Source: a virus | Taxonomy: Duplodnaviria > Caudoviricetes | Reading direction: 5' to 3' (one strand) | Length of the DNA stretch: 35,753 nucleotides | Virus record (IMG/VR): IMGVR_UViG_3300017909_003568 | Coordinates: 1 to 35,753 of that record | In this document: positions 1 to 35,753 of the stretch, piece after piece | Numbering within the stretch: position 1 is the stretch's first letter | Layout: every line of letters starts with the position of its first letter | Position numbers and translations under genes: made by a program | The notes under the pieces: model-generated | What the model saw: only the letters and a program-made list of their open reading frames with translations | What the model was told of the DNA's origin: nothing | Databases searched by the model: none

Positions 1-124
1 AGTTTTAGCATTACCAGCCGAAGCGTCTGCTGCATAACCTACCATATATTGATTTGGTATTACCATATACTCATTAGCACCTAATAGTTGTGTAATTCTT
101 AAATCTTCTGTGTATTGGTCTATA
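1..124. repeat. Terminal direct repeat, copy 1 (circularisation overlap)
   Basis: 1-124 is identical to 35630-35753 (AGTTTTAGCATTACC...TTGGTCTATA). Confidence 0.95.
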
Positions 125-381
125 TTACTACTATCATTAAACTCGTTAATATGAAATTGTAGCTCAACGCCGACAGGACTATTGTTTTTAATAACAAGTA
201 GCTTAGAACCTTTTAATGCACTAGCATTTGTTTTAGATAGTGTCGCCAGTTCTATAAACCCATCTGTATTGTCTACTTTGTTAATGTTTTGATATACTTC
301 TGTATAATCGTTACTCATAGAGCATAGATAATCTTTGTCCTGCCCTGCTGTTACTGTTAAATTCGCTTCTAATTTTGCCAT
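1..381 (-). CDS. 5' part of a 504-aa virion structural protein that continues across the circular junction into 34496-35629
   Basis: ATG at 381 with GGAG SD; open frame MAKLEANLTVTAGQDKDY...GANEYMVIPNQY joins in frame with the 399-aa ORF at 35695 (equivalent to position 66). Confidence 0.9.
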   Translation of the reverse strand, partial: MAKLEANLTVTAGQDKDYLCSMSNDYTEVYQNINKVDNTDGFIELATLSKTNASALKGSKLLVIKNNSPVGVELQFHINEFNDSSNIDQYTEDLRITQLLGANEYMVIPNQYMVGYAADASAGNAKT

Positions 382-389
382 TTCTTCTC

Positions 390-1178
390 CTATGCTATAT
401 GATACTTGACTTGTACCTGAATATTAATATCGTCTGTGTTTGTTACATTTTCTACAAAACAAGCAATTACTTTACCACTTGTTACACTTGAACTTTGTAT
501 TGTCATATCTATTGATTTTAAAACATTTCTATCTACTGAAGTTGCTTGTCCATCTGCTAATACTGTACCATTAGATAAATTACCATCATTTGTTGTCCCA
601 TCTGCTACCATATCAAAACTATTTAAATGAACATTTATAGTAGTGTCTGTGTCTTGGTCTGTTGATACAAAAACTTTTACTGCATCTATTGTTATATTAA
701 ATGGAACATTAAATAACATATTTACAAGTTCGTCAGTTTGGTTTGTTTTATCTATTGAAGTATTAGGGTCTGTACCACTTCCACCTTGAACTTCTTGTGC
801 TTGATTTGTTCCAAATTCAGCCATTCCGTGAACAGGAACAAAACTATGATACCCTGCTCCAAAAGGTATTAATCTATAAGCACTAAATGTTAATAACTGT
901 GTAGTAGCACTTACTTGTGATGTTCCTACTTTGACTAATGAGTTAGAAGTATCTACTTGTAATATACTTTCATTACTTGAATTTTTAATTTGTAATGTTC
1001 CTGTAGTATTAGTATTTGGTTTTACTCTAAATTGACTATTACTAACTTGAATTGATGATGCAGTTCCCTCGCCATCTTCTATAGTAGAAATTGTACCTGT
1101 AACACCATTTGTTTCATCTGCTACTTTTAATAAACTTTTATATGTATTTGCTGGACTTTTACCTGCTAAACTTCCCAT
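390..1178 (-). CDS. Putative virion structural or tail-fibre-associated protein (262 aa)
   Basis: Ser/Thr/Asn/Gly-rich, beta-strand-like composition; lies downstream of the tail fibre in the structural operon. Confidence 0.6.
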   Translation of the reverse strand: MGSLAGKSPANTYKSLLKVADETNGVTGTISTIEDGEGTASSIQVSNSQFRVKPNTNTTGTLQIKNSSNESILQVDTSNSLVKVGTSQVSATTQLLTFSAYRLIPFGAGYHSFVPVHGMAEFGTNQAQEVQGGSGTDPNTSIDKTNQTDELVNMLFNVPFNITIDAVKVFVSTDQDTDTTINVHLNSFDMVADGTTNDGNLSNGTVLADGQATSVDRNVLKSIDMTIQSSSVTSGKVIACFVENVTNTDDINIQVQVKYHIA

Positions 1179-1321
1179 TATTTATCCTTTTTCTCTTTTG
1201 GCTTTTCCTGATCAGCAATCAAAGATTGTACCATTTCCATAGCACCTATTGTTTTTAGTAGTGCAACTTCTAGTTGATCTTTTTGTTTAGTTAATTGTTC
1301 TAGTTTTTCTTTTAGATCCAT
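1178..1321 (-). CDS. Small coiled-coil protein, 47 aa (possible fibre chaperone); not in the ORF track
   Basis: GGAG SD; MDLKEKLEQLTKQKDQLEVALLKTIGAMEMVQSLIADQEKPKEKKDK; its stop overlaps the next ATG (TAATG). Confidence 0.7.
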   Translation of the reverse strand: MDLKEKLEQLTKQKDQLEVALLKTIGAMEMVQSLIADQEKPKEKKDK

Positions 1322-1329
1322 TTATGCTC

Positions 1330-4041
1330 CTATTTATCTAATGCAAACCAAGAAGTTCCATTACAATATAATGTTATACCACCTCTTGAAGATAACATAA
1401 CATCACTACCACCACTTAAAAATATATCTTGATTTCCTGTGCCTTCATTATGTTCTATAATTATTCTTCCTAATCCTGAATCTACTTTTAATATGTATAA
1501 AATTTGTCCTTGAACACCACCTGTTAATCCTCCAAGTGTATCAGTACCACTTGGTGTACATTCTACTACTGTACAACCTGATACGTCTAAATCATCTGAC
1601 GAATCAGTTAATGATATATGTTTATATGATACAGTACCTTCTACGTCAAGTGTAGTAGTAGGACTTGTGGTACCTATACCTACATTAGCAGAATCGTCAA
1701 TAGTCATCGCTTGAGTTATAACACCATCACCTGTATCATTAGTTTTTACATAAAATTGTAATTCGCCTTTTGCTTGACTTCCTGTTCTTTTATATATAAG
1801 TGAAGCACCCACATCATCTGTTGCAGCACTTGTTAAAAAGGCTAAACCTGTACCTTCGTTAGTATCATTAGCAGGATTTCTTAACAGTAAATGATAATTT
1901 TCAGGCTCATCTGTATCTGCTAAAGCATTATTATTTGATTCTATATGCAAAGGAGCAATAGGACTAGTAGTACCTATACCTACATTACCTGTTCCTGTAA
2001 TTCTCATTTTTTCAGCATTACTAGCGTGAAATACAACATCTGCAGCATCATTACTCCAAATGTTTTCTATTCTCATATTATTGCTACCATCTAATCCTAT
2101 ACCACCTGTTACTGCACCACCATCTTGTGCAAATAATACTTGTGGATTGTCTAATTCATTATCATTATCTGTATCGGCTTCAATTTTTAGTTGAACATCT
2201 CCACTACTAGATGCTAAATGTAATAATGTATCAGGACTTGTAGTACCTATACCTAGATTACCTGCTGTGGTAAGTGCCATTTTATCATTACCTGCAATTT
2301 GCCACTTATAACCAAATAATCCTGTACTGAATGTAGAATCCCAACCTACCCATTGTATATCATCATCAATAAAATATTTACTTCTAATATTATTAGTACC
2401 TTCTGCACTATATAGTATATATGCAATTTCTTCATCATTTGTTGTGCTTGATAATTGTATTGCTTTATCAGGATTTGTTACAAATGTAGCAGTAGCATCA
2501 TCTCCAACGTGTAATAAATGGTTAGGACTTGTGTTACCTATACCTACATTACCATCGCCTTGTAATCTAATAGTTTCTGTAGTTCCATCTCCATCATAAA
2601 TAGAAACAAAACCACTAGTTCCAGGAATTAATCTTATTTCATCTATAAAATTTGTTGGTGCTTGTCCAAGTGTAATTACATCATTTTCTTTGCTAATTAA
2701 ATTTCTTAAATATCCACTTTCTGCTACATATATATTAAAATTTTCTTCTAAAACTAATGCTGCATCATCTTTAGTTTCATTTGTATTAACATAAGTTCCA
2801 CCTTCAATATGAACTGCACCATTTACTTCTAATGTTGCATCAGGACTTGTAGTACCTATACCAACATTTTGATTAGAATCAAGAGTAAACCCTGTTGTTC
2901 CATCTGTTTGTAACTTAATAGTATCTGTAGTAAAATTAATTGCAGTATTATCATCATCATTATGATGTATAAATTGGTCTACACCTATATTTCCTGCTAC
3001 ATCTAATGTATAAGTAGGACTTGTAGTACCTATACCTACTCTATTGTTAGAACTATCTACTTTTAATGTGCTTGTATCTACTGTTAAATCACCTGATATA
3101 TCAACATTAGCATTCATATCTACTGTTGTAGTATTTATCTCTATTTCATTAGCACCATTTTCAGTAGCATTTATAATCAATCTATCTTGGTCGCCATCAA
3201 ATCCTATATAACCTATTCTATCGCCATCATTTTGTAAAAATTGCATATATGACCAAGAATCATCACTTGATTTAAAATTTAATATTGCATCTGTTGCAGT
3301 ATGTATTGTAATTGGACTTGAAAAAGTTTTAATACCTGCTATTGTTTCATTACCTGTTAATCCTACCTTAGTTGCTATACTATTAGTAACTGTAGTAGCA
3401 AAGTTAGCATCATCATTAAGTGCAGCAGCAAGTTCGTTAAGTGTGTCTAGTGTTGCAGGAGCAGAATCTACTAATCCTGCTACTTCGTTATCTACATAGG
3501 CTTTTACTGATTGTTGTGTAGGTATTTTAGTTGCCGAATTTGACGACATATTATCTTCATCTACAAAACTATCTATTGTTATAGATCCATCAGTAAGATT
3601 AGTAAACTCTACATTATCACCATCAAGTGTTAAAGGTGTATTAGTATCGTTTGTAAAATTTAATTTTGTGTTACTTGAAGGTTTATTAATCTTCCAATAA
3701 CCTTGATTGTTTTGCAGTCTAACATAAGATGCTGAGTTTGCTGCTGCTTGAACTCTTAATTGACATTGAGTCCCTGCTTTAGATTGTAATACAAATTGTG
3801 GATATGTATCACTATCTGAAAATACTTTTAAATCACCTTGTATAATTGTGTCTTTGGCTTTTAGTTTACCTTTGACTTCAACTTCGCCATCAACACTACC
3901 ATCAGGTGTAGGCGAGGAAACATTTATTATAGATGCTTCCCCACCAACTTTCAAAGGTTGTTTATCATTAGACAAAGGGTAGCCATCACCTAAAGTGACT
4001 TCATTAACTAATCTACCTTCTTTTGTCTTTTGATATGGCAT
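1330..4041 (-). CDS. Long tail fibre / receptor-binding protein (903 aa)
   Basis: Typical fibre motifs PTQQSVKAYVD and APATLDTLNELAAALNDDANFATT; six (V/L)GIG(T/N)TSP repeats. Confidence 0.85.
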   Translation of the reverse strand: MPYQKTKEGRLVNEVTLGDGYPLSNDKQPLKVGGEASIINVSSPTPDGSVDGEVEVKGKLKAKDTIIQGDLKVFSDSDTYPQFVLQSKAGTQCQLRVQAAANSASYVRLQNNQGYWKINKPSSNTKLNFTNDTNTPLTLDGDNVEFTNLTDGSITIDSFVDEDNMSSNSATKIPTQQSVKAYVDNEVAGLVDSAPATLDTLNELAAALNDDANFATTVTNSIATKVGLTGNETIAGIKTFSSPITIHTATDAILNFKSSDDSWSYMQFLQNDGDRIGYIGFDGDQDRLIINATENGANEIEINTTTVDMNANVDISGDLTVDTSTLKVDSSNNRVGIGTTSPTYTLDVAGNIGVDQFIHHNDDDNTAINFTTDTIKLQTDGTTGFTLDSNQNVGIGTTSPDATLEVNGAVHIEGGTYVNTNETKDDAALVLEENFNIYVAESGYLRNLISKENDVITLGQAPTNFIDEIRLIPGTSGFVSIYDGDGTTETIRLQGDGNVGIGNTSPNHLLHVGDDATATFVTNPDKAIQLSSTTNDEEIAYILYSAEGTNNIRSKYFIDDDIQWVGWDSTFSTGLFGYKWQIAGNDKMALTTAGNLGIGTTSPDTLLHLASSSGDVQLKIEADTDNDNELDNPQVLFAQDGGAVTGGIGLDGSNNMRIENIWSNDAADVVFHASNAEKMRITGTGNVGIGTTSPIAPLHIESNNNALADTDEPENYHLLLRNPANDTNEGTGLAFLTSAATDDVGASLIYKRTGSQAKGELQFYVKTNDTGDGVITQAMTIDDSANVGIGTTSPTTTLDVEGTVSYKHISLTDSSDDLDVSGCTVVECTPSGTDTLGGLTGGVQGQILYILKVDSGLGRIIIEHNEGTGNQDIFLSGGSDVMLSSRGGITLYCNGTSWFALDK

Positions 4042-4319
4042 TAATCTACTCGTAACCCTTTAATAAATCCTCTTACAGCTGATCCTACAAAGTTATCTAG
4101 TAAATCTATAAAGTATGGCTCTATAGTCTTGTTCCATATATCTTTTGTAAATTTCCATTGTGATAAACCTAAAGTCATAAATCTACCAGCCATAAATGTA
4201 AAACCTTCTACCCAAGCACATATTTCTTCGTTTGGGATCTTCTTTAGAATGTATAGTACAATACCGCCACCTGTACCACCCATTAATAAACCTGCATTAT
4301 TTGCTAAAAAATCTAACAT
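4041..4319 (-). CDS. Hypothetical membrane-associated protein (possible lysis accessory)
   Basis: Hydrophobic Gly-rich N-terminus; coupled to the fibre gene; near the lysozyme. Confidence 0.5.
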   Translation of the reverse strand: MLDFLANNAGLLMGGTGGGIVLYILKKIPNEEICAWVEGFTFMAGRFMTLGLSQWKFTKDIWNKTIEPYFIDLLDNFVGSAVRGFIKGLRVD

Positions 4320-4320
4320 A

Positions 4321-4491
4321 TTACTTCTCCTTTTTTAAAATAATTTCTATTATATCAACTCTATTTTTGAGTTGTTTTAACTCTTCGTCTAACTCATTGG
4401 GTTCTTCAACGTATTTTAGGATTTTGTCTAATTTGAATTGTTTGCTGATCAGCTTAACTACAGCATTGATAATCATTTTCTGCACTATCAT
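4321..4491 (-). CDS. Small coiled-coil hypothetical protein (56 aa)
   Basis: ATG at 4491 overlaps the upstream TGA (ATGA); MIVQKMIINAVVKLISKQF... Confidence 0.6.
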   Translation of the reverse strand: MIVQKMIINAVVKLISKQFKLDKILKYVEEPNELDEELKQLKNRVDIIEIILKKEK

Positions 4492-5267
4492 TTCCCATTT
4501 CCATCTACAATCTCTCCCCACAACGAAGTTCTACCATCTATTATCTGTATAATGTGAACTGTAAATAGTCCACCTCTGTAAAAATCTACTATTGCAAAAG
4601 CGTGTGACCAGTTAATACGTCTATGTTCTAACCAATCATTAGCTTCTGCTTTCATATCCTTCAAACATCCAATACTCCATGCAGACTTAGGTCCATCCAT
4701 ATGAGTAGCAGACATTTGTTGAATATCGTGCCAATGCCCATACATAACATTACATCCTAGCTTTCTAAGATGATTAGATGTATGGTATTGCCCACCATAT
4801 TGATGTCCATGATATAGGTATAATTTACCTAATTTTAGGTGTTTTCCAAAGGGAATATACTTATAACCTCTACCTTTTAAGTCTACTGCATTTTTAAACT
4901 TATATTGAGGTATATAAGGATACTTTTCTACACACATATTTAACCAGTTATCGTGGTTACCTTCTGTAATGTATCTTTCCTCACAATTAACCTTATCTAA
5001 GGATTCATCAATCTGATCCATACCAGCATTGACATCTTTTACGTCTTTATCGAAATCTTCTATTAGAAACTCAAGAGGTGGTGCTTTTTTACGTTTATAT
5101 TTCCAAGCCGAAAACGCTGACCATTCACCCACATCACCCAGATCAACATAAGCATCAGGCTTAACTATTTCTATAGTCTTCTTTAATACATTTATTGATG
5201 GTTGATCATGAAGTGGAAAATGTTTGTCAGGCGTTACGATTACACGTTTTACAACACCTTTAGACAT
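4488..5267 (-). CDS. Calcineurin-like metallophosphoesterase
   Basis: All five motifs present: PDKH, LGDVGE, GNHD, HGH, GHWH. Confidence 0.9.
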   Translation of the reverse strand: MSKGVVKRVIVTPDKHFPLHDQPSINVLKKTIEIVKPDAYVDLGDVGEWSAFSAWKYKRKKAPPLEFLIEDFDKDVKDVNAGMDQIDESLDKVNCEERYITEGNHDNWLNMCVEKYPYIPQYKFKNAVDLKGRGYKYIPFGKHLKLGKLYLYHGHQYGGQYHTSNHLRKLGCNVMYGHWHDIQQMSATHMDGPKSAWSIGCLKDMKAEANDWLEHRRINWSHAFAIVDFYRGGLFTVHIIQIIDGRTSLWGEIVDGNGK

Positions 5268-5672
5268 CTAATGCACCTCTTTTACTCTATTACTTAATTC
5301 TTTTGCTCTATTAGGTGTTTGTCTTGCCCATAAACTATCTAGCATTTCTACCGATGCTTCTTCCCATCGTTTATCTTGTAAGTATGCTAATGTTTTTTTG
5401 AACTTAGAAACGCCTGTAACACCTAATTGATAGCACATTTCCATCACAACATCTTTAATCTCTTGTGGCATATACTTATACCAACTGAACTTTAAATTGA
5501 CTCTATCTTCTAACTCTTTTAATTTACGTTCTAGAATAATGTCGCATATATCTCTATCTAATTCTAAATCTTTTATTGCAAAGCCATAACCTATAGTATC
5601 TATTCCTAGACTATCTTTATAGACTACGCCTACATAACCTTCGTGTTGTTTAATACTATCTATTAAACTCAT
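5268..5672 (-). CDS. T4-like lysozyme (GH24) endolysin, 134 aa
   Basis: HEGYVGVVYKDSLGIDTIGYG with the catalytic E-D-T triad; C-terminal SLWARQTPNRA; ATG 5672 overlaps the upstream stop. Confidence 0.9.
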   Translation of the reverse strand: MSLIDSIKQHEGYVGVVYKDSLGIDTIGYGFAIKDLELDRDICDIILERKLKELEDRVNLKFSWYKYMPQEIKDVVMEMCYQLGVTGVSKFKKTLAYLQDKRWEEASVEMLDSLWARQTPNRAKELSNRVKEVH

Positions 5673-5803
5673 TTTTTCTTTTTCTTCTTTTTTGCTTTTT
5701 TCTTCTCTACAACAACTTCCCAATCATCACGATCCATCATCATAGACATTTCTGCCTCTGTAAATTCTTTTACTTCATCATTTAATCTATTTTTAAATTT
5801 CAT
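5669..5803 (-). CDS. Small 44-aa protein with a poly-Lys tail; not in the ORF track
   Basis: GGAG SD; MKFKNRLNDEVKEFTEAEMSMMMDRDDWEVVVEKKKAKKKKKKK; ATGA coupling to the lysozyme. Confidence 0.65.
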   Translation of the reverse strand: MKFKNRLNDEVKEFTEAEMSMMMDRDDWEVVVEKKKAKKKKKKK

Positions 5804-5818
5804 ATAATCTCCATGTTG

Positions 5819-5847
5819 TATAAGGGCGACATTACATCGCCCTTATA
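5819..5847 (-). terminator. Stem-loop downstream of the capsid gene (mRNA stabiliser or weak terminator)
   Basis: Perfect 11-bp inverted repeat TATAAGGGCGA/TCGCCCTTATA; no U-tract on the minus strand. Confidence 0.55.
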
Positions 5848-5867
5848 TATTTTTAAGCTATATCTTA

Positions 5868-6806
5868 TTAATCTAAGATAAATGCTCTTTTTTGTCCAGC
5901 TGTGCTAGAATTTCTAACTTTACAGCCATATACCATATCACCTACAAGTTTAGTACCTAAGTAGTCAATATCGTAATCAGCCTGCATTCTTACACCTTGA
6001 GAGTATGCAATGTGCATACAAGATTTATGAATACAGTATCCGATTGCTGTTTGGTTATCTGCTCCAGCACCTGTGTCCATATCTGTACTAGCAGTTGTTA
6101 CATTAGGTGATACTGCAACAGGCATACCATATAAAGTACCTACTTGACCTGTAGTTGCAAAACCTTGACCTAATGGAGCTCCATTAGTAGCGTAAGATAA
6201 TTGAACAAAGTTAGCTAGATCAGCATAAGCACCAGGAGATAAAACTAAACTCCAATTAGTTAAATCTTGATCTTCTGCTAGAATCTGTGTTAGTATTGAA
6301 TCAAAATTAGCAGCACTAGATAATGCACCACTTAAATCGATTGTATTTATAGCACCACCATCTGCTTTGAACGAATCAAATAGTTGAGATTCTAAATACT
6401 CATCTATTTTTTTAGCTAAAGCATAACCCATTTCTCTAGTATAAATACCAGTAAGGTCATAGTTAGATTGCACTTTTAAAATATCTTCAATTAATACAGC
6501 AGAATAAGTGTGCTGATCAATATTTAAAGTTATTTCTGTTTGTGCAGCACCATCATCACCATAAGATATTTTTGTTTCTGGTGCTTTTGTGCCTGTTGAT
6601 ATTTCATCATATTGTGGTAAGTGTATTACATCGCCACCACCTGCTACGAAACTAGATAAGTCATTTGCATAGTTAGCAAAAACTAATTTTTCTTTCATAG
6701 CCAATTCAATTGCTGGTCCCCAAATCTCTGGAACAAATACGTCATGCGACTTATTTGTAGCATCATTTTGACCACCTGTTGCTATTTTAGCGTTACCGAA
6801 AGCCAT
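5868..6806 (-). CDS. Major capsid protein (HK97 fold, T7/P22/N4-gp56-like)
   Basis: FVPEIW, GDVIHLP, LNIDQHTYSAVLIEDI, YTREMGYALAKKID, DMVYG; follows a scaffold gene. Confidence 0.9.
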   Translation of the reverse strand: MAFGNAKIATGGQNDATNKSHDVFVPEIWGPAIELAMKEKLVFANYANDLSSFVAGGGDVIHLPQYDEISTGTKAPETKISYGDDGAAQTEITLNIDQHTYSAVLIEDILKVQSNYDLTGIYTREMGYALAKKIDEYLESQLFDSFKADGGAINTIDLSGALSSAANFDSILTQILAEDQDLTNWSLVLSPGAYADLANFVQLSYATNGAPLGQGFATTGQVGTLYGMPVAVSPNVTTASTDMDTGAGADNQTAIGYCIHKSCMHIAYSQGVRMQADYDIDYLGTKLVGDMVYGCKVRNSSTAGQKRAFILD

Positions 6807-6822
6807 TTATTTTCTCCAATCG

Positions 6823-7332
6823 TTATTTATTTAACATCTCTTCATGGTATTGCTTTCTTTCTGCTTCAGTCATTTGTGCATAAGGTTTGTCTATTTTAGG
6901 AGTGGCAACACGCCCTCTTAATTCTCTAGACGACTCTTTTGGTACTGAAACAAACTCTTCTACAACAGCTTCGAGAGATGTAAGATCTAAGTTTTCAAAT
7001 TTCTCTCTTTTATTTTCTGGAAGTTTCTCTAACAGTTTAGAATGTCTATTAGCTTTATAATCTCTTGCCCATTCTGCATCAGCACGATCCTTTTCCCATA
7101 ACTCTTTAAACTTTTGTTGTTCAACTAGTTGTTCTTGTTCCTTTGCTTTTGCTTGGGTAGATATTTTTTCTAATTGTGATTTATATTCTTGTTTAGCGTT
7201 TCTTTGCTTTTTACTGTTTTGCACTTCACTTAAATAAAGAGCTTTATAATCAACATTATCGTCTGATTCATGTTGTTCGCCTACTGGCATATTGTCTTGT
7301 TCCTGATCTGGAACTTTATTTTCTTCGGTCAT
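6823..7332 (-). CDS. Capsid scaffolding protein (169 aa)
   Basis: AGGAG SD before ATG 7332; acidic N-terminus, coiled coil, C-terminal MTEAERKQY helix; directly upstream of the MCP. Confidence 0.8.
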   Translation of the reverse strand: MTEENKVPDQEQDNMPVGEQHESDDNVDYKALYLSEVQNSKKQRNAKQEYKSQLEKISTQAKAKEQEQLVEQQKFKELWEKDRADAEWARDYKANRHSKLLEKLPENKREKFENLDLTSLEAVVEEFVSVPKESSRELRGRVATPKIDKPYAQMTEAERKQYHEEMLNK

Positions 7333-7422
7333 ACTGACTCCTATATTTTGTGTATTTTCAATTTTAAAACACAATATCTTGCATTTGTCATACATCGTAA
7401 GTTAAATTAAAGTGGTATTAAA
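7333..7422. promoter_or_regulatory. 90-bp divergent control region between scaffold/MCP and TerL/portal
   Basis: Genes diverge from it; sigma70-like TTGCAT-N18-TAAATT on the plus strand. Confidence 0.5.
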
Positions 7423-8733
7423 ATGCAAGTTTTAAGTGATTATAAACAAAAATGGTTTAATTATTTAGGTTACGAACCTCACGAAGGTCAACGAAAATTG
7501 CACTTTCCTACCAAAGATTCTGCTAGGTTTTTTGTAATGGTTTGTGGGAGGCGTTTCGGGAAGACTACAGCATCGGCAATGGAAGCGACATTCTACGCCT
7601 CCCAGCCGAATCAACGTATATGGCTTGTTGGTCTTTCCTATGATAAAGCCGATTTGATGTTCAGAGAAGTATGGGACAAGATGGTAAAAGGTCGTCAAAA
7701 CGATATTATCAAGGCTTCTGAGAAAGAAAGATATGTTAAATTCAAGTGGGGAACAGTAGTAGAAGCTAAATCTGCCGATAACCCTGATTCACTTGTAGGT
7801 GAAGGGTTGGATCTGTTGATTATAGACGAAGCAGCTAAAGTTAGACCTAGAATTTGGGATATGTATTTATCTCCCACATTATCTGACAGAAAAGGAAAAG
7901 CGATATTTATCTCAACGCCAGAAGGGTTTAATTGGTTATATGATTTGTTTTTGCTTGGAAAAAGTGATGAACTTTGGGAATCACATCAAGCACCATCTTG
8001 GGATAATGGCTTCGCTTTTCCTGATGGTCAAAACGACAGGTTTCTCATTGAGAGAAAACGTAATATGGCTAAAGAGCTTTTTGATCAGGAGTATGGTGCT
8101 CAGTTTACAAGTTTTGAAGGTAGGGTTTATCCTTTTGATAGGAATCTTGATGTCGGTTATTATCCTTACAATCCACATCTTCCTACTTTTTGTAGTATTG
8201 ATTTTGGGTACAGGATGCCTTCTGTGGGATGGTATCAAACATACAGAGTAAATGGACATTGGCATATAAATATGATTGATGAGATAATACACGAAACTAA
8301 CATTAAAACAGATGAATTAGCAGAACGTATAAAAAAGAAGCCATACAGAGTAACAAGATTTTATGGTGATCCAGCAGGATTACAAGCACAAGGACAATCA
8401 GGCGTAGGAGATATAGAGATTTTCAGAAAAAAAGGCATAAATGTAAGAACTATAACTGACAAAGCATCAAGAAGTATAACTGCTGGTGTCAATCACGTTA
8501 GAAGTTTTATAGAAAATGCTAGTGGCGACAGATTCCTACATTTAAACAACAATTGTATTGGTATGGCAGAAGATTTAGAAAGTTATAGGTATCCTGAAGC
8601 ACAAGATAGTAAACCATTAAAACAAGAACCATTAAAAGATGGATACCATGATCATGGATGTGATCAACTAAGGTATTTTTTTATTAACCATTTTCCTATC
8701 AGAAACAGAGAAATTAAAGTGAGGCACAGATAA
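7423..8733 (+). CDS. terL: Terminase large subunit
   Basis: Walker A CGRRFGKT, Walker B LLIIDEAA, motif III ISTPEG, nuclease SIDFG and DHGCDQLRY. Confidence 0.97.
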   Translation: MQVLSDYKQKWFNYLGYEPHEGQRKLHFPTKDSARFFVMVCGRRFGKTTASAMEATFYASQPNQRIWLVGLSYDKADLMFREVWDKMVKGRQNDIIKASEKERYVKFKWGTVVEAKSADNPDSLVGEGLDLLIIDEAAKVRPRIWDMYLSPTLSDRKGKAIFISTPEGFNWLYDLFLLGKSDELWESHQAPSWDNGFAFPDGQNDRFLIERKRNMAKELFDQEYGAQFTSFEGRVYPFDRNLDVGYYPYNPHLPTFCSIDFGYRMPSVGWYQTYRVNGHWHINMIDEIIHETNIKTDELAERIKKKPYRVTRFYGDPAGLQAQGQSGVGDIEIFRKKGINVRTITDKASRSITAGVNHVRSFIENASGDRFLHLNNNCIGMAEDLESYRYPEAQDSKPLKQEPLKDGYHDHGCDQLRYFFINHFPIRNREIKVRHR

Positions 8734-10019
8734 TGTTTGAAATAATAGATATAATAGAAGAAAGTTTACAAAACTTAAAGGTATATAATCATAAAGAACG
8801 AGAAAATTATGTAAATAAACTTTTAGATTACTATAATGGTAATGGAACATCAGATTATATATCATCAAAATTTGATTTAGAGGCTTTTAGGGAAGTGCCA
8901 CCATACGAAGCTAATATCACAAAAAAATTCATAAATAAAATGTCAAGAATCTACACAGTTGGTGCAGATAGGAATGTAAATGAGAAATACACAGACCTTA
9001 CTTATTTAAAAGATTCGAAAATGAAACATATTGAACGTATGACTAGACTGATAGGAACAATAGCTACACGAATTATGTTCATAGATAACGATAAACAATA
9101 TTTTGAGTACCAACCTATTTATTATTTCCACCCATTCTTTGAAGACGATCCATTTAAACCAGTAGCATTAAGTTATCCACTTATGCACAACAGTTACGAT
9201 GTTAGTAATACAGAAAAATCAACATATATACATTGGAATGACGTAGAATACATCATATTTGACGAAGATGGTAATGTTTTAGAGCAAAAAGAACATGGAT
9301 TAGGCGTTTTACCTTTTGTTTTTACACATAGAGAGCATCAAAGTGACAATTTTTATGTAGATGGTGCAAATGATATTGTAAATGCTAATGAGCATATTAA
9401 CATTACTATGACAGAGATGCAATTAGGTTTAAGATTCCAAATGTTTGGACAACCTGTAGTAAGTGGTGCTGATCTGGGAAATAGACAAAGATTCGGCTCA
9501 GATGTTATATTAGAGCTACCACAAGAAGCAAATTATGATATTAAATCGCCTGCAGGTGATATTGAAAAGGTTATAGAAAATGTTAAGTTCCAAATGGAGC
9601 TTGTAGCACAAAATAACCACTTATTTGTACAATTTGCACAAGATGGTGGCGAAACACCTAGTGGTATTGCTCTTAAAATCAAAGATTTAGAGAGATTTGA
9701 GGATTATCAAGACGATTTAGCCTTATTTTCACTATATGAGCATGAAATGTACAAAATTGAACGTATGATAGCACAATCTTTTGGTATTTCTATGCCTGAA
9801 AGACTAAAAATAGACTTTAATGAGCCAGAATATCCAATGACAGTACAGGATCAGATAGCACTTGACAACCATAGACTTAATTTAGGGCTTGTAAATAGAG
9901 CAGAACTAATGGTAGAGTATAATAAAGACCTTACCTTAGAAGAAGCAAGAGCAAAATTAGCCGAAAACGAGCCTCAACCACAACCACAAGAGCAAAATAA
10001 TGATGAAGTTCAAGATTAA
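8733..10019 (+). CDS. Portal protein (SPP1 gp6-like)
   Basis: LLDYYNG, HGLGVLPFVF, SGIALKIK; coupled to terL. Confidence 0.9.
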   Translation: MFEIIDIIEESLQNLKVYNHKERENYVNKLLDYYNGNGTSDYISSKFDLEAFREVPPYEANITKKFINKMSRIYTVGADRNVNEKYTDLTYLKDSKMKHIERMTRLIGTIATRIMFIDNDKQYFEYQPIYYFHPFFEDDPFKPVALSYPLMHNSYDVSNTEKSTYIHWNDVEYIIFDEDGNVLEQKEHGLGVLPFVFTHREHQSDNFYVDGANDIVNANEHINITMTEMQLGLRFQMFGQPVVSGADLGNRQRFGSDVILELPQEANYDIKSPAGDIEKVIENVKFQMELVAQNNHLFVQFAQDGGETPSGIALKIKDLERFEDYQDDLALFSLYEHEMYKIERMIAQSFGISMPERLKIDFNEPEYPMTVQDQIALDNHRLNLGLVNRAELMVEYNKDLTLEEARAKLAENEPQPQPQEQNNDEVQD

Positions 10020-10548
10020 GGTAAAATTAGATATAGATGTAGAAAATGCTATTAAAGAATTAGAAGATAATGCTATAAATACTACACTCAACAAAAATAT
10101 AGCACCTAAAGTAGCTAAAGAGTCTGCAAATTATATAAGGATGGGTAAAGTAGAGCCGAAATTAAGCCCTGTAACCATAGAACAAAGAAAAAAACATTTT
10201 AGTATCACAAAAGAAACACCATTATTAATGACAGGTAGGTTAGTAAAAGGTTTGAAAGGTACAGAAAAAGGTGTAGAAGCACCATCTGCTATTAGAGGTA
10301 AAGTGCCATATAGTCAACACAGAAAAGGTTACACATGGAAAAAGGATGATCTTCCTGAAAGTCCTCAATATAGAAAAATTATAGATAGAGATGTAAATGT
10401 GCCTTATAAACCAGGACCTGATGGACATAAAAGAGAATTTTTAATTACACATTTGCCATCAGAAAGTAAGAAAATGGATAATATTTACAAGGAATTTCAA
10501 AATAGTTTGGTTAAATTATTAGCGAATAGACTTGGAGGCAAAAAGTAA
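10000..10548 (+). CDS. Putative virion morphogenesis protein (Mu gpG/HK97 gp10-like)
   Basis: PKLSPVTIEQRKK...PLLMTGRL motif; follows the portal. Confidence 0.6.
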   Translation: MMKFKIKVKLDIDVENAIKELEDNAINTTLNKNIAPKVAKESANYIRMGKVEPKLSPVTIEQRKKHFSITKETPLLMTGRLVKGLKGTEKGVEAPSAIRGKVPYSQHRKGYTWKKDDLPESPQYRKIIDRDVNVPYKPGPDGHKREFLITHLPSESKKMDNIYKEFQNSLVKLLANRLGGKK

Positions 10549-10772
10549 TGTCAGAAGAAGAAAAAATAGAAATCCTACTTAAAAATATAATCAATATGCA
10601 CGAAAAGCTAAACATACTGATAGAGTATATGGCAAAAGACATGACAGAAGAACAATACGAAAGACAATTTTACAAAGAAGAAGATGCTTTAGTAGAGATA
10701 GAAAAAGATACCTATCAACAAATGTGCGATTTAATGGAAAGTAATACAATACCCTTTATGGGAATAGCTTAA
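10548..10772 (+). CDS. Hypothetical acidic protein
   Basis: Coupled ORF (TAATG), 74 aa. Confidence 0.6.
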   Translation: MSEEEKIEILLKNIINMHEKLNILIEYMAKDMTEEQYERQFYKEEDALVEIEKDTYQQMCDLMESNTIPFMGIA

Positions 10773-10781
10773 TGGAGAATA

Positions 10782-11090
10782 ATGGATTTTATCACAATAT
10801 TGGAACAGTTTGGAATACCTGTGGCGATGACAATAGCATTCGGATTCTTTATATGGAAACAAAACCGATTCATACAAGAAACTCTAATGACCGAGTTAGA
10901 CCAAGACTTCAAGAGGTTGGAAGGTATTATTATTAAGCTGATAGATCAGCAAAAAAAAGTACAAATGGAACAAAAGAAACTAAATGGAATATTTAAAGCT
11001 CAAGTAGAAATCATCGCTAGATTGTCTGGAAATGGTTTGAAAGACAAATTCCTAAGAATGATGGAAAAGGGAGGGATGCACGATGATTGA
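10782..11090 (+). CDS. Holin-like membrane protein (BhlA/UviB-like)
   Basis: GGAG SD; one N-terminal TM segment (FGIPVAMTIAFGFFIW) followed by a coiled coil. Confidence 0.5.
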   Translation: MDFITILEQFGIPVAMTIAFGFFIWKQNRFIQETLMTELDQDFKRLEGIIIKLIDQQKKVQMEQKKLNGIFKAQVEIIARLSGNGLKDKFLRMMEKGGMHDD

Positions 11091-11334
11091 TAAAAAGATT
11101 TCAGTTGGATCAATACTTACCATAATAACTGCTGCAACTACTGTGGTATATATGCATGGTGCTAACATAGCAAAAATAGACAATATACAAGAAGAACAAG
11201 TCAAAACAGTAAATAGAATCAATAAAAACGAAGAAGAAATCGTTAATTTAAAGGTTGGTGTTGCTAAAATAGAAGCAAAACTTGATGATAGATTTAATCG
11301 TATTGAAGATTTATTGTTTGAACTTAGTGATTAG
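11083..11334 (+). CDS. Single-TM coiled-coil protein
   Basis: ISVGSILTIITAATTVVYM followed by heptad repeats. Confidence 0.5.
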   Translation: MIDKKISVGSILTIITAATTVVYMHGANIAKIDNIQEEQVKTVNRINKNEEEIVNLKVGVAKIEAKLDDRFNRIEDLLFELSD

Positions 11335-11965
11335 CTTCTGCCTCAACTATAGACTCTTCCCACTCTTTTCGTTGTAGTTTAGTAGGTCGTTTAGCCTTTA
11401 ATGGCTCTATACCTACCTTCTCTGCCCTCTTCTTCCATTGATACCAGATCTTACGCTTCTCATTACGAGTTAACTTCTTCATCTCTTTCTTTATAACCTT
11501 ATTAACATGAATCTTATCTTGAGTATCGCTTATCTTAGGTTTTCTAGGTGGTAACTCCCTATCAATGGGGGCATCTACAAAAACTTCTGTAATCTCTGCA
11601 TCAACTACCTCTGCATCATCTACCTTTTTTAAAAACTTCTCAAAAGGACTATCTATTGTGACATTAACTTGTTTCTGGTACTTACCAAGTGCCTCAAATA
11701 CAAACTTAGCTGCATTTACACTACCTTCTTTGGCTTCCCTGATCATACTCTTCATAATACTTGGTAGTTCCCCTACTACAAGCTCCTCGTACCTTTCGTA
11801 TATCTTAGCGTTAAATTCTGCATCTTGTTTCCATTTGTATACACACGCTAAACTAACCTCTAGTTTTTCAGCCACATCTTTAGCCTTAATGCCAGGATTA
11901 TTGGCATATAGCTCTAATGCCATTGTTTTCTTCTTATTCTTCGTAATTTGGGCAATATTGCTCAT
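11324..11965 (-). CDS. terS: Probable terminase small subunit (N-terminal HTH)
   Basis: HTH AKDVAEKLEVSLACVYKWKQDAEF, then REAKEGSVNAAKFVFEALG oligomerisation helix; start at 11965 inferred. Confidence 0.7.
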   Translation of the reverse strand: MSNIAQITKNKKKTMALELYANNPGIKAKDVAEKLEVSLACVYKWKQDAEFNAKIYERYEELVVGELPSIMKSMIREAKEGSVNAAKFVFEALGKYQKQVNVTIDSPFEKFLKKVDDAEVVDAEITEVFVDAPIDRELPPRKPKISDTQDKIHVNKVIKKEMKKLTRNEKRKIWYQWKKRAEKVGIEPLKAKRPTKLQRKEWEESIVEAEANH

Positions 11966-12437
11966 AATATAATATAAGCCCTGTTTGGTACTTAAAAATA
12001 GTTTTTTTTGCAAATGGGGATCTGGTACTTCTTGTTTGTACTTTTTGTGGAAGGTGATCTGACATTGTATATTGCGATTCTATCCTCCTAACACCCATTA
12101 AAATTGATTCATTCGCTTTATGCTTTCAATATATGGTGTAGTACTTTAGAAAATTATTATAAGAGAATGGAAAGGGCTTTTAACCTATTTATTTATTGAT
12201 AAAATTTCTACTTATTTTTAATAGCTTTTTTTTTGTGGTTGTTTATTGGTTTATTTATTGTATGTGTATATATATGTATTTGTATTGGCTCGGCTTTGGA
12301 TCCGCTCAAATGATATGCAGCCTGGCTTGAATAATTTGTCAATAATTCTTTAGGTATTCTCCTTAGAATTTAATATATTATTTAGAGGACTTTGTGGTCT
12401 TTTTAATAGTTACTAAATAAATATAAGGATGTTAAAA

Positions 12438-12584
12438 ATGAGAAATAAAAATAATGAAATAAAATACATATTAAATATATACTATAAGTCTATGGTTCAT
12501 ATATTCGGAATCACTGCTACAATTACTTTGTTGTGTTTGGCTTTTAGATTAATTAATTGGTTGTTAGTTGGGGGGGCTTTTTAA
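12438..12584 (+). CDS. First early gene: 48-aa membrane peptide; not in the ORF track
   Basis: AAGGA SD; MRNKNNEIKYILNIYYKSMVHIFGITATITLLCLAFRLINWLLVGGAF. Confidence 0.55.
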   Translation: MRNKNNEIKYILNIYYKSMVHIFGITATITLLCLAFRLINWLLVGGAF

Positions 12585-12585
12585 G

Positions 12586-12897
12586 ATGGTTAATTTAAAT
12601 AAATATATAAAGAATAATCCAAGTAATGGAAAATTAGAAAAAGTTAAATTCCAATTTGATTCTGAAGAAATATTTGATGGTTTTTCTGATGGTTCAACTT
12701 GGAATGGTTTCGATAACATATACATTAATGATGAAGTTTTTCAAATGGTTCTAGATTGTTGGGCTACTGAAGAAAATAAAGATATATATCAAATTATTAA
12801 TGATGTGTTTTTTGAGTGTGAAGCAGATTTACCATTTGATGAAAAATTAAACTTATTTGATTTAAATGGAATGGTTACATTTATATATAAAAACTAG
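12586..12897 (+). CDS. Hypothetical acidic early protein
   Basis: ORF with TWNGFDN motif; ATG 12586 follows the upstream stop. Confidence 0.65.
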   Translation: MVNLNKYIKNNPSNGKLEKVKFQFDSEEIFDGFSDGSTWNGFDNIYINDEVFQMVLDCWATEENKDIYQIINDVFFECEADLPFDEKLNLFDLNGMVTFIYKN

Positions 12898-12961
12898 TAC
12901 TGATGAGATTTTAAAAATCGAAAGCCATCAAAAAAGGAGGTTTAAAGATGGCTCTGCTAGT
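12893..12961 (+). ncRNA. Type I hammerhead ribozyme
   Basis: Stem I ACUAGUA/UGCUAGU; core CUGAUGA 12900-12906; stem II GAUU/AAUC; GAAA 12920-12923; stem III GCCAUC/GAUGGC; CUC cleavage triplet ending at C12954. Confidence 0.92.
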
Positions 12962-12968
12962 AAACTAA
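12948..12968 (+). other. Mini-ORF MALLVN inside the ribozyme, crossing the cleavage site
   Basis: AGGAGG at 12935-12940 in loop III, 7 nt before ATG GCT CTG CTA GTA AAC TAA. Confidence 0.4.
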
Positions 12969-12985
12969 AAAATAAGGAATAAAAA

Positions 12986-13777
12986 ATGAATAACGTAAAA
13001 TTACTTTCAAATGGTGAAACCAACTACAAAATAAGTAAGAATAAAAAATTGGGCTATTTAACATATAGTTTAAATTTTGCTCATAGTGATTTAAGTGGGT
13101 TTAATGTTTGCCCAATGGCTCAGAGATTAGGATCCGCAAAGCCAAATAAAAAATTAAGTTCTTGCTCTTCTGTATGTGTTGGTGCTAATGGTTTCGCTTC
13201 AATACATCCATCAGTTTTAGAATCTAGAATAAATAAAACTCAAGCTTTCAAATTAGATACTAAAAATTTCATGTTAAAATTAGTTTCTGAAGTTGAAAAC
13301 GCAATAAAACTTGCTAAGAAAAAAAATTTAAAACCTACTTTTCGATTAAATGCTTACTCTGATATACTTTGGGAAAATGTAAATTCAATAGATCAGAATC
13401 AAAAAATGAATATTTTCGAGATGTTTCCAAATGTTACTTGGTACGATTATACAAAAATACATAATAGAAAAGTTCCAAAAAACTATCAATTAACTTTTTC
13501 ACATTATGGAAATTTTGATAAAACTTCTGAAGCCCTTGAAAATGGCTTCAACTCTGCTATTGTTTTTGAAGAGTTACCAAGTAAAATAAAAATCAATAAT
13601 AAAATATATTCTGTAATTGATGGAGATAAAACAGATTTAAGAATCGATGAAAAGATAAATAATAAATCGGTTGTAGTTGGTTTAAAATTCAAAGGCTCTA
13701 AAGCAAAGTTAAAAAATGCTTTATTAGATGGCTTTTGTATTAGTAAAAATAATAAATCTTTAATTTGGGAGGTGTAA
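12986..13777 (+). CDS. Gp88-like protein (radical-SAM-like Cys motif)
   Basis: NVCPMA...CSSVC, RLNAYSD, WYDYTK, YQLTFS, IDGDKTDLR, VVGLKFKG. Confidence 0.75.
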   Translation: MNNVKLLSNGETNYKISKNKKLGYLTYSLNFAHSDLSGFNVCPMAQRLGSAKPNKKLSSCSSVCVGANGFASIHPSVLESRINKTQAFKLDTKNFMLKLVSEVENAIKLAKKKNLKPTFRLNAYSDILWENVNSIDQNQKMNIFEMFPNVTWYDYTKIHNRKVPKNYQLTFSHYGNFDKTSEALENGFNSAIVFEELPSKIKINNKIYSVIDGDKTDLRIDEKINNKSVVVGLKFKGSKAKLKNALLDGFCISKNNKSLIWEV

Positions 13778-13779
13778 AA

Positions 13780-13917
13780 ATGATTTGTTGTGATTTATGT
13801 AATAAAGAAGAGTTTGAAAGTTCAATACATTTTGATGAGTCTTTAGAAATTTGGCTTTGTTTGGTTTGTGTTGACTTATATTCAGATGAAGAATTAAAAG
13901 AAATAATGGAGGTTTAA
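13780..13917 (+). CDS. 45-aa zinc-finger protein; not in the ORF track
   Basis: GGAGG SD; CDLC...CLVC. Confidence 0.65.
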   Translation: MICCDLCNKEEFESSIHFDESLEIWLCLVCVDLYSDEELKEIMEV

Positions 13918-13919
13918 AA

Positions 13920-14123
13920 ATGAAATTTGAAAATAAAATTAAAAAAGTAATATTAAATAAATTAGAAGATGATATTATTTCTAATATAATTCATAATAAT
14001 ATGATGTTTGACGAAACAACAGAGGAACCAACTTTCGGTAAATCTGATAGAGTTAAAATTATAAACATGGATAGAACAATTAAAGAAATTATAGATTATA
14101 TTTATAATGAATTTAGTAACTAG
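13920..14123 (+). CDS. Hypothetical protein
   Basis: GGAGG SD, 67 aa. Confidence 0.65.
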   Translation: MKFENKIKKVILNKLEDDIISNIIHNNMMFDETTEEPTFGKSDRVKIINMDRTIKEIIDYIYNEFSN

Positions 14124-14132
14124 CCCAAAATT

Positions 14133-14168
14133 AGGGGGGTGTCTTGGTATGGATGCCCTCCTTTTTTT
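14133..14168 (+). terminator. Rho-independent terminator
   Basis: GGGGGGTGTC/GATGCCCTCC stem (with G-U pairs) followed by T7. Confidence 0.8.
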
Positions 14169-14260
14169 GTGTGTTTGGTTATATTTTGGGGCAAAAATTT
14201 TTTAGATCCGCAGCAAAATTATAAAAATGAATAATAATAATAATAAAGGGAGTTATAATA

Positions 14261-14509
14261 ATGAATAATAAAACTATATATGTTGGGCAAATTCCAGAAA
14301 TTAATAAAGGTTATGGAGTTTCAGTTTTTGCTAACACTAAAAATAATTGCATAAAAAAATTAAAAAAAGCATTTTATGAAATTAGAAAGAACAGAAAATA
14401 TAGTAATCTTGATGAATTTTATACTTTTAAAGGTGCTTTAGATTATTTTGGTGGAAGTGTATTTCAAGTTGATTTTGACAAAACTTATAATTATAACATA
14501 GGAGAATAA
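14261..14509 (+). CDS. Hypothetical protein
   Basis: GGGAG SD, 82 aa. Confidence 0.65.
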   Translation: MNNKTIYVGQIPEINKGYGVSVFANTKNNCIKKLKKAFYEIRKNRKYSNLDEFYTFKGALDYFGGSVFQVDFDKTYNYNIGE

Positions 14510-14510
14510 A

Positions 14511-15251
14511 ATGGATAAGATGATTAAAAAAATAGCCACTAAAATTTCTGAACTAGAATTTTATGATGGTATATTAACAGAAATAAATCATAATTGTGAT
14601 GTTGAAGAGGGCGAAGGTCTGTATTTTAATGGGCTTCGTATAAGTGAAAACATTATATTAGTTAAAGAAGTTTATGATGATGGTAAAACTTATAACACTG
14701 AATATTTTTCATACAACATAAAAAATGACACATTAAAAAAAGTGATTGATGAAGTAGATGATAAATTAAGAGAAATTTTTGAAGATGAAGATTTACTTGA
14801 TTATGCAAACTGCTTTTTTATATGTGGTGTTGAACCTACAAAAGAAAAATATGCACAATTTATTTATGGTGATTATGATGATACTATTGTTGATCTGGGC
14901 ATCTGCTTAGAAAAAGATGGTATTGAAAAAATAATATGGGACTTAAATCAATGTTCTGAATTGATTGATTCTGACATTTATAATGTTGACCACGATTATT
15001 TAAATGAAGACATCAATATAAGTTGTGACAAAGCAGTTAAAATTCTAATCGCAGCCAAATCACTATTAAAATCTATAGATGAAAATCGTTGGGACTTATG
15101 GGAAAATGATATTGAGAATAAACACGAATGTATTTTATGGTATGATGCTTACTATCAAACATATGAAGATAAAAATGGTAATTGGGAAACTGAATATAAA
15201 AATGGTATTTCAGATTCTTATAATAAACTTAAAAAACTAATAGAGGAGTAA
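14511..15251 (+). CDS. Hypothetical acidic protein (246 aa)
   Basis: AGGAG SD; very D/E-rich. Confidence 0.7.
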   Translation: MDKMIKKIATKISELEFYDGILTEINHNCDVEEGEGLYFNGLRISENIILVKEVYDDGKTYNTEYFSYNIKNDTLKKVIDEVDDKLREIFEDEDLLDYANCFFICGVEPTKEKYAQFIYGDYDDTIVDLGICLEKDGIEKIIWDLNQCSELIDSDIYNVDHDYLNEDINISCDKAVKILIAAKSLLKSIDENRWDLWENDIENKHECILWYDAYYQTYEDKNGNWETEYKNGISDSYNKLKKLIEE

Positions 15252-15255
15252 AAAA

Positions 15256-15582
15256 ATGAAATGTTTAAAACAAGGTTGTAATGGAGATTTGTCAGATGAT
15301 ATGTATACTGATGGAATTGAATGGGAGCAGTATTCTTGTGATGAGTGTGGAGCTTTGCATGAAGTTCCAATTACTCGTAACGATGATGGTTTTGATGAGG
15401 TTGATATTGATAGACATTGGGATGATCTGGAAATAATTGATGAAGATGAAGAAGATGGAGAGTGTTGTAATAATTGTGGCGAAACTGCTACAATAGAATT
15501 AAATGGATGGTGTCCATCATTATGGGTTTGTGATGATGCAGAATGTGCAAAACAAATATTAATAAATGAGATGGGAGAATAA
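15256..15582 (+). CDS. Highly acidic protein with two zinc-ribbon motifs
   Basis: GAGGAG SD; CLKQGC/CDEC and CNNC/CDDAEC. Confidence 0.7.
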   Translation: MKCLKQGCNGDLSDDMYTDGIEWEQYSCDECGALHEVPITRNDDGFDEVDIDRHWDDLEIIDEDEEDGECCNNCGETATIELNGWCPSLWVCDDAECAKQILINEMGE

Positions 15583-15583
15583 A

Positions 15584-16048
15584 ATGAATAAAATTTATGC
15601 TACAAAAATAGATGATATTATAAAAGCAAAGAAATTTATAATAAATCTACATTATAATAATAAGACTTTCCACTTTGAAGATCCGCCATCAGACATTATA
15701 AATGGCGATGGAAGTCTTTTATTCACACCAGGCGAAGCCTTAAATCTAGAAGATCGAATTGATGAACTATATAATTATAAATTAAATTGGAGAAGTGTTG
15801 AATGTCCAATTGGTTATTCACTTATGATTCATAAATTAGTTGGCGAACTTGATGTTGATGAAAATGAAGATTGGTTTATGGGTGTAGATCTGGAAGATGA
15901 ACTAAAACAAATTAACGAAATTTTATATGATTATGTTAATGATGATAGAATTAGTCGTGACGAATTTAAATATGTAGAATATTTGTATGGATTATTACAT
16001 AAAGAATGGAAAGGAGTGAAAAGTGAAAAAATCAGACAAAAATCATAA
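15584..16048 (+). CDS. Hypothetical protein
   Basis: GGGAG SD before ATG 15584; FHFEDPPSDI motif. Confidence 0.65.
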   Translation: MNKIYATKIDDIIKAKKFIINLHYNNKTFHFEDPPSDIINGDGSLLFTPGEALNLEDRIDELYNYKLNWRSVECPIGYSLMIHKLVGELDVDENEDWFMGVDLEDELKQINEILYDYVNDDRISRDEFKYVEYLYGLLHKEWKGVKSEKIRQKS

Positions 16049-16181
16049 TTATTTAAATCTTTATTCAGAAGATTTCGCAGATTCAAAAGTTTGGATAGAA
16101 GTTTGTGATTCTTTAGGTGTAGATTATAATAAAGCAGATAAAGTTACTATATCTTATAATAAAGTTATAGTTAATAAATAA
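16023..16181 (+). CDS. 52-aa hypothetical protein; not in the ORF track
   Basis: AAGGAG SD, GTG start, KKSDKNHNYLNLYSEDFADSKVW... Confidence 0.55.
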   Translation: MKKSDKNHNYLNLYSEDFADSKVWIEVCDSLGVDYNKADKVTISYNKVIVNK

Positions 16182-16223
16182 TGTTAATAACTTATAATAT
16201 GACCTATGATGAATTTTCAGAAT

Positions 16224-16380
16224 GCAAGAATCCTATAGCCCCAGATCTAAAAAAAATCTTGGGGTTGATTCTCGCTATGACCTACGAAGTTACTTCCGTC
16301 ATACAAGTATGGATTATTTCTTAATGGTGGGACAATCCAATTTCAATCCTATCCCTGTGCCTTTACCAAGCCCTTCTAGT
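16224..16380 (-). ncRNA. Candidate structured antisense RNA or origin element
   Basis: Three adjacent stem-loops; mismatches in two of them are G-U pairs on the minus strand; minus-strand TATAAT at 16387-16392. Confidence 0.35.
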
Positions 16381-16592
16381 AAGCATATTATAAATTTGAC
16401 CCTAGAAGTCTATAAAACCAACCAATCAAATTCGGAATGTAATATAAATCGGATTATATATTATATCAAAGCATTAATTTTTGGCTTGGTTATAAAATTT
16501 GGTATAATTATATTATAATTATGATTTATGAAAGATTATTTGCAAAAGTCCTCAACAATATATTATATTCTTTTAAATTTAAGGAGAAAAAA

Positions 16593-16820
16593 TTGCAAAA
16601 ATACAAAAATACATTAAAAGATCAAATTTCTAAAGAGGGTAGAACAGGTAAATGGTGTGCAGCTAAATTAAATGTGCATGAAACTGAATTTTCTAGGTGG
16701 GTTAGCGGATCTAGAAAGCCTAATAGCAAACAACTGACTTTATTATGTAAAATACTAGGCACATCTAGACAAACTTTATATCCGAATGGAATATATCAAA
16801 AAAGATTCAAAATACAATAA
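16593..16820 (+). CDS. XRE/Cro-family HTH regulator (75 aa)
   Basis: AAGGAG SD before TTG 16593; GKWCAAKLNVHETEFSRWVSGSRKP. Confidence 0.8.
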   Translation: MQKYKNTLKDQISKEGRTGKWCAAKLNVHETEFSRWVSGSRKPNSKQLTLLCKILGTSRQTLYPNGIYQKRFKIQ

Positions 16821-16831
16821 GGGAGTAAAAA

Positions 16832-17431
16832 ATGAGAATAAAACAAATTCAAGAAGCTTATAATTTAACAAAACAAGATTTCTGGCAACATCCACAATCT
16901 GGAAAGTATGTATTATTACATAGTGCAGTTCAAAAGATTGCTATAAAAGAAAATATAGAATTAGTAAAGTATGATACTTTAAACTCTGAACATGATCTGG
17001 TTAGGTTTGTTATGACCCTAAAAATGGGCGATAAAACTATAACTGATATAGGTGAAGCAGATACTAAAAATTGTAGGATGGGTTATTTAGGTTGTATGAG
17101 CTGGAAACGTGGATTTGATAGATGTGTATTACAACTTATCAATGGTTATCAATATGGTATAGTGTCTGAAGAAGAAGCAGATGACTGGAAGTATCAATAC
17201 CAGGCTCCAACAGATGAAATGAAAACTGTGTTTACAGAATTATTAAAATCTAAAGCATTTGATGGAGGTAGACTTAAAATTAAAAACAAATGGAAAACAT
17301 TGACTAACAACTACTTGCAAAAAGAAGCATTAGAAAAAATGCAAGAGGAAGTGGATCAGTTTAATGAGATTAATCAAGTTAATGATGATTCTGATTCAAA
17401 AATATCTGCTGTAGCTAGTGAGGATAAATAA
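16832..17431 (+). CDS. Putative ssDNA-annealing recombinase (Rad52/Sak-like superfamily)
   Basis: IGEA...MSWKRGFDRCVLQL...GIVSEEEADDW; position in the recombination module. Confidence 0.5.
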   Translation: MRIKQIQEAYNLTKQDFWQHPQSGKYVLLHSAVQKIAIKENIELVKYDTLNSEHDLVRFVMTLKMGDKTITDIGEADTKNCRMGYLGCMSWKRGFDRCVLQLINGYQYGIVSEEEADDWKYQYQAPTDEMKTVFTELLKSKAFDGGRLKIKNKWKTLTNNYLQKEALEKMQEEVDQFNEINQVNDDSDSKISAVASEDK

Positions 17432-17817
17432 TGGCTACTTGGGTATATAATCAAAATGAAATGGAATATGTAAAGGTTGATGCTAATAATAATATAATTA
17501 GAGAATACTATGAAAATGGAGTTTTATATAAATACTTTAAATATTATGGGTATCAACCATCTACATTCAAAGAATGCTCAACACCACAAGAGCAACTAGA
17601 ATATTGCAAATCAGTAAAATGCCCTAATTGTAATCATTGTGTATGGGCAGAGAATATGCATTTAACACCTAAAAACAAGCCAAAAAAACAAAAATTAATA
17701 CAAACTGAAGAAGTTATAAGTAAGTTTGATAATTTGGCTAAAAACGTGGTGAAAGTTAGTGAAGAATTTGATCATCCACTTTACCATGAAATCATAAGGG
17801 TATTCAAAAAGCAATGA
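17431..17817 (+). CDS. Hypothetical protein with a CPNC motif
   Basis: Coupled ORF, 128 aa. Confidence 0.6.
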   Translation: MATWVYNQNEMEYVKVDANNNIIREYYENGVLYKYFKYYGYQPSTFKECSTPQEQLEYCKSVKCPNCNHCVWAENMHLTPKNKPKKQKLIQTEEVISKFDNLAKNVVKVSEEFDHPLYHEIIRVFKKQ

Positions 17818-17975
17818 GGACTCCAGATCATAACAAAATGAGAAGAATTTTGTCTGATGGTGTAGAAAATGATGATTACACAAAATTAACAGATGAAGAG
17901 ATTCTTTACGAATTTGTGAAAACATATGGGAATGTAGTGCCTACTATAAAAATAAGGAATGAAAATGAAAGTTAA
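17814..17975 (+). CDS. 53-aa hypothetical protein; not in the ORF track
   Basis: ATGA coupling; MRTPDHNKMRRILSDG... Confidence 0.5.
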   Translation: MRTPDHNKMRRILSDGVENDDYTKLTDEEILYEFVKTYGNVVPTIKIRNENES

Positions 17976-18246
17976 AAACATAGAGCATGAATGCGAACTG
18001 TTCGCAAAAAAAATGATGGAATTAAATCCAAACGTAATGATAGAATTTAATGTGCATGATACAAATGAGATGGCTGCTGATCTGGAAACACCTGGAGATA
18101 GAATGGAAAATAAAATGGATAGAGCAGATTATATGCTTCTTTGGTATCAATGGATGACTTATAAATGTCCTACTGCACAAGAACAAAACAGATTTAACAA
18201 AATGAACAAGCAAGATCAATATCAATACTTAAAGGAGAATAAATGA
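17959..18246 (+). CDS. Hypothetical protein
   Basis: TAAGGA SD; start 17959 or 17965. Confidence 0.6.
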   Translation: MKMKVKNIEHECELFAKKMMELNPNVMIEFNVHDTNEMAADLETPGDRMENKMDRADYMLLWYQWMTYKCPTAQEQNRFNKMNKQDQYQYLKENK

Positions 18247-18524
18247 AAATAAATAATATGACTAAAGGTGAATGGGGTAAAGTTAGAGCTTACTTTGATG
18301 TAGTAAGTGAAGATGGTTTTACTCTTAAAGGTTTCAAATTAATACAAGCCAATGATATGTTTGTAGGCTTTCCTAGTCAAAAAAACAAAGATGGTGAGTA
18401 TAAAAATACAATCTATGCAGACAAGGTTGTGCAGCAAAAACTTAATAAACTAGCAATAGATTATTACAACAACAACTCAAATAATCAAAGTGTATCATCA
18501 CAATCTGATGATATTCCATTTTAA
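18243..18524 (+). CDS. SpoVG-fold nucleic-acid-binding protein with an SSB-type acidic tail
   Basis: KVRAYFDV...FTLKGFKLIQ...MFVGFPSQKNKDGEYKNT (SpoVG pattern); ends in a disordered linker and DDIPF. Confidence 0.7.
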   Translation: MKINNMTKGEWGKVRAYFDVVSEDGFTLKGFKLIQANDMFVGFPSQKNKDGEYKNTIYADKVVQQKLNKLAIDYYNNNSNNQSVSSQSDDIPF

Positions 18525-18541
18525 ATAAGGGAGAATAAAAA

Positions 18542-18811
18542 ATGGTAAGAACTACATCTATAATTGCTTACAATGAACTAAAGGGATCTGGTAAGCAACC
18601 GAAACAAAAAGACATCATCTTGGATGTTCTTAAAAAAAGTGTAAGTCCATTAAGTTTACAAGAAATATGCAACAAGACTGGTTTTGCTATTAATGCAGTT
18701 TCTGGAAGAGTAAACGATTTGAAAAAAGCAAACCAAGTAGTTGAAGCTGAAAAAAGAAAATGTTCAGTTACTTGTAAGACTATCACACCAGTAAGAGCAT
18801 TGATATTTTAA
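18542..18811 (+). CDS. Winged-HTH DNA-binding protein
   Basis: LSLQEICNKTGFAINAVSGRVNDLKK. Confidence 0.7.
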   Translation: MVRTTSIIAYNELKGSGKQPKQKDIILDVLKKSVSPLSLQEICNKTGFAINAVSGRVNDLKKANQVVEAEKRKCSVTCKTITPVRALIF

Positions 18812-19299
18812 TGCAAGTATTAATTAGAGAGGGCAAAGGTAAACAGCCTATTTGGGTAGACTTGAAAACTTTCTTGGGTTTAGTGGGGACTAAAAAGAAG
18901 AAAGCTACTGCAAAGCCCTCTCTTTTAAATACAGAAGATTTTGATAAATGGTGGAACTTATATAGTAAAAAATGTACTAAACGTGAATCTATGAATTGGT
19001 GGGCTAAAAAGATTACTCCAGATCTGGTAAATAAGATTATGGAACATACAAAGCTATATGTTGAAAGTACTGAGAAAAAGTTTAGGCTTGATCCAATAAG
19101 ATACCTAAAAAGAGAAAAATGGAATGATGAGATTATTAAGCAAGATAAAAGAATTGATATTAAAGAATATAAACATGACACAACTGGAATGCCTATGGGT
19201 AAGTGTGAAAAATGTGGTAAAAAAGATACTTATCTTAATCAATGGGAGCTTTATCAAGGCAGTCGTTGTTGTGTTGCAAAGGTACTACCATTTAATTAA
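18811..19299 (+). CDS. Replication-initiator-like protein (C-terminal domain type) with a Cys-rich tail
   Basis: FDKWWNLYSKK...DPIRYLKREKWNDE; CEKC...RCC. Confidence 0.6.
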   Translation: MQVLIREGKGKQPIWVDLKTFLGLVGTKKKKATAKPSLLNTEDFDKWWNLYSKKCTKRESMNWWAKKITPDLVNKIMEHTKLYVESTEKKFRLDPIRYLKREKWNDEIIKQDKRIDIKEYKHDTTGMPMGKCEKCGKKDTYLNQWELYQGSRCCVAKVLPFN

Positions 19300-19307
19300 G
19301 AGGTTAT

Positions 19308-19445
19308 ATGGAAAACGAAATATTAATTAATAAATTAAATAAAGATTTACAAATAGCTATACAAGGATTAGAAGCTATTATTAATGAATCTAATGATGCT
19401 ATAGCAGTTAAAATAGCAGAAGATACATTAGAAATTATAAATTAA
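19308..19445 (+). CDS. 45-aa hypothetical protein; not in the ORF track
   Basis: GAGG SD; MENEILINKLNKDLQIAIQGLEAII... Confidence 0.55.
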   Translation: MENEILINKLNKDLQIAIQGLEAIINESNDAIAVKIAEDTLEIIN

Positions 19446-19450
19446 ACTTA

Positions 19451-19516
19451 TAGGGTAGGTATTATACCGCAGAGTTTCGCACACTCAGTCGTCTCCTCCT
19501 TGAGAAGCCTACCCTA
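19451..19516 (+). other. Intergenic three-way-junction RNA structure A
   Basis: Outer stem TAGGGTAGG/CCTACCCTA enclosing GAGT/ACTC and TCTC/GAGA hairpins; CTCCTCCTT tract. Confidence 0.55.
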
Positions 19517-19533
19517 AAATTTTGGGAGTATGT

Positions 19534-19752
19534 ATGAGAAAATGTAGCCATTGTAAAGAAAAGAAACCTATAACTGAATTTAATAGAGGTTCTGATAATA
19601 GGAGTTTTTTATGTAGGTTATGTCAAAATGTTTACAATACTAAAAAGTTGGCTAAAAACAAGCAAAAAATACTTGCTGCAACTAACAATGGTAAATGCTG
19701 GTGGGTTTACCAATCAATTATAGCTGATCAAAGTTTCAAAAGGAGAAAGTAA
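19534..19752 (+). CDS. Zinc-finger protein
   Basis: GGGAG SD before ATG 19534; CSHC...CRLC. Confidence 0.65.
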   Translation: MRKCSHCKEKKPITEFNRGSDNRSFLCRLCQNVYNTKKLAKNKQKILAATNNGKCWWVYQSIIADQSFKRRK

Positions 19753-20072
19753 TGCCGAACAAAAGTAAAGCTAAAGGTAATAGATTTGAAAGAGAAATAG
19801 TAAAAACTTGTGAATTACATGAAGTAGAAGCAACTCGTGCCTACGGAAGTGATGGTAGGTCGCTAGGAATGCACTCAGAGGTCGATGTGTTGATTTTAGG
19901 TGGTATTCAAGGCAATATAAAAGTTCAAGCTAAATGTAGAAATAAATTACCAGCATACATAAAGCCTAATGAAAATGTTTCGATACAATGCATCAAAGAG
20001 GACAGAGGTCAAATCTACGTTGTACAACAATTTGATGATTGGTTATTAATGTTAAAAGAAAGCATAGATTAA
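19752..20072 (+). CDS. Holliday junction resolvase (Hjc-like PD-(D/E)XK)
   Basis: SKAKGNRFEREI, EVDVLI, KVQAK. Confidence 0.8.
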   Translation: MPNKSKAKGNRFEREIVKTCELHEVEATRAYGSDGRSLGMHSEVDVLILGGIQGNIKVQAKCRNKLPAYIKPNENVSIQCIKEDRGQIYVVQQFDDWLLMLKESID

Positions 20073-20137
20073 GAGATAGGTGGTAGTTTCATTTCATTTC
20101 TACCTTTAGAGTTTCCCTTATTCTCACTATCTCTTAA
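20069..20137 (+). other. Intergenic three-way-junction RNA structure B
   Basis: Outer 11-bp stem TTAAGAGATAG/CTATCTCTTAA enclosing GGTAG/CTACC and GAG/CTC hairpins with pyrimidine-rich loops. Confidence 0.55.
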
Positions 20138-20149
20138 AATTGGAGAATT

Positions 20150-20353
20150 ATGATAAAAAAAGAATTAGATTTTATATACATAACAACAGATGGTTCAAAA
20201 TTTATGCATAAAAAAGAAGCAGAATTTTGGCAAGATCATTTAGATAGAATAGATGTGCAAATACTTAAAGACTATGAAGCACATGATCAGCAAAAAGAAA
20301 GTAAAGTAACAAACATAACAAATAAATGGATAAATAAAATAAAAGGGGAATAA
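20150..20353 (+). CDS. Hypothetical protein
   Basis: GGAG SD; YITTDGSKF motif. Confidence 0.6.
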   Translation: MIKKELDFIYITTDGSKFMHKKEAEFWQDHLDRIDVQILKDYEAHDQQKESKVTNITNKWINKIKGE

Positions 20354-20443
20354 ATGATATTAATGATATTATTGATTTTACTTGTATTAACTTTAATGAA
20401 AACTATGGTAGAATATGAGAAATGCAAAAATGAATTGGATTAA
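20354..20443 (+). CDS. 29-aa membrane peptide; not in the ORF track
   Basis: AAGGGG SD; MILMILLILLVLTLMKTMVEYEKCKNELD. Confidence 0.45.
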   Translation: MILMILLILLVLTLMKTMVEYEKCKNELD

Positions 20444-20525
20444 TTTAATAATATACTTAGGTATGTTTTGGGTTGGATTATTATCTTGGTATTTAATAAT
20501 ACATTTAATTAGCAAATTATTTTAA
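20430..20525 (+). CDS. 31-aa membrane peptide; not in the ORF track
   Basis: MNWINLIIYLGMFWVGLLSWYLIIHLISKLF; stop coupled to the next ATG. Confidence 0.45.
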   Translation: MNWINLIIYLGMFWVGLLSWYLIIHLISKLF

Positions 20526-20791
20526 TGGCAGTAAAAAAAGATTACATAAAATACATAAAATCTAAACATTGCTTAGTTTGTGGTAGAACACCTGTAGATC
20601 CAGATCATCTAGAACATTTAGGTATGGGCGGATCGAACAAGGATGGTTTAAAAGATTACTCTTGTGTTCCACTTTGTAGAATGCACCATAGGTTTAGACA
20701 TGATGGTGGCACAGAAAAATTTGAAAAACGCTACAAAATAAACTTATGGAAAGAAGCATTTTATTTATTGAGAGGATATTTTGCCGAATGA
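20525..20791 (+). CDS. HNH-like Zn-binding putative nuclease (DUF968/Ref-like)
   Basis: CLVCG...DPDHL...VPLCRMHH. Confidence 0.7.
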   Translation: MAVKKDYIKYIKSKHCLVCGRTPVDPDHLEHLGMGGSNKDGLKDYSCVPLCRMHHRFRHDGGTEKFEKRYKINLWKEAFYLLRGYFAE

Positions 20792-20919
20792 AGGATGAGT
20801 TTACTGAAAGATTGTTAGATGCAGCTATGGAGTTTATTATTGAGATTGACAAGGGTAAACTATTTAAAGAATTTTTGAAGGAAAGAAAGGATATAGATCT
20901 TGAAATCAAAGAAAATTAA
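20788..20919 (+). CDS. 43-aa hypothetical protein; not in the ORF track
   Basis: GAGGA SD and ATGA coupling; MKDEFTERLLDAAMEFII... Confidence 0.5.
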   Translation: MKDEFTERLLDAAMEFIIEIDKGKLFKEFLKERKDIDLEIKEN

Positions 20920-22039
20920 GGGACACTTAGATTTATTTAGTGGTATAGGTGGCTTTTCTTTAGCACTAGAAAGATCTGGAATAAAACCTAATTGGATTGG
21001 GTTTAGTGATATAGATAAATATGCAAATGAAATATTTCAAAGGAGATTTAAAGATGCAGAAAGACTCGATGACATTACCAATGTTCGATGCGAAGACTTG
21101 CCAAAAGACATTGACTTGCTTACTGGAGGATTCCCATGTCAAGCATTTAGCCAAGCAGGGAAGCGATTGGCTTTTGAAGACACCAGAGGGACACTCTTTT
21201 ATGAAATTATACGGATTCTCAAATATTACATCGAGATTGAAAAGCCCATCAAACATTTTGTACTCGAAAATGTTAAAGGCTTATATAGTGCAGGAAATTA
21301 CACAGCATTTAGTACAATCTATAGCTTTCTCTCCGACATTGGTTATTCCGTTGAGTGCCAATTGCTTAATAGTAAGTTCTTCGGAGTCCCACAAAACAGG
21401 GAACGAATCTATTTCGTTGGTAGATATTCTCCAGGAGGAAGTAGACCAAAAGTATTTCCTATCAGACAAAATGCAAGAGAGGTTAGTAAGAATGGAGAAG
21501 TAAAGTTTAGCAATTCTGATCCAAGAGGTTTTGGTTGGAGAGATTTATCACCTACTTTAGCAGCAAGAGATTACAAAGATCCAAAATGGGTAAAACTAAA
21601 TAAGCCCGATCAGGTAGGTAAGGTGTGTGATGGTGATGGTGGTAGAGTATTTTCTACTAATGGTACATCTTGCACTTTAAAAGCACAAGGTGGTGGATGG
21701 GGAGCAAAGACTGGTTTGTATGAAGTTAAATCTTTAAACAAAAACCAAATTGATAAATTAAACAAAATGGAAGTTGATGAAAAAACTAGTGGAACATTAA
21801 CACAAGCAATAGGTAGAGGCGGATCTTCTAAAGAATATTTAGCAATGCTTAAAAGAAATCAAAAGATAACAGGACAAATTAGAAGATTAACACCAATAGA
21901 GTGTGAAAGGCTGCAAGGTTTTCCAGATAATTGGACAGAAGGACAATCAGATACTCAAAGATATAAACAATGTGGTAATGCAATAACTGTAAATGTTGCA
22001 GAGGCTATATTTAGAAAGTTATATGAAGTTCGCAGGTAA
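20900..22039 (+). CDS. DNA (cytosine-5) methyltransferase
   Basis: Motif I DLFSGIGG, IV GGFPCQAFS, VI LENVKGL, VIII PQNRERIY, IX RRLTPIECERLQGFPD, X YKQCGNAI. Confidence 0.96.
   Translation: MKSKKIKGHLDLFSGIGGFSLALERSGIKPNWIGFSDIDKYANEIFQRRFKDAERLDDITNVRCEDLPKDIDLLTGGFPCQAFSQAGKRLAFEDTRGTLFYEIIRILKYYIEIEKPIKHFVLENVKGLYSAGNYTAFSTIYSFLSDIGYSVECQLLNSKFFGVPQNRERIYFVGRYSPGGSRPKVFPIRQNAREVSKNGEVKFSNSDPRGFGWRDLSPTLAARDYKDPKWVKLNKPDQVGKVCDGDGGRVFSTNGTSCTLKAQGGGWGAKTGLYEVKSLNKNQIDKLNKMEVDEKTSGTLTQAIGRGGSSKEYLAMLKRNQKITGQIRRLTPIECERLQGFPDNWTEGQSDTQRYKQCGNAITVNVAEAIFRKLYEVRR
21054..21503 (+). CDS. Nested alternative-frame gene inside the MTase (149 aa; beta-subunit-like)
   Basis: AAGGAG at 21040-21045, 8 nt before ATG 21054; open +1 frame ending SLVDILQEEVDQKYFLSDKMQERL. 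Confidence 0.7.
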   Translation: MQKDSMTLPMFDAKTCQKTLTCLLEDSHVKHLAKQGSDWLLKTPEGHSFMKLYGFSNITSRLKSPSNILYSKMLKAYIVQEITQHLVQSIAFSPTLVIPLSANCLIVSSSESHKTGNESISLVDILQEEVDQKYFLSDKMQERLVRMEK

Positions 22040-22376
22040 GGTAGAAAAAGGTAAATTAACACTTGATGATTTATTCGCTTTTAAGGACTATTTAAAAGAG
22101 ATTGATGGTGATATTCATCTTGAAATAAAAAGTGCTGAAAAAGTACGTTCTCCACAACAAAATGCCTATTATAGAGTTATAATTAGGATATTATCTAAAG
22201 AATTAGGTTATGAAGAAGATGAGATGCATAAAGTGATCAAGGAAAAATACCAGATCAGCAGTACCAGACAACTATCCAAACCAGAATTTACCGAACTCAT
22301 AGAAAAGATTAAAAGATGGTCAGCCATAGATATGGGTATAGTATTACCTAATTCTAGGCAATCTCATCAATCGTAA
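22023..22376 (+). CDS. NinB-like recombination protein
   Basis: RSPQQNAYY...SSTRQLSKPEFTELIEKI...GIVLP. Confidence 0.7.
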   Translation: MKFAGKVEKGKLTLDDLFAFKDYLKEIDGDIHLEIKSAEKVRSPQQNAYYRVIIRILSKELGYEEDEMHKVIKEKYQISSTRQLSKPEFTELIEKIKRWSAIDMGIVLPNSRQSHQS

Positions 22377-23337
22377 TACTTACACTATATAAATTATGGG
22401 CTACTTGTCTTACGTTTAGAGTGTTTTCTCTAAAATTACATATAGAAAATTGGTCAGGATTGTTATTAGTATTGTCAGGTTGAAATATAAATGGCAGAGT
22501 ACCACCTAGTGTACAATTCCACACAAAATTAAAGCTATTATCTGACATCATAGGGTTTGGCTCTATATTTGTAAAATCTGTATCATCTGATACTATTGTG
22601 TTAGAAACCTCATGTTCAATCCACATATCACTTTCTGATATATAAGAAAATGTTAAGTTCCAACTTCTAAGTCCTTTACGACCTATACCACTTTTAACTT
22701 TTTGGTCAAATTGGCTACTGTCAGTAGTATCAAGTTCGAATGGTGGGTATTTATAAGTAGTACCATCAGGACCATTCATAGTCCATTCTGTTGGTCCATC
22801 ATAGTATATGTTAGCAAGTGTCTTACCACCTACAGTTTTTTGACGTTTAATACCATCAAATCGTCTTGACATTGTAAGGTTAAGGTCAGGCGAATTAGGA
22901 CAATTAAAATACTTACCTACCACAAAAGAACCTAATTGTTTTGAAGTTGCTTCTTCATTATCTTCTAACTGTTGTTCTATTGTGAACTTTTCCCAAACTT
23001 GATTATCTTCTGCAAATGTAAACATAGTTGTACCATTATACACCTTATCATAATTAATTACATTAGTTGTTGGTGGTATTTCAGTAGTATTACCTTTTAT
23101 TGCTAATGTAGTGCCTGCTAAATTGTGATTCAGTAAACCAACAAAATTAATTGGAAAAGATGTTTTTATGTTATTATCAGCACCTATTTGAAATGATGTT
23201 CCCAAGTAAGGATTTGCACAATTCATATATAATAATTCTGCACCACCATTATCACCATCCCAACCTAGTTGTCCTGTGGCGTGTAAAAATGTAGGCATAT
23301 CTACATAAAATCTTGGCGTTTTAACTTGTTTTCCCAT
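22354..23337 (-). CDS. Tail protein, probable distal-tail (Dit-like) protein
   Basis: C-terminal RSWNLTFSY...PFIFQP...YSVSITIDE pattern; last gene of the tail operon. Confidence 0.5.
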   Translation of the reverse strand: MGKQVKTPRFYVDMPTFLHATGQLGWDGDNGGAELLYMNCANPYLGTSFQIGADNNIKTSFPINFVGLLNHNLAGTTLAIKGNTTEIPPTTNVINYDKVYNGTTMFTFAEDNQVWEKFTIEQQLEDNEEATSKQLGSFVVGKYFNCPNSPDLNLTMSRRFDGIKRQKTVGGKTLANIYYDGPTEWTMNGPDGTTYKYPPFELDTTDSSQFDQKVKSGIGRKGLRSWNLTFSYISESDMWIEHEVSNTIVSDDTDFTNIEPNPMMSDNSFNFVWNCTLGGTLPFIFQPDNTNNNPDQFSICNFRENTLNVRQVAHNLYSVSITIDEIA

Positions 23338-23885
23338 TAATATCCTCCTGATCCTCCTGAACTAACACCACTTGTAGATGTTGTTGTTCTACGTCTTGTT
23401 TTAGTTTTTGTTTTATCTACTTTAGGCAATCCATAATCAGGCAGATTGTATGAAGTTATTGCAACTTTACCTTTTCTTCTTTTATCTTTAAAATTATCCC
23501 AAGTGTCTGCTTCTATATCCATAGACCAATTACTTGATCCCCAAGACAATCCACTCTTTGTAAATTTTTCTGTATATCTTTCTGCTTTATTGTTACAAGC
23601 AATAACGTCAATAACTTGCATAAAACCTTCATATGTAAATAATATTTGATTATTTAAAGTTAAATTATTTAATGTAAATATAATTATAGTATTATTGTTA
23701 CCTTGTAAATACCAACCATCTAGAAGTTGTGGTGTTATAACAGGTTTTCCTTCAAATTTTATTTGTAAACCTGCAACACCAGATAATGAATTTACATAAC
23801 ATTCGCCATCATCGCAGGATATAGTTACAATTTCTTCTAATCTAGTGTTTTTGTTGTATTTTTTATTTAAATCTATAACTTTCAT
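23337..23885 (-). CDS. Cohesin-like beta-sandwich protein with a basic, Ser/Gly-rich tail
   Basis: VAGLQIKF, GWYLQGNNNTIIIFTL, ILFTYEG, VIDVIAC strand pattern; coupled (TAATG) to the dockerin-bearing gene. Confidence 0.5.
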   Translation of the reverse strand: MKVIDLNKKYNKNTRLEEIVTISCDDGECYVNSLSGVAGLQIKFEGKPVITPQLLDGWYLQGNNNTIIIFTLNNLTLNNQILFTYEGFMQVIDVIACNNKAERYTEKFTKSGLSWGSSNWSMDIEADTWDNFKDKRRKGKVAITSYNLPDYGLPKVDKTKTKTRRRTTTSTSGVSSGGSGGY

Positions 23886-26800
23886 TAATTACCTAATATT
23901 TCTCCTACTAAAGTTACTACATCTAACACATTAACAATACCATCACCTGTTATGTCTGCATTATCGCTAACTTCTTGTTCTCCTAATATCATTTGCAATA
24001 AAATAACCACGTCTAATACATTAACTATTCCATCTTGGTTTATATCGCTAGATAAATCAGTATAAACACCATCTTGTGTAAATGTTAAATATTGAACATT
24101 ACTATCATTATATACTTTTATCATGTATGTGACTTCTATGACATCATCTTCTGAATCTAATTGAAAATCATATTTTTTAGATAAATCAACTTTTCCATTG
24201 TAATTATTTGCCATATTAGATATACTTTTTGTATGATTTATAATATTCATAGCTGAAGGTGCATTTTCTTCTGAATATATACCATTTTGTAATGGTTCTA
24301 TATTACTTTCTTCAGGAAATGTTATAGGATTGCCACTACTTGTATAAACATTAGTTACAAATATATCATAATCCCAATCCTGATCTAAATTTGTTACTAC
24401 ATTAGCTGTTATTGGATTTAATAAATTATTTCCATTTTCCCAACTAAATTGAAATGTTGGTAATTCAGGCTCATCAACAAACTCATCTACTACATTATCT
24501 TGATTGTAATTAGGATTATCAGTTGGATCACCTAAATCAAAATTACCTTGTCCATCATTACCTATAGTATCCACAACATTTTCATCTGCAAACATATCCT
24601 GATCAGGAAACCCATAGTCACCACGATGCATTTGAATAGCCTCAATAGTAACTTTGTCTAATGATTTTGATACTTTTGTAACAAAGAACACATCGTATAT
24701 ATACTGACCATTTCTTTGTTGTGGTTTTGTATAGTCATAACCGAAAGCAAGTTTATCACCTAAAAGCTGATCAAACTTAATATAATCTCCTACTTCTAGG
24801 TTAATATAACTTATTGGTAGTTGTAGTTTTGTTATTAAATGTTGATTAGCATACCAACATACTAACTTTTTTTGTAATTTTCTAGCTGTAATATCATCTC
24901 TAATGTAATCAGTTTCTACTTCTAATTTACATTCGTTAGTTTTTAATCCAAAATATTCAACATTATATTGATTTTCAGGTTGCCCTACATACATAAATTC
25001 AGATAAAGTATCTAAATTTTCATATGTATTACCATCATTGTCAATTAAAGGGTAGCCTGTTTCTTTGTCATATTCACCCGATGCATAATTTTTTTTGTAT
25101 TTTACATTTACTTGATTGTATATATCATCTATTTTTGTAAGTTCATACGAATAAGTAATTATATCTTGATTATTTAAAATAACAACGTCATCATATGATT
25201 CTATAATTTGTTTGTTTTCTAGAAATTTAAACTGTCCAAGCTCATTAAAGCTAGGTATAATTGTGGATGATTTAAACATATTTTCAAATACTTCTTTTGC
25301 TTCTTGCTGTTCATTTAATGTAAAAGCATATTGCCAATTATCTGTTGTATTTGAAAGTTGTGCCTCTCCCTCATAATTTAATTCTTCATTTAATATATCT
25401 AACATAATTTTATCTGCTTGTGTATATGGGTTTAATATGTTAGGTTCTACCATTTTAAATTGTAGTTCTATAGGTCCATAATTACCATATTCTACTGAAT
25501 TTCCACCAGGTAATTCAAAAAGTTTTATTTTATATAATCCTGTACCATCATCATATGGATATTGCCAATTTATATATGTTCCATCCCATATAGTAAAATC
25601 TTGTATTAATACATCCAATTGTATTTGATTATTATCAATAAAATTTTGCAAATATTGTGCAGAAGAAGCATTGTCAGATACATCTGTACCTAAAGTAAAT
25701 ATATATATTTTTTCACCTAAGTCATCTTCTGTAACTTCTACATTATGTACATTTATAAAATCTGAAACAACATTTTGATAATCTGATTGTGCTACTCTAC
25801 CTGCTACATCTAAATAAAAAGTTTCGTTTAAGGGATCAGTTATAACTGCATCTTGTAAAACCCAAGCATTGTATAATTGTGCTGCAACAAAACCTTCATC
25901 ATTACCTACTGTCGAACCTTTTTTAGGATATTGTGGTATACCAAATTGTACACTATTAAAATCAGTAGTTTTGTTAAAAGATTCTGATATAGCTTCACCA
26001 TTAAATACTGCTACTGATCTTTCTGTGCTATCTTGATTGTCATAATTTACTTGTTCAAAATCAGAATTAGGTATGTTAGGTGGATCTAAATTTAATAAAT
26101 CAGTTGCATATAAAGCATTTTCATCTTGTATACCTTGTTCTAATACAACTAAAAAATTATTAGTCCAAAATTTTGCTGGATATGCAAATCTAGAATTTTG
26201 TTGAGAACTCATATCACTTAAAGAATGATATTCTGCATCATAAATTAATTTAGTGACACAATCGTAGTTTCCTACATTTTCTTTTAATATAAGACGTATA
26301 TAAGCACCACCTGATTTATTGTATTCAGGTCTTTGTCCATCTACATTTCTTCCACATATATACAATCCATCGGTTATAGTGCCATTTTGTATTCTTATAG
26401 TAGGAAAAAATCCATCCCTATTGTTTTGTAACCATTGAGTATCAACAGCAGAAAAAACTCCACCATTTACATTTTCATTAGATAATGTAGGTTGCCACCA
26501 AGTTTGATCGCCATTACTCCAATTATCATCATAAGCATCTGTATTAAATATATGCTCTTTTTGATAAGGCTCAAATCCACCTGATTCACCACTAACAAAA
26601 TTGGTAAATCCATATATACGATTTATAGAATCAAGATTACCACCTTGAATATTGTCACAATATGTAAAACATTCAATTTTTTCTATAGGTCTATAGAATC
26701 TAGTTGGTAAACCATATAAACCTTGTAATGCTACTAAAGCATCAGAATTTATAACTATAGATGCAGATGTGTCATTACCATTACTTTGTTTAAAATTGTA

Positions 26801-27655
26801 CAATTTATCATTAACAGGTAGTTCATAATCACCAAAACCCCAATCATCTGATAACACTCTAAATATAGGTGAAAAATTTTCTTTGTAAACTGATAAAAAT
26901 GCTTGTGTACTTTTTAGATAACCTTGTGTATATAATCTATGCCCTTGACCTAATTCGTATCCCCAATTTTCAGATTGTGAATCCCACATACCAGACACCA
27001 ATTTACTAGGCTTATCTATATGAAATTCACCTACTTTATTAATAAGTTGTCCCATATCATCTAAACCATAAAAACGTGTGATTAAAGGTGATTTATCAAC
27101 AAAACCATAAACCATAGGAAATGGATTGCCTCTATCATTTTCTTTGTATATTAAATCATCAGGAACTAATGTGCTAGGTATTTTAGTGCTAAGCATTTGT
27201 TCTGTAATATCTTCTAAAGTAAGAGATACTGTTTCTTGTGATTGATTATAACGTCTAACAGTTCCAGTATAAACAAGTAAACAATCTTCTATTTTATCTA
27301 TGCCATTTGCACAGTAATAAATTTCACATACTGCATTTAGTAAATTTTGTATATCATCACTAAATACTTTACCTTTATAGTTTACATTAGATATAGATAA
27401 AGATACGTTAGATATAGTGTATTTGTTATTTTCCAGATCAGCTTTACTTTGTATGTTTGGTGTATTTAAAAGTAATGCATCAAAATTAATCCCACTAATA
27501 TTAGTTTCTTTAATAGATAAATTAACAGATTCTGCTTGATCCCATGTATCTCTTTCGTCTAATCTTACATTTTTATAAAACCTAATAATAGGAAATAAAG
27601 ACGTTCTTACACCATTACCTAATGCTTGTTTAAACTTTAATGGTAATTCTATCAT
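23885..27655 (-). CDS. Tail tip/hub protein (1256 aa) with a C-terminal dockerin domain
   Basis: Follows the tape measure; PFPMVYG, NQVNVKY, NLEVGDYI hub motifs; ends in two 22-aa dockerin repeats. Confidence 0.8.
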   Translation of the reverse strand: MIELPLKFKQALGNGVRTSLFPIIRFYKNVRLDERDTWDQAESVNLSIKETNISGINFDALLLNTPNIQSKADLENNKYTISNVSLSISNVNYKGKVFSDDIQNLLNAVCEIYYCANGIDKIEDCLLVYTGTVRRYNQSQETVSLTLEDITEQMLSTKIPSTLVPDDLIYKENDRGNPFPMVYGFVDKSPLITRFYGLDDMGQLINKVGEFHIDKPSKLVSGMWDSQSENWGYELGQGHRLYTQGYLKSTQAFLSVYKENFSPIFRVLSDDWGFGDYELPVNDKLYNFKQSNGNDTSASIVINSDALVALQGLYGLPTRFYRPIEKIECFTYCDNIQGGNLDSINRIYGFTNFVSGESGGFEPYQKEHIFNTDAYDDNWSNGDQTWWQPTLSNENVNGGVFSAVDTQWLQNNRDGFFPTIRIQNGTITDGLYICGRNVDGQRPEYNKSGGAYIRLILKENVGNYDCVTKLIYDAEYHSLSDMSSQQNSRFAYPAKFWTNNFLVVLEQGIQDENALYATDLLNLDPPNIPNSDFEQVNYDNQDSTERSVAVFNGEAISESFNKTTDFNSVQFGIPQYPKKGSTVGNDEGFVAAQLYNAWVLQDAVITDPLNETFYLDVAGRVAQSDYQNVVSDFINVHNVEVTEDDLGEKIYIFTLGTDVSDNASSAQYLQNFIDNNQIQLDVLIQDFTIWDGTYINWQYPYDDGTGLYKIKLFELPGGNSVEYGNYGPIELQFKMVEPNILNPYTQADKIMLDILNEELNYEGEAQLSNTTDNWQYAFTLNEQQEAKEVFENMFKSSTIIPSFNELGQFKFLENKQIIESYDDVVILNNQDIITYSYELTKIDDIYNQVNVKYKKNYASGEYDKETGYPLIDNDGNTYENLDTLSEFMYVGQPENQYNVEYFGLKTNECKLEVETDYIRDDITARKLQKKLVCWYANQHLITKLQLPISYINLEVGDYIKFDQLLGDKLAFGYDYTKPQQRNGQYIYDVFFVTKVSKSLDKVTIEAIQMHRGDYGFPDQDMFADENVVDTIGNDGQGNFDLGDPTDNPNYNQDNVVDEFVDEPELPTFQFSWENGNNLLNPITANVVTNLDQDWDYDIFVTNVYTSSGNPITFPEESNIEPLQNGIYSEENAPSAMNIINHTKSISNMANNYNGKVDLSKKYDFQLDSEDDVIEVTYMIKVYNDSNVQYLTFTQDGVYTDLSSDINQDGIVNVLDVVILLQMILGEQEVSDNADITGDGIVNVLDVVTLVGEILGN
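23888..24046 (-). other. Dockerin domain (duplicated Ca-binding repeats)
   Basis: DINQDGIVNVLDVVILLQMILG-EQEVSDNA-DITGDGIVNVLDVVTLVGEILG. Confidence 0.9.
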
Positions 27656-30048
27656 TAACTCATTCCAAAATCGCTACCTCTTCGGACAGCTTCTTTAATA
27701 GATTCTGCTAGTTCATTTTCAACAAAATCTTGTGTCATTACATTACCTGATACATTTACAACTACATTACCAGAAGTTCCTGATTCATTCATTTGATTTA
27801 ATGTTTCTAATCCAATAGATTCGACTGCATTTCTACTCATTACAAACTCACCACGTTCTGCCTCTATAATAGTTCCACCTTGCGAATGTCTTCTTCCACC
27901 AACTAAACCACCTTGTTCAAATACACCAACATTACCTTGACCTGCAACTTGTGATGCAGTTTTTCTGATTGTAGCAGCTTGTATTAAACCTTGTGCTAAT
28001 GTTGCTGCAGCTAATATGGAAGTTGATATAGGATTAGTTTGCATCATTTTTGAATTTTTTATTCTAAGTGCAGAGCCGAATGCATTAATAATAGCCATAA
28101 GTGCTTCTATATTTGCAGTTTGTTTTGCTGATGCACCAAACAATTCCATTCCAGATTTGATTGCATTTCCTACTTTGTTTGCAGCTTTTAATTTTTGATC
28201 TAAATCGGCATTATCTAGTTTCATTAATTTATCTTTAATAGATAGTTGCTCTTTAAGTAGTTGGTTAGCTCTTTTATCTGCTTGTAATTTTTTCTCATCA
28301 GTATCAAAAGTTGCTTCTTTAAGATTTTTTATTTGTTCATCTACTAATAATTGTTGCTGTAATAAAATAGCTCTTTCACTTAAAGTAGTAAAATCTGCTT
28401 TTAATTTCTTTTGATTTTCATCTATTGCTTTTCCATTTTCATCAAGAGTACCATTTAAAAAGCCCATAGCTTTTTCATAACCTACAGTTGCAGATAATAA
28501 CTGTGCAATGATACCTATTCTGTTTTTAAATTGGTTTGTCAAATGAATATTAGCATCTATGGAATTTTGTGTTTTTTCTACACGTTCTATTAAGTTTTCA
28601 TTGCCTGGATCTTCTTTTAGTTGATCTTGTAATTCTCTTAATTTTTCTTTGTCGTCTGCTACAACATTACCTAACCTTAACATTTCTTGTACTAATAATT
28701 TTGAGCCTTCAACTATTCTATCTGATTCTAGATTTTCTATATTTTCAAAAAATGCTCGGATATTACCACTACTTGAATTTGTTACAGATTGTGTAGTTGC
28801 ACCCATTGTTTGTAATGCTTCTTCAAGCACTTGCATAGGCTGTAAAAAAGTTTGTGATCGTAATGATCCAAAATCATCAGATAATGAAAATACCATTGCA
28901 TTTGTACCATCTTGCATTTTAGTAGTTAAATCACTAAACTTATCTACATTATCATCTAAATTTTCTAATGCTTTTTCTAATGAAATTGCATCTGTTATAG
29001 ATTGTAAGTCTTTTGATGCTACACCTACACTTTTTAAATCTCTAGCTAATTGCTCTAAATCAGACATCATTAAATCACTAATAAAATCACTAATATCTTC
29101 TGCAAAGTTTCCTAATGTAGGAGCAATCGTTGCACCTACTTCAGTAGCAACATTTTCCATTGTTGCACCAAATTTAGCAAATTGATCTGATGTTTTTTTA
29201 GTTGGAGGTCCAAGTTGTGCTACTTTTTTTCTAGCAGCATCTAAGGTAGCATTCATAAATGCTTGTTTTTTGTCTGCATCTGTTAGAGAGCTTACACTTA
29301 CACCTAGCTGATCAGCATATGCTTTGTATGCATCTTCTGATTTTACAATAATACCAATGTTATCAAGCATCAATCTTGATTGACGACCTATACCAGTTAC
29401 TAATGATTCTATTGAACTTGCTGTATCTCTACCTAGTGCATCACCAAGTCTTTTAGCCATATCAAACATATCAGCCATTTCATCTGTGTTTTTAGTAACA
29501 CCAAGTATCATAGCGTTGTTTGCTTGTTGTAAAAGATTAAAATCGGATACTGTACCTTGTGTAGCAGCTCTTATTTTAGCTACACCAGCAGCAGCACTTT
29601 CAGAAGCACCTGTTAAACTATCAAAGGCACGTTCCATATTTTTGACTCTAGATGCTTGTTTGGCAAATTCTATCAACTGAGTTATACCAAGCCCCATCAT
29701 AAAGTTAAATAGTAGTAATTTTGACCTCATAGTAGCAAAAGAACCAGCTAATAGTCTATTGTTTCTTAATAAACCACCTGCAGTTTTATTGGTTTTTCGC
29801 ATTGCCATACGAAGTTTTTCCATAGAAACTTGACTGCCTTTAGCAGCTTTTCTTACTTCTCTATAACTTACACCAAGTTTTTGCCAACTAAAACCCTGTG
29901 CATGAACTTTAGCAGTTAATTTTGCAACAGATTTTGCAGTTTTATTAGATGTTCCGACAATTCTATTAGTTTCGGTTTTTATTTCTCGCAGGGCTGTTAC
30001 TATTTCTTCGTGACCTGTAGCCTTAAAATTAATTAATATTTCAGACAT
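27655..30048 (-). CDS. Tail tape measure protein (797 aa)
   Basis: Helical and Ala-rich; GIGRQSRLMLDNIGI; C-terminal GGLVGG...AERGEFVM; follows the chaperones. Confidence 0.9.
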   Translation of the reverse strand: MSEILINFKATGHEEIVTALREIKTETNRIVGTSNKTAKSVAKLTAKVHAQGFSWQKLGVSYREVRKAAKGSQVSMEKLRMAMRKTNKTAGGLLRNNRLLAGSFATMRSKLLLFNFMMGLGITQLIEFAKQASRVKNMERAFDSLTGASESAAAGVAKIRAATQGTVSDFNLLQQANNAMILGVTKNTDEMADMFDMAKRLGDALGRDTASSIESLVTGIGRQSRLMLDNIGIIVKSEDAYKAYADQLGVSVSSLTDADKKQAFMNATLDAARKKVAQLGPPTKKTSDQFAKFGATMENVATEVGATIAPTLGNFAEDISDFISDLMMSDLEQLARDLKSVGVASKDLQSITDAISLEKALENLDDNVDKFSDLTTKMQDGTNAMVFSLSDDFGSLRSQTFLQPMQVLEEALQTMGATTQSVTNSSSGNIRAFFENIENLESDRIVEGSKLLVQEMLRLGNVVADDKEKLRELQDQLKEDPGNENLIERVEKTQNSIDANIHLTNQFKNRIGIIAQLLSATVGYEKAMGFLNGTLDENGKAIDENQKKLKADFTTLSERAILLQQQLLVDEQIKNLKEATFDTDEKKLQADKRANQLLKEQLSIKDKLMKLDNADLDQKLKAANKVGNAIKSGMELFGASAKQTANIEALMAIINAFGSALRIKNSKMMQTNPISTSILAAATLAQGLIQAATIRKTASQVAGQGNVGVFEQGGLVGGRRHSQGGTIIEAERGEFVMSRNAVESIGLETLNQMNESGTSGNVVVNVSGNVMTQDFVENELAESIKEAVRRGSDFGMS

Positions 30049-30502
30049 CTTTCTTTTCTTTCTCTAATTTATCTTTTAACATTTTGTTTTTCTTTGCTAA
30101 TGCATTTTTAATAATGAAAAACATTTGTACCCATCTACTAGGTTGTTGTCCATATGATCCATCATACGCTGGAACATTGGCTTCTTTACAATAAATATAT
30201 CTATTCATAAGTTTTAGATATTTCTCATCTATTACATGATTGTAGCAAGTAAAAAATGGTATTTGACTTATAATAGACTCTGCTATATCAAAGTTATTTT
30301 TCTTTCTTTGATTTAGACGTTTAGTTTCTTGGGCAATCAAATCAATGACTGCCCATACATCACTTGTATCTTCAAAGGTTTCTCTTACATAACCTTTGTC
30401 AGTTTTTATAGGTAATTGTGCTTCATAAGGAAATTCACAATAAGGACAGCCTCCACAGCTATCAGACAATACTGTCAGTTCTACTTGGAGGCTTTGTCTT
30501 CC
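30041..30502 (-). CDS. Tail assembly chaperone -1 frame extension (gpT-like; predicted 240-aa fusion)
   Basis: The -1 frame is open from the slippery site through the 142-aa ORF, which has only a TTG start and no clear SD. Confidence 0.8.
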   Translation of the reverse strand, partial: GRQSLQVELTVLSDSCGGCPYCEFPYEAQLPIKTDKGYVRETFEDTSDVWAVIDLIAQETKRLNQRKKNNFDIAESIISQIPFFTCYNHVIDEKYLKLMNRYIYCKEANVPAYDGSYGQQPSRWVQMFFIIKNALAKKNKMLKDKLEKEKKDV

Positions 30503-30762
30503 CCCACTAAAAGATACTCCTGCATTTTAAGAAAAATGTCAGTTCTATCCTTTACTGTAAGTGTTTTAAGAAATTCATCAGATGTATCGCCATCTACTCC
30601 AATACGAATCCATTTGGTAATTGTGGTATTCATCATTTTCATACCAGTAGTTTCACCTTTTTCATCGAATTGATACTCTACTGAGTCAAGTAGCTGATCT
30701 CTTTCATCTATAGATACATCTTTTAACTTAATCTTTTTACCAGATTCAAGTTTCATTTCCAT
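30481..30762 (-). CDS. Tail assembly chaperone (gpG-like)
   Basis: AAGGA SD; lies between the tail tube and tape measure genes. Confidence 0.8.
   Translation of the reverse strand: MEMKLESGKKIKLKDVSIDERDQLLDSVEYQFDEKGETTGMKMMNTTITKWIRIGVDGDTSDEFLKTLTVKDRTDIFLKMQEYLLVGEDKASK
30499..30505 (-). promoter_or_regulatory. Programmed -1 ribosomal frameshift slippery site G GGG GAA
   Basis: GTG GGG GAA near the end of the chaperone; a -1 shift reads GGA AGA CAA into the downstream ORF. Confidence 0.8.
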
Positions 30763-30789
30763 AATATTATTCCTTTTATTTATTCATTA

Positions 30790-31875
30790 TTACATAGCAC
30801 CTATTGCTGTATCACTAAACAAAGATACTTTAAATGCTTCTGTTGAGCTATTTTGAACACATTCAAAAGGTATTGTGAAGAATATACCACTTTCACTTAC
30901 ATCTTTTGTAGGATCGCCTGTAAACTGAACTTCAGCAAGTATGTTCATTTCTGAAACAGAACTAACTGTACCATCACCAAATTTAAGTGCTAATGTACAG
31001 GTATTACCATCTAAAAATGATTGTACAACATTTGTTCCTGCACCTAAGTCAATTTCATCATCGTATTTTACAGTAATGTCACCTGTTACTACATACTCAG
31101 GGAAAGCATATGCTTCTGCATCACCATTAGTGTTAGAACCAACTCTGTTAACACCATTTGCTATATTAAATGAAAATGATTTAAGTATTAAGTCCTGATC
31201 AGCAGTACCATCTACTTCTAATTGTTTTGTGCTTAATGAACCCATATTAAAAAATACACCTGCATCAGGCTCTACCCATGTTCCATCAAATGTTTGCTCT
31301 AGAACAGTACCTGTCGAAACAGGATTAGCAAAACCACTAAAGTAATTACCACTTATTGATAAATTACCACCATTAGAATCTAAGTCACCAGTAATAGTCA
31401 TGTCAGACACAACAGCACCTGTAACTTTTATACCTTCAGCAGCTCTTGGATAATAAGCGAAGTTTACAGTATGTGGCATACCACTACTTATTGCACCACC
31501 TAAGAATGCAGGATTATTTGTTCCATCTACTTCTACAGTATATACATCAGAACCATCTGCATTATATGTTTGTGTTGCCATAACTAAATGTTGCAACATA
31601 AGTTCAGGTGTTGCTATAAAATCAAATGGTACAGTTACAGTTCCATTTTTTGCTGTTATAACTGTATCTGCAGCATTTTTTACTAAACCTCTACCTGATA
31701 ATAATCTTGATTCCCTAAAAATGTTAAATGTAGGCTTTTCTGCTTGAACAACTGGTAATTGTCTATAAGCTGTTCCATCATTTCCAGTACTATCTAAGCC
31801 AACGCCAAATGATGTTTCTCCTTTTATACCTACTTTAACATCGCTAATAGGAATTACTTTTGGACTAATAGCCAT
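30790..31875 (-). CDS. Major tail tube protein
   Basis: VGIKGETSFG, SFSFNIANG, VTGDITVKY; precedes the chaperones and TMP. Confidence 0.8.
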   Translation of the reverse strand: MAISPKVIPISDVKVGIKGETSFGVGLDSTGNDGTAYRQLPVVQAEKPTFNIFRESRLLSGRGLVKNAADTVITAKNGTVTVPFDFIATPELMLQHLVMATQTYNADGSDVYTVEVDGTNNPAFLGGAISSGMPHTVNFAYYPRAAEGIKVTGAVVSDMTITGDLDSNGGNLSISGNYFSGFANPVSTGTVLEQTFDGTWVEPDAGVFFNMGSLSTKQLEVDGTADQDLILKSFSFNIANGVNRVGSNTNGDAEAYAFPEYVVTGDITVKYDDEIDLGAGTNVVQSFLDGNTCTLALKFGDGTVSSVSEMNILAEVQFTGDPTKDVSESGIFFTIPFECVQNSSTEAFKVSLFSDTAIGAM

Positions 31876-32066
31876 TATTTAATCTCCTTCTTAGTTTTTG
31901 TTTTGTTTTCTTTTTCTACTAAACCCATAGCTAACATTTTGTCGGCTACGTTTTCAGAAACTTCAACAGATTTCCCATCTCTTAAATCGCTAAATTGTTT
32001 ACTAGAGCAAGGAACATTCATCGCATTGAAATTTCTAATTTTATCAACTTTTGCTTTTATTTTCAT
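31875..32066 (-). CDS. Small virion-associated protein (63 aa)
   Basis: AGGAG SD; VEVSENVADKMLAMGLV with a Lys-rich tail. Confidence 0.6.
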   Translation of the reverse strand: MKIKAKVDKIRNFNAMNVPCSSKQFSDLRDGKSVEVSENVADKMLAMGLVEKENKTKTKKEIK

Positions 32067-32073
32067 GTTACTC

Positions 32074-32511
32074 CTAACCTGTGTTTCCTAAATGTGAACA
32101 TTTCCAAACCCATTGTACCACATATTTTGATTCATCATCATCTGTATTCAATTCTGTGCTTTCAAATCTACAATTAAAAGCGAGGGTAGAATCAGATAAC
32201 GTCATTGTTATGTTATCATGTATCAAGGCTTCAGTTCTTGATACAAATCTTAAAACATGATCTAGTGATGTTTTTTTGACATTAGCCTCTGAAAAAACAT
32301 ATAGAACATTAACAGTAAATTCTCTTGTTTCAGAATGTGCAGTATATTCTAATAACGTACTTCTAATTGGATCTAATCTCATATATTGTGTGCCAACATT
32401 TTGATCTTCTGCACCAATATATATAGGCATAGAACCTTTATATTCATCTCTAAGTATACCTCGTAATTTATCTAAAATATTCTTAAAGTTGTTAGTAAAA
32501 TTTACAGCCAT
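32074..32511 (-). CDS. Probable tail terminator/completion protein
   Basis: 145 aa, alpha/beta pattern, between the adaptor and tail tube. Confidence 0.55.
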   Translation of the reverse strand: MAVNFTNNFKNILDKLRGILRDEYKGSMPIYIGAEDQNVGTQYMRLDPIRSTLLEYTAHSETREFTVNVLYVFSEANVKKTSLDHVLRFVSRTEALIHDNITMTLSDSTLAFNCRFESTELNTDDDESKYVVQWVWKCSHLGNTG

Positions 32512-33722
32512 TAATATCTCCTATAAGATATTGGTCTAGTTCTAGTCATTTTAACTGCTTTACCACTAGAAGCATCAACATCTTCATATGCACCAAATAC
32601 TTCTATTTCCCACTCATCTGGTGTACCACTTGCATTAGCAGTAGAGCTATCATTAGCTCCAGCAAATCTTATTTGTAATCCACCTGCTAGTGGTTGGTAA
32701 TCCCCTGATATAATTTCATCTGTTACTACCTGATCATTTTTAAGTTGATTATCATCTTTAACGTATACTGAATATTTTGCAGTTCCTAGTACGCCACCAG
32801 TTGTTATAATAACTTTAATAAGGTCATATGTACCATAATAATCGCCTCTAGTATCTACAGGTCTTATAGCACCTGAAGTATAAGAAATATCTCTAATTAC
32901 ACCTTGTGCTGAATCTCTAGTTACTTGCCAAGATAATGCAGCCTTACCTTGATTGATGTTTTCTATGTTTTGCATTGCTTCTTCCATAAGAGCATTAGCA
33001 AGTTCACTATTAGGATCATGTGCTTTAATCATAAAGTTAGCAGCAATAAGTGCTGTAGTACGAATTATTATGTAATCGTAGTTACCTTCTTTATCTTTCC
33101 AAGCCTCTTTAGGCATATTAGGGTCTAACATACTATCTAGGTATCTACTAGCATCAGTTCTGTATTGTGTTACTACTGTTGTAAAATCTTCACCTGCTTC
33201 CATTAGTGAATCAGCAGGATTTATGTCTGTGGCGTAAAATAATACTGAATCACAACCACTATTGTATAACCATTGATTTTCTTCTGTCCAAGTTACACCT
33301 ATATAAATATCTGTTCCATCACTATGAGTAGCAGTAGTAGTATCTAAAAATCCTCTTTCAACTGTTATGGTGTTAGAAGATATGTTAGTTATAAGCATTT
33401 TTTCATTATCTATTTTAATAATATCACCATAAGCAAAAACACTACCATCTGTAACATCTATTGCAGTTTCTATTACATCTACTGCTTCATCTGTATTTGC
33501 TGTAGAATCGGTATAATTTTCAGTTTTTATGTATGGTGTAAGGTCTTGTCCATCTTTAAATAATGTTGTTACTAAACCTGTGTTATCAGCTTCATATAAC
33601 TCATTACTAGCGTGTGTAAATAATTGATTCCACCCATATATAGGTTTTTTACCATCAAAACTATCAAGTTGTGGAAATACTCTTTTTAATTCCTTGTGTG
33701 TACAATATATTGGTGCTGCCAT
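32511..33722 (-). CDS. Enlarged head-tail adaptor-like protein (403 aa)
   Basis: N-terminal YCTHKELK; helical ASRYLDSML...IIRTTALIAA; inserted beta domains. Confidence 0.55.
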   Translation of the reverse strand: MAAPIYCTHKELKRVFPQLDSFDGKKPIYGWNQLFTHASNELYEADNTGLVTTLFKDGQDLTPYIKTENYTDSTANTDEAVDVIETAIDVTDGSVFAYGDIIKIDNEKMLITNISSNTITVERGFLDTTTATHSDGTDIYIGVTWTEENQWLYNSGCDSVLFYATDINPADSLMEAGEDFTTVVTQYRTDASRYLDSMLDPNMPKEAWKDKEGNYDYIIIRTTALIAANFMIKAHDPNSELANALMEEAMQNIENINQGKAALSWQVTRDSAQGVIRDISYTSGAIRPVDTRGDYYGTYDLIKVIITTGGVLGTAKYSVYVKDDNQLKNDQVVTDEIISGDYQPLAGGLQIRFAGANDSSTANASGTPDEWEIEVFGAYEDVDASSGKAVKMTRTRPISYRRY

Positions 33723-33967
33723 TATTTACCTCTCATCTTTCTTCTAACAGACTTTGAATAACTTGCTCTTTGTTTACCTGATCTGGTAGCTTTACGTTTT
33801 TTTCTATTTTCATAAGCTCTTTGTGAAGGGGTAAGGCTATCTCTCACAGATTTAGGTAAATATCTACCTCTTTTAGATTTTGGTTTCTTTTTATCTTTTT
33901 TAGATATGTAATCCCACTTTTGTGCTGTCCATTTTTTTAAGGACCTCTGTGATTTCTTTAAAGCCAC
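33722..33967 (-). CDS. Highly basic protein (DUF5872-like, C-terminal half type)
   Basis: QRSLKKWTAQKW...GRYLPK; very K/R-rich. Confidence 0.7.
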   Translation of the reverse strand: MALKKSQRSLKKWTAQKWDYISKKDKKKPKSKRGRYLPKSVRDSLTPSQRAYENRKKRKATRSGKQRASYSKSVRRKMRGK

Positions 33968-34155
33968 TATCTATACCCTCCACCTTTAGCTTTGTATTGT
34001 CTAGCTAACATTTGGGCTTTACGAGCCGACCATTGTCCAGCTCTACCACCTTTGCTACCTGCTTTTATTCTATAAAACAATCTTTTTCTAAGTGCAGGTT
34101 TTGTATAATTACCTGCCTCATTAACTCTACTTTTTCTTCTTTTTTTTCTCGCCAT
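33967..34155 (-). CDS. Highly basic 62-aa protein (DUF5872-like, N-terminal half type)
   Basis: NYTKPALRKRL...GGRAGQWSARKAQMLARQYKAKGGGY; ATG 34155. Confidence 0.7.
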   Translation of the reverse strand: MARKKRRKSRVNEAGNYTKPALRKRLFYRIKAGSKGGRAGQWSARKAQMLARQYKAKGGGYR

Positions 34156-34159
34156 GATC

Positions 34160-34417
34160 TTACCACATTCTACAAGACCAATATCTTGCTTTTGTTTTAG
34201 GTCCAGGCGTAGCACATCTATGTCTTGCTCTAAACGATTTACGTCTAGCAGGACTAGATTTTTTTATTTTCATATTAGGATCACCAAATGTTACTCTTTT
34301 TATTCTACTTCCATCTTTAACAAAGACTTGGAACTTTTTTCTACCATAACTTGTTTGACCTTTTCTAATACGACTTGGCTTATTTAATCTAACTGATCTA
34401 CCTCTATATTTAGCCAT
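34160..34417 (-). CDS. Highly basic 85-aa protein
   Basis: KKFQVFV...VTFGDPNM...RRKSFRARHRC...ARYWSCRMW. Confidence 0.75.
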   Translation of the reverse strand: MAKYRGRSVRLNKPSRIRKGQTSYGRKKFQVFVKDGSRIKRVTFGDPNMKIKKSSPARRKSFRARHRCATPGPKTKARYWSCRMW

Positions 34418-34418
34418 T

Positions 34419-34487
34419 TCATTTTTTCTTTCTACGTTTAGTCTTTTTAGTCTTTTTCTTTTTGTTTTTATACATATAACTCGGCAT
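34419..34487 (-). CDS. 22-aa protamine-like peptide; not in the ORF track
   Basis: AGGAGG SD at 34492-34497; MPSYMYKNKKKKTKKTKRRKKK. Confidence 0.6.
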   Translation of the reverse strand: MPSYMYKNKKKKTKKTKRRKKK

Positions 34488-34495
34488 ATTTCCTC

Positions 34496-35753
34496 CTATA
34501 CGAATCCTAATAGTTCTACTTCTGCATTAATTTTACTGTTTACACTTCTTGCCGATATTGTAACAATACCATTTTCTTGGTTACTTGTATCGCTAAGTCC
34601 ACCACTATGAGCAGAATCATAATTAAAACTTGCTACAAATTCTGCATTAGCAGGACCTGTAAAGTCTAACATTCCTGTTTCATAGTTAATAGTACCTGTT
34701 GCCGAACCAACAATATTACCTTTACCATCATCATAAGCAAATGTTGCTTGATTCTTCATTTCAATATAAGTTGCTTTGTCAAATACTGTATCATCAGGTA
34801 GTAATGCTTCCACTGCACTTTCTATATCTCCAATAGCAGGAAATCTACCTACACCAAATGGTGTTGTTCCTGATCCTGGAGCAGCAAGTAATATTGCACT
34901 TGCTCTTGTTCTGTTACTTGAAGCAAATCTAACATCGCCATTTACAATACTTACAGTAACGCCTTTTTCAAATAAGTTTCCTGCTGTGTAGTATTGAGTG
35001 TCAAGTGCAGACTGAATCTTGCTTAAAACACCATTATTTCCACCAAATTTAGTATTACTAGCATCTGTTGTAAATGATAAATCAACAAACTCAGTACCAC
35101 CATCAACTGTTATGTTAAAAGCGTATGCTGTTGAAGCTGCAAGTCCTGATTCTGTGTTTGGCGTAATACCTGATAATCCAAACTCTTGATAACCATTATT
35201 GTAAAACTTCATAGCAAAAGAACCTTTAACTATACCTGTAGGATATGTCTTGCTTCTACCATAACCAAATAAATTATGTATTTTACATTTACCACTTTCA
35301 TTAGTTTGTGTATGTGTGAATTTATTGTAGTTAGAATAAGCATTAAAAAATGGAAATCTTATAACTGCATTATCAGAATGTGAAGCAGCAGTTGAGCCAT
35401 ACAATCCACGTCTAATAGTTAAATCATTAGTTGATATAGCAGTAACTTCTACTATTTCATCACCAAACCTTAATAAATCGCCAACTCTAAAGAAATCTCC
35501 ATCATCAACAGTAACTGATGTTACACTATCATTAATAGCACCATCTATTAATATATTACCTGCAACAGGTGCAGTAGCAGTAGCATATAAATTACCACTA
35601 TTTACATCATAACCACCTTTATTATCAATAGTTTTAGCATTACCAGCCGAAGCGTCTGCTGCATAACCTACCATATATTGATTTGGTATTACCATATACT
35701 CATTAGCACCTAATAGTTGTGTAATTCTTAAATCTTCTGTGTATTGGTCTATA
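34496..35753 (-). CDS. 3' part of the 504-aa virion structural protein (starts at 381)
   Basis: Beta-rich; YDDGKGNI and GTINYETG motifs; frame open to the window end. Confidence 0.85.
   Translation of the reverse strand, partial: IDQYTEDLRITQLLGANEYMVIPNQYMVGYAADASAGNAKTIDNKGGYDVNSGNLYATATAPVAGNILIDGAINDSVTSVTVDDGDFFRVGDLLRFGDEIVEVTAISTNDLTIRRGLYGSTAASHSDNAVIRFPFFNAYSNYNKFTHTQTNESGKCKIHNLFGYGRSKTYPTGIVKGSFAMKFYNNGYQEFGLSGITPNTESGLAASTAYAFNITVDGGTEFVDLSFTTDASNTKFGGNNGVLSKIQSALDTQYYTAGNLFEKGVTVSIVNGDVRFASSNRTRASAILLAAPGSGTTPFGVGRFPAIGDIESAVEALLPDDTVFDKATYIEMKNQATFAYDDGKGNIVGSATGTINYETGMLDFTGPANAEFVASFNYDSAHSGGLSDTSNQENGIVTISARSVNSKINAEVELLGFV
35630..35753. repeat. Terminal direct repeat, copy 2
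   Basis: Identical to 1-124. Confidence 0.95.

Follow-up and report, generated by a model that had tools for sequence, protein, structure and literature searches.

The leader of the Gp88-family gene in the genome of an uncultured phage carries a genuine hammerhead ribozyme motif of a common kind, into which a conserved ribosome site, restricted to one clade, has been inserted in loop III. Self-cleavage of the motif is predicted and considered very likely. The best explanation of the whole element, favoured at slightly less than even confidence, is that constitutive mRNA processing would be accompanied by a brief co-transcriptional ribosome relay that delays the cut, and that the element is not an on/off switch.

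The hammerhead motif and its genomic setting

The window, that is, the whole stretch of DNA analysed (35,753 bp, 31% G+C), is recorded as a complete virus with direct terminal repeats. Terminase, capsid, tail and lysozyme genes are present, and the metagenome runs containing the region are labelled seawater or marine, the two best of them perhaps being the sample of origin. The ribozyme is surrounded by small plus-strand genes in a row, which begins opposite the small terminase gene and is probably an early operon, ordered as a 48-aa ORF, a 103-aa ORF, the ribozyme, Gp88, two small ORFs and a terminator-like hairpin (Table 1). The 103-aa gene, which more likely starts at the ATG at 12586, gave no match in Pfam, PHROG or NCBIfam, and the hairpin with its T-tract likely closes the processed Gp88 block. 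A promoter scan did not rise above chance (18 vs 17), and blastn against annotated phages returned five weak partial matches, none covering the region. Two other features of the window may help to identify the host, namely a SpoVG gene (18243-18524) and a dockerin domain that ends a 1,256-aa protein (23885-27655). In Gp88 itself, three cysteines (C42, C60 and C64) do not vary across an alignment of 25 relatives; they resemble a radical SAM arrangement and suggest that a metal or iron-sulfur cluster is bound there. A structure model of Gp88 (mean pLDDT 62.5, poor over residues 1-77, including the cysteine region) found no Foldseek match at E 0.001.

Table 1. Features of the ribozyme region, in window coordinates (SD, Shine-Dalgarno)
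Feature	Position	Strand	Remarks
Upstream early gene, 103 aa	12586..12897	+	TAG within stem I
Type I hammerhead motif	12893..12961	+	Predicted cut after C12954
Stem I, 5' strand	12893..12899	+	Partner strand 12955-12961
Core C3-A9, CUGAUGA	12900..12906	+	
Stem II, 4 bp, with 5-nt loop	12907..12919	+	A12915, last loop base, putative partner of U12961
GAAA (12920-12923), stem-loop III, U16.1 (U12953), C17 (C12954)	12920..12954	+	
Stem III strands	12924-12929/12947-12952	+	
SD AGGAGG in loop III	12935..12940	+	-12.3 kcal/mol; 0.5 kcal/mol to open
Mini-ORF MALLVN (stop), six codons	12948..12968	+	ATG buried in stem III; crosses cut site; stop 17 nt before Gp88
Gp88's own SD, AAGGA	12974..12978	+	Weaker, -6.2 kcal/mol; unstructured, 1.6-1.8 kcal/mol to open
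Gp88-family gene	12986..13777	+	PF17338, phrog_1617
Terminator-like hairpin (14133-14162) plus T-tract	14133..14172	+	One found vs shuffle mean 0.5

The initial annotation described a complete type I hammerhead, and every element of it was found. The core agrees with the definition C3 U4 G5 A6 N7 G8 A9, G12 A13 A14 A15, U16 and H17 (PMC3088659). A descriptor search of both strands of the 35.7-kb window returned this hammerhead only, and 300 dinucleotide shuffles gave no equally good match and 0.01 loose matches per shuffle. The minimum-energy structure is the hammerhead fold (z -2.24; 6/200 shuffles equally stable). The proposed check against Rfam was negative: the window had no match at gathering scores, and none of the hammerhead models matched up to E 10 within 12000-14000.

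The three helices, with an open-ended stem I, are also seen in the relatives described below. In an alignment of six distinct rows (five clade ribozymes and the more distant L101), 99% of cells were paired and compensatory change was found in 11/18 pairs, covering all three stems, with slid controls at 52% or less. This covariation supports the structure and is not to be read as a probability, because few lineages are represented and the window itself supplied the structure.

In place of A12893-U12961, the seventh stem I pair, there may be a tertiary contact between U12961 and A12915. These two letters have the polarity of the Hoogsteen contact in fast minimal hammerheads (PMC11875169), so that activity at cellular Mg becomes more likely. 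The window shares with the minimal hammerheads of O'Rourke et al. (via PMC11875169) the U at position 1.7 and the last loop II A, whereas its loop has five bases in place of their GNRA tetraloop; most phage examples in the present set carry the swapped pair, with A at 1.7 and U in the loop.

The motif is a member of a common short phage form. Across loci L001-L527, at least 116 distinct type I hammerheads were parsed after removal of one mis-parsed form, in samples biased by the search patterns; a 6-bp stem I and a 4-bp stem II with a 5-nt loop are typical, and the median distance from the cut to the next ATG is 26 nt (n = 105). In sets that were not selected for these letters, the last loop II base covaries with position 1.7 (U-A 19, A-U 10, A-A 3, U-U 0 and G-G 1 in 80% clusters; Fisher p 4e-6 at 80% clustering, 2.5e-4 at 70%), and the predominant pair, U with A, has its two letters the other way round from the described U1.7-A pair. 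Within the family, loop II opens with U in 84/84 cases, and 40/43 unselected members have A or G at position 1.8. Three loci (L172, L174 and L190) hold four type I hammerheads within ~1.5-3 kb, one ahead of each gene, after which comes a short A-rich word that recurs, with no SD; several hammerheads in one locus have been described in prophages (PMC3088659). The type I hammerheads of L166, L175 and L187 make up a distinct sub-form: stem I has 5 bp, the letters at the cut are UA, and a hairpin downstream is conserved.

The upstream gene's stop codon does lie in stem I (TAG, 12895-12897), as had been claimed. As a special feature it was ruled out, since the layout is common in the family. Among 105 non-clade ribozymes with enough upstream DNA, where open frames of at least 40 codons were taken as genes, the stop overlaps stem I in 35, overlaps the core in 15, lies within 12 nt in 27 and further away in 11, and is absent in 17. 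Within the clade, the stop ends 3 nt ahead of the core in 9/9 sequences examined; one version uses TAG, the other TAA.

Conservation of the ribosome site in loop III

The ribozyme accompanies Gp88 among close relatives. Relatives of the gene were sampled as the best 80 of 121 and the best 80 of 171 loci (160), of which 8 were left out for having too little upstream DNA. A type I hammerhead stands ahead of Gp88 in the same place in 9/9 relatives of at least 80% identity, in 1/28 at 55-80% and in 0/115 below, such that 142/143 more distant loci among these best-scoring samples have no hammerhead before the gene. At L023, L027 and L147 (~3874), a type I hammerhead lies ~100 nt downstream, not upstream, of a distant Gp88 gene. 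The close clade, the window included, provides five distinct ribozymes, which represent only two to three independent clusters. They fall into two versions with hardly a letter of stems I and III in common. One sub-version has an extra U after A9, an insertion of a kind tolerated in hammerheads. The upstream gene next to the ribozyme varies in identity (100, 86, 50% and unrelated), and two contigs from sequencing run X6 join other DNA to position 12891. Upstream genes are replaced while the ribozyme stays with Gp88, and the ribozyme therefore travels as a Gp88 leader.

The exposed AGGAGG in loop III, 7 nt before the ATG at 12948, and the frame MALLVN that spans the scissile bond and ends at 12968 were both confirmed as first described. 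SD strength was scored against a 9-base anti-SD. By this measure the loop SD is the only one to reach -12 kcal/mol among 1,500 ATGs of the genome; none of the 46 gene starts in the window does so (median -6.25). Random loops reached -8 kcal/mol in 0.4% and -12 in 0 of 20,000 trials, and permutation of the loop's own letters reached -8 kcal/mol in 1.8%.

Conservation of the site had been proposed as a check, and it holds for the arrangement, not for the letters: an SD (-8.4 to -12.3 kcal/mol) followed 6-7 nt on by ATG or GTG is present in 5/5 distinct clade ribozymes, as a leader switch would have it, but the second version carries GGGGG and GTG rather than AGGAGG and ATG. The remaining loop III letters differ among the five, and the SD is present in all nine clade records and lost in none. 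Among the rows listed, the differences in the two X6 contigs fall in the spacer and the A-run and leave both SD and ATG untouched. The peptide and frame of the mini-ORF differ between the clade versions and are thus not conserved, and conserved sensory codons, as in an attenuator, were not found. The GTG and TTG starts of the second version are weaker, and one locus, L090, has a weak TTG in frame with Gp88. The stops reached from the ATG and GTG starts fall -4 to +18 nt from the Gp88 start, inside the range of about -4 to +25 nt that applies to coupling leaders; such a nearby stop is also likely by chance, as expected in A/T-rich DNA.

Outside the clade, an SD reaching -8 kcal/mol plus a start in stem-loop III was found in 1/111 ribozymes, by a pattern that required the motif; a stem-loop III of at least 28 nt is present in only 16 of them, so that the fair contrast is 5/5 vs 1/16. 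The single case lies on the minus strand of L502 (core at 501), where stem-loop III contains both a strong SD and an ATG; its SD is partly paired, and neighbouring starts there show no SD. The 60%-identical relative L101 has the hammerhead and no SD. A search for the same layout in 71 viral and 19 genome loci, with patterns that required a 13-nt stem-loop II, parsed 21 hammerheads as type I and 15 as type III and found none at 56 loci, and only L502 was positive; a search with a clade-shaped pattern returned only the two known contigs. A start triplet within stem III occurs in 52/111 non-clade ribozymes and alone means little. By these sequence comparisons, the loop III SD is an unusual, clade-restricted and conserved insert in a common hammerhead.

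Accessibility of the site was examined as the energy needed to open folded RNA at equilibrium. In 5/5 clade ribozymes the loop SD opens for 0.2-0.7 kcal/mol, while the stretch from SD through start costs 8.6-13.2 kcal/mol and the whole initiation footprint, which extends from about -20 to +13, costs 13.4-15.4 kcal/mol; 11 real starts of the phage cost 1.0-9.8 kcal/mol. At these equilibrium values the start would not compete with the folded state, and since it costs more to open than real starts, initiation is likely limited to the moment before folding. The Gp88 start lies just downstream of the predicted cut, as had been proposed, with its ATG at 12986 after a 31-nt leader. Its site is open before and after cleavage, with a change in opening cost of at most 0.7 kcal/mol (5/5); the downstream SD is not paired before the cut and freed after it, and the idea that cleavage frees the Gp88 SD was thereby ruled out.

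Readings of the ribosome site

In the favoured explanation, the hammerhead would cut the early transcript after C12954, leaving the Gp88 block with its own 31-nt unstructured 5'-OH leader. A ribosome following RNA polymerase would terminate the upstream gene within stem I, and the small subunit released at this stop would pair with the emerging loop SD before stem III closes. Such capture is inferred on kinetic grounds: the subunit could catch the SD, which emerges from the polymerase ahead of the closing strand of stem III. The ribosome would then read six codons across the cut site and re-initiate at Gp88 17 nt on, so bridging the untranslated gap of 88 nt between the upstream stop and Gp88, and the ribozyme would fold and cut seconds later. 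As the start is buried once the RNA has folded, later ribosomes would use Gp88's own SD on the processed mRNA. The stability of a 5'-OH leader depends on host nucleases, which differ between RNase E and RNase J hosts, and a stabilising or destabilising effect on the Gp88 block would depend on them in turn.

The relay is consistent with the clade pattern of SD and start, with the open SD and with stop distances that lie within the range in which coupling is reportedly efficient (PMC12548453). The processing component agrees with the proposal that intergenic hammerheads process phage transcripts into gene-length mRNAs (PMC3088659), and the RiboJ ribozyme gave ~twofold more transcript in a reporter test (PMC6206723). 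Against the relay stand the open site of Gp88, which needs no relay, the absence of the SD from L101, the unconserved peptide and the small number of clusters. A pseudoknot or long-range partner for the G-run was ruled out, which favours the relay: no conserved site was found in nine sequences, and the best recurring match, the terminator stem, is 1.1-1.3 kb distant.

A less probable account, and on balance an unlikely one, is that the loop SD is a neutral relic in an ordinary constitutive processing site, left by recombination of early-gene cassettes at SD-rich junctions. Loop III of the second version (L001) has 17 nt in common with SD-like sequence in the upstream gene tail of L087, an 11-nt word of the window loop recurs in a real start region, and GGRGG words are frequent in the early region. 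The swapping of upstream genes beside the ribozyme, the buried start codon and the two to three independent clusters point the same way. If SD-bearing sequence is exchanged locally, the SD could persist without selection. However, the G-run is retained, 6-7 nt from a start, in spite of change in the rest of the loop and in the two stems beside it, none of the nine clade records has lost the SD, and this SD is the strongest at any ATG in the genome and unpaired in 5/5. The upstream gene tail of L087 (~2855-2900) holds two SD-like junction stretches, and their sequence suggests cassette shuffling at ribosome sites.

Stronger forms of control by the ribosome are improbable. Subunits that bind loop III during its transcription might hold the ribozyme open, as effectors, such that the share of early mRNA that is cut and the life of the Gp88 block report the supply of free ribosomes in the host; this is doubtful. 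Slightly more doubtful is the translation-controlled switch of the initial annotation, in which plentiful ribosomes, repeatedly initiating in loop III and terminating in stem I, would keep the ribozyme unfolded, and scarce ribosomes would permit the cut and alter the stability of the Gp88 block. The initiation footprint, as generally given, reaches from stem III across the cut site into stem I, so that initiation and the folded ribozyme are mutually exclusive by geometry, and this part of the proposed interplay stands, along with the conserved SD and start and the stop in stem I (9/9 clade sequences). A steady-state switch does not follow, given the buried start: the cost of opening the footprint exceeds that of any of the 11 real starts, which makes re-initiation on folded RNA unlikely. 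In addition, a six-codon ORF implies short occupancy, the stop-in-stem layout is family-wide, and cutting leaves access to the Gp88 site unchanged.

Still less likely is a role after the cut, in which a ribosome on the upstream fragment would shield the cyclic-phosphate end, block re-ligation or mark the mRNA for tmRNA-linked decay. The loop start lies 7-8 nt before the end of the fragment in 5/5 clade ribozymes, the fragment ends SD-AUG-GCU-C with no stop, and stem I alone holds the cleavage products weakly (~-6 kcal/mol), yet stem III remains in place after cleavage, with the start still buried in it. An SD can shield the 5' end of an mRNA; this role was ruled out for Gp88 mRNA, the loop SD being upstream of the cut. 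A CsrA-type GGA loop was dismissed as one loop version has no GGA, and a functional mini-ORF peptide as its sequence is not conserved.

Relation to known systems and significance

The closest natural counterparts are the intergenic hammerheads of phages and prophages, which have the same consensus core, the same three stems and the same intergenic place shortly before a start codon (PMC3088659). The internal ribosome site is absent from that description: the terms 'ribosome' and 'Shine' occur 0 times in its main text, while its supplementary alignments may list the family or the tertiary pair (PMC3088659). No natural hammerhead with an internal SD-led ORF was found in the literature searched, which included few of the subscription papers, and the accessible part of PMC13481778 holds nothing on an SD-led ORF in a ribozyme. 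Synthetic hammerhead and twister switches likewise combine a ribozyme and an SD in one leader; in these the SD of the downstream gene is paired and the cut frees it (PMC5052635), whereas the window has an additional, exposed SD upstream of the cut, and that of Gp88 itself stays open throughout. The element therefore does not belong with the synthetic SD switches that cleavage activates (PMC5052635; bioRxiv 2025.04.24.650125).

Translational coupling leaders (PMC12548453) and bicistronic designs resemble the window in placing a short ORF with a strong SD so that it ends close to the next start. Unlike in the coupling leaders (PMC12548453), the ORF of the window runs through a self-cleavage site, its start is buried, and the second site needs no melting. 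The glmS ribozyme, described in a review section as the only well-understood bacterial self-cleaving ribozyme, is also a self-cleaving element in a bacterial mRNA leader; it is controlled by a metabolite (PMC6765202), whereas control in the window, if any, would come from the ribosome.

If the SD is neutral, the window ribozyme would be an unremarkable member of a common phage family that escapes detection by Rfam. The 70-nt element offers a direct test of whether translation times or gates a natural hammerhead, for which natural variants with unrelated stems keep the layout of SD and start, and related ribozymes without the SD provide controls.

Follow-up and report, generated by a model that had tools for sequence, protein, structure and literature searches.

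What is a dockerin doing at the end of a phage tail protein, and what does it bind there? The virus record that raises this question is complete, with direct terminal repeats, and the whole of it, 35,753 bp at 31% GC, was analysed and is called the window below. Genes for a capsid, tail tube, tape measure and fibre identify it as a tailed phage, likely a siphophage. On the minus strand the tape measure gene is followed in turn by genes for proteins of 1256, 182 and 327 aa (Table 1), the 1256-aa and 182-aa genes being joined by a TAATG overlap, an arrangement indicative of translational coupling. A first-pass annotation, made from sequence without database searches, had read the 1256-aa product as a tail-tip protein ending in a dockerin and the 182-aa product as its cohesin-like partner.

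Table 1. Features of the hub and partner locus, in window coordinates.
Feature	Position	Strand	Basis
Tape measure protein, 797 aa	27655..30048	-	PHROG 3779, E 8e-12; directly upstream of hub
Predicted baseplate hub (Tal / T5 pb3-like), 1256 aa	23885..27655	-	AlphaFold model and structural matches
Acidic low-confidence linker after hub core, aa 1016-1065	24461..24610	-	pLDDT, charge
Ig-like beta-sandwich before dockerin, aa 1066-1197	24065..24460	-	VIA matches
C-terminal dockerin, aa 1204-1256, two Ca-loop/helix repeats	23888..24046	-	Pfam PF00404, repeat check
182-aa partner gene, translationally coupled to hub	23337..23885	-	ORF; 120 homologues
Predicted compact cohesin-fold domain, aa 18-112 of partner	23550..23834	-	Predicted structure; host homology
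Phage-specific extension (aa 113-155) and basic low-complexity tail of partner	23340..23549	-	Conservation, model
327-aa conserved tail gene	22354..23337	-	Distal-tail-protein-like by position only

Structure prediction makes the 1256-aa protein a tail hub of the T5 pb3 type. An AlphaFold model of aa 1-1200, built from 59 sequences, has a pLDDT of 80 and its best Foldseek match is T5 pb3 (7zhj_b, E 6e-20), with the tips of DT57C and lambda next, which bears out the tail-tip identity first given to it. VIA, an independent aligner, places hub folds over aa 13-1028 with Z up to 18. The predicted fold comprises hub domains I-IV, the gene adjoins that for the tape measure, and Phage-tail_3 was found in eight of 19 relatives (best E 6e-5). 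The linker behind the hub core has a net charge of -15 and pLDDT below 50 at 1023-1032 and 1058-1065, and for the domain that follows it VIA gives Ig domains as matches, with Z 7.3-8.7 across 87-100 residues, a generic level of likeness; its conservation does not extend to every relative. These are the acidic linker and beta-rich domain that the first reading had placed before the dockerin.

Checking of the sequence likewise upheld what had been said of the C-terminus and of the gene junction. One 22-aa repeat begins at aa 1204 (nt 24046-23981) and the other at aa 1234 (nt 23956-23891); they share 16 of 22 positions, with Ca ligands D/N/D/N/D at repeat positions 1, 3, 5, 9 and 12 (the second repeat having Thr at 3) and, in both, V-L at positions 10-11. 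The dockerin signature is recognised by Pfam Dockerin_1 (PF00404) over its cut-off of 22.9 bits, the full-length protein scoring 29.1 bits and its final 55 aa 35.7 bits, and each Ca-ligand position is 88-100% conserved among 92 phage dockerins. Dockerins in general require Ca2+ both for folding and for cohesin binding, and their recognition positions are 10, 11, 17 and 18. Two near-symmetric repeats with a Ca-ligand pattern are also the rule in the clostridial type I cohesin-dockerin complexes (PDB 6kgc, 1ohz, 2vn5), from whose dockerins that of the phage differs in its hydrophobic V-L at 10-11. The phage system is not a cellulosome: the hub C-terminus is the sole Dockerin_1 match in the complete genome, each partner protein has one cohesin domain, and there is no multi-cohesin scaffoldin.

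The fold predicted for the 182-aa partner is that of a compact cohesin, although the protein stands outside Pfam Cohesin membership. Its model, built from 97 sequences, has nine strands over aa 15-108 (pLDDT 85-90 at aa 21-100), making real the beta-strand pattern noticed in the sequence, and in the model these form the nine-stranded jelly-roll beta-sandwich of cohesins. Each of the four chains that Foldseek matches at E<=0.001 is a cohesin, as are the top 16 of the 48,161 chains compared with VIA (Z 8.4-10.4; ~100 residues aligned at an rmsd of 2.5-4.3 A), the best in these searches being type I (6kgc, 1ohz, 2vn5) and non-cellulosomal (2vo8, 2xdh) cohesins; the Foldseek TM-scores are just 0.3-0.4, and the first non-cohesin VIA match, YcnI, comes close behind with Z 8.1. 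Two structure searches agree with the cohesin-like partner of the first-pass annotation, and of the comparisons it had proposed the dockerin HMM and the Foldseek fold came out positive whilst the cohesin HMM did not: none of 97 partner-family members matches Pfam Cohesin (PF00963) at E<=0.1, and profile searches of the PDB with the partner found no cohesin. The phage domain, at ~95 aa, is some 40 aa shorter than solved cohesins (135-175 aa) and only 2-21% identical to them; a score of 0.87 to an Atlas cluster in which 31% carry PF00963 is a lead only. Four successive hydrophobic columns in strand 6, seen in phage and host rows alike, are compatible with an exposed patch, the 8-3-6-5 face being the side of a cohesin that binds dockerin. 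A predicted complex of the cohesin (aa 12-122), the dockerin and two Ca scored 0.23 where the mark is 0.32, with no folded controls beside it, and weighs neither for nor against binding; covariation between the domains in 160 pairs (111 phage, 49 host; effective number 126) reached a best score of 0.17 over a background of 0.11-0.13 in three shuffles, in a calculation that ignores kinship.

Unlike the clostridial and non-cellulosomal cohesins, the phage one is virus-encoded and lies in a tail operon without a scaffoldin or signal peptide. No signal peptide or membrane helix is evident in it, and an N-terminal hydrophobic run over 2.0 occurs in one of 121 partner-family members, so that export as a surface decoy would seem unlikely. 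In 50,697 GenBank phages tblastn with the 182-aa protein gave no match. A profile of its domain matches 983 clusters (50% identity) at E<=0.001, some of which may be non-viral.

The two halves keep company. All 15 loci found with the 182-aa protein have a dockerin upstream, and in a larger set, biased in that its loci were found with the cohesin, dockerin or 327-aa gene as query (132 hub ORFs, 130 with downstream DNA, 63 non-redundant), 61 hubs have both halves. The other two are L065, where the cohesin is present but outside the distance filter, and L056, where the cohesin is kept and the dockerin is degenerate, at 20 bits below the cut-off; L120, with its dockerin on a separate ORF, had been removed as redundant. 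Two further sets were assembled with neither half as query. In that anchored on the head-tail protein, the best 80 of 304 loci gave 57 hubs, 43 of them complete and 38 non-redundant, of which 27 have both halves, eight neither and three a cohesin without a dockerin-profile match; two of these three have a Pfam dockerin over the cut-off, and the third has one on the adjacent gene. In that anchored on dockerin-less hubs, the best 80 of 120 loci gave 72 hubs, 62 complete and 33 non-redundant, all 33 without either half. Hubs found in this way among the best-ranked loci thus number 30 with both, 41 with neither and none with one alone, and as to the co-occurrence that the first-pass annotation had proposed to look for, the degenerate dockerin of L056 is the one exception among complete cases. 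In a tree of 54 chosen hub cores all 32 hubs with dockerin and cohesin lie on one side of one branch (99/97), which points to one gain followed by retention, so the counts are not independent events.

Such a single gain would by itself account for the linkage, and as the cohesin identity comes entirely from predicted structure it could be argued that the 182-aa protein is some other Ig-like tail subunit, or passive cargo, the two genes having been taken together from a host and remaining linked without binding. We consider this very improbable given that both halves persist in hubs whose identity goes down to 22-25%, with 92-100% conservation of the Ca ligands, and remain together where the genes have fused, split or moved. 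The gap between the hub and cohesin genes ranges from -40 to +23 across 61 pairs, a variation that makes a programmed frameshift or read-through joining the two products unlikely. It counts against a clip that dockerins are also found in phages without an adjacent cohesin, on a protease; a 128-aa gene that follows dockerins in other phages was considered as a cohesin, but has no profile match and is nuclease-like by eye.

In three phage records (L348, P0142 and P0168, the first two close kin) hub core, dockerin and cohesin form a single chain, and the cohesin is therefore part of the tail-hub protein in these phages; a 1389-aa BFVD match, A0A516LNX3, may be another such fusion. A search of the 90% database for longer forms, among proteins of 481-2000 aa, returned none and missed the fusions that other searches found. 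Elsewhere the cohesin carries a payload: in L297 it is fused to the lectin domain Laminin_G_3 (E 2e-23), as it is weakly in P0225, and other long extensions are found in P0194, P0196 and P0268. The dockerin moves as well, to the start of the hub-core gene (L364) or to a 217-aa gene of its own (L339 and L054), the cohesin gene remaining in each case. Six relatives have a tandem second dockerin, in one the next tail gene contains a dockerin, and in L056, L336 and L358 a divergent dockerin alone is kept, together with cohesins that are divergent by eye. The swapping of payloads on the cohesin in nature suggests a modular tail-tip adaptor.

These forms bear on whether the cohesin could be an assembly chaperone that shields the hydrophobic dockerin during assembly and is absent from the mature virion. 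The 182-aa protein is after all cytoplasmic, small and coupled to the hub, with ~70 C-terminal residues poorly ordered in the model, yet a chaperone would hardly be fused to the hub core or, as in other records, to large folded domains, and its role would leave the retention of the dockerin unexplained. We would therefore regard a chaperone as improbable.

Our preferred explanation, and probably the right one, is that dockerin and cohesin form a Ca-dependent clip inside the virion, at the position where T5 joins hub to fibre. The C-terminal dockerin of the hub would bind the predicted cohesin of the next gene and so fasten the 182-aa protein to the far end of the tail tip, and if the hub is a trimer it would present three dockerins, each taking one cohesin subunit. 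In T5, pb3 has a long linker and two FNIII domains after hub domain IV, and these C-terminal FNIII domains bind the first FNIII of pb4 (PMC10038345). T5 pb3 (PDB 7zhj; PMC10038345) has a hub fold, a long linker and a beta-sandwich extension, as does the model of the phage protein; its joint is non-covalent, as the proposed clip would be, and is made with the N-terminal domain of pb4, the tail protein encoded by the next gene; the proposed clip would sit in the same position. T5 relies on contacts between FNIII domains and has a long spike of pb4 with pb5, where the phage has a dockerin, a predicted cohesin and a partner of 182 aa. The payload on the cohesin varies, a lectin domain in some relatives and here the extension of ~70 aa with its basic tail, which would serve as a cap for the tip or touch the surface of the host; aa 113-155 of the partner are conserved among close relatives. 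Cytosolic Ca is low, and since dockerins need Ca2+ the clip may not close fully until lysis releases the phage into seawater.

The origin of the clip can be sought in Marinimicrobia, to which the first-pass annotation had looked for a host, and to which the closest cellular dockerins, the cellular cohesin homologues and related prophages now all point. Of 62 cellular loci that match the window dockerin, 11 carry the title Neomarinimicrobiota, the two best matches (61%) among them; Bacteroidales and Clostridia account for many of the rest, so the dockerin alone is a weak host clue. A cohesin profile built from phages only matches four of five Neomarinimicrobiota genomes (best E 2e-23), and a mixed phage and host profile matches 59 of 301 genomes of the Marinimicrobia phylum. 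The layout in 19 of 20 fetched host loci is passenger, dockerin, short linker (7-14 aa in 17 loci), cohesin-like domain and sorting tail, and a dockerin lies in cis in 30 of 30 further loci, at least two of which repeat earlier ones. Por_Secre_tail was found in all seven host proteins tested, none of which matches Pfam Cohesin. The host proteins thus have the same two domains as the phage in the same order, with the same dockerin consensus and positions 10, 11, 17 and 18 alike, but in one chain with a type IX-like sorting tail, whereas the phage usually has two coupled genes and its extension stands in place of that tail. An ancestral phage may have acquired the cassette from an exported Marinimicrobia protein, fused it to its hub and then split it at the short linker.

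The hub profile matches five of 301 Marinimicrobia genomes. Two 2-kb contigs aside, four complete hubs lie in prophage-like regions, on contigs of 31-502 kb, and lack both dockerin and cohesin; three of these four prophages have capsids 29-33% identical to that of the window. The three genomes in which these dockerin-less prophages lie have only 0-2 dockerins and nothing that matches as cohesin-like, whereas two others have 47 and 109 dockerins (all counts from incomplete bins), and some Marinimicrobia carry at least 16 cohesin-like domains. The host of the window phage is accordingly likely to be a dockerin-rich member of Marinimicrobia (SAR406; NCBI Fidelibacterota).

Such a host invites a different reading, which the first-pass annotation had set beside the internal clip without choosing, and in which the phage mimics the host: the hub dockerin would dock on the cohesins of exported host proteins that carry both domains, and the phage cohesin would serve as a cap or decoy to be removed and exchanged for that of the host, or would itself capture host dockerins. 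The dockerin does lie at the distal end, where siphophages have their receptor-binding parts; its recognition positions match those of the host, so that it could equally bind host cohesins; the richest Marinimicrobia would offer many targets where genomes with dockerin-less prophages are poor in them; and a tandem dockerin, or one in the next tail gene, could leave a free plug. Even so, 49 of 50 fetched host loci already have a dockerin beside the cohesin in the same chain, fused phage forms would be unable to shed their cohesin, lectin payloads fit an adaptor better than a cap, and in three relatives the dockerin that remains after loss of the host-like one is divergent, as is the cohesin that goes with it. 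Mimicry is in our view possible but unlikely, and the fusions and the swapping of payloads speak more for the internal clip, though clip and host docking are compatible and not mutually exclusive. It is conceivable, if rather doubtful, that the clip is also the trigger of infection: a Marinimicrobia cell would display dozens of dockerin-cohesin proteins, the hub dockerins would be capped in the virion, and host cohesins replacing the phage cap would put a pull on the hub linker, like that exerted by bending of the fibre in T5, and open the tail. Exchange of partners would then both build the tip and read an undescribed network of host surface proteins in a phylum abundant in the sea.

Cohesin-dockerin would be a known kind of connector met in a new setting, connectors of this kind being otherwise at work on cell surfaces. 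Within the titles and abstract openings searched no report of a cohesin-dockerin pair in a virion was found, although an annotation in a table may exist; full-text search found no paper on a Marinimicrobia dockerin, and no paper was found on Marinimicrobia proteins of passenger, dockerin, cohesin-like domain and Por_Secre_tail. In the portions that bear on the subject, PMC5967307 describes a likeness to a carbohydrate-binding module and not a dockerin, PMC3558961 makes one BLAST remark only, and 10.64898/2026.06.07.730766 concerns bacterial giant proteins. If the pair is indeed a structural joint of the virion this would be a new use of cohesin-dockerin, fixed in a clade of uncultured marine phages that is large, to judge from the cohesin profile matches. 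For Marinimicrobia phages it also yields an assignment of the host and a hypothesis on the receptor, and it exposes a compact cohesin missed by Pfam and a large dockerin-cohesin system in Marinimicrobia.

Finally, the 327-aa gene downstream has no family, PDB, PHROG or named Atlas match and no relative in GTDB contigs. Its GGAGGA ribosome-binding site overlaps the codons for the C-terminal GGY of the partner, which explains why that motif is invariant. In 31 of the 33 dockerin-less hubs the 327-aa family follows the hub directly.

Dockerins are not confined to the phages that carry the predicted T5 pb3-like tail hub: a second phage group, unrelated to these, encodes a trypsin-like protease whose C-terminus is a dockerin, and no cohesin adjoins the protease gene. 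In 12 of 19 loci of this group an in-frame TGA replaces a conserved Cys codon of the protease and likely encodes selenocysteine. Trypsin-like selenoproteins have already been reported from ocean metagenomes (PMC2398784), in a paper that nowhere uses the word "phage".

Within the hub phages themselves, the L166 phage has, besides its hub dockerin and cohesin, a dockerin internal to its member of the 327-aa tail family (Pfam, 30.5 bits). Tandem dockerins, one degenerate and one host-like, are found at the hub end in six loci (L051, L053, L055, L087, L352 and L353), and in one subclade the hub is divided between an N-terminal and a C-terminal gene (L093-L096, L348 and L364). The variable beta insertion of the hub is a candidate receptor-binding region.

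Features and loci of the hub phages and of the dockerin-protease group
Feature	Location	Strand	Description
Large hub insertion	window 27071-25424; hub aa ~200-740		mostly beta, differs among relatives
327-aa family member with dockerin	L166:2317-4128		
379-aa ORF	window 20900-22039	+	putative DNA cytosine methyltransferase motifs, by eye
Protease with in-frame TGA	L103, L107, L109, L112, L116, L117, L119, L123, L132, L133, L135, L153		
Protease with Cys codon at same site	L125, L126, L130, L134, L140, L156, L170		

Some Marinimicrobia genomes contain a large dockerin system, noted for G002 and G004 (109 and 47 dockerins) and for 59 of 301 from the phylum; several encode at least 16 dockerin-cohesin-sorting-tail proteins each. 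A full-text search for both words found no literature pairing Marinimicrobia with dockerin.

A giant-virus-bin record (L155) contains three ORFs with dockerin, and two Megaviridae sample proteins in BFVD (A0A5J6VP12 and A0A5J6VLK8) weakly match the cohesin model; both may be cellular contamination. Finally, inspection of the 379-aa ORF by eye shows DNA cytosine methyltransferase motifs.
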